The notes beneath the pieces are model-generated. The model saw only the letters and a program-made list of their open reading frames with translations. It was not told the DNA's origin and did no database searches. Positions 1-64,000 of a DNA stretch of 64,000 bases are shown here, in pieces (position 1 is the stretch's first letter; each line of letters starts with the position of its first letter). A program made the position numbers and the translations under genes. Source of the stretch: Bdellovibrionales bacterium (GTDB taxonomy: Bacteria > Bdellovibrionota > Bdellovibrionia > Bdellovibrionales > JAGQZY01); NCBI GenBank assembly GCA_964230645.1, contig CAXRHT010000001.1:384001-448000 (forward strand). Direction: 5' to 3'.

Positions 1-470
1 CCTTTTTGCTGAAACGATTTAAAAAGAATAAAAGCGATTATGATCTTCCCATCAAAGTCAGCCAACTTTTCTTAATTGCGACACTTTTCACAATTTGTGC
101 CTTTGGTTTCTTCTTCTTAACCCCAAACAATCAATGGCGCTACCTATGGTTAATAATTTATTGGGGAGTGCCTATAGTGGGCTTGCAATGGATATTGGGG
201 GCCCATGTACTCTTTGCAGAACGGCGGATTTTTTTAACGGCTGTAATAGTCCTTACATCCTATTTCTGGTTTGCTGACAGTGTTGCTATTAAAAAAGAAA
301 TTTGGACCTTTCCAGAAGAAACTCTGTCAGGACTCAAACTTTTTAATGTTCTGCCCATTGAAGAAGCTCTTTTCTTCTTGCTAACAAATCTTATGGTGGT
401 GCAAGGTTTTCTACTTTTTACTCAAGTCACCCGTGTCCCTGTGTTAAAAAAATACGAATGGAGATTCTAG
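1..470 (+). CDS. Lycopene cyclase domain-containing membrane protein (CrtYc/d type), probably 5'-truncated by the window edge
   Basis: Hydrophobic protein with ADSVAIKKEIWTF...GL...LPIEEALFF, matching the D-x-x-A-I...W...G...PxEE pattern of membrane lycopene cyclases; frame is open to the window start; crtZ lies nearby. Confidence 0.8.
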   Translation, partial: FLLKRFKKNKSDYDLPIKVSQLFLIATLFTICAFGFFFLTPNNQWRYLWLIIYWGVPIVGLQWILGAHVLFAERRIFLTAVIVLTSYFWFADSVAIKKEIWTFPEETLSGLKLFNVLPIEEALFFLLTNLMVVQGFLLFTQVTRVPVLKKYEWRF

Positions 471-471
471 A

Positions 472-1335
472 TTGCCCGACGGATTGCTAAAATTTAACAA
501 TGTGAACTTTTCCTACAAAAACACCAAAGTCTACGAAAACTTTGACCTAAAGATCGACCGCCCGCAACTGATCAGTGTGGTCGGCTCCAATGGTTCAGGC
601 AAGTCAACTCTGTTAAAGTTGGCTGTAGGACTTTTACAACCACAATCCGGTGAAGTGACCGTGCTAGGGAAACATCCACTCGACATGGAAATTAAGGCCC
701 AAATGGGCTCCTCTTTGCAAGACATCTCTTTCCCAAGTTCTGAGAGAGTGGAAGAGGTCTTAAGCTTTATACAAAAACAGTATAAAAACCCTCTTCCTTT
801 AGAAGAGGTTGTCGAAAAGTTTTTCTTAAAGGATTTTCGCAAAAAACCCTGTGGGCAACTCTCCGGGGGAATGAAAAGACGCCTGTCTTTAGCTTGCGCC
901 ATTATTGGTCAACCAAAAGCTCTCTTTTTAGATGAACCAACCACAGGCCTTGATCAAAAATCCAGAAATAAATTACTACAAAACTTAAAAGACTATCAAA
1001 AATCTCATCAAGCGCTCATTATGGTGATTAGCCACCACCCGGGAGAAATGATCGAAGCTGTGGACTGTTTTTTTCATGTTAAGGAAGCTAAGGTTTCCCT
1101 TGTGAGCCCTGAAAAGATGAATGAGTTGACCAAACTTAAAAAGGTCTCTTTTGACAGCCATCAAACTTTTGAGATGCAAGAGGCCATCAGGCTCAGACGC
1201 TCTGGAAGTTCCTATGAAGTCGTCGTTGAGAAAAGCGACCACCTTGTCCGCGAATTATGCCGAATGGAGTTTCCTTTTAAAAATTTAGAAATCGAATCCC
1301 TCAGTGCTGACGAACTCATCGAGGAGATTTTGTGA
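472..1335 (+). CDS. ABC transporter ATP-binding protein (DrrA/NodI-like)
   Basis: Walker A GSNGSGKST, signature LSGGMKRR, Walker B LFLDEPTTGLD; start codon uncertain (ATT at 472 or a downstream TTG). Confidence 0.9.
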   Translation: MPDGLLKFNNVNFSYKNTKVYENFDLKIDRPQLISVVGSNGSGKSTLLKLAVGLLQPQSGEVTVLGKHPLDMEIKAQMGSSLQDISFPSSERVEEVLSFIQKQYKNPLPLEEVVEKFFLKDFRKKPCGQLSGGMKRRLSLACAIIGQPKALFLDEPTTGLDQKSRNKLLQNLKDYQKSHQALIMVISHHPGEMIEAVDCFFHVKEAKVSLVSPEKMNELTKLKKVSFDSHQTFEMQEAIRLRRSGSSYEVVVEKSDHLVRELCRMEFPFKNLEIESLSADELIEEIL

Positions 1336-2063
1336 GACAGTTTATTTCCCACATACAATCCCAACTCCGTATTTGTTTTCGAGATCCCGCCTATATGTTT
1401 ACGAGCATCTTGCTACCCACGGGACTTTACTGGTTTTTTGCTGTTCCTGAATCAAAAAGTGCTTTTGCCGCAAAATTTATGACTGGCTCTTTTGCCGCTT
1501 TTGCATTCTTTGGGATCATCTTTCTACAGTATTCCATCAACACATCCCAAGAAAAGGAATCCGCCTGGTCGTTATATTTAAAAACTCTGCCAATCCCGCA
1601 ATGGATGCAGATTTTCTCGCGCCTCTTTACTTCCCTTGTTCTTGGCTCTTTTGCGTGCTTCTTGATTTACGGGGCTTCTCTTTTGTTGACGCCCTCAGAT
1701 CTGAGCTTCGCTTCATTTCTAAAAATGGTCATTTATCTAATGATCGGTGGCCTTCCCTTTTTAATGATGGGCTTAGTAATTGGGCAAGCTTTCAAACCTC
1801 GCGCTGTTGTCCCTGTTTCAAACTTTTTTCATCTCATGCTTTCTTTTGCAGGTGGCCTCTGGAAGCCTCCCGAAATTTTGCCCAAAGCTCTACAACCCAT
1901 CACACCTTGGCTTCCCACCTACCATTATGGAGTTTTAGCTTGGTCGGTAAGTTCTGAAGAAATTCAGATTGAAGGTAAGAATATTCTTTATCTTATCGCT
2001 TTTGGATTAATAATGGCTGGACTCTATTATTTACAGTCTCGGAAACAAGCGATCGCTGATTAA
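1332..2063 (+). CDS. ABC-2 type transporter permease
   Basis: About six hydrophobic segments; overlaps the ATPase stop (GTGA); ABC-2 style C-terminal FAGGLWKP...WLPTYH. Confidence 0.85.
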   Translation: MRQFISHIQSQLRICFRDPAYMFTSILLPTGLYWFFAVPESKSAFAAKFMTGSFAAFAFFGIIFLQYSINTSQEKESAWSLYLKTLPIPQWMQIFSRLFTSLVLGSFACFLIYGASLLLTPSDLSFASFLKMVIYLMIGGLPFLMMGLVIGQAFKPRAVVPVSNFFHLMLSFAGGLWKPPEILPKALQPITPWLPTYHYGVLAWSVSSEEIQIEGKNILYLIAFGLIMAGLYYLQSRKQAIAD

Positions 2064-2506
2064 CTTCTTTCCTGGCGAAAGTAGCGCAGTGGCACGACCA
2101 ACATTCCAAAGTTAATCCCATCTTCCTTAAAACGGCTTTTGTGATGATCACGGTGAGCCCTAATCACTCCCCTGAAATACCAATGATCCAGCTTCAAGAA
2201 ACGTAAACGGCGGTGGATGACAACCTCATGAATGAAAAAGTAGGCCGCACCATAGGCCATGATCCCGTAGCCAAAGATGGCAACATGGTAGTCGAGCCAA
2301 TAAGTGCCAAATAAAATACAAAGGAAGCTAGGAATAGCGAAAAATATAGCAAAGGCATCATTTCTCTGCCACCAACGTTCTTTACTGGGAGTATGATGGT
2401 CTTCATGCAAATTCCAAAGAAAGCCGTGCATCACATACTTATGCATGAACCATGCGGCCCATTCCATAAAGAAAAAACTAAAAAGGAAGACCAGTAAGTA
2501 CGTCAT
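2060..2506 (-). CDS. crtZ: Beta-carotene hydroxylase (fatty acid hydroxylase superfamily)
   Basis: MEWAAWFMHKYVMHGFLWNLHEDHH, RNDxFA, YFFIHEVVIHRR, AHRDHH and NFGML are the CrtZ His boxes; alternative start at 2521. Confidence 0.9.
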   Translation of the reverse strand: MTYLLVFLFSFFFMEWAAWFMHKYVMHGFLWNLHEDHHTPSKERWWQRNDAFAIFFAIPSFLCILFGTYWLDYHVAIFGYGIMAYGAAYFFIHEVVIHRRLRFLKLDHWYFRGVIRAHRDHHKSRFKEDGINFGMLVVPLRYFRQERS

Positions 2507-2992
2507 ACTCTTTATTACCACGACTCTTTCCCAAATTAGTACAATGATTTTGATGCTGAGCTTAAATCGTTTTGACGCATTTTAATAAGTCATTGTTCAA
2601 AGACTTTTAAACTATTTTTCTCTTTATAAATTAATACCATAGTGACACTAAATTTAGCAGTCTTATCAGATTGATCCTATTGTATCTGACTGAATGGTTA
2701 ATTCCTTAATCATTTCTGAGGTTTAAAAAGTATGACATACAAATCAATAAAATTAATTGACTGTCAGTTTCTTAAATTTAGTCCTGTTATAAACGTTAGC
2801 TTAGGGGTTTTCGTAAAAAAATACAGATGTATCATTATCAATTTAAAAAACCCAAAATGAATTAAAATGCCTTAAAACAGCAAAATGGAGCTATTTTAGT
2901 TATTTTGTAGTAGAATAGAGTCTGAATAGCTGATAAATATTCGTTATTTAAATCAGTCAGAATAAATAACTTCATAAAGCTAGGACATAGTT

Positions 2993-3619
2993 ATGCAAGA
3001 AACCAAGGGCCAAGCCACCAAAAACCATATCCTAAAAGAAGGTCTTATGCTGGCAAGTGTAAAAGGCCTCGTCAATATCAGTATCGGCGGCCTAGCGGCA
3101 AAAGCCGAAATGTCTCGAAGTGGCCTATTTGCTCATTTTCTGTCAAAAGAGCAGTTACAGTTAGAAATTCTTGATTATGCCAACACACTTTTTGAAGAAA
3201 TTGTGATGCGACCTTGTCGTGAATTATCCACAGCATCAGAACAGTTGCGCTTTCTAACAGAAAAAATGCCTTTTTGGTTTGAAAACACCGAACCAAAAAT
3301 TCCAGGTGGATGTATCTTTTTAACGGCTTGCCTTGAGTTCGACGACCGCCCTGGCAAGGTTCGCGACATGCTTTTAGAGCAGCAAAGAAACTTTTTGAGC
3401 TTTCTGCAAGGCGTTCACAAAAAAGGTGTTGAAGAGGGCACATTCACAGGAATCGTATCCGACGAGGATTTTGCTTTTGTTTTCTATTCCTTTTATATGG
3501 GCTTTCACCAGTACAAAAAATTTTTTGGAAATGAAAACGCTCAAGCTCATATTAAAAAGCATTTTAAAGGACTCATTGACTACGTTCGGCAGCCAAAGCC
3601 CCAAGCAACTTTTGGCTAA
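2993..3619 (+). CDS. TetR/AcrR family transcriptional regulator
   Basis: N-terminal HTH SIGGLAAKAEMSRSGLFAHFLSKEQL; C-terminal GGCIF...EFDDRPG typical of a TetR subfamily. Confidence 0.9.
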   Translation: MQETKGQATKNHILKEGLMLASVKGLVNISIGGLAAKAEMSRSGLFAHFLSKEQLQLEILDYANTLFEEIVMRPCRELSTASEQLRFLTEKMPFWFENTEPKIPGGCIFLTACLEFDDRPGKVRDMLLEQQRNFLSFLQGVHKKGVEEGTFTGIVSDEDFAFVFYSFYMGFHQYKKFFGNENAQAHIKKHFKGLIDYVRQPKPQATFG

Positions 3620-4476
3620 TAGCCCAGTAAGGACTCTAGCTCCCTCACAAAAAAGGGAGCGCTGTTTTCATCAAACTGAAAGTAAAGCGAAGGCTCGATG
3701 AGCTCCAATTCCATGAGCCTTGCTCGCCCGTCCCCATCTTTAACAAAATCAACCCGGCTATAAAATGGGACGTCCGGTAGGTTCTCCAATATCTTTTCAC
3801 AAAAATTTTGAGCCTCCTCATTCAACTCTACTTTTTTTATTAAGCTTCCAAACTCCTCTTGGGATCTAAAATCACCTGCTTTGGGGCGTTTAAGAATCAT
3901 ATGACTAAATTGATTGTTAAAATAATGAGCGGAGTACTCCCCTTCGGTTTGGATACTTTCCATAAAGGGTTGGATCATCACATCCCGACCTTGAAAAACC
4001 TTAAAACTCTCTTTCCACTGCGTCTTATCTTTTGAAGTGATGGCCAAAGTGTCACTGGATCCTGCACCCACTTGTGGCTTAATGACAAAAGGAGTTTCAA
4101 ATTCAATAGAATCAAGCAACTCTTCCACCACAACATTATCCACCCATTGGGTCCAAACGATGGGAAGACCTTTTTCCTGAAGATCCTTTAAATATTTCTT
4201 ATGGAGATTCCATTCCACTAAGCCATAAGGGTTTAATAATTTCGCCTGGGATTTTTCGATTTCACCAAGTTGTTTTAAAAAAGCCTGAGGTTCTTTTGTA
4301 TAATCCCAGGTGGTTCGAATAATAACTGCTTGGTAATCATTCCAGTTGACCCCTTGTTTTTTCCAAGGAATCCAGTCAAAACTCCAATTCTTTTGAGTTA
4401 GGGCCTTCTCTAAGGGCTTTTCATCCACAGAATAGCCCTCTAGGCTCTCACAAGTTAGTAAAGCACAGTGTTTCAT
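3616..4476 (-). CDS. ATP-grasp protein (RimK/glutathione synthetase-like)
   Basis: IRTTWDY, WNLHKKYL, VIKPQVGAG, QPF, YSRVDFV, LMELELIEPSL motifs; ATG at 4476 has a GGAGG RBS. Confidence 0.85.
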   Translation of the reverse strand: MKHCALLTCESLEGYSVDEKPLEKALTQKNWSFDWIPWKKQGVNWNDYQAVIIRTTWDYTKEPQAFLKQLGEIEKSQAKLLNPYGLVEWNLHKKYLKDLQEKGLPIVWTQWVDNVVVEELLDSIEFETPFVIKPQVGAGSSDTLAITSKDKTQWKESFKVFQGRDVMIQPFMESIQTEGEYSAHYFNNQFSHMILKRPKAGDFRSQEEFGSLIKKVELNEEAQNFCEKILENLPDVPFYSRVDFVKDGDGRARLMELELIEPSLYFQFDENSAPFFVRELESLLGY

Positions 4477-4541
4477 CCTCGCCTCCACATTTTCACAGCC
4501 ACCTGTTATACTCGCTTAGCTTTAAGCAAAGGAGTTTGGCA

Positions 4542-5417
4542 ATGATAAAAGTTTCATCTGTTGAAGGTAACAGACAATGGCTTGATGGGGGAAGTATGTT
4601 TGGAAATGCTCCTCGGGCCATCTGGGAAAAATGGACGGAGGTGGATGATCGCGACCGTATTCCACTGGCCTGTCGCTGTCTGCTCATTGAATGGAATGAT
4701 CTTAAGATTCTTTGTGAAACTGGAATTGGCAGCTTTTTTGAACCCAAATTGGCCGATCGTTTTGGAGTACAAGATCAAGGCTCTCACAAACTCCTGGAAA
4801 ACTTGAAGAAACTGGGAGTAGAGCCTGAGGACATAGACTATGTCATTTTATCCCATCTCCACTTTGATCACGCCGGTGGACTTCTCCCAACCTTTGAAGA
4901 AATGGAAAAAGGACGCAACGAACTGGTTTTTAACAAAGCCAAATTTGTTGTGGGTGAAAATGCTTGGCTAAGAGCTCAAAAACCTCACTCAAGAGATCGA
5001 GCCTCTTTTGTCCCCCCACTCAACAAACTTCTCGAAGAGTCCGGACGCTTGATTCTAGTAAAACAGGGCCAGGTTCCAGATGATCTCGATGAAATTATAG
5101 ATTTTTTTGAATCCGAAGGACACACCCCTGGGCAAATGCATACCCTTATTAAGGGAGAGGATCAAACCCTGGTCTATGCCGGGGACCTAATCCCAGGCTC
5201 AGCTTGGGTGCATTTACCAATCACCATGGGCTATGATCGCTATCCAGAAAAACTCATCGAAGAAAAAGAAAAACTTTATGAGCAATTTGCTGATAAAAAT
5301 TTAAAGATTTTTTTCACCCACGACCCTGTGTACGCCATGGGGGAACTTGAAAAAACCGAGAAAGGAAAATTTCAGGTTAAGAACAAAAAAGAGAATTTCG
5401 AACAGTTGGAAATCTAA
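4542..5417 (+). CDS. MBL-fold metallo-hydrolase (YtnP-like)
   Basis: LDGGSMFG, SHLHFDHAGG (HxHxDH), GHTPG, GDL, MGYD and HDP motifs. Confidence 0.9.
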   Translation: MIKVSSVEGNRQWLDGGSMFGNAPRAIWEKWTEVDDRDRIPLACRCLLIEWNDLKILCETGIGSFFEPKLADRFGVQDQGSHKLLENLKKLGVEPEDIDYVILSHLHFDHAGGLLPTFEEMEKGRNELVFNKAKFVVGENAWLRAQKPHSRDRASFVPPLNKLLEESGRLILVKQGQVPDDLDEIIDFFESEGHTPGQMHTLIKGEDQTLVYAGDLIPGSAWVHLPITMGYDRYPEKLIEEKEKLYEQFADKNLKIFFTHDPVYAMGELEKTEKGKFQVKNKKENFEQLEI

Positions 5418-5514
5418 AAGTAAAGAAAGGTTTCATCAAGCCATGAACCCCTTTATTAAAATGTGAAAGTCTAAAATCAATCTGACAATTTTGAAAAAGA
5501 GCTAACATAATCCC

Positions 5515-5650
5515 GAGCAAACTGTCATCGGAAGCAAACTGTCATTTTGAGCAAACTGTCATTCTGAGCGCAGCGAAGAATCTTTAACCACTAAGTTCGC
5601 ACATCACTCAACGTCCTCGGCGAAGCTCCTTCGCTTCGCTCAGGACGACA
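5515..5650. repeat. REP-like palindromic element (copy 1) with 3x17-bp tandem terminal duplications
   Basis: Arms TGTCATTCTGAGCGCAGCGAAGAATCT (5557-5583) and AGCTCCTTCGCTTCGCTCAGGACGACA (5624-5650) form an imperfect 27-bp inverted repeat; units (g/a)agcaaactgtcatNNN at 5515, 5532 and 5549. Confidence 0.85.
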
Positions 5651-5660
5651 TTATGCAGAT

Positions 5661-7139
5661 TTAGTTCATTGAGTAACAGAAATAATTGACTGTGTACTCT
5701 CCGGCACCGAGGAGATCAGCAAATTCCACTTTGTCTCCAAAGAATCCATAGTCAACACCCACTTCATTTCCAGAAGCTTTATCAACCACCTGTCCCATGT
5801 TTCCATTATTATCAACAGCCACGCATTCAAGGTTGTAGGTTTTTGATGAATTCGAAATTTGCTCACCAATTTGGCCGAGCTGAGTGGCGTAATTGGATGC
5901 ACACACGGAACCGATATGCCCTCCAGTCGACTGACTTAGTTGACTGTAAAAATGACCAAAGCGTCCGCCGTTGCCATTTTGTAAACAGTCCCGGCCTTCA
6001 GCGGTATCGGGATCGACAATGATCGAGTGAAACTTAAAGACGGTGTTAGCGCCAAATTGACTAGACACATAATTGACAAGATTGGCTCCCATCGATTTAT
6101 CGTAGTCAGGCATGTTTTTAATTTGCCCATCACCTTGATCAAAATAGCGAGTGGTCTCATCTTCATCAGAAATTAAAATTACATGCTTTGCAGCCGTGGG
6201 CCTTAAGCAATTGCTGTTTCCAGGACTTCCCTCAACAGCTCTTTCAAAGGCTCGGTAAGTTGTGTAAATTCCTCTCTCCCAACCATTTCCTTCGGGCCGC
6301 GGATTTCCGTTAGCATCTTGAAAAACACTGCCATCATCGTTAAGAAGGAAAAGGCCTCGAACAACATTATTCTGAATAAGGGTTTGCGCCTGATTTCGGT
6401 CATGAACACTGCTTCGAATACAGTGGGTTCCGGAATTATCAAGAGTTACAAATTTACCATCCACATAATCAAGACTTGGCTTCCAAATTTCGTCATTACC
6501 AATGGGTGAGGTTGTTGTAATCGCAATATGATAATCAAGGCCCGCAAATGGATTCATAAAATCCTGAATACGGCTAGCCATGCTTTCTTGCTCCGACTTC
6601 ATTGAACCTGAATTATCGACGTTAATGATAATATCCACTTGATCGGATTCTACTGTGACAGTGATATCACGGCTCATTGGAATGATTCTTCTATACACAA
6701 CAAAAGGAATTTCACGGATCTCTCTTCGCCCTTTATCGTCCACAGCGATAATAGTGACTGTATGATTACCAACATCAGGATTAGGGATAACAATACGATC
6801 TTTAGGGTCACAATCCACCGGAGAGCCATTGTATTCACAAGTGACCTCAGTGACATCATCCCCGTTGGGATTAATGACTTCATAGTCCACAACGGCATCT
6901 CCGTCATCAACTGTTCGATCACCGGGCTCTTCATTGATTTGAATGGTAAGGTCAGAATCCCCACCACCATTGCCGCCATCATTACTGAGACCGCCCCCAT
7001 CGGGATCGAGCAATCTCTCGGCACTAGGTGCCTGATCAAAACCAACATCGTTGGAACAGTTCTGAAAAAGAACCATGCTCGACAGGCCCATAAAAATTAA
7101 AAGTGGCGCGAATAAATATTTCTGAAACAATGCTTTCAC
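5661..7139 (-). CDS. Ig-like + VWA domain lipoprotein (paralog 1)
   Basis: Signal ending FQNC; MIDAS VDNSGSM; ITTT, ERGI, ISDEDE; several Cys in the C-terminal half. Confidence 0.75.
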   Translation of the reverse strand: MKALFQKYLFAPLLIFMGLSSMVLFQNCSNDVGFDQAPSAERLLDPDGGGLSNDGGNGGGDSDLTIQINEEPGDRTVDDGDAVVDYEVINPNGDDVTEVTCEYNGSPVDCDPKDRIVIPNPDVGNHTVTIIAVDDKGRREIREIPFVVYRRIIPMSRDITVTVESDQVDIIINVDNSGSMKSEQESMASRIQDFMNPFAGLDYHIAITTTSPIGNDEIWKPSLDYVDGKFVTLDNSGTHCIRSSVHDRNQAQTLIQNNVVRGLFLLNDDGSVFQDANGNPRPEGNGWERGIYTTYRAFERAVEGSPGNSNCLRPTAAKHVILISDEDETTRYFDQGDGQIKNMPDYDKSMGANLVNYVSSQFGANTVFKFHSIIVDPDTAEGRDCLQNGNGGRFGHFYSQLSQSTGGHIGSVCASNYATQLGQIGEQISNSSKTYNLECVAVDNNGNMGQVVDKASGNEVGVDYGFFGDKVEFADLLGAGEYTVNYFCYSMN

Positions 7140-7311
7140 TGAACCCCCCCGGGAAAAGCATTCGGTTAACCCAAAAAATAAGACAACTTCTATTAGTATT
7201 AAGCCAAATGCCCGGAAACTAAAGTCAAATTTTTAAACTCTTCAGTAAAATTGAGACAAGCCCCTAAAATAATTGAGGAGCTTTTTTTTAGGATGTCTCA
7301 ATTTGTAACGT

Positions 7312-8712
7312 CTAATAACAGTAGTAGACCACTTGATAACTACCTTCTTCTAAAGGTGTATCAAATTCAATTTTTAATCCATTGATAGTAAAGTCAGGAA
7401 CAGAGGGACCTGAGGTTTTAACTAAAACGTCTAAAACTCCATCGTCATCTTTGTCTTGAGGCTGACAAGAGAGATCATAGACCTTCTGAAGATTTGCCAC
7501 ACCGGACCCAATTTTACTAAGAGCCCCTGTGTAATCGTTGGCACAAATATCTTCGATCACTCCTCCAGTCAGTCTTGAGGTCAGTTCGTAAGCCGAACCG
7601 TAGCTTTCGTCTGGTCCTTTGCAACGATCATCTCCTGTTCGAACCACAATCGAGTTGAACTGGAACTTTTTCTTTTCCGACCAAGCATTTTTCACAAACT
7701 CGACAAGATTTTGACCTTCACTTTTATGAAGCTCAGTCAGTGGGTTACCCACTCCGTTGACAAGAGTTTCGTTCTCATCGGAAATAACCACCACAGAAAG
7801 TGTGGCATCACTGCGATAAAAGGATTTTAATCTCTGGTTTTCAACACTGTTGTCAGAGCTTAGATATCTTTCAATAGACCGATAGGTGTTTCTGATGCCT
7901 CGTTCGTGTCCATTTCCTTGCTCAGGTCTAAAGATTGTCTCTTCAAAGAGTTTTTTAGCCTGTCCAAGTGGTGTGCTTGCTTCAAGATAGTAGTTACCAT
8001 TGGGAAAACGGAGTAGCACACCATCGGCATAAGGATCCACTTGTCCTGTTTGAGGCTCTTTTCTATAAGGGTCGGTGGTGATGATCCCCACTCTCCAATT
8101 GAGCTTATTAATTTTGGCAAAAAAGTTACTAATACGGTCAGCCACTTTCTGCTGTTCTTCGTGCATTGATATGGAGTTATCGACCACGAAAAGAATATCT
8201 GCTTTTTGCTCTTCGATTTCCACTTGAATATCTGTCGTTCTTCTAAAGATTTCGCGACTGACCTTCCAGTCCTCTTCAATCTTAGCCACAAGTCCACTTT
8301 CATCAATAACTTCAACCACTACGGTGTTATCACCGAGTGGAAAATCCACAAGAGGAATCTCAGCTGAATCAAGATGACAATCAACTACGACGCCATTGAC
8401 CGAACACTCAATAGATTCAATCGGAAAGTCTCCTGGAACAATTTCATATACTAGTTCCGTTTGACCACCTAGCAAATGATCCTCCGGAGCTTTTGCCACC
8501 TGAACCACTGGTGGTTGAATGGGTAATGGATCATCATCGTCATCACTCGGTGGTGGCGGATCGACAGGATCGACGGGATCAACAGGATCAGGAGTGGGTG
8601 TTTGAGAACTGGCGGAATGTGGATTTTGCTCAACAGAGTTAAAAGCCACATCTTCCTGCTTACAAGCACCTAGAGACACAACAAAAATTAATAAAAAGAC
8701 TAGACGAAACAC
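7312..8712 (-). CDS. Ig-like + VWA domain lipoprotein (paralog 2)
   Basis: Lipobox LGAC; Pro/Asp linker; DILFVVDNSISM; ERGI; ISDENE; C-terminus YYCY. Confidence 0.75.
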   Translation of the reverse strand: MFRLVFLLIFVVSLGACKQEDVAFNSVEQNPHSASSQTPTPDPVDPVDPVDPPPPSDDDDDPLPIQPPVVQVAKAPEDHLLGGQTELVYEIVPGDFPIESIECSVNGVVVDCHLDSAEIPLVDFPLGDNTVVVEVIDESGLVAKIEEDWKVSREIFRRTTDIQVEIEEQKADILFVVDNSISMHEEQQKVADRISNFFAKINKLNWRVGIITTDPYRKEPQTGQVDPYADGVLLRFPNGNYYLEASTPLGQAKKLFEETIFRPEQGNGHERGIRNTYRSIERYLSSDNSVENQRLKSFYRSDATLSVVVISDENETLVNGVGNPLTELHKSEGQNLVEFVKNAWSEKKKFQFNSIVVRTGDDRCKGPDESYGSAYELTSRLTGGVIEDICANDYTGALSKIGSGVANLQKVYDLSCQPQDKDDDGVLDVLVKTSGPSVPDFTINGLKIEFDTPLEEGSYQVVYYCY

Positions 8713-8818
8713 AATTCCCCCAATGATATTTCTAGATCGGTCAATTGACCTGTCAAAATTAGCAATCCTTTATTTTCTAGACTTGAAGCCGCTTTCACGA
8801 CTCAGTTTGAAACATTAT

Positions 8819-10102
8819 TTAAACATCCAAACAAAAATACTTGAGCCTATAGGAACCGGCTTTGAGCGGCTCATCAAACTCTAACTTGTCTTTGTCAATC
8901 GTAAATCCCGGAAGTGAACCTGGCCCCTTGATTCTAAGGTCGACCTTACCGTCCTGATCGATATCTTGAGGTTCACAATTAAGCTTATGAACCTTGACGA
9001 GATTGGCCACTCCCTCCCCTATATCAGAGAGCATTTCAGAATAGTTGTCCGCACAAATATCTCCAACGATTCCAGCGGTCCACTTTGAGAGAAGTTGATA
9101 GCTGTAACCTTTGGCTTTCCCCGCTCCCCAAAGACATTCATCTGTATGAGTAATGATGGAGTTGAATTGGAAAACTTTGTTTTTTCCCCATTTTTTTTCA
9201 ACAAGCTTCATCAGCTCTTTTCCTTGGTTTTCTTTGTCACCATCCGATTCGTCTTCGTCTGATACAAGCACTACGGCTAGGGCCGATTTCTCTCTAAAAA
9301 ATCGCGAGAGCTCTCGGTCAACCTCAGAGCGAGGGTTCATGGAACGCTCAAGAGCTCTGTAGGTTGCACGGATACCTTCTTCAGTGTCCCAGCCACTTTC
9401 ATTGCGTCTGACTTCACTGGCAAAAAGCTTTTGAGCAAGTCCAACTCCTAATTGTGAAGTTAGAAAATAATCCCCATTATCAAAGGGATCAATTCGGCCG
9501 TCGCTCCAAGCCTTATTACTTCTAGGATCTGTTGTGGTGACTGCTACATGCCAATCGAGGTGTTTTACCTTGTGGATAAACTTGTCAAAACGTTGACTCA
9601 TTTCTTTTTGCTCCGCCCACATCGAACTGGAATTATCGATTACAAAAAGAATGTCAGTTTGACTATGTTGCTCGTTGACTTCAAAACTTTCATCGACTCG
9701 GTCAAAACCTTGAAAAACCTTCCAATCCACCTGTGCTCGTGCCTTTAGGCCATTTTCATCAACAGCGGTAATAATAAGCTCATGATCCCCTAGAGGTAAC
9801 GCAACAAGAGGTAAAATACCCTTAAGCCAGTCACATTTAATTTTAAATCTATTTATAGAGCACTCGACCTCTTTAATAGCTGAAGTTCCTTTGACCACTT
9901 TGAAAATAGCTTTGGTGCTCTTACCGAGCTTGTGATCTTCAGGCTCTTCATCGATTAGAACCTTTGGACCAACTTCCTCAATTTCATCGGTCGTAGCTCC
10001 CCCTACATAGGGGTCATCTGAACTTGATTCAAAGTTAACGGCTTCTTTACAGGCCGAAACCGTAAAGAGAAGACTAAGTACAATGAATAATCTAATTCTC
10101 AT
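8819..10102 (-). CDS. Ig-like + VWA domain lipoprotein (paralog 3)
   Basis: Lipobox VSAC; DILFVIDNSSSM; EEGI; VSDEDE; C-terminus YFCL. Confidence 0.75.
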   Translation of the reverse strand: MRIRLFIVLSLLFTVSACKEAVNFESSSDDPYVGGATTDEIEEVGPKVLIDEEPEDHKLGKSTKAIFKVVKGTSAIKEVECSINRFKIKCDWLKGILPLVALPLGDHELIITAVDENGLKARAQVDWKVFQGFDRVDESFEVNEQHSQTDILFVIDNSSSMWAEQKEMSQRFDKFIHKVKHLDWHVAVTTTDPRSNKAWSDGRIDPFDNGDYFLTSQLGVGLAQKLFASEVRRNESGWDTEEGIRATYRALERSMNPRSEVDRELSRFFREKSALAVVLVSDEDESDGDKENQGKELMKLVEKKWGKNKVFQFNSIITHTDECLWGAGKAKGYSYQLLSKWTAGIVGDICADNYSEMLSDIGEGVANLVKVHKLNCEPQDIDQDGKVDLRIKGPGSLPGFTIDKDKLEFDEPLKAGSYRLKYFCLDV

Positions 10103-10277
10103 AAGAGATCCTTTAAAAAAGTTACTCTTATTTGATCGGGACCCGACTAGACGAGAGAAAGGCTTCCAGAGCGGGTTCTAGACTTTCGATTTGCAATTCT
10201 GTTTTGTATTGAAACGAATTAAGACTAAATAACAGACTCTGACTGAGACTGCTTAAGAGTTTGACGAATTCTAGAAA

Positions 10278-13200
10278 TTAACGTCTCTGCTGCTCCATCA
10301 AGAATTTTACCTGCTCTTTAAGCTCATCGAGCTCTCCACGTAGTTTTTGGTTCTCCGTTTTCAACTGTTTCATTTCATCTTTCAGTTTGACATCTTCACC
10401 CTTAAGGCTTGCGATGTCACGTTTGTTCTGAACCACTAAATCTTGCATGCGAGCAAGGTCTTCTTTTGTCGCCATACAAGCGCCTGCAAGGTCTTGCACC
10501 GCATTCACCGTCGCCCAGTGGATAGGATCCACATCAAGCTCATAAAAGCCGTCCTCTCTTTGTCTAATAGCTTCTGGGATGACGTCCATCACTTCCTGAG
10601 CGATGAAACCTACGACTTCCTTGTCGCTGGGTAGACCTAGAGGGTTACCTTCCTTGTAATTGAATCGTACTGTTCGAAGTTTTAGAATTTCTTCAAGACC
10701 ATATTGATAGTCACCATGAATATCTTTTAATCTTCGGTCAGAGGTATTGATCCAGGCCGTTCCTGTACTTTTACCAGCGTCTCCTTGAACTTCCAAGGCA
10801 TAAGAAGGAGTTGTTGTCCCAATTCCCACATTACCTGAGGGGCTAAAAGCCATTGCGTAGTCACCTGTAGTTTCGTTGTGCACGTAAAGCGAGTCATCAG
10901 AAAATCCTGCCGTCTGCAGCAACCAGGTTTGGTCACTATTCTCCAGTCTCAAGGTTGCATTACCTGTAGCGATTCCAGATGATAAAGTGGAGGTGGCGTT
11001 CCCTGAACCATCATAAATATGAAGTTGATATCCAGGATTGGATGTTCCTACACCAATATTACCCGCAAAATAGTTCATGTCATCAGAACCATCCTGATAA
11101 AACCCGTAGGTGGAATCTCCTTGTAGGTTTCCTGCATAAAATCCGATAGCTCGGGTGATTGTTCCTCCGCCGAGGTTTGAATTTGTTGCATAGTAATTAT
11201 ACGCGCCCGTCATTGATCCGCTCGAAGAGTTGTGAATTGCCGAAATGTTTCCGAGTGAAAGTCCAAGAGCTCCAGAGCCAGCATGTTCGATGTGACCAAA
11301 ATATCCACTCAGGCTAGAAACATTACCTGTGCCAGCGAGTGTTGTTTCGACGAAGGAACCACCTAAGGCACCACCAGTCAAAGAATTGTTTCCAGTGCCG
11401 TGAACGGCAATTTTACTTCCAAAGTATTCAGTGGCCGTTCCATCAGTGCTTGGGCTTACGTTCATTGTCGTATTATTAAGAAAGTGGTCTCCACCATCGG
11501 CGACAGTCACATCATCATAAACATGAAAACGATTGTCTGGGTCTGTTGTACCAATTCCCACGTTCCCATTAAATTCAATTTCACTGTTTAAGGCATCGAC
11601 TAAAATTTCATTATTGGCCCCAATCTTTACGTTTCCACCAAAAGGGTTTAATTGAAATTGGGATGCTAGGCCACTAACTGAAGCCTGAAGCTCATTGCCA
11701 TCGACACGAACTCGAGTTGAGCCTTGATCTATGACTAAACTCCCCCCAATATCGGCGGCGGAGATATCGGTCCCCGAGGCAATATGCAGTTTTCCATCAG
11801 GTGCCGAAGTTCCTATTCCAACATTTCCCGTACTATTAAGTGTCATTCGCTCAGAACCATTGGTGGCAAAAGACAATGTGTCGGCCGAAGAAGTGAATAG
11901 TCCTGTATCTGGATCTCCTTGAAACCCGATGCCTACAGCTCCGGCCGATCCTGCACTGGCATTCAATTGTCCTGTTGAACTGATAGAGGCCACCTCTGAA
12001 CCATTGGTCTGGAAGCTCACGCCCCCATCGCCTCCGGAATTGTCCGAGTCGGAATTTATAACGTAGTTTCCTGTCGTGGCCGATGAAGATGTTTCCGTAG
12101 CCGATATGTTAGTAAGACCCGATCCGTCCCCTATAAAACTTGTGGCCCTTACTGTGCCACTAACATGCAGACGTGAGTTTGGATTATCAGTACCAATACC
12201 AACATCACCACTCGTATCAATGGTCATGCGAGTGTTATTATTCGTTCGAAGTTGTAATTCATGATTCGTCATTGATCCCGCAAAAGCAGCACCTTGACTA
12301 CTACTTCCCATAATAAAAGAAATATTATTAGTGACATCGCGACCTAAAAAGTAGGCCCTTCCGTCTCCTTCAACGGCGATCGTTGAGGCTCTTTGAATAT
12401 CAGTCGTCAATCCAGGAGTGTCCTCCACAGGAGCCCCGGTGTTTGAAACCGTGAATTGATAATTCGGTTCCGTTGTCCCAATGCCGACTCTTCCGTTACC
12501 TCTAATATTCATACGAACGGGTGAGGATTCCCACCCACCATCAACGGCGCCAGTCCTAAAAGCAATTCCATTATCTTGTGCAGCACTTGCTGCAATATTA
12601 AGAGCATTGTTTGTTCCAGGTACTGAATCATCACTGAGCCAAATTCCTGCGAGTTCTTCGTTACCATCTTGTTTGAAAATTAAATAGGGATTGTCACTAT
12701 CATTACTATTATCTGTATCTGCTGAAATATAGACTTTGGCATCCCCGGAAGCTCCCGCAGAAACTTCAAGCAAGCCATCAGGAGCCGTTGTACCGATTCC
12801 CAAGTTGCCATCTTTGGTGAGTCTCATCCATTCTTCGTAGCTTGTACTACTCGTGCTTGCTCCAAAAACCATATCACCCACATAGGAAGTCGACAAATCA
12901 GGGACAAACCCGACATATCCGAGCGCATAAGAACTTGAGGAATCACTTCCTCCAAACTCGATTAAAGAAGCGGCACCGGCGGTGTCTCCTGCATTCTTAA
13001 ATTTAACTCTTTCACCAGCAGGGGCTCTTAGAGTTCCTGAGGAAGGGCTATAGAGGTCGGTGCTCTCATAGGAAACATAGAGTTTTTCAGAAGCCGTCTG
13101 CGTTCCAATCCCTACATTTCCAGAGGCATTGATCAAAAGACTTTGAGTTCCAGCATTGGAAAAAGCGATTTCGTTGGTCCCGGAAAGAAAAATTCCCGAA

Positions 13201-16200
13201 TCCGAGTCGTTATTAAAAGAAATTCCAGGAGTGGCTGCCGTACCATCAGCCGCCAAAAATGATCCAGTCATCGGTACAGAACCATTGGCCAGAAAGTCTC
13301 CTCCACCACCCCAGCCACTAGAAATATCGCGACAGTTCGCTCCACTCTCATCACAAATTTGCTCAGCTCGCACGGTGCCTGCGACATCCAATTCTGATGC
13401 AGGGGCGGTTGTTCCAATTCCAACATTTCCCTGTTCGTCAATTCTCATAGCTTCAACCAAGTTCGAACCCGTAGATGTATGAAAAGCTAGAAACCCGCTC
13501 GTAGAGTCGGACGAGTATCCTCTCGCCCTTGCGTATTCAAACCCTTCTGACTGAAAATGAATATTGCTCGTATTTGGGGAGGTACCGGTATTATTTAATG
13601 TCACTGAGGTTGGGGTACTTCCCTGGCCTTCAAGATGCAGGCGTGTACTAGGAGACGTCGTTCCAATCCCGACATTGCCTGAGGCATTAACTCTCACTCT
13701 TTCAGTGTCATTCGTTGTAAATACTATGTCATCATTGTTATTTGTTTTTAATTCGATATCCGAGTCTGAACTAAAGATTCTAACCACACCATTGGTGTTA
13801 AAGCCGAAGTACCTTGTGAGAGCAGGGTCTTGAATTCGTTCAGTGTACACTCTTCCAGCAAAAGTGGCGTCTTGAGAAGTATCAAAGCTTAGGGCTGTGG
13901 TGTTGTTTGATTCCAAGGCGAGAGTGCTATCGTTGGAACCAACGACAACAGCACCAGAATTACCACCATTGAGAAGATCACCGCTGCTACCACCACCGAT
14001 AAGGTCCACATAAGCTCCATTATTTTCTGATACTCTGAACTTATTAGCTGTAGAATCAAAATATATACGTCCTTGTCCGGCAGGAGAAACCGTTGGCGAG
14101 GCCATTCCACGAGTAGTAAGCGCACCATCAACATCTAACAGTGTGCTTGGGGTTGTTGTCCCGATTCCAACATTACCACTTGAATCAATACGAACTCTTT
14201 CGCTACCACCCGTGGAGAGCCCTAAGCTGTCAGCAGCTCCTCTAAAAACTCCCGTGTCCTCATCACCATCAAAAGTGACCGATGGATTCGCTGCCGAACC
14301 GTTAGTGGCTTCAAAGATACCCGTCATGGGCACGCTTCCGTCAGCAAGGAAGTCTCCTCCACCACCCCAGCCACTAGAAATGTCTCTACAGTTAGCACCA
14401 CTTTCATCACAAATTTGTTCAGCTCTTACTGTTCCCGCCACATCAAGTTTTGATGCGGGGGAAACTCTACCGATACCGACATTTCCTTCGCTCGTTATTC
14501 TGAGTTTTTCCGTAGGTAAATTACCATCGGAAGCGGTCTCGAAAATAAGCGCACTGTCTCTATCAGTGGTATCGTTTGTTTGGGTATTTTCCCAAATGGC
14601 TCCGACTCTCCCGGCAGCGGCCACATTGTCGTTAGTGTACCCCTCCAAAGAAAAAATGACACTGGCGCCAAAACCGTTGCCAGGTGCAGTGGTTGAGGAT
14701 CTTTTTCGTATCAATCTTAGAGCATTTCTTATTCCATTATCATCATCAATTCTCTCAAACGAGGGGGCTGAACCAGGACCATTTGAAATCGTGTTTAACA
14801 CTCCATCAGGATTCGTGGTTCCAATCCCTACCTGACCTGTTGTATCTATCGTCACAGCTGCCGCACTGTTTGTGATCAAATTGAGTTCTTGTCCATTACT
14901 GGTTCCAATATTGAGTGATGCGGCTGGCGAATTTCCTCCGTCAATAATATAGCCGTCATCAGCAATAATCGCTTCAACTTCGGCATTTGATAAAACAAAA
15001 TTCGAACGAGTCATTTTACGGAGACCGCCAGCGGAAACGTCGTAGATTAAGATCTCGTCTCCAGTGGCCACTGCGGCTTCAGGAGTTTCATTCGTGAAGT
15101 CCACATGAACGCCTGTTCCATCGACGGTGATGGCATCTCCTCCAACCACCTCAACGTCATCGGCATTTACGTTGATCCCGTTTCCAGCTCCCACGGCTAG
15201 AGTGCGATCAGCGGATAAATCCCCACCTCCGGTGAGTCCGTCTCCTGAGGCTATCGATCTTGTCGATGAAACTTTTGCGCCTTCTAATTCTACAAGAGCG
15301 TCCTGAAGTGTTGTCGCCGTTAAAGGAGTGGTTCCAACAGGAATAGCGGTCGGATCAAAAGCACTTTCTGTGAGAGTTAAAGTCACATCATCAGTGGTCG
15401 AGGAAACGATAATCTTTCCGTTGGCTGAATCGAGAGTTTTAAACTCAAGATCCACCCCATTTTTGGCTTTAAAAATTCCCTCGCCAGAACCTACATTGAT
15501 TCCGTCATTAACTTCTCCGCCAGCGGCTGTTCCAAAGGCTGTCCAAGTAGAGCCATCACAAAATGAAACGGACCCTCCGACATACTTTAAAGTTCCTTCT
15601 TTTGTACCGTCACAGAGTGCCAAATCATCACCGATCTGTACACCACCAGCTACTTGAAGTTGTGAGGTTGGTGCAGAAGTGCCAATCCCAACTTGCCCCG
15701 ATTTTAAGACATTAAAAACATCACCATCACCACTATCTACAGAACTGATCATCAAGGCTGATCCAGTGGATTCTCCAGAAAGTGAAATTTCCAATTTTCC
15801 TTCAGGAGTTGTTTCATCAAAACCAAAGTTACCTGATCGATTCATTTTGAAAAACGAAACAACGGAGCTATTATTTAATATCTCGAACGCCAATTCACCA
15901 TCATCTTTATTGGTGTTATCAGCTCCGCTGAGAGAATAAATTCTAGCGATTCGATTCCCATCCCAGTCGAAATCAATAAGACCAGTGGGCGAGTAAGAAT
16001 TCGTTCTTGCACCATCCAAAGTTATTTTTGGAGCACTATCTCCCGTTTCGCGGAGTAAAATCTCTGAATTACTGTTAGACTCAATGTGCAGCTGCTCTGT
16101 TGGCACCGTCGTCCCAATTCCTACATTTCCCGAATCATTAATTCGAACGGCTTCAGAATCATCAACATTGAAAGACAGGTAAGAGTTGGCTTGTAAGTTT

Positions 16201-18650
16201 CCAACGTCGGCCGAGATAGTTAGAGTGCCTTCATTCACAGTTCTCAGTGAAGAAGAAGCACCCGTGTCCGAATCTTTAAGCCTTAGCTCTGGCGCATTAT
16301 TCTCTATATGTAATAAGCTCTCAGGCGAAGAGGTTCCAATTCCCACTCGGCCATTAGCTCCCAGAATGGTTAAACCATCTTCTACATTCGGTTGAGTTCC
16401 ATCGTCTGATGCAAGAAGGCTAATGCCCTCATCAGTGAATCGTATGTCTCGTCGGTTTCCAGAGTTTGAAGTGGCGATGGTACCAGGTGATCCGCCCGGA
16501 GATGAGAACGTTATCGATCCAGTGGAACTACCAGGGTTATTAAGTTGCAAAGCTCCATTAGTTCCAAGAGTCATGGAATTAATATTATTGGATTCAAACC
16601 TCAGTTCGGCATCATCGGAACCCACGGTGACTGAGCCGCTGTTTCCACCATTTATTAGATAACCGTTATTGGAAACAAACGAGTCCACTTCCGTTTCCGA
16701 ACGAACAAAGTTGTCTCGACTCATCTCTTTTAAATTACCCGAGTCAGAGTTATCTCGAATTAATAGCGAATCTAAAGACTCTACCACTGTCTCGTTAGGT
16801 GTACCCGCAATGTCTACGTGGACTCCTGATGCGTCCACCCGGATTCCTTCACCAGGATTGACACTCACGTCGTCCGCATTGACTGTGATTCCATCTCCGG
16901 CCCCTACGTCAAAGCTTCTATTAGCAGTTAAATCTCCACCACCTGTTAATCCTGAGCCAGCGCTTAAATCCACAGTGTTTGAAACGTAATCAGACGGATT
17001 TTTATCAACCCAACTTAAAACTCCAGCGCCACTTGTTTGTAGCACCTGTCCCGCACCACCATCGTCGTCAGGTAGAGTCCAAACAAAAGAAGCCGGTGCA
17101 TTGATCGTTGCAGGGGATCTAAAACCGACGTATTTCGTGGTTGTGTCTTGAAATCGCAATTCTGTAGGCGTGCCTCCACTAAGATCCATAAGCAAATTGC
17201 CATTCATGGAGTCACCACTTTTTGCTAATTTTTCATTACTGAGTTCTTCAATAGCTCCTTGAACCTCTGTTGCGGTGTCCACGTCGCCACCAAATGTGTT
17301 GTCAAAATTTATTTGGTTCGCATCGTAGTCTCCTGCGGTTGCGACAACATTTCCTGTCCTTCCAAAAACTTGGGTAACTCCAGCGTTAACGTCCTGCCAA
17401 CTCAACACACCACTTCCATCGGTTTGTAGGTACTGCCCAGGATCTCCGTCACTGTCTGGTAGTGTTAGATTAACAATTGAGGTCAAACTTGCTGGGGCTT
17501 TTAGAGAAACATACTCAGATCCATTACCCGTGTTCTCAGAAAACCTTACTTCATTTTCGTTAGAAAGAATGACCGGGCCTGCGGAATTGATACCGTTCGT
17601 AACACCAATTCCTCCACTCACAGTCAGATCATTCCCCACCGTGGCGTCTAAGGTAACGCTTAAATTATTTCCCACACCTAAATCGTTACTTGCTGAAATA
17701 TTATTATTGGCCAAAACATCATTGGCGTTTAATAGATTCTGATTTCCCATGTCGATGGAACCGGTCATGGTGCCACCAGCAATGGGAAGCTTTGTGACAT
17801 CGTCAATGACCTCAGAGTTCCACTGACTACCATCCCAAGTTAAAACCTGTCCATCCTCACCGACTCCCAGAGCATCGAGATCAGAGCTATTAACTTGTTG
17901 TCCTCCGATATAGCTGTTGGCGTATCCCACATTAACAGCATCGGAATCAACCAAAGGATCTGGGTCCGCTAAATTCACAATCTTTTGATTGTTATTATTT
18001 ACGTCTGTTGTGGGTGCACCGGCTGTAAAACTTGCGCTGCTCCCATCGAGGAGAGCTTGTAATTCGCTCCAATTGGCATCGCTAAATACAAATTCAAGAT
18101 TGTTCTGATCCAGATTAAAACCTGTTCCAGAATTGATTGTTAAAATTTCACTCGCACTCAAACCATTAAGACTCGAGGCATTGCTTGCGTAAGGCACGCT
18201 CACCACGTTGTGATCTTGGGCAAGAGTGACTGGACCTGAGCCATCATCAAAAGTCAGACGCAGTTTTCGACCATCACTTGGGTCCGCCGTGTAATTGGGT
18301 CCCAGTGCACAAGTTGTCGGAGCGACCATTCCAATGGAATTGTCGAGAGCATCCGCCAAGCTAGTTAGGTCTTCGTAGGAACCATCACCTGGCTTCACAC
18401 CCTCCCCGACAGTTAGGCTAAAAATCCCATTAGAGTTTGTCATATTCACGGTATGACTTTCTTTGTACAAAACACAAAGCTCAGGCTCTGGTGAAAGAAT
18501 TTCTAGGGTGAATTGCACGGAATTGGATTCCAAGGCTTGGCCATTGGGTTTGATAATCTGGCCTTGATAGGTAAATTTCGCCGGAGCAGCAAATGCAGAG
18601 CTTAACCCGATCAGGCTAGTTAGAAAAAGAACAAAAACTTTAACGTGCAC
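10278..18650 (-). CDS. Giant phage-tail-fibre-like adhesin with C-terminal peptidase S74 intramolecular chaperone (Bdellovibrio MAT-like), 2790 aa
   Basis: Signal peptide then FTYQGQI; many GNVGIGT repeats; SDRRLKD...GLEEILKLRTVRFNY...GFIAQEV S74 domain; C-terminal coiled coil. Confidence 0.9.
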   Translation of the reverse strand: MHVKVFVLFLTSLIGLSSAFAAPAKFTYQGQIIKPNGQALESNSVQFTLEILSPEPELCVLYKESHTVNMTNSNGIFSLTVGEGVKPGDGSYEDLTSLADALDNSIGMVAPTTCALGPNYTADPSDGRKLRLTFDDGSGPVTLAQDHNVVSVPYASNASSLNGLSASEILTINSGTGFNLDQNNLEFVFSDANWSELQALLDGSSASFTAGAPTTDVNNNNQKIVNLADPDPLVDSDAVNVGYANSYIGGQQVNSSDLDALGVGEDGQVLTWDGSQWNSEVIDDVTKLPIAGGTMTGSIDMGNQNLLNANDVLANNNISASNDLGVGNNLSVTLDATVGNDLTVSGGIGVTNGINSAGPVILSNENEVRFSENTGNGSEYVSLKAPASLTSIVNLTLPDSDGDPGQYLQTDGSGVLSWQDVNAGVTQVFGRTGNVVATAGDYDANQINFDNTFGGDVDTATEVQGAIEELSNEKLAKSGDSMNGNLLMDLSGGTPTELRFQDTTTKYVGFRSPATINAPASFVWTLPDDDGGAGQVLQTSGAGVLSWVDKNPSDYVSNTVDLSAGSGLTGGGDLTANRSFDVGAGDGITVNADDVSVNPGEGIRVDASGVHVDIAGTPNETVVESLDSLLIRDNSDSGNLKEMSRDNFVRSETEVDSFVSNNGYLINGGNSGSVTVGSDDAELRFESNNINSMTLGTNGALQLNNPGSSTGSITFSSPGGSPGTIATSNSGNRRDIRFTDEGISLLASDDGTQPNVEDGLTILGANGRVGIGTSSPESLLHIENNAPELRLKDSDTGASSSLRTVNEGTLTISADVGNLQANSYLSFNVDDSEAVRINDSGNVGIGTTVPTEQLHIESNSNSEILLRETGDSAPKITLDGARTNSYSPTGLIDFDWDGNRIARIYSLSGADNTNKDDGELAFEILNNSSVVSFFKMNRSGNFGFDETTPEGKLEISLSGESTGSALMISSVDSGDGDVFNVLKSGQVGIGTSAPTSQLQVAGGVQIGDDLALCDGTKEGTLKYVGGSVSFCDGSTWTAFGTAAGGEVNDGINVGSGEGIFKAKNGVDLEFKTLDSANGKIIVSSTTDDVTLTLTESAFDPTAIPVGTTPLTATTLQDALVELEGAKVSSTRSIASGDGLTGGGDLSADRTLAVGAGNGINVNADDVEVVGGDAITVDGTGVHVDFTNETPEAAVATGDEILIYDVSAGGLRKMTRSNFVLSNAEVEAIIADDGYIIDGGNSPAASLNIGTSNGQELNLITNSAAAVTIDTTGQVGIGTTNPDGVLNTISNGPGSAPSFERIDDDNGIRNALRLIRKRSSTTAPGNGFGASVIFSLEGYTNDNVAAAGRVGAIWENTQTNDTTDRDSALIFETASDGNLPTEKLRITSEGNVGIGRVSPASKLDVAGTVRAEQICDESGANCRDISSGWGGGGDFLADGSVPMTGIFEATNGSAANPSVTFDGDEDTGVFRGAADSLGLSTGGSERVRIDSSGNVGIGTTTPSTLLDVDGALTTRGMASPTVSPAGQGRIYFDSTANKFRVSENNGAYVDLIGGGSSGDLLNGGNSGAVVVGSNDSTLALESNNTTALSFDTSQDATFAGRVYTERIQDPALTRYFGFNTNGVVRIFSSDSDIELKTNNNDDIVFTTNDTERVRVNASGNVGIGTTSPSTRLHLEGQGSTPTSVTLNNTGTSPNTSNIHFQSEGFEYARARGYSSDSTSGFLAFHTSTGSNLVEAMRIDEQGNVGIGTTAPASELDVAGTVRAEQICDESGANCRDISSGWGGGGDFLANGSVPMTGSFLAADGTAATPGISFNNDSDSGIFLSGTNEIAFSNAGTQSLLINASGNVGIGTQTASEKLYVSYESTDLYSPSSGTLRAPAGERVKFKNAGDTAGAASLIEFGGSDSSSSYALGYVGFVPDLSTSYVGDMVFGASTSSTSYEEWMRLTKDGNLGIGTTAPDGLLEVSAGASGDAKVYISADTDNSNDSDNPYLIFKQDGNEELAGIWLSDDSVPGTNNALNIAASAAQDNGIAFRTGAVDGGWESSPVRMNIRGNGRVGIGTTEPNYQFTVSNTGAPVEDTPGLTTDIQRASTIAVEGDGRAYFLGRDVTNNISFIMGSSSQGAAFAGSMTNHELQLRTNNNTRMTIDTSGDVGIGTDNPNSRLHVSGTVRATSFIGDGSGLTNISATETSSSATTGNYVINSDSDNSGGDGGVSFQTNGSEVASISSTGQLNASAGSAGAVGIGFQGDPDTGLFTSSADTLSFATNGSERMTLNSTGNVGIGTSAPDGKLHIASGTDISAADIGGSLVIDQGSTRVRVDGNELQASVSGLASQFQLNPFGGNVKIGANNEILVDALNSEIEFNGNVGIGTTDPDNRFHVYDDVTVADGGDHFLNNTTMNVSPSTDGTATEYFGSKIAVHGTGNNSLTGGALGGSFVETTLAGTGNVSSLSGYFGHIEHAGSGALGLSLGNISAIHNSSSGSMTGAYNYYATNSNLGGGTITRAIGFYAGNLQGDSTYGFYQDGSDDMNYFAGNIGVGTSNPGYQLHIYDGSGNATSTLSSGIATGNATLRLENSDQTWLLQTAGFSDDSLYVHNETTGDYAMAFSPSGNVGIGTTTPSYALEVQGDAGKSTGTAWINTSDRRLKDIHGDYQYGLEEILKLRTVRFNYKEGNPLGLPSDKEVVGFIAQEVMDVIPEAIRQREDGFYELDVDPIHWATVNAVQDLAGACMATKEDLARMQDLVVQNKRDIASLKGEDVKLKDEMKQLKTENQKLRGELDELKEQVKFLMEQQRR

Positions 18651-18656
18651 ATATAG

Positions 18657-18683
18657 GTATCGGCAAGGAGGCGAAAAGATAAA
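18657..18683 (-). promoter_or_regulatory. Candidate sigma28 (FliA)-type promoter of the fibre gene
   Basis: Minus strand TTTA-N15-GCCGATAC versus consensus TAAA-N15-GCCGATAA; 6 nt upstream of the GTG start. Confidence 0.55.
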
Positions 18684-18995
18684 GCCTTAAAGTATGATTT
18701 TTATACGAAATAATTCAAATTCATCTCATTTGTTTACAACTGAGACCACGCAACTTCTGATAGCACGATTTTTAAAGAGGAAGGTCTAGGTCAATTGAAT
18801 CATTATGTTACAAAATATTAAATAACAAGAAACTTGAGATGCGAAAAAGTTAAACGCTATTTTTTAAACTCTTCTCAAAACAACACGTCGAACTTATTAA
18901 CGCATTCAAAAAGTTTTACACTCAAATCGAACTGAGCCCCCTTTGAATTGGCCCTCATTTTGCTTCTATAAAACATATCAACAAAAGAGGGAAAA

Positions 18996-19427
18996 ATGAA
19001 AAATCTAGTTCTAATTTTGGCTTCACTATTCGTATGCAACTCTGCATTCTCCCACACAGGTGAAAAAACTTGTGATGATAAAAAGATGTTCCTAAGAGAT
19101 ATTTGTAAAGCTCAAGATTTAAAAGGAAGTGTGGCTCTCTTTAGTGAATGTGCTAACGGTTTTGACTACGAGATTTCAACTAAAGATGCCGTTGTCGAGT
19201 CAGACTTTGTAACGACTGATATTTCTTGCAAAATGGTAGAGATCAGAAAACAAGATGGTATCGAAACTCGTACAGCTTATTTCGACCAGTCTAACAATAA
19301 GGTTGTTGTTTACCAACACGACAACGGACTGGCTAATGCCTATGTTTACGGACAGACAGGCTATTACCACATCACCCAGTTTGCCAGTGGTGATTCAATA
19401 TTTAACTTTCACAGTTTCGAAAATTAA
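18996..19427 (+). CDS. Hypothetical secreted protein
   Basis: GAGGG RBS, signal peptide ending SAFS, followed by a terminator. Confidence 0.75.
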   Translation: MKNLVLILASLFVCNSAFSHTGEKTCDDKKMFLRDICKAQDLKGSVALFSECANGFDYEISTKDAVVESDFVTTDISCKMVEIRKQDGIETRTAYFDQSNNKVVVYQHDNGLANAYVYGQTGYYHITQFASGDSIFNFHSFEN

Positions 19428-19463
19428 TTTTCGAACGATTAGAGATTCTAGGGTTTAAGGTAT

Positions 19464-19495
19464 AGCCACTCATGTTTCATGAGTGGCTTTTTTTT
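19464..19495 (+). terminator. Rho-independent terminator
   Basis: AGCCACTCATG-ttt-CATGAGTGGCT followed by a T-run, between convergent genes. Confidence 0.85.
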
Positions 19496-19498
19496 ATT

Positions 19499-20362
19499 TT
19501 AAATTCCGACCGGATGCCAAATGGTTTTTGATTCGGTAAATGCAACAAGGCTCTCAAGCCCCTGATTTTCAAACTGCCAGTTCACGGTTCGTTTCATATT
19601 GTCACAGGCCCACTCTTTAAAACGAGAAAACCTCTCTTGAGATTCAGAATCGCACAATATGGAATGCACTTCCATATGTTGACCGAGATGAGACTCTAAC
19701 TCTTCAAGACTTCCTGAAAGAAGATTGACGACTCCCCCTGGCAGGTCTGAGGTTTTAAAAATCTCACCAAGCTCAGAGAGTAAAACAGCCCCGGGTGCCT
19801 CCATGATACAAACACATGTGTTACCTGATGCAATCACGCTCGCTATTTGCGAGAAAAAACGGGGAAGAGAAAATTCTTGATCCGATACAATACCGACAAC
19901 ACCGACGGGTTCAGGAGTGGTAAAGTTATGAAAGGGCCCACTCACCGGATTCACCGAAGCCATAACCTGAGAGTACTTATCGGCAAAACCAGCGTAAAAA
20001 ACTAAAGTATCAATGGCCTCATCAAATTTCCGCTCGGCTTTTTCATCACTTCGACCCATCACAAGTGTTAAAGCATTTAAGACCTCTTCTTTTTTACCCT
20101 GTAGCATCTCAGCCATACGATAAAGAATCTGGGCTCGGTTATAGGCTGTTCTACCCGACCATCCGCCCAAGGCATTTTTTGCTTTTTCCACGGCATTGCG
20201 AACGTCTTTTCTCGATGATTGGCAAAGATGGGCATACAAGGTCTTACCGTCCGTTTGAAAGACGGGAAAACTTCGGCCAGATTCCGTGCGAGGAAACTCG
20301 CCACCAATATAGAGCTTTGTTGTTTTAACGACTGTTTGGGATGTTTTATCTAAACCCGCCAT
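19499..20362 (-). CDS. Short aldehyde dehydrogenase-like protein (ALDH16 C-terminal/second-subunit type)
   Basis: KLYIGGEFPRTESGR, SRKDVRNAV, PEPVGVVG, LPGGVVN, ESKTIWHPVG; NAD-binding half only, no catalytic Cys domain. Confidence 0.85.
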   Translation of the reverse strand: MAGLDKTSQTVVKTTKLYIGGEFPRTESGRSFPVFQTDGKTLYAHLCQSSRKDVRNAVEKAKNALGGWSGRTAYNRAQILYRMAEMLQGKKEEVLNALTLVMGRSDEKAERKFDEAIDTLVFYAGFADKYSQVMASVNPVSGPFHNFTTPEPVGVVGIVSDQEFSLPRFFSQIASVIASGNTCVCIMEAPGAVLLSELGEIFKTSDLPGGVVNLLSGSLEELESHLGQHMEVHSILCDSESQERFSRFKEWACDNMKRTVNWQFENQGLESLVAFTESKTIWHPVGI

Positions 20363-21885
20363 TATTGCACCTCCAAATAAGGATAAAGTCCATGACGTCC
20401 ACCTTCACGACCCCAACCACTTTCGAAATAGCCTCCGAAGGGAGAGGCGGGATCAAATTTGTTGTATGTATTGGCCCAGATCACGCCCGCTTTTAAACCA
20501 AGGGCTGTCTTCTGAATCTTTGAAGCTTTTTCTGACCACACTCCCGCGGCCAATCCATAAGGAGTGTCATTGGCTTTAGCAATGGCTTCTTCAGGATTTC
20601 TAAAAGTGGAAATAGCAAGTACGGGCCCAAAGACTTCCTTTCTAAAAATTGTGGCACTAGAGGCTACGTCTTCAAAAAAACAAGGCTCATGGAAAAAGCC
20701 CTGACTAGGAAGCCCTGTGGCGGAGTTGGAATAGAAATCCCAGCCCTCTTCTTTGGCATCTGAAACAAAAGATTTAATTTTCTCAAGCTCACGATGCGAG
20801 TTGATCGCACCAATATCCGTATTCTTGTCCAGAGGATTACCCACGCGCAGACTTTTCATGCGATCTTTTAACTTCTCGGTAAAGATCTTAGATACAGACT
20901 CCTCGACAAGAAGTCTCGATCCGGCACAACAAACATGACCTTGATTGAAGTAAATTCCATTGATCACACCTTCTACCGCTTGATCAATCGCGGCGTCCTC
21001 ATAAACGATATGGGCCGATTTTCCGCCAAGCTCAAGAGTGAGGCTTTTATTTGTTTTTGCTGTGGCTTTAGCAATCATTTTACCCACAGCCGTCGATCCG
21101 GTGAAGGCGATTTTATTAACGTCTTTATGGTTCACAAGAGAGCTTCCCGTTGCCCCGGCTCCGGTAATTATATTCACTACACCATCGGGAAGGCCAGCTT
21201 CTTGCATCACTTCTGCTAACAACAAGGCTGTCAGAGGAGTTGTCTCAGCAGGCTTTAAAACCACCGTATTCCCGGTTGCCAATGCTGGAGCAATTTTCCA
21301 TGCGGCCATAAGAAGAGGAAAGTTCCAGGGGATGATTTGCCCTGCTACTCCGAGAGATTGAACCTTTTTTCCAGGAAAAGCATAATCCAACTTATCAGCC
21401 CAACCCGCATTGTAAAAAAAGTGGGCGGCGACAAGAGGGATGTCGGAATCCCGTGACTCTCTGATGGGCTTGCCGTTATCGAGTGTCTCTAGAACCGCGA
21501 ACTCGCGGGAGCGCTCCCGTAAAATACGAGCTATTCTAAAAATATAACGCCCTCTTTCTTTACCGGACATCTTAGACCAAACCTCATTGTAGGCTTCTCT
21601 TGCAGCAGTCACAGCAAGGTCTACGTCTTTCTCATCGGCATCGGCCACCTCGGAGAGAACATCGCCTGTAGCCGGATTGATGGTAGGAAAATATTTTCCA
21701 CTCTTGGGTTTTACAAACTTTCCACCAATAAAAAGCTCGTTTCTTTCTTTAATATTGACCACGTCTGTGGATTCTATACTTTCAGAGTATTCAAACTGAA
21801 ATCCCATTTTTCTCTCTTTGGATTTTGGTTTGGAATTCTTCTTTTTGTTTTTTTTATTTTTCTTTTTATCTTGTTTTGAAAGCAT
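20362..21885 (-). CDS. Aldehyde dehydrogenase (probably acetaldehyde-oxidising, deoC-linked)
   Basis: IPWNFP, LKPAE, FTGST, LELGGKS, FNQGHVCCAGSR (catalytic Cys), EVFGP, PFGG; alternative start at 21807. Confidence 0.93.
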   Translation of the reverse strand: MLSKQDKKKNKKNKKKNSKPKSKERKMGFQFEYSESIESTDVVNIKERNELFIGGKFVKPKSGKYFPTINPATGDVLSEVADADEKDVDLAVTAAREAYNEVWSKMSGKERGRYIFRIARILRERSREFAVLETLDNGKPIRESRDSDIPLVAAHFFYNAGWADKLDYAFPGKKVQSLGVAGQIIPWNFPLLMAAWKIAPALATGNTVVLKPAETTPLTALLLAEVMQEAGLPDGVVNIITGAGATGSSLVNHKDVNKIAFTGSTAVGKMIAKATAKTNKSLTLELGGKSAHIVYEDAAIDQAVEGVINGIYFNQGHVCCAGSRLLVEESVSKIFTEKLKDRMKSLRVGNPLDKNTDIGAINSHRELEKIKSFVSDAKEEGWDFYSNSATGLPSQGFFHEPCFFEDVASSATIFRKEVFGPVLAISTFRNPEEAIAKANDTPYGLAAGVWSEKASKIQKTALGLKAGVIWANTYNKFDPASPFGGYFESGWGREGGRHGLYPYLEVQ

Positions 21886-21897
21886 TTCGACCTTTCC

Positions 21898-22860
21898 TTA
21901 ATCCAATGAGAAAATCTTGTCGTAGTAATAGCGACCAGTCACTTGTTTGTAGATTTGCTTGAGAACATCGTTCAATAGACTACTGGCTCCGAAGCGAAAC
22001 AAATCAGGAGTTAACCATTCAGAGCCCAACACTTCATTGACCATACAGAGGTAGTGAATGGCTTGTTTGGATGTACGGATACCACCAGCGGGCTTCATCC
22101 CCACTTTCACACCGGTTTCGCGGTGATAATCCTTTATTGCATTTAACATCACAAGTGTGACGGGCATTGTGGCTGCCGGACTGACTTTACCTGTTGAGGT
22201 TTTAATAAAGTCCGCCCCTGCAAGCATGGCTAAGTGAGAGGCCATTTGCACACGGTCATAGGTGACGAGTTCGCCTGTTTCCAGAATGACTTTTAAATGA
22301 GCCTCATCGCAGGCTTCTTTAATTTGTAAAATTTCATCAAAGACTGTTTGATAATCACCGCTTAAAAAAGCGCCTCGGTTGATCACCATATCGATTTCAG
22401 TGGCTCCCATGCTCACGGCCGCTTTGACATCAGCCAACCGAATTTCCAAGGGAAGTTGACCTGCTGGAAAACCTGTCGCCACAGAGGCAATATTAATTTC
22501 CGTTCCATTTAATGCCTTAACGGCATGAGGGACCATGGATGGATAAACACAGACCGCGGCCACCTGGGGCATTTTTCGAGCTTTAGGGTGTTGAGAAAAC
22601 TCTTGATCAAGTCCCGCGGGGACGGGAAACTTGGCCTTACTGCATAGTTGCTTCACCCGGCCCGGGGTGTCCGCCCCCTCGAGCGTGGTCAAATCGATCA
22701 TCGCAATAATTTCGTAAAGAGCTTCGAGTTTGCTCTCTTTTTTAATACTTCTTTTTGTAAAAGACTGGGCTCTTTCTTCAGCACCCACCTGATCCACAGG
22801 CCAAAAGGGAATGGGTATTTTCCGTCCCCCATGACCTTTGACATATTTTTCACCAAACAT
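21898..22860 (-). CDS. deoC: Deoxyribose-phosphate aldolase
   Basis: IDLTTL, AAVCVYP, VATGFPAG, GATEIDMV, LKVILETGEL, DFIKTSTGK, KPAGGIR, FRFGASSLL. Confidence 0.95.
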   Translation of the reverse strand: MFGEKYVKGHGGRKIPIPFWPVDQVGAEERAQSFTKRSIKKESKLEALYEIIAMIDLTTLEGADTPGRVKQLCSKAKFPVPAGLDQEFSQHPKARKMPQVAAVCVYPSMVPHAVKALNGTEINIASVATGFPAGQLPLEIRLADVKAAVSMGATEIDMVINRGAFLSGDYQTVFDEILQIKEACDEAHLKVILETGELVTYDRVQMASHLAMLAGADFIKTSTGKVSPAATMPVTLVMLNAIKDYHRETGVKVGMKPAGGIRTSKQAIHYLCMVNEVLGSEWLTPDLFRFGASSLLNDVLKQIYKQVTGRYYYDKIFSLD

Positions 22861-23048
22861 GGCTTCCTCCCCAAATGGATTTGGTCAAAGTCCTCCATTT
22901 CCTAGCACAGCCCACGGGTGGTTGAAAGGAAATTTCCATGAGTCAGTAATGCCAAACTTGAGGACCCTGGACCAATAACCCCCTAAAATCCTTAAAAAAT
23001 AGAGGACAAGCGTGGACATTGACTAAGCCAAGGTGCTAGCCTTTTTTT

Positions 23049-24386
23049 ATGAAACAAAGCCAAGATCCGGTGAAAATGGGCTTTTTCCAGGCCCTCTTTA
23101 ATAAAAGAATGCTCATTTGTCTTTTTAACGGCGTTTCAGCAGGCCTTCCTCTTTACTACCTTATTCAGCTAGTACCTGCATGGCTTCGTACCGAAGAGGT
23201 GGACTTAAAAACCATCGGCCTTTTTTCACTCGTGGGCATCCCCTATACCTGGAAATTCTTATGGTCTCCCCTTCTCGACTATCTCGAGCTTCCTTTTCTA
23301 GGGCTGCGGCGAGGTTGGATGCTTGTAACACAATTGGCTTGCATGCTCAGCATGTTCTCCCTGGCGTTTTTGAATCCGCAGATGGATATGAAGCTCATCG
23401 TAATTGCCGCCACGGCCATGGCCTTCTTTTCCGCCAGTCAGGACATTGTTCTTGATGCCTACCGCAGAGAGCTTTTACCCGACCGCGAATTAGGACTGGG
23501 TAATTCTATGTATATGAATGGATACAGAGCCGCTGGATTCATCCCCGGAGGCCTTGGTCTTATTCTTTCAGACTACATCTCATGGACGGCCGTGCACTTC
23601 ATTATTGGTTCTTTTATGCTCATTGGCATTATTAAAACACTCTCGATTAGTGAGATGAGTTTAAAAACGAGAAAAATTCGTACACTCAGTGAGTCAGTTG
23701 TCGATCCCCTAGTGGAGTTTTTTAGTCGCAAAGGGGTGGCCCCGGCACTGCTTTTTTTAAGCTTTTTGTTTTTTTACAAACTGGGCGACAATATGGCCAC
23801 CGCCCTTTCCACACCCTTTTATATCGATGTTGGTTTTTCCAACCAGGTGATCGGGTCCACTATTAAACTCGTAAGTTTTTGGGCGATGATGGCCGGGGCC
23901 TTCATCGGTGGAGCCACCATTTATAAAATTGGGATCAACCGAAGCCTATGGATCTTCGGTGTGGTGCAATTGGTATCAATCTTTGGTTTTGCCGTTTTGA
24001 ATGAAGCCGGACCCGTCATTTGGATTCTTTCTTTAGTCATTGCTTTTGAATACTTAGGAGTAGGACTGGGTGCCTCTGCTCTTACAGCCTATATGGCCCG
24101 CGCCACGAATATGAATTTTACCGCCACCCAATTTGCTCTTTTCTCAAGCCTTATCGCTGTTCCAAGAACCTTTGCGAATGCAACCACCGGATTTTTGATT
24201 GAAGGGATAAAACCTAAGGATGGTTGGTTTTATTCTACGTTCGGTGCCATGCCTGGAATGGGATACACTGATTTCTTTATTTTCTGTGGATTGTGTGCGC
24301 TGCCTGGAATGATTCTTCTCTATTGGGTCGCCCCTTGGAACGGCTCTGTTGAAGAAGTCTATGGTGGGCAGGAAAAATCGGAATAG
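23049..24386 (+). CDS. ampG: AmpG family muropeptide MFS transporter
   Basis: AGLP, PYTWKFLWSPLLD, GLRRGWMLVTQ, SASQDIVLDAYRRE, YKLGD, TATQFALFSSL. Confidence 0.92.
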   Translation: MKQSQDPVKMGFFQALFNKRMLICLFNGVSAGLPLYYLIQLVPAWLRTEEVDLKTIGLFSLVGIPYTWKFLWSPLLDYLELPFLGLRRGWMLVTQLACMLSMFSLAFLNPQMDMKLIVIAATAMAFFSASQDIVLDAYRRELLPDRELGLGNSMYMNGYRAAGFIPGGLGLILSDYISWTAVHFIIGSFMLIGIIKTLSISEMSLKTRKIRTLSESVVDPLVEFFSRKGVAPALLFLSFLFFYKLGDNMATALSTPFYIDVGFSNQVIGSTIKLVSFWAMMAGAFIGGATIYKIGINRSLWIFGVVQLVSIFGFAVLNEAGPVIWILSLVIAFEYLGVGLGASALTAYMARATNMNFTATQFALFSSLIAVPRTFANATTGFLIEGIKPKDGWFYSTFGAMPGMGYTDFFIFCGLCALPGMILLYWVAPWNGSVEEVYGGQEKSE

Positions 24387-24393
24387 AAATTCT

Positions 24394-25212
24394 CTACTTC
24401 CTCTTGCCTGCGCCCACAATTTTATTTTTAGCCTCTAATATTAGAACTAAAACTAAGCCAACTAAAAAACCAATAATCAAATTTTGAAGAACACTCAGAG
24501 TAAAGTGAGGAAGGTGAAAACTGTGATTTATGATGCCACCGCCCACTAAAAGCATCGCCCCCGTTCCAACAACCCCTAATGTTTTCATAATATAAGGCAT
24601 GGCTCGCACAAGGCTTAATCCAATTTTCTTGTAGCTCTTCTTAATAAGGTGAAGTCCAAAGTCATCGATTTTAACAATCAAAGCCACCAGTCCATAAATA
24701 ATGATCGATGCAGCGACACCGACGACCACCAGAGAGAGGGCCTGCACCCAAGGGCCACCTGTAAGAGCCGTTTTTGCCAGAACTATAATTTCAATAGAGA
24801 GAATGAGGTCGGTACGGACCGCACCTTTAATTTTCTGAGCCTCTGGAATTTGTTTTCTTTTTTCGCTCCCCGAGTGTTTTGAATGAAAAAGCTTTTCTAT
24901 AATTTTATGAACACCTTCAAAAGACAAATACAGCCCCCCAAGGAGCAGTATCCATTGAATCAAGGGCGGGTAAAGAAAATTAAGAACCAATACCCCCACT
25001 ATGCAGTAGACCTTATTGAGAAGTGAGCCCCAGAAAATCGCCTTTACAATTGGCAATTCGCGATCCGGATTGACTCCTGTTACAACACCAGCATTCACCG
25101 CCAAATCATCAGACATCAAGGCACTTGTTTTTTTTAAGGCCACTTGGGTCATTACAGAAACATCATCTAAAGTCGTTGCGATATCATCGAGTAGAGTTAA
25201 TAAAGAAACCAT
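24394..25212 (-). CDS. DUF808 family membrane protein (YedI-like)
   Basis: LLDDIA..LDDV, DDLAVNA, RELP...GSLLNK, FEG.HK, GAVRTDLILSIEI, KIDDFG, GTGAMLLVGGGI. Confidence 0.88.
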   Translation of the reverse strand: MVSLLTLLDDIATTLDDVSVMTQVALKKTSALMSDDLAVNAGVVTGVNPDRELPIVKAIFWGSLLNKVYCIVGVLVLNFLYPPLIQWILLLGGLYLSFEGVHKIIEKLFHSKHSGSEKRKQIPEAQKIKGAVRTDLILSIEIIVLAKTALTGGPWVQALSLVVVGVAASIIIYGLVALIVKIDDFGLHLIKKSYKKIGLSLVRAMPYIMKTLGVVGTGAMLLVGGGIINHSFHLPHFTLSVLQNLIIGFLVGLVLVLILEAKNKIVGAGKRK

Positions 25213-25420
25213 AGCTCATACTACTGAATGTTTTCAAAGGAACCAAGCAAGTTTTTAAAGCCTAAAAGTGGATAGAGTTTTTACACATAAGCCTGACTCA
25301 GAAAATGACAGTGTTTCATTTTGACAGTCTCTACTCAAACAGGTTTTAAATGACTTAACTTATGGAGGAGGCCAAAAAAATTTGCTAAACTATAGACAGT
25401 TTTTGTTCGGGGGGAATTTT

Positions 25421-25615
25421 ATGAAACTTTTGGAACCACTTTACTATGAGTCACTACCATATGTTTATGGAGCACTTGCTATCTTTGCCTTCTCACAGGC
25501 TGATGAATCTAAAATTGCTGGTGTTGCAGCCCTACTTCTTAGTTTTTGTAGCTGCTACATCCTAAAAAAGCGCTTCGAATACCGCTCTTGTAAAGGACGC
25601 GCTCGAAAATTTTAA
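25421..25615 (+). CDS. Small hypothetical membrane protein (64 aa)
   Basis: GGGGG RBS before ATG at 25421; two hydrophobic segments and a basic C-terminus. Confidence 0.65.
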   Translation: MKLLEPLYYESLPYVYGALAIFAFSQADESKIAGVAALLLSFCSCYILKKRFEYRSCKGRARKF

Positions 25616-25623
25616 TTTCATAT

Positions 25624-25858
25624 TGCCATCCTGACCGAAGGGGTTGTCATCCTGACCAGAGGGAAGGATCTTTTTCCCTATCGTCGTGCCGAGCGTCGCG
25701 CCACAAAGTCGTCCTGAGCGTAGCGCCACACTGTCGTCCTGAGCGTAGCGAAGGACCTTTGCCGAGGACTGTGATTGATAGCGCGGACTCAGTGGAGATA
25801 GATTCTTCGCTACGCTCAGAATGACATATGCTAAGAGTGACATACGCTCAGTATGACA
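25624..25858. repeat. REP-like palindromic element (copy 2) with multiple partial terminal duplications
   Basis: Arms TGTCGTCCTGAGCGTAGCGAAGGACCT (25732-25758) and AGATTCTTCGCTACGCTCAGAATGACA (25800-25826); partial left arms at 25624, 25645, 25683, 25708; two 16-bp right-end echoes to 25858. Confidence 0.88.
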
Positions 25859-25860
25859 GA

Positions 25861-27678
25861 CTATTTGAGCTCCTCAATTTGCTCTTCAAAAGAACCTGCC
25901 AGTTGATCATGCCTAGCCATAATCTCATCAAGCCTTTCATAAGATATAGCAATTCGAATCTGAATCTGACCAATTTCTTTAAAAAGCTCTCCACTATCGC
26001 TTGAGTCAAGAGTCATGGCGGCTACCTTTTCGTTAGCACTCTCGAGGCTTGCTTCATCATCCATGATACTTTTTTCTAGCTGATCCATCTCTTTTTTTAG
26101 AGGCTTTAAAAGCTTCGCTCTTTCTTGCACAAGCTCTGCGCGTTTTCTTTTTGCCTCTTTACGATCTCCAGAGGACTTCTTTTCTTTTTGCACGGGAGCT
26201 TCACCCCAGCCCTCTTTTGCTAAAAACTCTTGATAATTCCCTAAGAAGAGCTTAGCCCCACCATCCTTGAAAATGATTAGCTTATTAGCCAATTTATTTA
26301 AAAGATCCTCATCGTGACTGACAAAAAGGACTCCACCAGGGAAATCATCTATTTCCTCAGTCATCACTTGAATGGATTCCATATCAAGGTGGTTTGTGGG
26401 CTCATCTAAAAGAAGAACATTACAAGACTTCGCAATCACTTTCCCAAGAAGCACCCGCCCCTGCTCTCCTCCTGACAAAACCGATATCTTTTTATCTGCA
26501 CTGTCTCCAGGAAACATCATCGCGCCACAAATGGAGCGCACAGCACTAATGGGAAGTTTTGGATTTTCGCTGGCAATCTCCTCCGCCACTGTGGCAGTGG
26601 GAGTGAGCTTCTTTTTATTGGTCTGTTGGTAATAAGAAAGAGTGGTATCAGGATGATGTTTGATCTCACCTTCCCCTCTCAATTGACCCGCTAAAACATT
26701 GAGAAGAGTCGTTTTCCCATGACCATTTTTACCGATTATCCCAATACGATCCTCAGGCTTAACTCGAAACTTTAAATCGTTAAACAGAAGCTTATCCTTT
26801 TCAAATCCAAAACTTAAATCGTCCACTGTCATTAAGGTTTTCGCCGGCGTGTCCTTGTAATTAAAACGAAATCCAAGCTGAGCCTCTCCAGAAAGTTTGG
26901 CCATGGGAGAGAGCTTTTCAATTTGTTTGAGTTTTGATTGGGCTTGCTTAGCTTTAGTATTTTTAGCACGAAACCGGTCCACAAAAGCCTGCATTTCTTT
27001 AACTTTCTTTTCGGTATTAAGACGTGTCTTCTCATAGATTTCTTCGTCCATTTGAAGTTGCTCGTAATACTTGGCTGTGGTTCCCTCAATTTTTTTAAGC
27101 CCCTGACGGTGAATTCCCATTACGTGGGTGACAACCGAGTCCATAAAATGCCGATCGTGGGTGATAAGAATCACTTCTCCTGAAAAGTCCTTAAGGAAAC
27201 CTTTTAACCAGTGAAGGCTTAAAATATCGAGGTAGTTGGTCGGCTCATCAAGAAGGAGCAGGTCTGGCTCTTCGAGAAGGGACTTTACAAGGTTAATTCT
27301 CAGTTGAAACCCTCCAGAAAAATCATGAGGAGAGCGGCCCATGTCGGACTCCTCAAAACCAAGACCAAAAAGCAAGGCCTCGGCCTTATAGGTATCAAGC
27401 TTTTGGTCTTTTGGAAGAGCTAAGGCGCATTCCTCAAGAACTGTAGGTTCAGTGAACTTTATATGTTGATTGAGATAGCCAATTTTATAGGACTTACTAC
27501 AGTGGATCTCTCCCTCATCGGCCTCTTCCGTTCCCCTGATGATTTTAAAAAGAGTGGACTTCCCGGAGCCATTGCGCCCCACAAGTCCTACAATCTCTCC
27601 TGAGCCTACTGAAAAGGACACATCAGTGAACAAAACCCGATCTCCATAGGATTTTTGTAGCTGGGCCACCTGTAACAT
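25861..27678 (-). CDS. ABC-F family ATP-binding protein
   Basis: Two ABC domains (GRNGSGKST...FSGG...LLDEPTNYLD; GKNGHGKTT...LSGGE...LLDEPTNHLD), no TM segments, C-terminal coiled coil. Confidence 0.93.
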   Translation of the reverse strand: MLQVAQLQKSYGDRVLFTDVSFSVGSGEIVGLVGRNGSGKSTLFKIIRGTEEADEGEIHCSKSYKIGYLNQHIKFTEPTVLEECALALPKDQKLDTYKAEALLFGLGFEESDMGRSPHDFSGGFQLRINLVKSLLEEPDLLLLDEPTNYLDILSLHWLKGFLKDFSGEVILITHDRHFMDSVVTHVMGIHRQGLKKIEGTTAKYYEQLQMDEEIYEKTRLNTEKKVKEMQAFVDRFRAKNTKAKQAQSKLKQIEKLSPMAKLSGEAQLGFRFNYKDTPAKTLMTVDDLSFGFEKDKLLFNDLKFRVKPEDRIGIIGKNGHGKTTLLNVLAGQLRGEGEIKHHPDTTLSYYQQTNKKKLTPTATVAEEIASENPKLPISAVRSICGAMMFPGDSADKKISVLSGGEQGRVLLGKVIAKSCNVLLLDEPTNHLDMESIQVMTEEIDDFPGGVLFVSHDEDLLNKLANKLIIFKDGGAKLFLGNYQEFLAKEGWGEAPVQKEKKSSGDRKEAKRKRAELVQERAKLLKPLKKEMDQLEKSIMDDEASLESANEKVAAMTLDSSDSGELFKEIGQIQIRIAISYERLDEIMARHDQLAGSFEEQIEELK

Positions 27679-27681
27679 AGC

Positions 27682-28209
27682 TTATTCCTTCGACTCGAAC
27701 GTTCGGCGTTTTTTATTTTTTCTCACCCGAGGAACAGCAAAGACCCGATTGTGAAAGGAGACGTAAAATCCCGGCTCTAAAACCTGACAAACAGCCATCG
27801 CTTCGGTGAAATTTTGCGCAGCATCAGAGTCTTCAAACCCCATGGGCTTCATCGCCCCTGTAAAAACCACCGGCACCGGAGGGGCTTCACAATGCTCAAA
27901 ACAAAACTCAGCCGTTTGCTCCATCGTGTCTGTGCCATGAAGGACAACGATAGGCACTTTTTTGTCGAAGCTCTCCTTTATGGAGTTAGCGATTTTCTGG
28001 CGATCCTCTGTAATCATGTTCAGAGAGTCCTTAGCCATCAGTTCATGCAACTCCACCTCCGTGTGAGGAAGGCGCAGTCTGGATAAGAGCCTATTTCTCA
28101 AGCGAGAATGTCGGTTCTCAAGGGAGCCATCAAACTCGTTGTAGCTCTTCTCAATGGTTCCACCTGTGGTGAAAATAATTACTTTTTGCGTTTTCATGGG
28201 CTGCCTCAT
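27682..28209 (-). CDS. Asparaginase N-terminal-domain protein (short form)
   Basis: TTGGTI, KDS, HGTDTM, FTGAM.P, DA..N motifs; lacks the C-terminal domain. Confidence 0.85.
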   Translation of the reverse strand: MRQPMKTQKVIIFTTGGTIEKSYNEFDGSLENRHSRLRNRLLSRLRLPHTEVELHELMAKDSLNMITEDRQKIANSIKESFDKKVPIVVLHGTDTMEQTAEFCFEHCEAPPVPVVFTGAMKPMGFEDSDAAQNFTEAMAVCQVLEPGFYVSFHNRVFAVPRVRKNKKRRTFESKE

Positions 28210-28279
28210 TGGATAACATTAAAAATCCGGGGTGAAAATTGAATTTTTATGTTAGATACTGAGGTTTTGGAGGATCGTC

Positions 28280-29938
28280 ATGGCTGAGGAAAAAACGCAG
28301 GAGCCCGCAAAAAACTTTATTCGAAACATTATTGATCAGGATCTCAAAGAGGGCCTCAATAGTGGACGGGTCCACACGCGTTTTCCCCCTGAGCCTAATG
28401 GTTACCTACATATTGGCCACGCAAAATCCATTTGTCTTAATTTCGAGCTTAAAAACATCTACTCAGGCAAATGCAATCTCCGCTTTGACGACACCAATCC
28501 TGTCTCAGAAGATCCCGAATACATTGCTGCGATTAAAGACGACATCCAGTGGCTAGGCTTTGAATGGGACAACCTTTGCCACGCTTCCGAGTACTTTGAT
28601 CAGCTTTATGACTATGCCGTGCAATTGATAAAAAAAGGCAAAGCCTATGTGGACTCCCTTTCCGAAGAGGACGTCAGGGAGTACCGAGGAGACCACAACA
28701 CCCCTGGTAAAAATTCTCCTTATAGAGACCGAAGTGTCGATGAAAACCTAGAGCTCTTTAAAAAAATGAAAGACGGTGAGTTTAAAGACGGTGAGCACAT
28801 TCTTAGAGCTAAAATTGACATGACCTCAGGAAACATGAATCTCCGTGATCCTTTAATCTATCGCATTCGTCATGCAAAGCACCCTGTCACGGGTGACAAA
28901 TGGTGCATTTATCCTCTTTATGATTTCACCCATGGTATTTCGGACGCCATCGAAAAAATCACCCACTCCATTTGCACCTTGGAATTTGAGGATCATCGCC
29001 CTCTTTACGATTGGTTTTTAAAAGAACTTGATTTCAACGAACCTCCGAAACAAATTGAGTTTTCTAAATTATTTTTAAGTCATGTCATTGTTTCCAAAAG
29101 AAAACTAAAACAACTCGTAGAGGAAAAACATGTTTCTGGTTGGGACGATCCACGTATGGCTACTCTGCGAGGCCTCAGGCGTCGTGGTTACACACCAGAG
29201 TCCATTCGCGAGCTCTGCCGTCAGGTGGGAGTTTCAAAAGCCTACTCGGTGATCGATTATAGTCAATTTGAGGAATGCTTAAGAGCTGACCTTAATGACA
29301 AAGCCCAGAGACGAATGGTGGTCTTAAAACCTTTAAAACTCACCATCACCAATTATGATAAAAATGAAACTCTTGAAGCCCCCAATCATCCAAAAGACGA
29401 AAGTATGGGAACAAGGTCACTTCCCATGTCTAATGAGATCTGGATTGATCAGGATGACTTTATGGAAGAGCCACCTAAAAAATACTTTCGCCTCAAACCT
29501 GGAGGCGAAGTTCGCTTAAGAAACTCCTATGTGATTAAATGCGAAGAGGTCATTAAAAACGATAAAGGCGAAGTTGTAGAAATCAAGGCCACAGCCGACT
29601 TAGACACTCTTGGTAAAAATCCGGAGGGACGAAAAGTTAAGGGAATCATTCACTGGGTTTCTGCCAAAGAGGCGGTCCCTTTAAAAGTGAATATCTACGA
29701 TCGACTTTTTACTGACCCCAATCCTGCGGGTCATAAAGACAAAAACTTTCTCGACTTTTTAAACCCCAACTCTTTAGAGGTTTTAAATCCTTGCTTTGGT
29801 GAGCCCTCAATTAAGGACGCCGAAGTGGGCGAGTCGTTTCAGTTTGAACGTGTGGGATACTTTTGCCTGGATCAAGACTCAAAGGCGGAAGATTTGATCT
29901 TTAACCGCTCGGTCAGTTTGCGTGACAACTGGAAGTAA
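28280..29938 (+). CDS. glnS: Glutamine--tRNA ligase
   Basis: [61 protein letters not shown]. Confidence 0.97.
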
Positions 29939-30113
29939 ATGAAATTCCTTTTATTTACAGAATCTGTCTCCTGTCACAGTCTCAAATCCGCTAATTTTGA
30001 TCTGAGACTGACTCGACGTGGTTAAAGCCGTGATTTTCTTGGAAAATTCTTTCAAATAAGTTCTTCTAAAAATATATTAGTAGTCAATCTGATCACACAC
30101 GGAAGGGGGATCA

Positions 30114-31208
30114 ATGAAATCCATTCTTGCTATCTTAACTTTTATTTTTAGCCACAGCTTAATGGCTGACCCGCTGCTACCACAGTCACCCGATGCGGAA
30201 ACATTAAAACAAATGGCACTTCATAATCAGGAGATGGCAAAATTTGAGCCTGTCACTTCAGAATTTGACCGTAATAAAGATGTACGGCCCTTTGCTGAGT
30301 ATCACGACACGGGTTACATATTTTTTAACGACGATGATTACCGTGGTTACGCCCGAGAAATCAAAGAAACCATCGCTCGTAAAATTCCATCAGATGTTAC
30401 TTTAGTGGTTTATTCGACTTCTTCTAATAAAAGTTACCTCGGTCAGCTGAAAAGCAAATACACCCAATTTATAGATCCGGCTCGCTTAGTGATCTTGCAG
30501 ATTCCTCGTAGTGGGTCCAATAATTTTTGGACAAGGGATAATCTTCCCCTACCCGTTTGGACCAACGACGACTTCACTCTGGTTGATGCTCGTTACTATT
30601 ACAACTTTGAGCCCGATGCTTTCCTAACGAATCTTTTCGCCTCCCTTGCAAGTAAGCACGATTACTTTTTTGAAGGTGGAAACTTTACCGCCAACGCTCG
30701 TGGAGAGTGTATTGTGGTCAACAGAAAGCGTTCTTATCCAGGAGGCATTTCTGATACCGCCGCCATCCCTGATGCTGTTTTTAGAAATCAATACGGCTGC
30801 AATAGACTCATTCGTTTCAAACACCTTAAAGGTATTGGTCACTCCGATGAGGTGGTTAAGTTCATGACTGATGACATTATTGTGACTGATACCCACGAGT
30901 ATGTGGCCGAACTTGAAGCTGCTGGCTATGAAGTTCATATGCTTCCTGAGCCTGATCGTCGCTTTGAAACTTATGTAAACTCTTTACAGGTCAACGACGT
31001 TCTTTTTGTTCCCGTGTTTGGAGAAGCTGGCGACAGCAAAGCCATTGAGGTCTACGAAAGCCTTAACCTAGGTCTTGAAATCGTCCCTATCAACACCAGA
31101 AACCTAGCCACCCGAGGACAGGGCGGAATTCACTGCATAACCATGAATTACCCTCCAGCCCCACTAGCTCAAATCGCAAGAAGTGTTGGCGGAACTCTCA
31201 TCCAATAG
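30114..31208 (+). CDS. Exported agmatine/peptidylarginine deiminase family protein
   Basis: WTRD, EGGN, GHSD, YVN and GGIHCIT catalytic motifs; N-terminal signal peptide. Confidence 0.85.
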   Translation: MKSILAILTFIFSHSLMADPLLPQSPDAETLKQMALHNQEMAKFEPVTSEFDRNKDVRPFAEYHDTGYIFFNDDDYRGYAREIKETIARKIPSDVTLVVYSTSSNKSYLGQLKSKYTQFIDPARLVILQIPRSGSNNFWTRDNLPLPVWTNDDFTLVDARYYYNFEPDAFLTNLFASLASKHDYFFEGGNFTANARGECIVVNRKRSYPGGISDTAAIPDAVFRNQYGCNRLIRFKHLKGIGHSDEVVKFMTDDIIVTDTHEYVAELEAAGYEVHMLPEPDRRFETYVNSLQVNDVLFVPVFGEAGDSKAIEVYESLNLGLEIVPINTRNLATRGQGGIHCITMNYPPAPLAQIARSVGGTLIQ

Positions 31209-31228
31209 TCAAAAAAATAAGAAGAAAC

Positions 31229-31258
31229 AAAAAAGGTCCCAGAAAGGACCTTTTTTTT
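31229..31258. terminator. Bidirectional rho-independent terminator
   Basis: A6-GGTCC-loop-GGACC-T8 between convergent genes. Confidence 0.8.
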
Positions 31259-31285
31259 GCCCCAAAGGGGCCTGCCTCTTTTTGC

Positions 31286-32113
31286 TTAGAGGGGCCAGGA
31301 GAAGTTGATGAAGTATGGCACTTTGACCCAGAAGAAATGGGTGTCATCAATTTGGAATTCTTCACCACTTTCCGTTCGTGATAGTGAATGAAAAGATGTG
31401 GAGCTGCCTCCATCCAAAGCCACTGCTTCTGTGGCTTTTAGCTCTGTAAGAAGAAAGCGTCTGATTTCGTTGAAACTAGCAAGCCTTGAGTAAAGAATCA
31501 GAACATCACCGCTTTGATCAATCGCCAGGATCATTCTCTCATCAAGTCGGTTTGGACTGTGCACCCCAGAAATGTAATCGGACCTTTGAATCAATCGAGG
31601 GGTAGCCTGGACAGCGACTCGGTGATTTTCTGATTCTTCATAACGCGAAGCCGGTGTGATATCACAAGAATTCTTACCACAATGAAAAACTCCACCTCTA
31701 TTGGAAAGCGGTCGACCAAGTGAAGTCGAGCCATCTTTTAAAAACAAGGTGGGCTCGGATGCTTTATTGAAATACGAGGCATTGATGCGAAGATTCCACG
31801 CTGGCATGTCGGTTCCCTTAAACTCCCCTCTTTTAGAAGTCTCTATGGAGAAGTCTACCGCTTGCGGGGAGAAGTGAGCCACCTGCACGTTTAGCCTTCT
31901 TTCTAGAGGAAGGCCGTCGCATTCTGTTTTTAGGTGACTAGAGATTTTATAGTCGACGATCTGCATGGAACTCACTTCGTCAATAAGCTCCTCATCTTCT
32001 ATAAGCACTTGGTAAGGAAAGCAGCTACTAGCCTGGGAATTTAACGAAAAAAAACAAACAAGTAGAGAAAGAGAAAATAAGGGTAAAATTGGCATACTCA
32101 GTGTCTTATTCAT
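31286..32113 (-). CDS. Phosphodiester glycosidase family protein (NAGPA/DUF2233-like), exported
   Basis: INASYF, QATPRLI, R.ILAI, AVALDGGSST motifs; signal peptide. Confidence 0.8.
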   Translation of the reverse strand: MNKTLSMPILPLFSLSLLVCFFSLNSQASSCFPYQVLIEDEELIDEVSSMQIVDYKISSHLKTECDGLPLERRLNVQVAHFSPQAVDFSIETSKRGEFKGTDMPAWNLRINASYFNKASEPTLFLKDGSTSLGRPLSNRGGVFHCGKNSCDITPASRYEESENHRVAVQATPRLIQRSDYISGVHSPNRLDERMILAIDQSGDVLILYSRLASFNEIRRFLLTELKATEAVALDGGSSTSFHSLSRTESGEEFQIDDTHFFWVKVPYFINFSWPL

Positions 32114-32137
32114 CTCTTCCTCCTCACTTATTAGCCC

Positions 32138-33697
32138 TTATTGAATAAAAGGTCTTACCTGTTTTAAATAAACCTGTCGTTGGCCAGAATCGAGGTCATC
32201 CACCTTGAATTCAATATCTAAGGGAACGGTTTGACCTTGATCGGTGGAAAAAATCGGCTGAAAGTGCTCGCTTGCTTTTAGACTTTGAAAAACAAGGTCT
32301 TTCACTTCCCCTTCATACATCACCTTATGGGGGTTGGCTGCTGGAAGAATGGTTTCCATATCATCGGCCACATTGGACTGACTGAGATAGTGGATTTGGT
32401 AGAGCTCTTTGTTTAAGGGCTCATTGGCATCGTAAAGCACCAAAATCTTCTCTGACTGTACACCGGGCTCTGGGTTGGCGACACTATGCTCATCCCCTCT
32501 CTGGGCCTCGATATAAACTCCAGCTCCACTGAATTGGTCATTCTCAGCTAAGTTCGCCGTTACTAAAACTCCATCCACTTCCTCGTTGCTGTAGGATGGA
32601 TTGACTTGAACACCCATATAGATTTCGTCGTGAGCAATTCCGAAAGCTTCTCTCTCTTCGTAAGCTCTCAGGTTCCAAACAGAGCCCCAGACTTCTTTTA
32701 ATGCCTCTTTTGCCTCTTTGAGTTTTTTCTTTTGTGAGCGCTCCTCGCCATCTTTCATAGGCTTATAAGACTTGGAGGAATAAAGGCCAGCACCATTGAA
32801 GTTAGGAAGATCTTCTGCGTTGGTAGAACTTCTAAACTTCATTTTCATTTTTTCGCCACTGGGGGAAACAAAATCATCTAATTTTGCGACCAAAAGGCTT
32901 AAAAAATCCTCGTCAATAACAGTCACGTCGGATTCAATAAGTTCCCTGATAACTTTTAATTTCTCATCACGATATTTGGTCGCCGAAACACGTCTCATTA
33001 GGGGGTCACGTAAAAGACCTTTGATGGCATCCTTTAAAATGGGGTTATCCTCAACAAACTGAGCGTAATAGAAAAATGGAATGGCCATTGAGGGGCGAAC
33101 CACTTCTCGCTCAGGGGTGTTCAAAGCGTAAGCGAGTTCAGCGTAGTTAGCCGCTTTCGATCCGACTTTGCTAAAATCCTGCCAACTGAGATCAGGCATC
33201 AAAAAAACTTGCTGTGTGTTGAGATCACTCACTAGCTCAATTTTCTCAGACCCAGCCACCTTCTGTTGATAAAAACTTTTCGCCTGGTTCTCATCGGAGG
33301 CGGAAACCGTGATGTTTCCATCGGCAAGGGCTACTAAATGGATGAAGTCTCCATCCCCAAAGCCTTCAAATATTGGATTCGACATTCCACCTTCAAGGGC
33401 TGAGATATCAACGTTGGGTATTTTTCTAGCGCGCGCTTTTATTTGCACGTGGGACAAAAGGCCCTGATTCATCAAAGTAATGGCACCAGCCACCACTGAC
33501 ATATTAAAAGGCATCTCTGCAAAAACAGGGATAGATATAGGAGAAAGACTTTCGTACTTATCGGACTCCTCAAGTATATCCTCGGCACTTAAGAAAACCA
33601 ATTGCCCATGGGCCTCTCCTGGATTCATAACTCTGGCTTGGCCAAAGACATTGAAAGAAATAAAAAGGGCTAAAACCCCTAAAGCTATTTTGTTCAT
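32138..33697 (-). CDS. Exported dikinase-like protein: N-terminal phospho-His swivel domain + PEP synthase/PPDK-type ATP-grasp domain
   Basis: Signal peptide; GAIT...GLLSHVQIKARARKIPN (His swivel); VGSKAANY, RSSTNAEDLPNFNGAGLYSS, VWGSVW, DIEFK, LKQVRP. Confidence 0.85.
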   Translation of the reverse strand: MNKIALGVLALFISFNVFGQARVMNPGEAHGQLVFLSAEDILEESDKYESLSPISIPVFAEMPFNMSVVAGAITLMNQGLLSHVQIKARARKIPNVDISALEGGMSNPIFEGFGDGDFIHLVALADGNITVSASDENQAKSFYQQKVAGSEKIELVSDLNTQQVFLMPDLSWQDFSKVGSKAANYAELAYALNTPEREVVRPSMAIPFFYYAQFVEDNPILKDAIKGLLRDPLMRRVSATKYRDEKLKVIRELIESDVTVIDEDFLSLLVAKLDDFVSPSGEKMKMKFRSSTNAEDLPNFNGAGLYSSKSYKPMKDGEERSQKKKLKEAKEALKEVWGSVWNLRAYEEREAFGIAHDEIYMGVQVNPSYSNEEVDGVLVTANLAENDQFSGAGVYIEAQRGDEHSVANPEPGVQSEKILVLYDANEPLNKELYQIHYLSQSNVADDMETILPAANPHKVMYEGEVKDLVFQSLKASEHFQPIFSTDQGQTVPLDIEFKVDDLDSGQRQVYLKQVRPFIQ

Positions 33698-33698
33698 A

Positions 33699-35072
33699 TT
33701 AATTTCCTTTGTTCAAAATGACTGAAACTGAATTTAATGAGGAAGACTTCAACACATCATCACGAAACTGCTGCACTCCAGACTGACCACTGGCTTGGGA
33801 CCAGGCCGTCACTGTACTTAAAAACACATCATCCATTGTCATTGCAGCAACATCGATCACATCGACTAAAGTTGATGAAAGCGCCTCACTGTCACCAGAG
33901 CTCAGTTCGTCGTAAAAATAAGCCCAGTTATCCTCAATGAGAAAACCTTCGATAAATATAAGATTGAGTAAAGTTTGCGCCAATTCAGAGGACTCCACTT
34001 TCTCAAACTTTATAACCTCTTTATTAATAAAGTCTGTGGCACTAACGATTGTCGCTAAGGCCTTGGCTTTCTTGGTCCAGGCGACAGCACTTGTACTTAA
34101 AGCTTTTTTACTTTCCACAGCTGTTTGCGATAGCAGAAAAAGAGTTTTAACACTAACTCCTTGCTCCTCTACTGTTTGCGCCGCACCTACTAGGTCGGTG
34201 AGCCCTGAGGCATTGGCCAATTCTTTAATTTTTCCGGCATCGGCCTGAAAGTACTCGCTTAACATGCGGTGAATTTCCTGCAAATAGGTGTTGCCATTAG
34301 CCGCATACCAGGGGTTTTCTTCCAGATAGATTTCAATCATTGGCAAGACATTTTCTGATAAGTTGTTGTGAATGGCATTACGGATTTTGTAGAGGCCTCT
34401 TACCCGAGAATCAGAAGCCCCCCAGCGATTCACAAAATAATCGTAGGCCACTTTGATCATATCACGGCTTTTTTCAAGAGAAGACGAGTTGGTAATGGGA
34501 CTTTGTTTTGCCAATAGATATACAGGCAAAAATTGGAAGGAATCCTCAACAAAACTCAAATAATAACTGAAATAGTAATTGGCATATTCTTGCTCAAACT
34601 CTGAACCAGCGATCCCTCTTGTATTGAATCCACGAGTGATTCCTGAGTCTGGAAATTTAGATATGTAATATTTCTCAAGCACCCAGTGTTTTACAATTTC
34701 AACAGATTCACTCATCCTGGAGGCTCCCACTGACATAAGAGCCTCATGATCTAAAGAAAATGATTGAGCACCGTCAAAAATCGTCTCGCTCATAAGGTTG
34801 TAGTAATTTGTAGTAAATAGGTTACCGGTATAAAAGCCATGCTCTGTAGCAAGAGTTTCAGCCACCTCGTTTCTATAGGCCGCCTGAAAAAGAAAGTCAC
34901 CAGAAGGAGCGCCTGATAAAACTTTCGAACGCCCTCTTGTCCCTTGTAGATAATTGTAGCCAAAGGGGCCTTTCCTTGTATTTTCAATTTCACTGAAAAT
35001 TGATTCTGGACTTGCAGCTACAGTCGATGTGGCGAGCATTAGAATAAAAGTAAGTACAATTCGATACATCAT
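33699..35072 (-). CDS. Hypothetical exported, probably largely alpha-helical protein
   Basis: 457-aa ORF, signal peptide, ends 1 bp from the dikinase start. Confidence 0.8.
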   Translation of the reverse strand: MMYRIVLTFILMLATSTVAASPESIFSEIENTRKGPFGYNYLQGTRGRSKVLSGAPSGDFLFQAAYRNEVAETLATEHGFYTGNLFTTNYYNLMSETIFDGAQSFSLDHEALMSVGASRMSESVEIVKHWVLEKYYISKFPDSGITRGFNTRGIAGSEFEQEYANYYFSYYLSFVEDSFQFLPVYLLAKQSPITNSSSLEKSRDMIKVAYDYFVNRWGASDSRVRGLYKIRNAIHNNLSENVLPMIEIYLEENPWYAANGNTYLQEIHRMLSEYFQADAGKIKELANASGLTDLVGAAQTVEEQGVSVKTLFLLSQTAVESKKALSTSAVAWTKKAKALATIVSATDFINKEVIKFEKVESSELAQTLLNLIFIEGFLIEDNWAYFYDELSSGDSEALSSTLVDVIDVAAMTMDDVFLSTVTAWSQASGQSGVQQFRDDVLKSSSLNSVSVILNKGN

Positions 35073-35078
35073 ATTTCC

Positions 35079-36917
35079 TTAGTCAATAAGTTCTAGGACT
35101 TCTTGTTTTTCTTGTTCAAAGGCGTCTTTCCCACAGTCCTCACTGTTGGAGGTGGGCGCACAGCCTTTCACACGTCCCATCAAACGAACAAGGCGCATGC
35201 CCTTTGTTGAGTTTCCGCTCGATTGCATCCCAGAGGTCGTAATGGGACTATAAAATTGCACTTTGTCTCTTTCGTAAGTTTGCTCATAAAGCGGGAAAAC
35301 CCCTTGAGCCACAAATGAGGTTTTTACTCTTTTTTCTTTAAGATCCATATAGGAAGGAAAAGAAAGGCTTGGGTCAACGAATTCAAACTGCCCTGAGACA
35401 GAGTTAAATTCAAACACACGATTATCGCCATAGAGTTCTTGATAAAATTCGTATTTATCATCCATTCCAATATTAAGATCCTTTCCATCTCTTTTTGAGA
35501 GGCCACTGGAACCTTGAGTGTCGTAACTGATCATATACTCAACACCAATCACTTCGAGAGTTCCGTCACCATCGATGTCGTAAAGATCAAAATCCTCGGA
35601 ATCGTTTCCAAATTGGAAAACCTGTTTCATTTTGTCGTTTTCAACGGGCATCAAATGCCTCATTTCCCAAACGTGCCCGAGAGCCAACCGCAAGCAGCCG
35701 CTTGAAACTCCTCCCCGTTTTACTGCCCAGAAATGCTCATGTTCAGAGGGAGCATTGAGAAGCTCTTTAATTTCTCTATTAAAGTTTGATCCATAAAAGC
35801 GAACGGCTGGATTATGAAAACCATTGCCGATTCCTTCGAAATCCATCTTGGGAGCCCAGCCATAGTAAGGCTCTTTTCTAATATGATCGACTTCATGATA
35901 GGAGCGATCTAAGAAAGGCCATAAACCCGGAGTTGCAAAACGAGGAATACGATTGCCAAATTTATCTTTGGTAGTACCCTTATAACTCCCTGTCGGATAA
36001 ACCGCAGAAAACTCAGGATAAGTAAGATAACACTGAGAACCCTCGCAGTGGATCGGCTCTCTCCACTCTCCATTAGCCCCTAAAGTTTTAAACTTAAATT
36101 TTTGTTCAGTCAGTGTGGTGAAAAGGCTTAGAGCTTGAGCTTGAAACTCCGCTTCGGCTTCAGAGAGAGCTAGATTAGCCAAAGCTTGCAAATCTTCGAC
36201 AAGCTCGTCTGTCGGCTCCTCGGTATAATTTATTCGCCCCCAAACGAGAGTGTTGATGGCCTGAATAGTCTCCTCACTTCGACGAGTAAGGACTGATTCA
36301 ACAGAGTCTCCGTCGAGAATTTGTGAGAGTGTCTTTTTCCAGCGTGTGAACTCAGCATTGAGATCAAGATTGACAAAGAAAACACGCTCGGTATTAAGTT
36401 GTTTAACGAGTTTTAAGCTCTCTTGATAGAGCTCTTTGTCGTTCAAATTGCCTTGTCTATAGGATTGAGTCAGAGTTTTTATTTGATAAACAGGAGAATC
36501 AATCACGCTTTGAAAATGACTCAGTTGCGGTAGAAGTGAAGCATCTTCAGGATTGATATCCAGGGCAGGACGTTGGCCGTCTTGAGAGGTGGTCATTTCC
36601 TGGTAAAAAGAAGATCTCGCTTCAAGATCAAAAAGATAATCCATAATTGTTTTTTCATCCAGGAGAACACTCACTCGCGTCTGGTTTCCACGTGAAGTCC
36701 GAATGTGAATTCTCTCGGGAGACTGACTTCTTGGAGCAAAGCCTGTGTAAAAACTGGGATAGTAGTGGCTGATTCTTCCTTCTCCACCTTTCCAGCTTGT
36801 ACCCCAGATAAGCAACGAACTGTTGTACTGCTCTAAAGGAGTTTGGCTTTGAGCCCATTGGACGTTAGATAAAATTAGGACAAATAAAAATACCTGTTTT
36901 AGGTAAAACATAGACAC
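35079..36917 (-). CDS. Hypothetical exported protein with possible divergent L,D-transpeptidase (YkuD)-like motif
   Basis: 612-aa ORF, signal peptide; GNGFH...VSSGCLRL resembles H...SHGCIR; function call is weak. Confidence 0.6.
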   Translation of the reverse strand: MSMFYLKQVFLFVLILSNVQWAQSQTPLEQYNSSLLIWGTSWKGGEGRISHYYPSFYTGFAPRSQSPERIHIRTSRGNQTRVSVLLDEKTIMDYLFDLEARSSFYQEMTTSQDGQRPALDINPEDASLLPQLSHFQSVIDSPVYQIKTLTQSYRQGNLNDKELYQESLKLVKQLNTERVFFVNLDLNAEFTRWKKTLSQILDGDSVESVLTRRSEETIQAINTLVWGRINYTEEPTDELVEDLQALANLALSEAEAEFQAQALSLFTTLTEQKFKFKTLGANGEWREPIHCEGSQCYLTYPEFSAVYPTGSYKGTTKDKFGNRIPRFATPGLWPFLDRSYHEVDHIRKEPYYGWAPKMDFEGIGNGFHNPAVRFYGSNFNREIKELLNAPSEHEHFWAVKRGGVSSGCLRLALGHVWEMRHLMPVENDKMKQVFQFGNDSEDFDLYDIDGDGTLEVIGVEYMISYDTQGSSGLSKRDGKDLNIGMDDKYEFYQELYGDNRVFEFNSVSGQFEFVDPSLSFPSYMDLKEKRVKTSFVAQGVFPLYEQTYERDKVQFYSPITTSGMQSSGNSTKGMRLVRLMGRVKGCAPTSNSEDCGKDAFEQEKQEVLELID

Positions 36918-37103
36918 CTCTTTTAGTATTAGGCGTCATATATCTTGTCGACGAGTCACATGATATGAATAATCATTAAAGAGTATATTTTTCATGTTCG
37001 TTGGGCCTGGTTTTTCTTTTTTATTTCGAAGACTTAGAAAAATACCGTCGTTCTTTTTTTTAAGGATGGATTAAAGTCTAAAAGACTTTTTCCTTAAACG
37101 ATT

Positions 37104-37898
37104 CTACTCAGCTTTTAGAAAGGCCGGCAGAGCTCCAGAAAAATCATTCTTTTCTAAGTAAAGGGACTCTTCAAGACTCTTCTCATATTTTGAAAACGAA
37201 CGGCGATTAAGACCAAAGGTTCGAATCAAATCGGCCATCCAGCAGGGCACTTGCCTACCAGCTTTGAGCTCTAAAATCACAGAAGAGAAGGACTCACCAA
37301 AAACAGAGGTTACGTCGTAGTGACACATCTTTTTAGGATCCGGCTGAACTGTGAAGCCAGGTTCTTTTTGGTAGCAAAGGTCTCTATCAAAAGTCACACG
37401 GGCGTACTCATCCACTCTGGAGAAAAAGGCAAGACGATAATATTGAGTCAGAATTTTAGGTTCGACGTTGAGGATACTAAAGCTATGAAAAAACTTTTGA
37501 AAATTTCCTTCATCAGAGACCTTCAAAAGATCATAGTTTTGCCTTCCGGCAAGGATATCCGCCCATTCTTGAAAGCTTGTTTTCGAACGAAGCTTATCGA
37601 CCATATCACCATGTTTACATTTTTTTTCAAAGAAATAGGGAGGCTGACTGCCATCGCCGTACGAGCGTACTCGTAAATTAAAGCGGTTAAATCTTTTTAC
37701 CTTTTTGTTTTTAAGAAGATCGAAATTGAAGGTATCCAGGTAAAGACTATTAACCTGGTAATAACCATCGGGGGATTTTTTTGAAAAAGGATCTTGTTCG
37801 CAGTAGACTTTGATGTAGTCACAAATGGGTTGAACCATTTCAATGGGGATTGAGTATTTAAGCTCTCGGCGGACAAGACGAGTCTCTCGATCAAACAA
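37104..37898 (-). CDS. VTC (CYTH-superfamily) polyphosphate polymerase domain protein
   Basis: RRELKY, VNSLYLDT, RFNLRVRSY, FFEKKCK, YYRLAF, RVTFDRDL, ILELK, FSKY; GAGGTG RBS. Confidence 0.9.
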   Translation of the reverse strand: MFDRETRLVRRELKYSIPIEMVQPICDYIKVYCEQDPFSKKSPDGYYQVNSLYLDTFNFDLLKNKKVKRFNRFNLRVRSYGDGSQPPYFFEKKCKHGDMVDKLRSKTSFQEWADILAGRQNYDLLKVSDEGNFQKFFHSFSILNVEPKILTQYYRLAFFSRVDEYARVTFDRDLCYQKEPGFTVQPDPKKMCHYDVTSVFGESFSSVILELKAGRQVPCWMADLIRTFGLNRRSFSKYEKSLEESLYLEKNDFSGALPAFLKAE

Positions 37899-37980
37899 TT
37901 TGTCACCTCTTGGACAGGAAACTAACTGAATCTTGACATAAACCTCAAGCTGTTCCCTTGGTATTGAATATTTTTCAGCT

Positions 37981-38007
37981 AAAAAAAAGCCTCCTTACGG
38001 AGGCTTT
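37981..38007 (-). terminator. Rho-independent terminator downstream of the kinase-like gene
   Basis: AAAGCCTCC-ttac-GGAGGCTTT hairpin with an A-run (U-tail on the minus strand). Confidence 0.8.
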
Positions 38008-38019
38008 ACAATTCAGAAA

Positions 38020-39549
38020 TTAAAGAGCGGAGCAATCAAGAGACTCCATCTGAACGCCATCGCGTGGAAAGTTATCCACGTCGTTAAGGTCAAATTGGAT
38101 CTCTGGACACTGGGCTCTTAATTTTTCGGCCACATTGTGAGTTCTCTCTACAAAACTCTCCAATGTCTTCTCATTAAGGTTTAAGTTCGTGGCCATCCAC
38201 TGATAAATGGGTCCTGCGGCTTGCAGGTCACGATCGAGCTCCATGAGCTTTTCATAGGTTTTTGTCGCCATATGATGAATATCCTCAAGCCAATCCGCTC
38301 TTTCTGGAAAATTGGCGTATTTACCAATCGTCGCTCCAGGGTATCCGCTGTAATCTCTTAGGCCAGCATCGTTATCGTTGAGGAAGGTTCTTTGAATAAG
38401 GACAGGTTCCGAACCAGGCTTAATGTCAGCCACCCAATCTTCCTCGGGTAAAGTAATTCCTGAGGCCGCCATTTCCTCACGACTCATCTCTTCGAATTCG
38501 TCTCTCTTCTCGCGCTTGTCTTTCACTTTGTCGTCGATCGTTTCGTAATTCCAGTACCAACGATAATCGATGTTTCCAACTCGGTCTTGCTGACCAAAAA
38601 TAGAATCAAGAACGATCATTTCTGACATTTCTCTCATCCAAAAAAGCATCTGTAAGGCGGGAACATCCCCTAGGGAATTAGCCATCTCACGAGAGGAAGC
38701 CTTTGCTTTTGCCACACCTTCTTCAACAGCTTCTAAAAGTGGTTTATCACTTCTTAGTGCGATAAAGGGGGCTACGTCATCACGCAACTGCTTGTGCTGA
38801 CCTGTTCCCCAGGAAGCTGTGCGAGTGGAGTTAATTTCAGCTCCGTAGCGCTCTCCTGGCCCCTTGATAAGAACACCATAGATTTTTGCGCCATCGGCGG
38901 TTACAAGCTCTTCTGTGGGTGAGTAATCCTCTGGATTTTGCCCAACGATATCAAGCCATCTCCAACCATTGTGAACCTTTTGACCTGAGCGAGTGTTTGC
39001 TAACCCCACAGGAACCACGTTTTCATAAATATACTGACGGTCTATCTCTCTATAGACAGAGACTGGGACTTTGATCTTCGTATCCAGAAGTCTAGAAACA
39101 TGATAGTAAGCTAACGATGATGGCGAATACGTTCCGCTGGTGCCACCGCCAAGGCTTGAGCTTCCCTGGTTCATAGAAACTTTAAACTTAGCGAGGTTAT
39201 CGACATCCTCCCCCTCGTCTTTTTGCCCGCAGTACTCTGAGCTCATGTACTCCTCTTTACTCATACCACTTTCACTGATTTCACGGACCATTGTGGCAGG
39301 GCTTGTGCTCCAAGTCTTTGGGCAAACCGCAAAATTCGGTGCGTAGATATTAGCGCTACAGAATTCGATTTCGTCTTCTAAATCGTCTTTATCGTAATCT
39401 CCCCCTGGAATTTGAGGCAAAGAACGGCAAACCTCATTCACTCCATTGGGAGAAACATAGGTCATTTCAAAACCGTGTGCTGAAGCTTCTATGGCACCTA
39501 ATAGACTGATTGTTAAAACTGATATTATAAATTTCATCTTATCATCCAT
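38020..39549 (-). CDS. Exported atypical protein-kinase-fold protein (Fam20/Four-jointed/CotH-like)
   Basis: AKFK (beta3 Lys), AYYHVSRLLD...VPVSVYR, LDSIFGQQDRVGN (catalytic DR), LNDNDAG (metal-binding Asp); signal peptide; paired Cys. Confidence 0.7.
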   Translation of the reverse strand: MDDKMKFIISVLTISLLGAIEASAHGFEMTYVSPNGVNEVCRSLPQIPGGDYDKDDLEDEIEFCSANIYAPNFAVCPKTWSTSPATMVREISESGMSKEEYMSSEYCGQKDEGEDVDNLAKFKVSMNQGSSSLGGGTSGTYSPSSLAYYHVSRLLDTKIKVPVSVYREIDRQYIYENVVPVGLANTRSGQKVHNGWRWLDIVGQNPEDYSPTEELVTADGAKIYGVLIKGPGERYGAEINSTRTASWGTGQHKQLRDDVAPFIALRSDKPLLEAVEEGVAKAKASSREMANSLGDVPALQMLFWMREMSEMIVLDSIFGQQDRVGNIDYRWYWNYETIDDKVKDKREKRDEFEEMSREEMAASGITLPEEDWVADIKPGSEPVLIQRTFLNDNDAGLRDYSGYPGATIGKYANFPERADWLEDIHHMATKTYEKLMELDRDLQAAGPIYQWMATNLNLNEKTLESFVERTHNVAEKLRAQCPEIQFDLNDVDNFPRDGVQMESLDCSAL

Positions 39550-39563
39550 TTGTTAGTGTGAAA

Positions 39564-40223
39564 TTAGTGGCAGATTTGACTACGCTGCTCGGCGGTTAAC
39601 TGAAACTCAGGAAAAGGATTAAATTCGTCGATCTTCTCAAACTGACGACGTCTTCCCTTAGCACCGAGTGAGTCGTAAATATCAATGGCATCCCAGTTGC
39701 TCTTAGCCTGGTCTTTTGAAATTCCACAAAACTGCATTAAAGCCATTTGAGCTAGAGTGTTTGAAGCATGAACTCCGTAATAGCAATGCAAATAAACAGC
39801 CCCTGCAGATCCATTTATAACATCGTTATAAAGATAGCTCATAAGGTTATAAACCCGACTCCCTCCCCCACCGTCACGGGCTTCACCAATGTAAACATAG
39901 TCAAGGGCATTGGATCCACAGCTAACAGAGGTATCAACATCAATGTAAACCGAATAAATTCTGGAGAAGTCATCAGCACACATCTGGTTGGTCATTGAAG
40001 AGCTTAGTAGCGCTCGGCGCCTGTCAGAGCCACCAATATAGAATGCGCCTTTTAAAATCGCTTTGGGACGTGTGTCCCCGGAATTGTAAGAGGACTGACT
40101 AATCTCCGTACTGCTTCCTGGATTATTGAAAATATTCTGAAAATGACTGATTTTGTCTCGAAGGCTTTGGCTGAATGCCAATTGAGAAGATAACAGAATT
40201 GCGAAAAAGATAATTCGGTTCAT
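39564..40223 (-). CDS. Exported PTP/DSP-fold protein with variant P-loop (HCYYGVHAS)
   Basis: VYLHCxxGxx motif followed by a helix and GISKDQA, as in dual-specificity phosphatases; the Arg of CX5R is Ala; signal peptide. Confidence 0.65.
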   Translation of the reverse strand: MNRIIFFAILLSSQLAFSQSLRDKISHFQNIFNNPGSSTEISQSSYNSGDTRPKAILKGAFYIGGSDRRRALLSSSMTNQMCADDFSRIYSVYIDVDTSVSCGSNALDYVYIGEARDGGGGSRVYNLMSYLYNDVINGSAGAVYLHCYYGVHASNTLAQMALMQFCGISKDQAKSNWDAIDIYDSLGAKGRRRQFEKIDEFNPFPEFQLTAEQRSQICH

Positions 40224-40347
40224 AAGGGGGGCTCCTTTTAATAGCTTAAAAGGTCCTTATAACACTCGACTGTGGCACGCCTAGCGAAAGTGATTTTGTT
40301 AAAATCTTTCTATGTACTTATGAACTAATTTCACCGAAAAAAAACTA

Positions 40348-41493
40348 CTAAAGGTCGTGCCTTCGGTAGATTATCCTACGAGATGAATCGAGGAAGTGTG
40401 AACTAGGAAACTGACTACATCGTTGACACTTACTTGTATTGCCTGAAGGCATATCAATCACCTCAGGGAACTGACTGTCATCAAGAATTTCGTAATTGTC
40501 AGAGGTCCTTTGCACCAGTGACCAGTTACCAAGGCTATCAAATTCAACAACCAAAAAGGCCTTCGGGCTTCTAGGAAGGCTTGAATTCCTCGAAATATGA
40601 TAGCGAGATCCACTTCCTAAGAGGGGAACAGACACATACTCCGTATGATGATCTCGTCTCCCAGGGTAGTAAACGTGGGAATGTCCACTAAAAAAGACAT
40701 CCACTTTGTGTTTTTCAAAAAGGTCTTCCACCTTTTTTAAAAAGCTCGAATTACCTCGAGACACATATTCCGTTTCTTTTTTAAAAGCAAAAGGCAATAG
40801 AGGCACATGACCATAGATAAATCGCAACTTAGCGTCTTTTTCTTTTGCAAACACTTGTTCCATCCAATTCAAAGTGCTGTCAGACCAGGCTCTCACTGCT
40901 GTATCATCAAGACTGATAAAAAGAGCGGACCCAATGCGGAAAGCGTATTGGAAGGGAAAGTTCTGTTCTACACCTTCAACCATCTTCATATTGGAGGCCA
41001 CAGAAAGAGGGTCTTCTCTTTCCCAAGACTCTTTATAGTGTTTTCGTTCTGTTTGAAAACCTATATGGGCGTCATGATTTCCCGGTGAAGGAAAAACAGG
41101 AATTTCACTTTTAAGCATGGGCCGTGTCACATTGGAGTGAAAAGAATCCCACATTCCTCGGTAGTCCAAACCGCTTTTTTGACCAGCCACCATATCGCCA
41201 GTAGATATTACGAAATCTATTTCCGAATCCCTATCTGTGATGTAGCTAACAGCTCTTTTAACATCTTGCCCATAGGACTTTGAGCCGTAAGATCCGTTCA
41301 TATCGGAAATAATTCCAAAACGATAGTTTTTAACAATGGGATCCGGTTTGTCACCAGGCTCATTGGCATCACCTGGGTCTTGACCATAACCTTGATCACT
41401 TTGATCAGAGCTATTTTGGTCGGATTGATCCGCAGGCTTAGAGTGACTGCAGTGGACGAGACTAAAAAATAATAAAAGAATAAAGATACGCAC
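40348..41493 (-). CDS. Calcineurin-like metallophosphoesterase, probable lipoprotein
   Basis: SDMN, TGDMV, PGNHD, GHVP, SGHSH; LVHC lipobox-like sequence; D/Q/S-rich linker. Confidence 0.88.
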   Translation of the reverse strand: MRIFILLLFFSLVHCSHSKPADQSDQNSSDQSDQGYGQDPGDANEPGDKPDPIVKNYRFGIISDMNGSYGSKSYGQDVKRAVSYITDRDSEIDFVISTGDMVAGQKSGLDYRGMWDSFHSNVTRPMLKSEIPVFPSPGNHDAHIGFQTERKHYKESWEREDPLSVASNMKMVEGVEQNFPFQYAFRIGSALFISLDDTAVRAWSDSTLNWMEQVFAKEKDAKLRFIYGHVPLLPFAFKKETEYVSRGNSSFLKKVEDLFEKHKVDVFFSGHSHVYYPGRRDHHTEYVSVPLLGSGSRYHISRNSSLPRSPKAFLVVEFDSLGNWSLVQRTSDNYEILDDSQFPEVIDMPSGNTSKCQRCSQFPSSHFLDSSRRIIYRRHDL

Positions 41494-41588
41494 GAAGTAA
41501 GTATCGGGATGTTCGTTCTTTTAATTAAGTCCAGTTCAGAACCTAGGTCGAGCCCTTGACACTTCTTTAACCAAAGTCTGTCTCATTC

Positions 41589-42752
41589 TCAAACTTTAAG
41601 GACTTCAGTAAGATAATTTATATTCTCTTTGTTGAGCTCTCCTTGGAGAAAAAGGATTTTCAAATAATTAGCGTGGATATTGAGTAGAGTCTCTATTTTT
41701 TTAAAACGCAACTTAATGTATTTCACTTCGTCATCAATACTTGTTTCAAGGTTTGAAAGAGAGCTCGAAAACCTTTGCGCATTCTTACTTTTCATAGGGA
41801 TCATTTTGTAGATTTCAAATTTTTCGATAAGCCCTAGGGTTTCAGCTTTCACCTGTGTCATCTCATCTTGTTTCTGCCATTTTTCCTGACGTATTTGAAT
41901 TTGATCTTGTAGATAATCGGTTTCTGCTTGTTTAAGTTCGGTGCTATCGGAGAGAAAAGGAACCCTTAAGGACAATTGCAGCTTATGATCTTCCAAACGG
42001 CGGATATCTCTTTCTCGACTCATTTGTACAAACTTGATAACCTGCCAAGATTCAGACTTTTTCTTTTTGAATTCCATCTCAGCCAATTCTTTTTTTTCGT
42101 TCTCAATTTTAAAATCAATTTCTTTGGCAGCTTTTAAAGATTGCTTGAGTCTCTCAGGATCTGCCAATTTTAAATCTTTTAAGCTTTCAAGAATTTCCCT
42201 GACCTTGTCATCTTTTTTAATATTATCAAAAACGCTTTTATATTGAGTTTCCATCTCAGCAAAGAAACCAAGATTTTCAATAAATCCATTAAGATCCACT
42301 TCACTATTTTGGGAAATGGCAGAGATTCTCTTTCGAGCTTTTTCAAAAAGCTTTTGATTTTGCTTTAAAACTTCATGATTTTTTAAAACACCCCACAGAA
42401 TTAAAAGCTTATTGTAGGCATTCAAACGATTTAAATTTTCCTGGTTACCTTGGGTCAACTTTAAGATTTTATTGTGTTTCTCAGTCAGTCGTACTTCGTT
42501 GGCTAGACCGAAAATTGGCTTTAAACCAAACCGGACCGATTGGTCACTGAAGACACCATCCTCATCGGTCTCAATTCTCACCTCTGTTTCATCAAGAAAT
42601 GATAAACCTGGATTCCATGCCGATTTGGGAGATACTCTTTTGTTTTTTATCTCGGATTCCACCCACTGAACTATTGGGTCCTCTTTTGCCTCGCAAGTTA
42701 AGGCGGACTGCAGGAAGACTAAGAATAGAATCAAGGCAGAAAGACTTCTCAC
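41589..42752 (-). CDS. Putative TolC-like outer membrane efflux protein
   Basis: Signal peptide; short alternating beta segments (VRFGLKP, LQLSLRVPF) between long helical stretches; overlaps the HlyD stop. Confidence 0.5.
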   Translation of the reverse strand: MRSLSALILFLVFLQSALTCEAKEDPIVQWVESEIKNKRVSPKSAWNPGLSFLDETEVRIETDEDGVFSDQSVRFGLKPIFGLANEVRLTEKHNKILKLTQGNQENLNRLNAYNKLLILWGVLKNHEVLKQNQKLFEKARKRISAISQNSEVDLNGFIENLGFFAEMETQYKSVFDNIKKDDKVREILESLKDLKLADPERLKQSLKAAKEIDFKIENEKKELAEMEFKKKKSESWQVIKFVQMSRERDIRRLEDHKLQLSLRVPFLSDSTELKQAETDYLQDQIQIRQEKWQKQDEMTQVKAETLGLIEKFEIYKMIPMKSKNAQRFSSSLSNLETSIDDEVKYIKLRFKKIETLLNIHANYLKILFLQGELNKENINYLTEVLKV

Positions 42753-43618
42753 TGATTGCCCTCAAAGGAAACCATAACCTTTTCTCCCAGATAGAAATCA
42801 TTGCCTTTTGGGAGAGAAACTTTAATTTCTCGGCCGTATATTCTCATACTCGGATCTTTTTGAAATCTTTCTGGAAGCTCAGTCAGCATCGAACCGATGG
42901 AAACGATTTCTCCTTTCACCTGATAGTCTCTAGAGATCGATTTAATGTTTGAAGCTCGGTTCTGTGTTAATGATGCGAAACTAAAGGATTCAGGGATATA
43001 GGAACGCACGAGAGTCGGTTTTAAATGAAAGATCTCTAGAAGCGGCTGAAAAGGCGGAATGGTTTCTGAGGCACTCACCTGTAATTCGCCCGCAAGGCCA
43101 TCAATCGGTGAAACCACTTCCAGACTTTTTTCCTCGGAAGCCAAGGCTTTTTTATTTTCCACAAAAGTAAGAAATCGCATCTCTAGAGGACTTAGACTTT
43201 GGTTCTTTTTTCTCTTTTCTAAGAATACGACCCACTTGTCTTTATCCCACCTTCGGCCGGAGTGGATATTGAGCTCCATCAGTGCCGTTTGCAGTTCTGT
43301 CTCATTGGCATATTGGCGAGAGGCCAAATCCTCGCGCTTCAAACGAAAAAGAGGATCTCCTTTGGAGACCAGTTGTCCTGACTCGACCAATATTTCATCG
43401 ACCACCACAGAGTCTTTAAAATTGATGGTAAAACCTCTGGCCTCGGTCACTCCTGGAATTCGATTTCCTTGGCTCAAATCATAATGAAGTATCAGATAAA
43501 TCAAACCGGAGGCCAAAACTAGTCCCACTAGCAGGAAATAGTTGGCGACAATAAAATCCCAGAAAGGATTGTTGCGACTTGTTTTGAAATTGATTTTTTT
43601 GTTACTTTCCTCGTTCAC
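42749..43618 (-). CDS. HlyD/membrane-fusion periplasmic adaptor
   Basis: N-terminal TM; lipoyl half-motifs EILVESGQLVSKGDPLFRL and VVSPIDG...PLLEI flanking a helical hairpin. Confidence 0.85.
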   Translation of the reverse strand: MNEESNKKINFKTSRNNPFWDFIVANYFLLVGLVLASGLIYLILHYDLSQGNRIPGVTEARGFTINFKDSVVVDEILVESGQLVSKGDPLFRLKREDLASRQYANETELQTALMELNIHSGRRWDKDKWVVFLEKRKKNQSLSPLEMRFLTFVENKKALASEEKSLEVVSPIDGLAGELQVSASETIPPFQPLLEIFHLKPTLVRSYIPESFSFASLTQNRASNIKSISRDYQVKGEIVSIGSMLTELPERFQKDPSMRIYGREIKVSLPKGNDFYLGEKVMVSFEGNQ

Positions 43619-43628
43619 TTGCCAACCC

Positions 43629-44309
43629 TTAAATATCCGTACTACTTTGCTGCACCATCAACTGCAGTCCCTCTAAATTTTCAATGGCTTGAAGTTCCTG
43701 GATCAATTGTGCCTGCTGCTTTTGATTTTTAAGTTTTACCTGATAGGAGTAATCCACTCTCTGCCCCTGGGCGAGATCCCTCAACGTTACTAGAGCGAAT
43801 TTTCGGCAGTTTTTTGAGAGAATCCCCGCAACACTCTCTTGGTTGTTACCTTTAGAAGGAATATTGAACCTTAACAATCCATCAAACTGTGTGCTTTGAG
43901 AAAGAGGCGTTTTTGATAGGATAAAGATCACAGCGCAAAAACAAAGAACGCCTGAGATGGTTATTGAGTAGGCGAAAACTCCACAAGAAATACCAAGAGC
44001 CAAACTGGCAAAAAGGAAAAACATGTCTTTAGGGTCTTTTAAATTTGAGCGGAAACGAAGAATGGAAAAGGCTCCCATCATACCGATACCACGAGCCAGA
44101 CTTCCATCAATGGCCATCATTGCGATCGCCGAAACGATCGGACTTAGAACCAAGGACTGAATAAAGTTTTTTGAATAACTCAAACCCTCGTAGGTAAACA
44201 CGTAGGTTAAAGCCAGAAGACTTCCAACAATGAATGCAAAACAGACACCCTGTAGAGACGTCCAGAAGCTTGTGTTCATCGTCGCATAATTGAATGCATC
44301 AATACCCAT
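43629..44309 (-). CDS. DUF4956 domain membrane protein
   Basis: SYSKNF, SLARGIGMMGAFSILRFRS.LKDPKD..FLF...ALGISCG; C-terminal soluble ACT-like tail. Confidence 0.9.
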   Translation of the reverse strand: MGIDAFNYATMNTSFWTSLQGVCFAFIVGSLLALTYVFTYEGLSYSKNFIQSLVLSPIVSAIAMMAIDGSLARGIGMMGAFSILRFRSNLKDPKDMFFLFASLALGISCGVFAYSITISGVLCFCAVIFILSKTPLSQSTQFDGLLRFNIPSKGNNQESVAGILSKNCRKFALVTLRDLAQGQRVDYSYQVKLKNQKQQAQLIQELQAIENLEGLQLMVQQSSTDI

Positions 44310-44532
44310 ATTATTTTTCCATTACCCTTTGTCAGGACAATATAACACTGTGCAGATGAAAAATTGATAAACTATGTTTGGGCCTTTCTTTTTTTCTCGA
44401 CTGTCAATTTTCTTTACAACTCAACCCCTCTTTTTTCTTTTTATTACTTTTTTCTTCTCTAACCAAAATGACGGAACTTATATTTGTAGAAATCAATTCA
44501 AAGAGAGGCGAGGGATTCGACCAAGCTCCTCA

Positions 44533-44561
44533 AGGTCCTTCGGCTTCGCCTCAGGACGACA
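44533..44561. repeat. Solo arm of the REP-like element (copy 3)
   Basis: AGGTCCTTCGGCTTCGCCTCAGGACGACA closely resembles the right arm at 5624-5650. Confidence 0.7.
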
Positions 44562-44576
44562 ATTAGTTTCATTAGC

Positions 44577-44603
44577 AAAAAAAAAGGTCCCTAAGGGACC
44601 TTT
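44577..44603 (-). terminator. Rho-independent terminator
   Basis: A-run then AGGTCCC-taa-GGGACCT, downstream of 44631-44966. Confidence 0.75.
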
Positions 44604-44630
44604 AGAAAACTGAAAACTTTAGATGATATT

Positions 44631-44966
44631 TTAAGCGTTACTACACTTGTCAGCGCAGTAAGCCCCACCGAAATCCTTTTTGCAAGCGTCAATACAAACA
44701 GGCATGGCGTCGGCTTTACACCCGGGGTTTTCTTTGACGAAATCATCCCAGTAGTTATCCATACAATAGGCTCCGCCGTAATCTTCCATACAAGCGTCAA
44801 CAAGCACATTTAAACCCTCAACCTTGCCATCGCAGTAGGATCCTGAAACAGAACCGTCTCCAACACACTGGTAGGTTTTTCCATCAACTGTTACTGATAT
44901 TTCTTTGGCCTGAGCTGAAAGGCCCATCGCCAGCGCAAAAAACGCTACTAAAACAATTCTAAACAT
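44631..44966 (-). CDS. Small secreted Cys-rich protein with an internal repeat
   Basis: Signal peptide ending AQA; DACMEDYGGAYC and DACKKDFGGAYC; GGGGG RBS. Confidence 0.8.
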   Translation of the reverse strand: MFRIVLVAFFALAMGLSAQAKEISVTVDGKTYQCVGDGSVSGSYCDGKVEGLNVLVDACMEDYGGAYCMDNYWDDFVKENPGCKADAMPVCIDACKKDFGGAYCADKCSNA

Positions 44967-45042
44967 ATTTCCCCCTGTTTATTTCTAAAAGAGAGTTAGC
45001 TTTATTTCAAAGCTCGAACAAGGAACCCCGTTCCAGCTTCCA

Positions 45043-45837
45043 TCAGTGATTCAAGAAAAAATGATCGTAGCGTGGCTCTCGTTTTTGCTTAATGGCTCTC
45101 ATCCCCTCTTCTTTTTCCTGAGATTGGATCGCCTCAAAGAGGGCCTGTTGTTCTTTTTCATAGGTTTTAATGGAAGGTTCAGTGATATTCCCCACAAGCC
45201 TCTTGCAAAGCGAGAGAGCTTTCGGTGATTTTTTGTCGATCTCCCTAACGGTTTCTAAGGCCTGAGCCAGCATCTCATCTTTTGATTCAAAAACCCTATT
45301 GACGATGTTCAATCGCTTTGCACTTAAAGCCGAAAGGCTCTCGCCAGTATAAATGAACTCTTTTGCCCTACCAGGCCCTATCCAGTCTAACAAACGAGAG
45401 CATCCCCCAAATCCTGGGATCAAACCATAATCAACCTCTGGTAAGCGAAACTGCGCAGACTGAGTGGAATAGATAAAATCACAATTTAAAGCCAATTCGA
45501 AACCCGCTCCCCAGGTTCGTCCCGAAACACAGGCAATCACTGGAAAAGGTAGATTAAAAATTTCCTGGCTCAATTTGGAAGCTTGAGTGAAAAACTTAAC
45601 CATTTGCTGGTTTTCCATTTTGCTGACTTGTTCCCAGTCCACTCCAGAACAAAAGTCCCTCCCCATAGCTGTTAATACTAAAGCGCGGAAATCAACTTTC
45701 CCCTCTTTTATTTGTTCAAAAAGATGAGTTAGCTCCTCTAGCATTTTAGAAGACAGTGGGTTTCCTTTGATGGGCTCATTGAGTGTGACCACAAAGGCCG
45801 ATTGCTTCTTTTCTAAACTGATTAATTTGTACTTCAT
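45043..45837 (-). CDS. Enoyl-CoA hydratase/isomerase family protein
   Basis: FCSGVD, PVIACVSG..WGAGFELALNCD, LPEVDYGLIPGFGG; GGGGAG RBS before ATG 45837. Confidence 0.92.
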   Translation of the reverse strand: MKYKLISLEKKQSAFVVTLNEPIKGNPLSSKMLEELTHLFEQIKEGKVDFRALVLTAMGRDFCSGVDWEQVSKMENQQMVKFFTQASKLSQEIFNLPFPVIACVSGRTWGAGFELALNCDFIYSTQSAQFRLPEVDYGLIPGFGGCSRLLDWIGPGRAKEFIYTGESLSALSAKRLNIVNRVFESKDEMLAQALETVREIDKKSPKALSLCKRLVGNITEPSIKTYEKEQQALFEAIQSQEKEEGMRAIKQKREPRYDHFFLNH

Positions 45838-46242
45838 ATCAACTCCCCTGCTTATTAAACTTCGCTCCACGCAAGATCAGTCTTAGAGGCTGTTTTTAAC
45901 GAGCCCTCCTCTTTTTTTCAAATTCATATTTCATATGCACCTATTCTCTTTTAGAATATCAGCGTAAGTTTGAAGCCGAAAACGGGTGCCTATTTTGAGT
46001 TTAAAAAGAGGTTTTTTTTGTCAAATAATTTATATTTATTATACCCCTTAAAATAATACAGAAATGCTTATTTAAATTCCGAAAACTTTATTAATTTTCT
46101 ACACATACAATGAATAACGCCAAAAATTATTTTGCTCTCAATTAAAATAGAATAGTGTTTAATTTCGAACTGCGGGGCTCAACTTTTCTGACCAGATACT
46201 CATCATTGAGTGATTGCTAAATCATAAAGCCAGGGATTAGGA

Positions 46243-47178
46243 ATGATCGAAAGCAACCAGGAAAAACAGGGGGAATCTCAATTACCGCTGTTCAACTTCA
46301 TCAGAGATAAAAAACCCACTTCGGACAACAGTAAGATCGTGGAACTTATCCCGGACGCACTCATTGGGTGTTGCCAGAATGGTAAAATCAATTATTGGAA
46401 CAAGCAGTCTGAAACTTTGTTTGGTTGGACCAAGAAAGAAGCCTTTGGACAGAGTATTGAAAAGCTCCTGACACCTCCTGGCTTTTTGAACATTCGCCAT
46501 CAAAAAGGACAACCGGATCAATCCATGGACCTTACGGCTCTTCATAAAAACGGCTCCAAAATTCCGATTGAACTCAACTTGAAGATTCTTAATCATAGAG
46601 GCAAAGACTATTTTTTCGCCTTTGTCCGAGAGTGTTCCAAAAAAAATAGTCTGGCTCATCAATTTCGTTCCCTAAATAAGCAAAACCAAATACTAAAAAA
46701 GCTTTTATCAACCGTTTCAGACTCCTCAAACAAAGACGAGGTCATTTGTATTTTTTTGGAAGAATTGGCTCAATTTAAGCAGTGTGAACTGGCTTTCGTT
46801 TGTAAAAAGGACTTCGGCCATTTTACCCGTCTGGAATTCACCTGCAATAGAACTCAACTTATTTTTAAAGACTTCAGCGCTCAGGTGGATGTGGAGCTCA
46901 AAAAGCTGGCAAAAAAAGACTTCCCTGCCGCCAATGAAAAAAAAGAAATCGAATGGATTGAGAATGTTCAGTCCGAATGGGACTCTCCTTTTTTTATTTT
47001 CGGGCGAAATTTTGGCTTTCATGGCTGCCTCGTTCTCCCCATCCAACGCCCTAATAAAGAGTGGATTTATCTTTTCTTTCTTTCCACTCAATTCATGGAA
47101 ATCTCAGAGACAGAGCAGGAGTTTCTAAAGGAATCCATAAAGAATCTTGAGAGTACCTTAAGTATTTTAGGGAAATAA
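46243..47178 (+). CDS. PAS domain + probable GAF domain sensor protein
   Basis: PDALI...GKINYWNKQSETLFGW...GQSIEKL...ALHKNGSKIPIEL (PAS/PAC); C-terminal WIENV...GFHGCLVLPI (GAF-like). Confidence 0.75.
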   Translation: MIESNQEKQGESQLPLFNFIRDKKPTSDNSKIVELIPDALIGCCQNGKINYWNKQSETLFGWTKKEAFGQSIEKLLTPPGFLNIRHQKGQPDQSMDLTALHKNGSKIPIELNLKILNHRGKDYFFAFVRECSKKNSLAHQFRSLNKQNQILKKLLSTVSDSSNKDEVICIFLEELAQFKQCELAFVCKKDFGHFTRLEFTCNRTQLIFKDFSAQVDVELKKLAKKDFPAANEKKEIEWIENVQSEWDSPFFIFGRNFGFHGCLVLPIQRPNKEWIYLFFLSTQFMEISETEQEFLKESIKNLESTLSILGK

Positions 47179-47250
47179 CCAAACCCTAACTTGCGGCTCC
47201 TTCTGACTCGGCCCATCCTTGAAGGCAAAGCCTAACAAGGAGGCCTTTTT

Positions 47251-48120
47251 TTGGACTTCACTCATTTCGCAGAAGATATAAAAAAGATCACTTACTCTGG
47301 AACCTATAATAAGCCGATTCAAAATAAAATTATAAAGTGGGTGGAAAAAGGGCTGGTACGAAACCGAATATCTCAAAGGTTTATTGATTTAGGAGAAATG
47401 ATAGAGAAAGGCGAGGAAGTAGACCGAGCCGCCCTTAAAGCTTTTGGCCTAAAAGTAAAGCTTGTCCACGGTGCGATCGAAAACATTCCCAAGACGGGCC
47501 CCGTAATGGTTGTCGGTAATCATCCCTTTGGTATTGTTGATGGAATGGTGGTTGCCAGCGTACTCAGAGGCTATCGCAGAGATATCAAAATTTTAGCCCA
47601 TCAAGGAATTTCCAACCTCCCTCAGTTTGCCGAGTTTTTCCTACCGATTAATTTCGATGCCACCCAAGAAGCTAAAATCACCAACAAACAGTCCACCACT
47701 GAATTTAAAAAGCACATGGCCGAAGGCGGCCTTGGGGTTATTTTTCCCTCAGGAGCTGTTTCCACCAGACGACCTCTTTGGAAAAAAAATATAGATCCCC
47801 CCTGGCATGCGGCCGCCGGTAAGTGGGCCCTTGAGAATAATTGCTCTGTTGTTCCTGTATTTATTGATGGAAATTGTGGGCCCCTTTTTCAGCTCGCAAG
47901 TCAAATGAGCATGACTTTACGCTTAAGTGCTCTTCTTTACGAAAATATGAAACTCATGGACTCAGAAATTCATCTTCGCATTGGAGAGGCCATTGATTTA
48001 AAAACGCTCCCACCGGACTGGGACGCAACCACCCTGGTACAACTCTTCCGAGAGAAGTGCTACAACTTGGCCGGAAGAAACTCTATGGGCGAAAAAATAA
48101 AACAGCTTAAAAATCAATAA
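47251..48120 (+). CDS. Lysophospholipid acyltransferase family protein (PlsC superfamily)
   Basis: IPKTGPVMVVGNHPFGIVDG (HX4D), IFPSGAV, VVPVF. Confidence 0.88.
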   Translation: MDFTHFAEDIKKITYSGTYNKPIQNKIIKWVEKGLVRNRISQRFIDLGEMIEKGEEVDRAALKAFGLKVKLVHGAIENIPKTGPVMVVGNHPFGIVDGMVVASVLRGYRRDIKILAHQGISNLPQFAEFFLPINFDATQEAKITNKQSTTEFKKHMAEGGLGVIFPSGAVSTRRPLWKKNIDPPWHAAAGKWALENNCSVVPVFIDGNCGPLFQLASQMSMTLRLSALLYENMKLMDSEIHLRIGEAIDLKTLPPDWDATTLVQLFREKCYNLAGRNSMGEKIKQLKNQ

Positions 48121-48205
48121 ATCGAATCCAGTTTTCGAACAAAACTCTTTCGTTGGGTAAATCAATAACGCCTCTTAAAGTCCAAGATTTGCACTTTGGT
48201 GGCCC

Positions 48206-49672
48206 ATGCTTATTCAATCCTTTGTTAAAACAGATTTTGGCCTTCGCCCCATTGGAGTGGAGGTTGTCCTTGTCCCCGGTGTTTCACAGATTCAAATATT
48301 AGGTCTTGCCGATCAAGTCATCAAAGAGAGCTCTAAAAGAATACTTTCGGCTCTCAGACATCAAGGTTTTCGAATTCCTCCGGGAAAACAAGCTCTCGTG
48401 AATCTTCAGCCCCATTACCTTAGAAAATCCAGTCAGGGCTTAGACCTTCCCATTGCTTTAGGCATTTTGATGGAGTCCGACCAACTCCCAATTGACTCTT
48501 TTGATTTAAAAAACATCTATTGTTACGGCTCCCTTTCTCTAAAAGGCGAAATCAAAACACCTCCGGATTTAAACCTCCTAAACTTTGAGGACTTTGAAAA
48601 AAAGGTTTTGACGGGCCCGAGTGATGAAGCTTTTCGCTTTCCCACTCTGCAACTGAATGAACTTAAAAACTGGGAAGAAGAGATGATCTTAAAATCACCT
48701 CAAGTGAGTTCTTTTCAGTACAAGGAGCCTTCCTTTGATCCTGAAATTCGCTTTGATCAGCAAACAGCAAGGTTAATGTCTATTGTCGCACTGGGAGAGC
48801 ATCCCCTATTGATTGCCGGACACGCGGGAAGTGGAAAAACCACTATGGTGGAGTGTCTGGCCCAAATTTTAGGCCCTCCAGAGGAGAACATCTTTCGTGA
48901 ATCTCAAAAATACTGGAAACTCTCAGATAGAGAGTTGCGCTCCCGACCCATCGTGCAACCCCATCATTCCGCCACCCCTATCTCAATGGTGGGTGGTGGA
49001 CGACCCCTGAGATTTGGTGAAATCTCTCTTGCTCATGGAGGAGCCCTTATTTTGGATGAGCTTCTTGAGTTTCATCCCCAAGTTCAAAGTGCGTTACGAG
49101 AGCCCATGGAGAAATCAAAAATACAATTGGTTCGAGTGGGCTCTCGAAAGGAGTTTCCCGCCCAGTGCCTTATCCTTGCCACCACCAATCTGTGCCCCTG
49201 TGGAAATTTTCAACCCACTGCTACTTATCAATGTCGCTGCTCAAGTCTCAAGCTTAGAAACTATCTCGAAAAACTCACCGGCCCCTTTCTTGATCGCTTC
49301 GCCCTTTTCTATCTTACCCGGAAAAGCCCTGTGGATATCCAATTGAGCCTCAAGGAGATCAAAGAAAAGATCTCTAGTGCTCGAGAATTTCAAAGAAAAT
49401 CGAGGAACCAAGAGGGTATTAATCAGCGCCTCCCTCTTAAAGAGGTCATCAAAAGTTTCTCAAAAAAAGTGGATGAGAGCCTTCTCCCCCCTTCTACAAG
49501 CCTCAGGCGGAAGAATTCGCTCCTGCGTGTGGCAAGGACTCTGGCGGACCTTGAGCACTCAATAGGCATTGAGCCTCGCCATCTCGAAGAGGCTCAGTTT
49601 TGGACCGCTCATGATATGTACCAAATCCAGCGCTTTCGCCTGGAAGATTTTGCCATGCGCCAACCTCTGTAG
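48206..49672 (+). CDS. comM: YifB/ComM Mg-chelatase-like AAA+ ATPase
   Basis: LGLAD..IKES..R, DLPIALGIL, GHAGSGKT, PHHS, GEISLAHGGALILDELLEF, LREPME, CPCG, GPFLDRF, RVARTLADL. Confidence 0.88.
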   Translation: MLIQSFVKTDFGLRPIGVEVVLVPGVSQIQILGLADQVIKESSKRILSALRHQGFRIPPGKQALVNLQPHYLRKSSQGLDLPIALGILMESDQLPIDSFDLKNIYCYGSLSLKGEIKTPPDLNLLNFEDFEKKVLTGPSDEAFRFPTLQLNELKNWEEEMILKSPQVSSFQYKEPSFDPEIRFDQQTARLMSIVALGEHPLLIAGHAGSGKTTMVECLAQILGPPEENIFRESQKYWKLSDRELRSRPIVQPHHSATPISMVGGGRPLRFGEISLAHGGALILDELLEFHPQVQSALREPMEKSKIQLVRVGSRKEFPAQCLILATTNLCPCGNFQPTATYQCRCSSLKLRNYLEKLTGPFLDRFALFYLTRKSPVDIQLSLKEIKEKISSAREFQRKSRNQEGINQRLPLKEVIKSFSKKVDESLLPPSTSLRRKNSLLRVARTLADLEHSIGIEPRHLEEAQFWTAHDMYQIQRFRLEDFAMRQPL

Positions 49673-49674
49673 GC

Positions 49675-49703
49675 TTGCCACCCTGGCTCCCAACGCGTAG
49701 TAT
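49675..49703 (+). promoter_or_regulatory. Sigma70-type promoter of tRNA-Cys
   Basis: TTGCCA-17 bp-TAGTAT directly upstream of the tRNA. Confidence 0.7.
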
Positions 49704-49720
49704 CTAACGCTTCAACCAGG

Positions 49721-49794
49721 GGTGGTGTGGCCGAGTGGCTAGGCAGTGGACTGCAAATCCATCTACGGGGATTCGAATTCCTCCACCACCTCCA
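49721..49794 (+). tRNA. tRNA-Cys (GCA)
   Basis: Acceptor stem GGTGGTG/CACCACC, U73 discriminator, encoded CCA, anticodon arm GTGGA-CTGCAAA-TCCAT, T-loop TTCGAAT. Confidence 0.95.
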
Positions 49795-49885
49795 TTCAAA
49801 ATACCGGAATTCACGTATACCTGGTGACCGGAATACCCGGATTCAAAAAGCGCAACATTCCCTCAAGAAGCTCCAAAAAACAATG

Positions 49886-50323
49886 CTAGTTCACCGTTGC
49901 AACTGTCTTGTGGGTCGCTGGTGCTTTCTTCGCTCTAATTTCCACTTTTTCAGTGAGGATTTTTGCGAAGATTGGCCGGTAGTGATCAAAATACATAACC
50001 CCTAAAATGAGGTTTAGTAAAAAGACGAAAGCTCCCATGAATCCCGATGATATATCGAGAAAAAGATGAAAGGCCATAATGTTGATAGCCACTGGCGCGA
50101 ACAGCAATACTCCCAGCGGAGCTGTGGCGGAAAAAAGAACCAATGCTCCACACAAAATTTCTGTGAATCCAATCATTGGCAACATATAGCCTGTTTCAAC
50201 AAGGGCTCCCATGAACTGTCCAGCTTCAGCACTCAATTCAGGTGGAGGAAGAAGACCAAAAAACTTGTTGGCACCCATCAGAACTAAAAACAATCCAAAA
50301 ATAATTCTTAAACCGTTTCTCAT
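49886..50323 (-). CDS. DoxX family membrane protein
   Basis: LRIIFGL...GANKFF...ETGY...EILCG...AP..INI..FH; four TM segments. Confidence 0.85.
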   Translation of the reverse strand: MRNGLRIIFGLFLVLMGANKFFGLLPPPELSAEAGQFMGALVETGYMLPMIGFTEILCGALVLFSATAPLGVLLFAPVAINIMAFHLFLDISSGFMGAFVFLLNLILGVMYFDHYRPIFAKILTEKVEIRAKKAPATHKTVATVN

Positions 50324-50466
50324 AATACTCTCCTTTATTAATCACGGATTCCTTCCCGTGCTCTCCACTATGTTAAATGAACTATTTGACTAAAGCCTTT
50401 TGCAATTATGAATTAAACTTCACACAATAAATATACGAAAGGACGAAAGTACTATTTTAGCGAAGC

Positions 50467-50503
50467 AAAAAAAAAGCTGATCCCTTTTATTGGATCAGCT
50501 TTT
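50467..50503 (-). terminator. Rho-independent terminator
   Basis: AAAAGCTGATCC-loop-GGATCAGCTTTT with an extended A-run. Confidence 0.85.
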
Positions 50504-50546
50504 CGCTGAGTCATGAAAGACTCGATGATCAAACTTTTACAAAGTC

Positions 50547-50915
50547 TTATTGTGGTAATTGAAAAGAAACAGATGTTTCGCCAGCACCTCTGATGGTGAT
50601 GAAAGCACGCTCAAAGTAGCTATCTGTTAGCATCACTTCTGGAAGATCAAGCTCCAGATTCCGAGTGATATAAGCCTCGCACATGTCTGGCTTGTCGGTT
50701 GTGTGAACAAGCTCTAGACCACATTGTACGGGGAAAGACTCAAGACATCCGCCCATGAGCTTTAGTTCAAAATAATGTTCAGAACAGCCACCGCCGTAGG
50801 AAACACTGAGTTCAACCTTCTGTGTTTCACTGTTGTACTGTCCGCTGTTGATTGAAGCTGCGTTAGCCACAGATCCAACGACCATTAAAGAAAATACCAG
50901 TCCAAATAATTTCAT
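50547..50915 (-). CDS. Hypothetical secreted protein
   Basis: AAGGAG RBS, signal peptide ending ANA, VSYGGGC...CLESFPVQC...DMCEA. Confidence 0.8.
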   Translation of the reverse strand: MKLFGLVFSLMVVGSVANAASINSGQYNSETQKVELSVSYGGGCSEHYFELKLMGGCLESFPVQCGLELVHTTDKPDMCEAYITRNLELDLPEVMLTDSYFERAFITIRGAGETSVSFQLPQ

Positions 50916-51052
50916 TATGTTCTCCTTACTTTAGAGCTTTCTGGTATCAGAAAAACGCAGGAGCCGGTATAGAATGTTTTACAATTGAAAAGTGAATCTT
51001 TGTCACATTCATCGCGAGATTGAAGTAATTCCACTAAACCGATTGATTTAGA

Positions 51053-51940
51053 TTAAAGGTCTAAATTCTTATCGGAGTCTATGCCGGAGAGGGGATGGTG
51101 ATTTTCCACCGTGTCTTGCATCTTTTTAGTGCTGACGTTGGTGTAGATTTGAGTGGTTTGAATACTCGAATGGCCCAAAAGCTTTTGGATCGAACGCAGA
51201 TCCGCTCCAGATTCAAGCAGAGCTGTCGCACAACCGTGCCGAAACTGATGGGGATGGATGGTTTTTTCAAACCCGGCTTTTTTAGACCAGGCATCCAGCC
51301 AGCGCCAAATATCAACCCGCGATGGCCTTTTTCCGCGATCATTCACAAGAATAGAGGTCTCCCCTTCTTTAGCAAGATGAGGCCTGACTTGTCTTAGATA
51401 AACTCTGAGTTCTTGTAAAAGGTGACCGGTTAAAGGAACCAGTCGCTCTTTGCCACCTTTCCCGTGAATTTTAATCCAGGCATCGGACTCATTGAAATCA
51501 ATCAAATTAAATTGAATGAGTTCAGTCACCCGACAACCAAGTCCAAAGAGTAATGTTAAAGTGATATGGTTTCTAGCCGACTTATAGGGGTCATCCACAT
51601 GGGAGGCTTCATTGAGTTTGTTGAAATCTTCAAGAGTTAAAGCTGAAGGCATTTTTGTCTCAACCTTTGGTGGCCGAAGTTGGGAGAGATCAGGAATCTT
51701 TTCGCCCCGCTTTTGGCAGAACTTATAGTAAGTTCGGATACTACTGATCACTCGGGCTTGTGATCTTTTCGATAGCTTTTGCTTACTTAAATACTGATAG
51801 ATTCCGTTGATGTCCCGATGGGTTTCTAAAAACTCTGCAAAAAGTTCTAAGTCCCTTCGATAGGCAAGGATCGTGTTTTTCGATCGTCCTCGAACATTTT
51901 TTAAATCATCAAAAAATTCAACCCAGTACTTTAGTGCCAT
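51053..51940 (-). CDS. XerC/XerD-type tyrosine recombinase
   Basis: S.NTILAYRRDL, GCRVTEL, GKGGKERLVP, HPHQFRHGCATALLESGADLRSIQKLLGHSSIQTTQIYT. Confidence 0.92.
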   Translation of the reverse strand: MALKYWVEFFDDLKNVRGRSKNTILAYRRDLELFAEFLETHRDINGIYQYLSKQKLSKRSQARVISSIRTYYKFCQKRGEKIPDLSQLRPPKVETKMPSALTLEDFNKLNEASHVDDPYKSARNHITLTLLFGLGCRVTELIQFNLIDFNESDAWIKIHGKGGKERLVPLTGHLLQELRVYLRQVRPHLAKEGETSILVNDRGKRPSRVDIWRWLDAWSKKAGFEKTIHPHQFRHGCATALLESGADLRSIQKLLGHSSIQTTQIYTNVSTKKMQDTVENHHPLSGIDSDKNLDL

Positions 51941-52032
51941 AAGATTATTGTTACACGAAACCCCTGATTTGCAAGGCGCTCATCACACATTGCAACAAGG
52001 ATAGCGGGGTAAAAAGCCCCATGAATAAGTGA

Positions 52033-53202
52033 TCAGTGCACTTCAGCCTGCAGACTCTTTTTCCTTTGAGATGAGACCTTTTCAAGTTGCGCGTTCGGGT
52101 AATAATGACTCAAGATCTCTTTAAAATTTTTGCCATTACGAGCCCAACGCTGCGCCCCCCATTGGCACATACCCACTCCATGACCGAAACCCCGCCCTTT
52201 AAATTCAATACTCTCACCAAGGTGTGTAACGGCAAAATGAGTGCTCCTAAGCTTTGAAAAGCCCAAGAGTCTTCTAAACTCATTGGCCTCAAGTCTTTTG
52301 ATAATATTATTTGAAAAGACAAAATCGATAACATGAGCCCGCGACTTTTCTCCTAGCCTTGGAAGAATACTTTTTAGATTTACTCCAAAGGGCAAAAAGA
52401 ACACGTCTTTTAATAGACGTGTGAGCTTTGCCTTATCTACCAATATCGACCAATTGTTTTTTGAGGCCGACTGGCAATAAGGGTCTTTCACTTCTACATT
52501 TAAAGAGGTGGGCTGACGCCAAACAACTTTCTCCTGACTCGTTCCCCCTCCACAGTCGGCATGAAAGTAAGCGGGAAAAATTTGGGAGGTCTTTTTGGAA
52601 GTTAAAATCTGCCCATGGGTCTCGTTCACAGCCTTGACTATATTTTTGTGTTTTTTTGCATCCATTTTAAAAACCTGATCCATCGTATCGGACCTCACAT
52701 CAAAAACCTCTGCCTTTCTCTCTTGTTTTTTAAACAGAAAATAAGTTCTTGAAGCGATGGCTTGCGCCTTTAATGTTTCCTCGGGCCAAGAAGACGGCAC
52801 TTCAGCGGCCATCACCCCGTAAAGGTACTGATCAACAGGGAGGTGAAGAACCCATAGAGTTTTCTTATTTTCAAAATAAAGGCTTACTTTTTGAAGAACT
52901 CTATTCTCAAGAGAAAAAGAACCGGTAAGGACAAAATGCCCTCCCTTGATTTCTCTTGATAAATTTTCTTCAACATTTTTTAGTCGCAGAACATTCTTGT
53001 GACGATTAAACTTCCAGGTTCCTGGCCGCAGCTTTAACTTGTCTTGGTCACAAGTGTGCCCGTCTTTGTCCTTACAAGAAACCCAAAGTGTTCCTGTGAT
53101 GACTTTTTCATTATTAAACTCGTCAATGAGAACGCGAGCCTCAAAAGCAAAGACGGGAGAACTTAAGCTTATTAAACTTAATAGGAAGCTGATGATGCGC
53201 AA
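52033..53202 (-). CDS. SpoIID/LytB domain protein (putative peptidoglycan lytic enzyme)
   Basis: YLYGVMAAEVPSSW..E.LKAQAIASRTY, DQV, GRGFGHGVGMCQWGA, ILSHYYP. Confidence 0.92.
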   Translation of the reverse strand: MRIISFLLSLISLSSPVFAFEARVLIDEFNNEKVITGTLWVSCKDKDGHTCDQDKLKLRPGTWKFNRHKNVLRLKNVEENLSREIKGGHFVLTGSFSLENRVLQKVSLYFENKKTLWVLHLPVDQYLYGVMAAEVPSSWPEETLKAQAIASRTYFLFKKQERKAEVFDVRSDTMDQVFKMDAKKHKNIVKAVNETHGQILTSKKTSQIFPAYFHADCGGGTSQEKVVWRQPTSLNVEVKDPYCQSASKNNWSILVDKAKLTRLLKDVFFLPFGVNLKSILPRLGEKSRAHVIDFVFSNNIIKRLEANEFRRLLGFSKLRSTHFAVTHLGESIEFKGRGFGHGVGMCQWGAQRWARNGKNFKEILSHYYPNAQLEKVSSQRKKSLQAEVH

Positions 53203-53291
53203 AAATTCCCCTCCGCCGAAGACTCTTAGGATAACAGAGTTTCTTTGGAGGTTTCAAAAGACTAAAAGAGAGTTCTTAAAACTTTTTGACT

Positions 53292-54080
53292 CTACTGAGT
53301 CTTGTTAGGACTATCGTCGAGCTTTTCAGCCACCTTAACTGGATTGAAAAGCGAGCCCAGAGTGTCCAAAGGAAGTGGGAAAACAATGGTGTTAGTCCCT
53401 TCTCCGGCCACTTCACTTAAGGACTGCAGATAAGCTAGTTGTAGTGAGCCTGGGGCTTCGGCTAGCTTTGTGGCTGCCTGCATGAGTTTTTCAGATCGTT
53501 GCAATTCCCCTTCAGCTGAGATTACCTTGGCACGCCGGTCACGTTCGGCTTCCGCCTGTCTAGCCATAGCTCTTTGCATTTCTTTTGGTAAGTCGATGTG
53601 CTTGACCTCAACCGTTGAAACCTTAATACCCCATTGCTCCGTGGCTTCATCAAGAATGACTTGTAAGCGCTGATTGATTTTATCGCGTTGGGAGAGAATA
53701 TCATCCATCTGAAACTGCCCCATGATCGAACGCAATGTTGTTTGAGTGAGTTGCGAGGTGGCGAAAAGATAGTCCTCCACCTTGGTGACGGCGGCTTCAG
53801 GCTCTGTCACTCGAAAATATACCACGGCATTCACCTTCATACTCACGTTATCAAGGGTAATGACGTCTTGTGGTTGAATATCCATAGTCACCGTTCTTGT
53901 GTCCACGCGAATGACCCGGTCAATGATAGGAATTAAAATAATAAGTCCAGGTCCTTTAATACCAATGGAGTGCCCAAGTCTTAGAACCACTCCTCTTTCC
54001 CATTCCGACAGGATTTTGATCATTGAAACTAAAAGTGTCAGACCAAAAATGACCAGAAAAATTAAAACTGAAAACGTCAT
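53292..54080 (-). CDS. Slipin / stomatin-like SPFH protein
   Basis: [52 protein letters not shown] 54080 has a GAGGAG RBS and overlaps the nfeD stop. Confidence 0.93.
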
Positions 54081-55375
54081 ACTTCTCCTCTTTCTTTTTC
54101 TTTGCGAACTGTCAAAAGAAAACCATCGGCTTTGACGATCAGAGCCGTATCCCCCTCTTTGAGAGGATCCTCTGATAGGATTTGCCAAAGCTCGCCTTGA
54201 TAATGGCCCATTCCTTTTTTCTCTTTTATATCAAAAGATTTCACCACTAATGTTTTGCCGGTTAGCTTTTCTTTTTTTCGATTTTGTCTTCCCTTTTTCA
54301 TAGCACCCACTGCTAAATAGGAAATTCCAGCCATCAGCACAAATAAACTCACTGACGTGGCAATGAGTAAGCCCAGCGGAATAGCGTAGCCGGAAGACTC
54401 GTCAAATAGAAACAATGACCCCACCACAAACGAGGCTAAACCTCCAAGGCCAAGAGCTCCGAAGCTTGGAACGAAAATTTCTGCAAACATAAAAGCCACT
54501 CCTAAAAAGAGAAGCAAGACTCCTCCCCAAGAGACATCAAGCATATGAAAATTTACTAAAGAGATCACAATTCCCATGGCCCCGACCACTCCCGGAAGAA
54601 TGGCTCCAGGATGAGTCATTTCAAAATAAAGAAGTCCAAGACTTCCCATAAAAATAAGATAGGCCCACTGAGGATTTGATAGGATTTGTAAAACATTGTG
54701 GCGTAAGTCTGGGGCATAGACGATGATTTCCCCGGTCTTCACCTCGACTTTTTCTTCAGTGTTCATTCGAACTTTTTGGGTCTGTGCAAATTTTAAAAAA
54801 CTCTCAAGATCCGTGGCCACGATATCAATGGCTCCTGCCTTTTTGGCTTCTTTCGCATCCAAAGCTTTAGCTTCAAGTACGATGTCTTCGGCAAATTTCT
54901 CGCTGCGCCCTCGGTACTTCGCTAAACCCTCAACCCAACTTCTTGTGTCTTCAAATATTTTTTTTCGTAAATCTTCGGGCATCTCTTGCCCTGTTCCGGT
55001 AACGGGGCTTGCAGCTCCGATATTTGTAGCCTCCACGGCTCCATTGACATGACAAGCTTGCATGAGAATAGCTCCAGCACTTCCTGCATGTCCTCCCGTT
55101 GGATGAACCACGCAAAGAAAGGGAACAGAGGAACTCATTATCAGTTCCACAATTTTCCTGGTGGACTGTAAACTTCCCCCAGGTGTATTGATTCGCACCA
55201 AAATAGACTGACAGTTTTTCTCTTTCGCCTTTTCTTGAGCCCGAACCAAATAATCAAGAGTGGCTGGTCCAACGGTGTCCCTGACTTCAATAGAAAGAGT
55301 GCACTCTCCCCAGGCCTCTCTTGGGAGAGCAAGACTGAGAAAAACCAAAAAGAAAAATCCAAGAAACTTATTCAA
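54077..55375 (-). CDS. nfeD: NfeD family membrane-bound serine protease (long form)
   Basis: INTPGG, AGSAGA, IGAA.PV, KKI, membrane domain E..HPG..LPG, C-terminal OB-fold GELW; paired with slipin; start TTG 55375 or ATG 55408. Confidence 0.9.
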
Positions 55376-55791
55376 ATCAATTGCCTGTACTTTTTCAAAT
55401 GAACCCATGTCTCTTTTTTGTAGGCTGGCTTTTCGAGCAAGGTTTTCAGGGAATGGGTTTTAACAATCTCATGCCCCATCCAATGCACAGACTCCCCAAG
55501 AGTTCCGGGGAAGTCCTCTCCAAAACAAATGACTTTTTTGGATTGGCTCTGATTTTCTAGGATCTGAACACCGGCCTCGCCTTGATTGAGAATCATCACA
55601 TCTTCATTTTTTAACTGAATGGCCACAATCATTTTTGAAAGCATAGTGTACGCTTCGTCCGGCAAAAACTCCTCCACCAAAAACACGAGAGACTTATCGA
55701 AGTCCATCGAAGGATTGGAATTCTGATTTTCAGGGCGGATCATCCAAGGTGACTGTAGGCACTCGGAGACATAGGTGTTCCAAAAATTCAT
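55372..55791 (-). CDS. Hypothetical protein, degenerate uracil-DNA-glycosylase-fold-like
   Basis: LSKMIVAI...VICFG...THSLKTLLEKPAYKKETWVHLK resembles the family-4 UDG C-terminus; catalytic motifs absent. Confidence 0.5.
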   Translation of the reverse strand: MNFWNTYVSECLQSPWMIRPENQNSNPSMDFDKSLVFLVEEFLPDEAYTMLSKMIVAIQLKNEDVMILNQGEAGVQILENQSQSKKVICFGEDFPGTLGESVHWMGHEIVKTHSLKTLLEKPAYKKETWVHLKKYRQLI

Positions 55792-55996
55792 GCCCCCAAT
55801 CTAGTAGAGAGCTAGTAAAAAGGCCAGAAATGAACAAAAATTGCCGCGATAAGTTGCCGGGGGAGAAAATCTTTCCCCGTCGACAAGGCCATATCTCATT
55901 GATTTCACCCGAGAAGCCTTAAGTCCTCCCACCAAATTCCGAATGTTGTGTTGTAAGTAGCTTGGAATCAACCAACTATAAAAAGGAAAAGCACCG

Positions 55997-56197
55997 ATGG
56001 AAATTAGTCGTCCCCAGCAGAAACAGCTCACTCCTCAGCAGGAAGACTTCGTAGAACTTGAAAACCACTGTTGCCTCTGTGGAACGGAATTGGTTTTCGA
56101 GCACAGGCATGATGATGAAGCGGTAAAAATAAAAGAACAAGGTCACTGTCCTTGCTGCAAAATCACACTCAAAGAAAAAGAATTCATGGTTCACTGA
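55997..56197 (+). CDS. Small zinc-ribbon-like protein
   Basis: AAGGA RBS; CCLC...CPCC pairs in 66 aa. Confidence 0.7.
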   Translation: MEISRPQQKQLTPQQEDFVELENHCCLCGTELVFEHRHDDEAVKIKEQGHCPCCKITLKEKEFMVH

Positions 56198-56301
56198 ATC
56201 CATTGGAAAATCACCGAATGAATTCGTGAAAACCCAAGGAACAAAAGGGGATGAAAGATATTCTCCCCACAAAGAAGTTCTGGTTTATCTAAACTCAAAA
56301 A

Positions 56302-57555
56302 TTAAAAACTACCGATCAGACGTGCCTCAACAGTTAGAAGCATCAAATCGAGCGTGGACTCTCTGGGTCCAGCCACAGGATCGGTGTAAGTGACATCACT
56401 GGCAAAATAATTAAGTTGAGTGAAAATCCCAAGTCCCAAACCTTTTGTAAGTGGGCGCTTAATCCCGCCTCCAAATTCAAACATGGTTGGGAAACCAGAC
56501 TCGAAATCAAAGGCATCACCCGAAGAAATAGGATAAAGGTAGCGACCATACACTTCGTAGTTCCAAACCTTATTGCTGCGTTTTTGATACATTAAACCCA
56601 CGTGCAGATTGTAAATGGAGTTATCAAAATAAGTTAAAGCCGCTTGCCCCTGTCTTTCTCTAAAGTAGGGAAGGTTTTGTAATTGGAAACCCAAATCAAG
56701 ACCCAATCGACCGCTCGACATTTTCAACATGTCCATAAACCAAACCACACTCCCCTGAGCCTGCAACCAACTAAAATCATTTCCAGTCACAGTAAGGCCT
56801 GAGCCTATGTCATCAGTTGAGCCAGAAGCGCTCCGAAGAGTTGCCAGTATCAAGAGCTTTTTAGAATAATCCCATTCCAATCCACCGGCAAAAGCGGGAA
56901 TGACAAATGTACTTCCTGAGGTATCAACTCCTCCACCCAAGCCAGCACCGGAAAGAGATACGGAGGTACTAAAGTAAGAAAAACCCAAAGCGCCCCAAAC
57001 TTTCAGTGAGGAATCATCGTAACCTTTTTTTCCAAGGCGATCTTGAATGAGTTGGCCTTGGTCGTTTTTACGAGAATAATAATTATCCGACTGATCAATA
57101 CCTTCGACGTCTCCATCTCGGGCCATATAACTTCTTTCCTCAGCTTCAAAATCATTGGCTCGTCCCTTTTGAGGAACACGGAAATTAAGAGTGAAGGTTC
57201 TCCACTTCTTGTTTTCTTTCACCTGGATCGGAATTTCCACAGCAATGGTGGGAAGATAAAGATCAAAGGTAAAGACTCCGCTCGAGTCGACATCTACGGG
57301 AAATTGAGCTCTGTTTTTTTGAGGAATTTTCGCCCAGCGAGTCTGACCGGAATCGAGGAACATCTTCAAACGATTCCCTTTAATACGAACCACAGCGCCT
57401 GGCGTGGTTTGCCCGGTAAACCTTAAAACACGGCGATTTTTGCGCACCAACTTTTCAGGTACAACCTCTGGTTGCGACCAAGTCACTTTTGCTTGGGACT
57501 CCCAGGCCATGAGCGACAATAAAGAAACAAGAAGGTATTTAACCGCATTTTTCAT
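56302..57555 (-). CDS. Putative outer-membrane beta-barrel protein with an N-terminal Ig-like domain
   Basis: Signal peptide; GQTTPGAVV Ig-like start; alternating amphipathic strands; terminal Phe; alternative start 57567. Confidence 0.65.
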   Translation of the reverse strand: MKNAVKYLLVSLLSLMAWESQAKVTWSQPEVVPEKLVRKNRRVLRFTGQTTPGAVVRIKGNRLKMFLDSGQTRWAKIPQKNRAQFPVDVDSSGVFTFDLYLPTIAVEIPIQVKENKKWRTFTLNFRVPQKGRANDFEAEERSYMARDGDVEGIDQSDNYYSRKNDQGQLIQDRLGKKGYDDSSLKVWGALGFSYFSTSVSLSGAGLGGGVDTSGSTFVIPAFAGGLEWDYSKKLLILATLRSASGSTDDIGSGLTVTGNDFSWLQAQGSVVWFMDMLKMSSGRLGLDLGFQLQNLPYFRERQGQAALTYFDNSIYNLHVGLMYQKRSNKVWNYEVYGRYLYPISSGDAFDFESGFPTMFEFGGGIKRPLTKGLGLGIFTQLNYFASDVTYTDPVAGPRESTLDLMLLTVEARLIGSF

Positions 57556-57697
57556 AGATGACCCCACTGCAAGATGAATAAAGCGTTCCCCGATATTGTC
57601 TCCAAAAGGCCTAGTAGGTTCAACAAACGAAGCCTTACGCTACGCAGTACTAGACAGCTGACGAGCTGCAACAGTCTTAAGTTTTATCTAATTTATA

Positions 57698-58405
57698 CTA
57701 AAGATGGCTTTCTAGGTGATTCTCTAGGACGTCAGGAAGCTCAGAGAAAAAGTCCATGCCCGTGGCCGCTTCCACCTCGTCGACTGTGACCAGAAAATCC
57801 TCTGGCTCCCCGTCTTCCACAAAGCGATTATCGATGAGGTAAGCCACCATACGCTCTTCTTGCGGAAAGTAGGCAATTTTATAATAAGTCTCTGGAACAC
57901 TCACACCAGAATCAATGCGCTCAAGTCCCACATGTAAAATTGGGGCTGTCACAACATGAGCAGTTCCATAGTCAAAAACAAAACCTCTCATGTCCCATTC
58001 AATAGAGGCCCAGATTCTTCGATTAAAACCGGGGCGCTGAGGCGACATATTCGTCATATAAAAAGTTTCACTCATGGCCGTGTGATTGAGTTTCATGTCA
58101 GCCGCAGGAACTAGGTGTCCGCGATCAAATCCCGAGTAGCGGTAGTCACTTGACAAAACAGGATCATCAATCTGTGGATCTTTCCTATAATCGTTGGTTC
58201 GCTTTTGTTTGGATTTGATCGATTCAAGAGTCAATGCGTGTTTCACCCAGCGAGCCTGTCTGTGCTCGGGATCGTAGCAAACAGAGTAGTAGGTGTAATC
58301 CAGAACTTCTGGGCAGAATTCCTGAGGCCAATACTCTTGCTGACTACCGTAAGCTTTAAAACCTACAAACACCAACAAGATGATGAGAAATCGTCTTTGT
58401 TTCAT
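57698..58405 (-). CDS. DNA/RNA non-specific endonuclease (NucA/EndA type), exported
   Basis: SGFDRGHLVPAAD, ETFYMTNMSPQ, FNRRIW..IE, VP..YYK, VDEVEAATGMDFF. Confidence 0.93.
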   Translation of the reverse strand: MKQRRFLIILLVFVGFKAYGSQQEYWPQEFCPEVLDYTYYSVCYDPEHRQARWVKHALTLESIKSKQKRTNDYRKDPQIDDPVLSSDYRYSGFDRGHLVPAADMKLNHTAMSETFYMTNMSPQRPGFNRRIWASIEWDMRGFVFDYGTAHVVTAPILHVGLERIDSGVSVPETYYKIAYFPQEERMVAYLIDNRFVEDGEPEDFLVTVDEVEAATGMDFFSELPDVLENHLESHL

Positions 58406-58628
58406 GGCCCCTCCTTGGACTGAAAACAGAAGATGGAAATCGTTTCATCTCACAACTGTGAGTTCTATCACGACTCTTGCTTTGTGGTATTCCAGCAAGA
58501 ACAACTTAAGACCTTGGTCTTGCTTGGAACTTTCCACTGAATTTATTGTAGCAACGTTAGAATTGGGTGCACGTTAAGATCTTGTTTGGCTTTCTTTACG
58601 GAATGGGGAAGCAATGAAGATTGCGGGG

Positions 58629-58808
58629 CCACTCCTTGGCTAAGTGTCGGCAAAAATTGCGGAAGCTTTTGGTGAAGGCACGCACCCGGGTGCACTTCGT
58701 CTCCCGGGTTGCACCACTTCGTGGCGCAACCCAAGATACGCAGCGCTCGTTGCTCGAGCCTTCTCCAAAAGCTTCCGCAATTTTTGCCGACACTTAGCCA
58801 AGGAGTGG
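58629..58808. repeat. 180-bp element with 51-bp terminal inverted repeats (MITE-like or structured RNA)
   Basis: 58629-58679 is the reverse complement of 58758-58808 with one mismatch; internal GC-rich hairpins. Confidence 0.85.
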
Positions 58809-58932
58809 TGATTTTCTTTTTTGTTTTTTACTTAAGAAAGTTATTGGGCTTGAGTGGCGGAGTCGGTAACTTATTTTGGAAAGGGGCTCATTTTTTTTAA
58901 GATCTTTCCTCTATAGCCCATCATCCTTTTTG

Positions 58933-60840
58933 CTATTGAGGCTCTGGGGAAGGGTCGGCTTCTTCCGTTGGAGGGGGATTTAGTTTTTTTAGGATGTTTT
59001 CGGCCGTTTTTGATGTGAGGCCAGGGACTAATTTTAGCTCATCAATAGTTTTGGTTTTTATTTCGGAAACGGAGCCGTATTTATTGAGTAATCGTTTTAT
59101 GAGGGTTGGGCCCAGGCCTTTTATTTCGTCAAGTTCTGAGCCGAAGCTGTGATTGTCTCTTAGTTTCCTGTGGTAGCTGATCGCGAAACGGTGGGCTTCA
59201 TCTCTTAGACCGACTAGGATTTTAAAAGGTTCTGAGCCTTCGGCAAAAGTGACGGGGTTTTGTCTTCCGGGGAGATAGAATCTTTCAGCCGATCTTTCTA
59301 CCTGTTCGCCTTGGAAGTTTCGTTTGGTTCTTTCTTTAGCTAGGCCCACAACGGGAATATAGGTTTTTTCTAGCTCCTTTAAAACTTTAACGGCGGCGTT
59401 GAGCTGGCCTTTTCCTCCGTCGATGATCATTAGATCGGGCTCTTCCCATTCTTCATGAGCGAGCCTTCTTTTTAGTACTTCCATAAGGGCTGCGTAATCG
59501 TCACCGCCTGTTTTTGCTTTGATTTTGTATCTTCGATAGTGATCTTTACTGAAAGCGCCCTTTTCGCTTACCACTTGTGAGCCCACGCTCTCGGCTCCTT
59601 GGAAGTGGGAAATATCGAAACACTCGATTCTAAAAGGAGGTTCTTTTAAATGGAGTTTTTTGGCAATCACTTCCAGAGCTTGGTGTTTTTTTCTGGATTT
59701 TGAAACTTGAGCTTCGAAATGACTTTTGGCATTTTTAGTGGCCATTTCTACAAGTTTTTGACCTTGTACATGGGTGGGAAAAGTTAGGTTAACTGAAGAG
59801 TGACCCCGATGTTTAAATACGTCTTCTAAAAGTTTTATAATGTCTCTTCCAAGATCCGTGGGAAGATAGATTTCGTCAGGCACAATGTTTTCTTGATAAT
59901 ACTGGTTAATGAAAGAAGGAAGCCATTCTCTGATGTCATCGCCGTCGCTTTCAGGGTCAATTTGAGAGAAAAATTGATTTCTCTGACCGATCACTCTCCC
60001 CTGCCTTATATGGAGAGTTTCAATGAGTGTGCCTCTTTGATCACCATAAAAGCCAATGACATCTTGATTGTTAGTCGCCTTGGAATTAACAACGGCTTGC
60101 TTCTCAAGAACTCTTTCAATAGCGGCAATACTGTCACGGAACTTTGCTGCTAACTCGAATTTTTCTTCTTCGGCCAATTGAAGCATTTCTTTTTTCAGTT
60201 TTTTAATCACCGATGTGGTTTCTTTTTCTAAAAACTTTTTAGCCCTTTTTACCTGCTTGCCATACTCCTTTTCATCAACAAGGTCCACACAGGGAGCGGT
60301 ACAGGCCCCAATTTGATGGGTCATGCAAGGTCGCTTTCTCGCTTTCATAAAATGATCAGCACAATCTCTTATTTGAAAAGACTGGTTTAAAAAACGGATT
60401 GTGTTTCTTACCACATAGCCACTGGTGTAGGGTCCGAAATATTGGGAGCCGTCGTTGATGACCTTTCGCGCTAGATAAAATCTTGGGAAGGCATCACTGA
60501 GACTCAAGCGTATATAAGGATAAGCCTTATCGTCCTTAAGCCTGATGTTATAGCGAGGCCTATGTTTTTTAATGAGGGAGGCTTCTAATAGAAAAGCTTC
60601 GGCTTCTGTTTCAGTAAGTATATAATCAATGTTTTGAATATTACGGACGAGAAGCTGAGTTTTTGTATGCGCAAGATTAGGGTTAAGGTAACTACGGACA
60701 CGACTGCGCAGTCTGACCGCTTTTCCTACATATATAATTTTATCACTGGCGTTTTTCATTAGATAAACACCAGGAGTCTGTGGAAAATCAGAGACCTTTA
60801 GCTTTAGGCTTTCAATGCGCTCTTCGTTTTTCTTATTCAT
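58933..60840 (-). CDS. uvrC: Excinuclease ABC subunit C
   Basis: PGVYLMK..IIYVGKA..LR.RV.SY, PRYNIRLKDDK.YPY, RIECFDISH, IDGGKGQL, RDEAHRFA, C-terminal HhH. Confidence 0.97.
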   Translation of the reverse strand: MNKKNEERIESLKLKVSDFPQTPGVYLMKNASDKIIYVGKAVRLRSRVRSYLNPNLAHTKTQLLVRNIQNIDYILTETEAEAFLLEASLIKKHRPRYNIRLKDDKAYPYIRLSLSDAFPRFYLARKVINDGSQYFGPYTSGYVVRNTIRFLNQSFQIRDCADHFMKARKRPCMTHQIGACTAPCVDLVDEKEYGKQVKRAKKFLEKETTSVIKKLKKEMLQLAEEEKFELAAKFRDSIAAIERVLEKQAVVNSKATNNQDVIGFYGDQRGTLIETLHIRQGRVIGQRNQFFSQIDPESDGDDIREWLPSFINQYYQENIVPDEIYLPTDLGRDIIKLLEDVFKHRGHSSVNLTFPTHVQGQKLVEMATKNAKSHFEAQVSKSRKKHQALEVIAKKLHLKEPPFRIECFDISHFQGAESVGSQVVSEKGAFSKDHYRRYKIKAKTGGDDYAALMEVLKRRLAHEEWEEPDLMIIDGGKGQLNAAVKVLKELEKTYIPVVGLAKERTKRNFQGEQVERSAERFYLPGRQNPVTFAEGSEPFKILVGLRDEAHRFAISYHRKLRDNHSFGSELDEIKGLGPTLIKRLLNKYGSVSEIKTKTIDELKLVPGLTSKTAENILKKLNPPPTEEADPSPEPQ

Positions 60841-60870
60841 TCACTCGGGCTAGTTCGTCGGTTAAATGTT

Positions 60871-62889
60871 TTAAGAACCGAGATTTCCATCAAGAATTTC
60901 CAGTTGTAAAATCTCAAGTCGCTTTATCTTATCACGGAATCGGGCCGCCTCTTCAAACTCTAAATTATCGGAAGCCTTTTTCATTTTCTTGCGAAGCTCT
61001 TTAACCTCTTTACTGATTTCTCCAGGATTTTCGACAATCTTATCCAGATCCTTTTGCTTACCGGGCTTTCTCGTGGAATGCGCTTCGTAAATTTCGACCA
61101 ATCCTTCCGAAATCTTTTTGGTAATCGTTTGCGGTGTGATCCCATGCTCTCTATTGTGCTCTAATTGAATCTTACGACGCCGGGCTGTTTCGTCCATGGC
61201 TTTTTCCATGGACTTTGTTACTCGGTCAGCATAAAGGATCACACGTCCCTCAGAATTCCTGGCCGCTCGTCCAATTGTTTGAATCAAAGAGCGCTCTGAC
61301 CTTAAAAAACCCTCTTTATCGGCATCGGTGATCGCCACCAAACTCACCTCTGGGATATCAAGTCCCTCTCTTAAAAGGTTAATACCCACCAGAACATCAA
61401 AGAGTCCTAAACGAAGATCTCTGATGATTTCACTTCGCTCCACCGTTTTAATATCACTGTGCAGATATTTAACTTTAATCCCTACTCCACTCAGATAAGA
61501 CGTCAAATCTTCGGAGCTTTTTTTAGTAAGAGTCGTTACTAGTACTCTTTCTTTTTTCTTCACACGCTTTCTGATCTCACCTAAAAGATCATCCACCTGA
61601 GTGGTCGCAGGCCTGACTTCTACCAACGGATCGACAAGACCTGTCGGACGAATAATCTGCTCGACAATGTGATTAGGACACTTTTGTTTTTCGTAATCAC
61701 CGGGTGTGGCAGAAACGTAAACCACCTTATCCATAAGCTTTTCAAACTCTTGAAAATTAAGAGGACGGTTATCAAGGGCTGAAGGCAAACGAAAACCATG
61801 CTCCACAAGAGTCGACTTTCTGGCTCTATCTCCACGATACATCCCACCAATCTGTGGAACCGTCACATGAGACTCATCAATAAAGGTTACAAAATCACTG
61901 GGAAAATACTCTAAAAGAGTCGGAGGAGGCTCACCTTCAGCACGCCCAGTGAAGTGGCGCGAATAATTCTCAATGCCCTGGCAAAATCCGAGCTCTTCGA
62001 TCATCTCGATATCGTAGTAAGTTCTTTGCTCTAGCCTCTTGGCTTCATCATACTTCATATTTTCTTTAAGAAAGGCCAGACGCTCTTGCAACTCAGCTTG
62101 AATGGTTTTAATCGCTCTTTTTTGCTGTTCGTCGGTATTAACGTGATGGCTTCCTGGATAAATAGCAATCTGGTCGAGCTCTTCGAAGACTTCCCCGGTC
62201 AAAGGGTCAAACCAGTGAATCTTTTCAACAAAGTCTCCAAAAAATTCGATACGGATCACTTTTGAGTCTTCATAGGGAGGAAAAATATCAACAACGTCTC
62301 CCCTTACCCGAAAAGTTCCACGGTGAAAATCATGATCCCCACGAGTGTAAAGGATACGAACAAGTTCTCTTAAGAGATGATCACGCTTAAGCTCCCTGTT
62401 ACTAAACACCTGAACCAGCATCCCTTCATAAGCTTCAGGACTTCCCAAACCGTAAATACAGGAAACACTACTAACAATAATCACATCTTTACGATCAAGA
62501 AGTGAATGGGTGGCCGAGTGCCTCATGCGATCAATTTGCTCGTTAATCGCGGAATCTTTTTCAATATAGGTGTCAGTCGTCGGAATATAAGCTTCTGGCT
62601 GATAGTAGTCGTAGTAACTGACAAAGTACTCCACCGCATTTTTAGGAAAGAGTTCTTTAAACTCTACAAAAAGTTGAGCCGCTAATGTTTTGTTGGGTGC
62701 CAAAATCAGAGCAGGTCGACCTAATTTTTCAATCACATGAGCCATGGTAAAAGTTTTACCACTCCCCGTAACTCCTAAAAGAGTCTGGTGATGCTCTCCT
62801 CCATTAAAACTTGAAACGAGGGTTTCTATAGCTTTAGGCTGATCACCCGATGGTTTGTACTCACTCTCGATCTGAAAAATTTTACCCAT
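60871..62889 (-). CDS. uvrB: Excinuclease ABC subunit B
   Basis: [62 protein letters not shown] domain. Confidence 0.98.
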
Positions 62890-62892
62890 AAA

Positions 62893-64000
62893 CTACTTAT
62901 CACCTCGACATTGCTTCACTCGTGCAATCAAAGACTCTCTTTCAATTAGTGGCACAAGACTTTTTAAGTCCGCCCCATGAGGTTTACCAATCACCGCCAC
63001 TCGGATCGGCATAAAAAGCTGTTTACCCTTAACCCCTACTTTTTCTTTAACGTGATTTTGTGCTTCATCAAATTCCTCGGGTGTCAGGTACATATTGTGA
63101 TGCTTTTTTAGTTCTTCTTCCCAAGCATTAAAAACCTCGGGGGTTGTTTCCCAAGCGATCACCTCGTCGGCCTCTTCAGTCACTTCAAAGAGTTTTCCAT
63201 CAATGGGTCTGAAGAGCTCAGGAGCATCGGCCAGGGTTTCCATTTTTGGTTTAAAGATTTCAAGAGACTTGTGGATGAAATCCTCATTTTCGGGAAGGCT
63301 AATGTTTTCTTTTTCAAAAAGAGGCTTTAAATGATTCCAGAGCTTCTGATTTTCAAGAGCGCGCAAGTGGACCGAATTCATCCATTTGAATTTCTCTTGA
63401 TCAAACACAGCCCCTGCGGTGTGAAGCCTAGTTCCGTCAAACTTTTCCATCAATTCTTCTTCACTCAGAATTTCTTGATCGTTTCCAGGAGACCACCCCA
63501 AAAGAGCCACAAAGTTTAATAAGGCCTGAGGAAGATAACCTGTTTCTCGATACTGATTACAACTTGTAGCACCATGGCGTTTACTCAGTTTTTGTTTATC
63601 GGCCCCTAAAATCAAAGAGAGGTGACCAAACTGAGGAAGCTTAAACCCTAGAGCTTCATAAATCATTTTTTGTCTTAGAGTGTTTGATAAATGCTCTTCG
63701 GCTCGAAACACATGAGTGATCTCCATAAGGGCATCATCAATAGCGCAGCAAAAGTTATAAACAGGCATTCCATTTGAACGCATAAGAATAAAGTCACTGA
63801 CCATGTCTTCTGGCAAACGGACTTCACCTCTGACTAAATCTTCAATCACATGATCCTCTTTACCATCGACTTTAAAACGAACAGCCGCAGGCACACCTTC
63901 TCTTACCTTTTTTTGAGCCTCTTCAAACGGAAGGATATTGTCGGGACGAGGAATTCTTGTAAATTTCTCTGAGGCTTGTTTGATTTTTTCTAATTCTTCA
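62893..64000 (-). CDS. gltX: Glutamate--tRNA ligase (5'-truncated by the window end)
   Basis: DF.LMRSNGMPVYNF...DD..M.ITHV.R.EEHLSNT, KLSKRHG, LLGWS, anticodon-binding domain LFMPIRVA; frame open to 64000. Confidence 0.95.
   Translation of the reverse strand, partial: EELEKIKQASEKFTRIPRPDNILPFEEAQKKVREGVPAAVRFKVDGKEDHVIEDLVRGEVRLPEDMVSDFILMRSNGMPVYNFCCAIDDALMEITHVFRAEEHLSNTLRQKMIYEALGFKLPQFGHLSLILGADKQKLSKRHGATSCNQYRETGYLPQALLNFVALLGWSPGNDQEILSEEELMEKFDGTRLHTAGAVFDQEKFKWMNSVHLRALENQKLWNHLKPLFEKENISLPENEDFIHKSLEIFKPKMETLADAPELFRPIDGKLFEVTEEADEVIAWETTPEVFNAWEEELKKHHNMYLTPEEFDEAQNHVKEKVGVKGKQLFMPIRVAVIGKPHGADLKSLVPLIERESLIARVKQCRGDK

Follow-up and report, generated by a model that had tools for sequence, protein, structure and literature searches.

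The 11 consecutive minus-strand open reading frames at 31286–44309 of the window, the 64,000-nucleotide stretch of DNA analyzed here from a Bdellovibrionales bacterium genome (G000, 99.6% complete), are a merger of three modules that also occur apart. Module A comprises the DUF4956, HlyD, TolC-like, and VTC genes; module C comprises a metallophosphoesterase, a PTP-fold protein lacking the P-loop arginine, and a Fam20-like kinase; and module B comprises a 612-aa YkuD-fold protein and a dikinase split into 457-aa and 519-aa proteins. The first-pass annotation had presented the run as a single system for polyphosphate (polyP) export and phosphorylation. Instead, the modules are separable, and those of the kinase and dikinase often occur without VTC. 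Our preferred reading, to which we give somewhat less than an even chance, is that module A supplies polyP to the two exported phosphotransfer modules, which modify the envelope.

Organization of the locus

Every open reading frame of the claimed run was recovered at its given position. The modules are separated by intergenic gaps of 95, 124, 121, and 186 bp, and the remaining gaps range from −4 to 24 bp. The terminator claimed at 37981–38007 (minus strand), between the kinase and VTC genes, was borne out as an intrinsic-terminator-like hairpin with a stem at 38007–37986 followed by a T-run (z = −4.1; 0 of 200 shuffles were equally stable). A second terminator-like hairpin at the end of the run (31229–31256, minus strand; region z = −2.8) faces a convergent deiminase-like gene. 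Judged by a hydrophobicity heuristic (KD10) and not by SignalP, all eight proteins named as exported carry an N-terminal hydrophobic stretch (2.6–3.2), with a lipobox on the phosphoesterase, and VTC does not (1.2). Pfam matches above the curated cut-off uphold the labels DUF4956, HlyD (HlyD_3), metallophosphoesterase (Metallophos), VTC, dikinase (PPDK_N), and NAGPA, whereas the window proteins labeled TolC-like, PTP-fold, and kinase are Pfam-negative, and these three labels have a weaker basis.

Module A: VTC and a proposed pump-less envelope assembly

The DUF4956 membrane protein (43629–44309, minus strand; PF16316, 54 bits against a cut-off of 30.6) has an MgtC-like transmembrane region and a C-terminal domain. 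It matches MgtC/SapB weakly (E = 7e-4), its R85-F86-R87 is invariant in an alignment of 25 sequences, and its gene is single copy in G000. The HlyD-type periplasmic adaptor (42749–43618, minus strand; HlyD_3, 33 bits) is a short form; most relatives are about 300 residues longer at the C terminus, and a search of G000 for this extension did not find it. The predicted exported, weakly TolC/OEP-like protein (41589–42752, minus strand) has no Pfam match itself and zero matches in a PDB sequence search, although 2 of 21 homologues match OEP (best E = 6e-6) and the gene keeps a fixed place behind the HlyD gene across relatives. Unlike tripartite HlyD/TolC export systems, the 11 genes include no ABC, RND, or MFS pump according to Pfam and profile scans.

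The 264-aa cytoplasmic VTC protein (37104–37898, minus strand; PF09359, 141 bits) is a Vtc4-type tunnel domain whose best profile match is Vtc4 (E = 9e-25). The residues named for polyP synthesis by Vtc4 are K200, R264, R266, K281, Y359, R361, E426, S457, and K458 (10.1101/2023.01.27.525886). The window protein retains all nine as K14, R76, R78, K93, Y153, R155, E210, S236, and K237, which are invariant or nearly so among 44 sequences. The claimed polyP polymerase activity stands as a prediction from sequence. While this tunnel domain resembles that of the yeast VTC complex (Vtc4/Vtc3/Vtc1; PDB 3g3q, 8i6v, and 7ytj), the window protein is a VTC domain only, without an SPX domain or fused transmembrane helices, and its predicted membrane partner is the MgtC-like DUF4956; no link of DUF4956 to Vtc1 was found, and its matches are to MgtC-type models.

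Module C: a Fam20-like kinase with phosphatase-fold companions

The predicted exported atypical kinase (38020–39549, minus strand) is placed near Fam20/PI3K-like kinases by alignments and by the Atlas Fam20C cluster (score 0.92, 166 shared features; its single-sequence model reaches only pLDDT 32). K123, D322-R-G-N326, and D392-N-D394 are invariant and K121 nearly invariant among 27 sequences, giving the ATP-site Lys, catalytic D-x-x-x-N loop, and metal-binding Asp of atypical kinases. Like Fam20 secretory-pathway kinases, it is predicted to be secreted and has K...DRxxN...DN motifs; unlike them, it is bacterial and has no Pfam or PDB sequence match. Of the earlier Fam20/CotH-like label, only the likeness to Fam20 is kept; PF08757 (CotH) has no match in G000.

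The predicted lipoprotein calcineurin-like metallophosphoesterase (40348–41493, minus strand; PF00149, 64 bits) has five metal-binding motifs (with DMNG64, GDMV99, GNHD138, and GHSH270) and is present at 47 of 80 metagenome kinase loci. The predicted exported cysteine-phosphatase-fold protein (39564–40223, minus strand) has nine weak PDB matches, all PTP/DSP (best E = 0.018). The canonical motif is HCxxGxxR (PMC13573052); the P-loop here reads HCxxGxH[AS]S, and the Arg is absent in 11 of 11 sequences. The protein, previously listed among the erasers, may therefore not be one and is, in our reading, likelier to bind phosphate than to hydrolyze it.

Module B: a YkuD-fold protein and a predicted split dikinase

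Two proteins that the first-pass annotation had left as exported unknowns could be assigned. The YkuD (L,D-transpeptidase) domain modeled in the predicted exported 612-aa protein (35079–36917, minus strand; AF2 pLDDT 96.4) is discontinuous. The best 12 VIA matches of the model all belong to the YkuD superfamily (rmsd 2.5–4.8 over 111–132 residues), with Z values of 5.6–7.0 that fall below the tool's caution line of 8 yet are family-consistent; Foldseek (4lpq, probability 0.80, E = 0.11) and Atlas agree weakly. H368, S405, G407, C408, and R410 are invariant in 125 of 125 sequences, whereas position 406 varies (H in 101, S in 21, and R in 3), the window protein reading SSGC. The model points to a YkuD fold with an invariant catalytic-type His/Cys. 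The core fold found by structure search and the His...S(H/S)GCxR pattern are shared with YkuD L,D-transpeptidases and LD-carboxypeptidases (LdtBs 2mtz, Csd6 4xzz, and Bdellovibrio Bd1075 7o21). However, large insertions break up the domain, its His and Cys lie 40 residues apart, and about 470 of the 588 modeled residues have no match; neither LysM nor any comparable domain was detected in the protein.

The other former unknown, the predicted exported 457-aa protein (33699–35072, minus strand), is judged from fused relatives to be a putative acceptor-binding N-terminal half of the dikinase. Fused forms exist (P0121–P0124), PPDK_N is carried by 30 of 30 long homologues, and a separate count gives the protein 111 relatives. 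The predicted exported 519-aa half (32138–33697, minus strand; PPDK_N, 65 bits) places a phospho-His swivel domain before an ATP-grasp domain. H83 of the swivel and K181, R289, E496, Q513, and R515 of the ATP-grasp domain are invariant in 10 of 10 sequences, so that the full nucleotide site is retained. In 17 of the 30 fused relatives, the PEP-utilizers domain (PF00391) precedes PPDK_N (PF01326), and one GWD1_pHisD match was obtained (E = 0.002). We take the order of alpha-glucan, water dikinase and phosphoglucan, water dikinase (GWD/PWD) to be an acceptor domain, a phospho-His swivel, and a C-terminal ATP-grasp domain, with no PEP/pyruvate domain. By domain order, the 457-aa and 519-aa proteins are predicted to form one split enzyme of this kind. 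They share with GWD/PWD the phospho-His domain ahead of a C-terminal ATP-grasp domain, but differ in being split over two genes, each with a signal-like N terminus, and in the 457-aa half, for which no CBM, GWD, or other family or PDB match was found except a low-complexity helical one. PPDK and PEP synthase have a nucleotide domain first, then the His, then a PEP/pyruvate-binding domain. Identity as either was rejected because the dikinase half has its His domain ahead of PPDK_N and terminates with the latter, leaving no PEP/pyruvate domain; moreover, it scores far below PEP-synthase cut-offs.

An SxxK hydrolase accompanies module B at 21 of 51 loci. The NAGPA/phosphodiester-glycosidase-like predicted exported protein (31286–32113, minus strand; PF09992, 40 bits) has no counterpart at any of 51 module-B loci or any of 80 kinase loci, and is a local add-on, not the system component it was first taken to be.

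Association of the modules across genomes

The expectation that the exported enzymes co-occur with VTC/DUF4956 elsewhere held in part: they do so in many gene orders, but the kinase and dikinase modules are often found without VTC. All three modules are present in G000, G004, and G005 in three different orders, the G005 locus crossing a contig break. In one genus (g25), at least 12 near-complete genomes have modules A and C next to each other. Among 301 genomes, 58 encode VTC, as do 9 of the 10 with the split dikinase, within 15 kb in 6 of 10. Of 24 genomes in family f1, the four with VTC are also the four with the 612-aa protein, and all four have the kinase as well, a co-occurrence of physically linked genes in kin genomes that are not independent. 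Phylum-wide, a hand tally finds that VTC has a gene of kinase type no more than about 15 kb away in 36 of 58 VTC genomes (Fam20-like kinase 18, CotH 8, large kinase-motif proteins 6, and split dikinase 4); 21 have none nearby, and one further genome is outside the tally.

Conversely, VTC gave no match in 15 of 43 Fam20-like kinase genomes, any module-A gene is missing from 45 of 51 module-B loci (many on short contigs), and 4 of 5 additional genomes with module B lack VTC. In ten VTC-less kinase genomes, 98–100% complete, a search without an internal positive control gave no DUF4956 match, and no TLC ATP/ADP carrier was found in their order; the kinase can therefore exist without either known supply unit.

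A related arrangement is known from Gram-positive pel loci, where cotH, polyP-polymerase (VTC), and DUF4956 genes likewise place VTC and DUF4956 near a secreted atypical kinase, an accessory set of putative role (10.1101/768473; PMC12345266). The locus described here differs in its Gram-negative host, its added HlyD and TolC-like genes, its Fam20-like rather than CotH kinase, and its extra phosphatases, split dikinase, and YkuD-fold protein. Pel families have zero matches among the 15 genes scanned in the window, and none among the 11. PMC12345266 states that the triad was not found outside pel loci, whereas CotH-VTC-DUF4956 sets do occur in Bdellovibrionota in our analysis.

Phosphoryl supply and its alternatives

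In the proposed route, VTC would polymerize polyP from cytoplasmic ATP, DUF4956 would provide its inner-membrane passage, and HlyD and the TolC-like protein would extend this passage outward. The Fam20-like kinase may then phosphorylate envelope proteins or glycans, with the metallophosphoesterase reversing this, and the split dikinase may use His83 to relay phosphate onto whatever acceptor its 457-aa half holds. This acceptor would most likely be peptidoglycan or a wall-linked glycan, because the proteins that constantly accompany the dikinase have a YkuD or a penicillin-binding fold. The Vtc4 residue set supports the proposal, as does PPK1, which G000 already encodes for cytoplasmic polyP; repeated co-location of the modules in new gene orders supports it as well. 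Against it stand the kinases without VTC, the module-B loci without module A, and the VTC genomes with no kinase nearby, together with the weak TolC assignment and the terminator within the 5.7 kb that separates the VTC and DUF4956 genes in the window. Furthermore, enzymes exported by Sec arrive in the periplasm, the very compartment that a duct of TolC type would bypass.

A lesser but real possibility is that the exported kinase and dikinase use ATP, obtained via DUF4956, some other carrier, or invaded prey, and that VTC plays an accessory part or provides surface polyP that serves some other end. A same-strand TLC ATP/ADP-translocase-family gene lies at most two genes from the Fam20-like kinase at 14 of 80 metagenome loci, spanning 5 of 29 clusters at 70% identity, which favors ATP as the native donor of the kinase. 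One locus (L184) has the order kinase-TLC-fused dikinase-serine hydrolase, and two others (L148 and L153) hold a DUF4956-like gene beside the kinase and phosphatases with no VTC at the locus. The intact ATP-grasp site of the dikinase likewise suggests ATP and, like the TLC pairing, counts against our proposal. Data from Streptococcus intermedius point the same way: in passages of PMC12345266, strains deleted for DUF4956 or for CotH lost more than 50% of their aggregation in one medium while their Pel levels shifted in opposite directions, and no phenotype is reported for VTC deletion, which also counts against our proposal. However, DUF4956 and VTC almost invariably accompany each other in Bdellovibrionota, the VTC catalytic residues are conserved as above, and, for prey ATP, the predatory lifestyle of the genus is only putative.

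Since TLC adjoins the kinase at 14 of these 80 loci and VTC at 0 of 80, module A looks like one of at least two interchangeable phosphoryl-supply units, the other being the TLC carrier, which was found neither in G000 nor in any sampled genome of its order. A broader scheme, which we consider unlikely as a whole, is an extracytoplasmic phosphorylation economy in which either pump-less VTC-DUF4956-HlyD-TolC polyP extrusion or an outward ATP/ADP carrier would serve as supply, and the client dikinase with its L,D-transpeptidase-fold partner would phosphorylate own or prey peptidoglycan. Literature searches found no such wall modification.

It is improbable that the modules are independent envelope or phosphate-handling cassettes, brought into one island by common regulation or joint transfer and not coupled biochemically. 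Every module is found alone in many genomes, and the terminator and long gaps lie between modules; yet the modules re-associate in many different orders and orientations, and the slot next to VTC is filled by four kinase-type families. Slightly more doubtful still is that exported polyP is an end product, such as a surface coat or metal chelator, which the kinase and dikinase prime or anchor on glycan or wall instead of consuming as donor. The HlyD/TolC-like pair points to delivery past the outer membrane, module A stands alone in several genomes, and Bacillus cereus offers a precedent of PPK-independent, exopolyphosphatase-resistant extracellular polyP, in which the authors found no VTC4 homologue (PMC13484657), but this would leave the swap with a nucleotide carrier unexplained. 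Finally, a triphosphatase or other tunnel enzyme in place of a polymerase is very improbable: although literature searches found no assay of any bacterial VTC protein and a CYTH-like E12-x-K14 motif stands where Vtc4 has T-x-K, K237 corresponds to Vtc4 K458, which sets active Vtc4 apart from Vtc2/Vtc3, and Vtc4 outscores both as best match.

Implications

With polyP supply by module A as the preferred reading, the locus offers a candidate polymerase, passage, writers, and erasers. It opens two questions to testing: how bacterial kinases that have been secreted gain access to a phosphoryl donor, and from where PPK-independent extracellular polyP originates, the latter posed as open in PMC13484657. 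Genetics should be feasible, because modules A and C adjoin in the g25 genomes and annotations of Bdellovibrio strains include close homologues of VTC. If a dikinase of GWD order does act on the cell wall, polymer phosphorylation of the starch type would extend to bacterial envelopes as well.

Gene content of the locus

All 11 minus-strand ORFs claimed for 31286-44309 lie where the first-pass annotation placed them (window, G000:C1:384001-448000; genome G000, 3.78 Mb, 99.6% complete), each gene being present once in G000 and the GC of the ORFs resembling that of the remaining window. By its named homologs, the genome belongs to Bdellovibrionota. Six of the 11 proteins scored above the Pfam cut-off, namely DUF4956, HlyD_3, Metallophos, VTC, PPDK_N, and NAGPA. 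Signal peptides had been claimed for eight proteins, and a hydrophobicity heuristic, as distinct from SignalP, supported all eight and gave none for VTC; in homologs it called an export signal for the dikinase (7/9), the 457-aa protein (9/10), the 612-aa protein (10/12), the kinase (6/6), and VTC (2/15). The terminator at 37981-38007 was borne out as a hairpin, while a promoter scan returned 18 sites versus 27 in shuffled sequences, fewer than by chance, and no promoter is claimed.

On the plus strand, a predicted exported protein resembling Porphyromonas-type peptidyl-arginine deiminases (30114-31208) is encoded convergently with the locus, sharing a hairpin region with it; this gene was not seen adjoining relatives. 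Upstream of DUF4956, the minus strand encodes a predicted exported, cysteine-rich protein of 111 aa without a family match (44631-44966), which has its own terminator at 44583-44603.

The kinase, PTP-fold protein, and phosphoesterase

In the 509-aa putative kinase, K123, D322-R-G-N326, and D392-N-D394 are invariant among 27 sequences, and the nearest named neighbor is the Atlas Fam20C cluster (score 0.92). Neighbor and motifs suggest a Fam20-like enzyme, whereas the CotH part of the original Fam20/CotH-like label was rejected, as G000 has no CotH match. Alignment of the kinase against PDB sequences gave nothing meaningful. The phosphoesterase retains its metal motifs. The 219-aa protein, previously read as a PTP-fold phosphatase, does show a weak likeness to PTP/DSP enzymes by PDB comparison, but its P-loop reads HCxxGxH[AS]S in 11/11 sequences. 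Because the Arg of the canonical cysteine-phosphatase motif HCxxGxxR (available part of PMC13573052) is missing, the protein may be inactive or atypical. The three genes (module C) move as a trio. Of 358 metagenome kinase loci, the best 80 include 47 with the phosphoesterase and 20 with the PTP-fold gene.

The split dikinase and the YkuD-fold protein

The two proteins formerly listed as exported unknowns are now assigned as the N-terminal half of the dikinase (457 aa) and a YkuD-fold protein (612 aa), which with the 519-aa half make up module B. The 457-aa and 519-aa proteins correspond to a single protein of ~1000 aa that is fused in other genomes. PPDK_N lies at the C terminus in 30/30 long (fused) homologs scanned and is preceded by a PEP-utilizers His domain in 17, with a weak GWD1_pHisD match in one. 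Across 10 split forms H83 does not vary, nor do K181, R289, E496, Q513, and R515 of the ATP-grasp domain. The functions assigned to these residues, like the GWD domain order, come from work on PPDK and GWD. A conventional PPDK or PEP synthase was rejected on family scores and on the domain order of the long homologs, and the 457-aa alignment against PDB sequences returned nothing meaningful.

The 612-aa model (pLDDT 96.4, 125 sequences) has YkuD-superfamily enzymes as all of its top 12 structural matches, Bdellovibrio Bd1075 among them, at moderate Z values of 5.6-7.0 that leave the greater part of the chain unmatched. H368, C408, and R410 are invariant. Foldseek gave nothing for this model at E ≤0.001, its top rows being noise, and alignment against PDB sequences was equally without meaningful matches. 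Of the 51 module-B loci, 45 encode the 457-aa domain, 44 encode the dikinase, and 21 have a class-A-beta-lactamase-like SxxK hydrolase. This serine hydrolase is absent from the G000 locus, where NAGPA (31286-32113) is found instead, and a paralog elsewhere in G000 was sought and rejected; NAGPA was discarded as a core member (0/51 module-B loci). Since the steady partners of the dikinase have two peptidoglycan-enzyme folds, our analysis suggests a wall-linked acceptor.

Three loci (L104:9920-11689, L105:9911-11707, and L122:9914-11734) carry a 612-aa YkuD-fold gene without the dikinase, amid metal-efflux-like genes. A tandem pair of 612-aa-type genes, one broken, occurs at L142:7051-11743, and a tandem pair of fused dikinases at L046:6300-13786, with neighbors bearing FGE-sulfatase domains.

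Exchange of module A for a putative nucleotide carrier

Our preferred mechanism, offered with less than even confidence and inferred at every biochemical step, is that VTC would make polyphosphate (polyP), which DUF4956, HlyD, and the TolC-like protein (together with VTC, module A) would carry out of the cytoplasm. The exported kinase and dikinase would then draw on this polyP for phosphorylation of the envelope, and the likeliest target of the dikinase is the wall. The best 80 metagenome kinase loci, of which 30 are at least 8 kb long, include none with VTC, two with a DUF4956-like gene, and 14 with an ATP/ADP-translocase-family (TLC) carrier, always on the kinase strand and at most two genes away. 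These kinase-TLC loci span 11/63 clusters at 90% identity and 5/29 at 70%. The PF03219 cut-off was passed by 5/6 carriers tested; the carriers fall far under the TIGR00769 cut-off, one matches a solved ADP/ATP carrier (E 9e-5), and their solute is probably a nucleotide. L184:22-6661 encodes, on one strand, the kinase, a TLC carrier, a fused dikinase, and a beta-lactamase-like serine hydrolase, and judged by sequence it is modules C and B with a putative nucleotide carrier replacing module A. Parts of such a set are present in L209, L202, and L203.

Replacement by a TLC carrier is the strongest point in favor of module A as a phosphoryl supplier. The same pairing of kinase and carrier also hints that ATP can serve as donor, and ATP as the donor for both exported enzymes is a serious if rather unlikely alternative; TLC is present in 61/301 phylum genomes, with none in G000 or the sampled genomes of its order. 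Divergent DUF4956-like genes lie near PTP-kinase-phosphoesterase operons at L148:3223-3978, L153:10359-11117, L156:3503-5185, and L160:3684-4880, loci in which VTC was not found.

Co-occurrence of the modules

In the family of G000, VTC and the 612-aa gene occupy the identical 4/24 genomes and the kinase those four plus three more, and the 301 phylum genomes hold VTC in 58, the kinase in 43, and the split dikinase in 10, counts in which kin are not independent and genes are physically linked, so that Fisher tests overstate and are given no weight. VTC is present in 9/10 split-dikinase genomes (within 15 kb in six) and in 28/43 kinase genomes (within ~3 kb in 16, one genus providing 12). All three modules occur in G000, G004, and G005, in three orders, with more orders in G019/G024, G240, G299, L134, and L141. 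A hand tally covering 57 of the 58 VTC genomes places a kinase-type gene no more than ~15 kb from VTC in 36 (module C kinase, 18; CotH, 8; large motif-only kinase-like proteins, 6; split dikinase, 4), whereas 21 showed none nearby, some at contig ends and one with the VTC gene itself missed by the ORF call.

The proposed co-occurrence of exported enzymes with VTC/DUF4956 is incomplete: 15/43 kinase genomes have no VTC match, and the 10 of these tested had no DUF4956 match either. Module A is likewise absent from 45/51 module-B loci and 4/5 further module-B genomes. Both absences argue against module A as supplier and would suit modules that merely share an island, which, set beside the co-occurrences, we consider improbable. 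The sole genetics found also argues against supply by module A: in the available part of PMC12345266, loss of DUF4956 or of CotH in S. intermedius reduces aggregation, the two deletions shifting Pel level in opposite directions, and for the VTC gene that text reports no phenotype.

Unannotated proteins of 500-1200 aa with predicted export adjoin VTC modules at L023:10649-14269, L024:10852-14352, L058:14058-17510, L059:10212-13529, L063:10666-13995, L026:15617-17284, and L276:11287-12807. Most of the long ones carry atypical-kinase-like motifs (N-x-D...N, HDLG), and those scanned had no Pfam match.

Module A and polyP

The four module A genes usually form one operon in relatives, and no ABC, RND, or MFS pump is present in these operons. 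HlyD is ~590 aa in most relatives, G000 having the short form only, and the extra part is weakly phytase-like propeller (E 0.0017, one protein). L047:6560-8308 and ~18 similar loci encode HlyD fused to a ~300-aa C-terminal region, weakly phytase- or propeller-like, that G000 lacks. The TolC-like label is weak (OEP match in 2/21 homologs; nothing meaningful against PDB sequences), and the predicted DUF4956-VTC complex scored 0.01 versus a mark of 0.32, no evidence either way. The usual place of CotH, between DUF4956 and VTC, is taken by an arylsulfotransferase-like gene at L271:8354-10060. G000 has PPK1; PPK2 gave no match there and was rejected as a local polyP-to-ATP route. The readable parts of the B. 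bacteriovorus proteome supplements (PMC12546842) have no "VTC" or "DUF4956" row and are uninformative.

PolyP might instead be a structural end product, a reading that we regard as quite improbable and that does not account for the replacement of module A by a TLC carrier. A further point against module A as supplier is that export through a TolC duct would skip the periplasm. That the VTC domain is not a polymerase is very hard to credit: a 44-sequence VTC profile matched yeast Vtc4 best (E 9e-25), Vtc2 and Vtc3 behind, and the equivalents of nine residues named for Vtc4 catalysis (10.1101/2023.01.27.525886, available part), K14, R76, R78, K93, Y153, R155, E210, S236, and K237, are all invariant or nearly so in the VTC alignment. 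A genome scan with the single VTC protein as query gave no match.

Relation to known systems

The gene set is real and related to a described but uncharacterized set. A cotH-VTC-DUF4956 triad beside Gram-positive pel genes is reported, without mechanism, in the available parts of 10.1101/768473 and 10.1101/2024.04.20.589940, and PMC13484657, in its accessible part, treats extracellular PPK-independent polyP as an open problem. As first claimed, no characterized system of such composition appears in the literature searched, most subscription papers falling outside its scope. Bdellovibrio is reported to secrete wall-editing enzymes into prey. In this genus predation is a possibility only, as is any role of the locus in it. 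New at the locus are the three modules together, the structural YkuD assignment, and the exchange of VTC or TLC within one kinase family.
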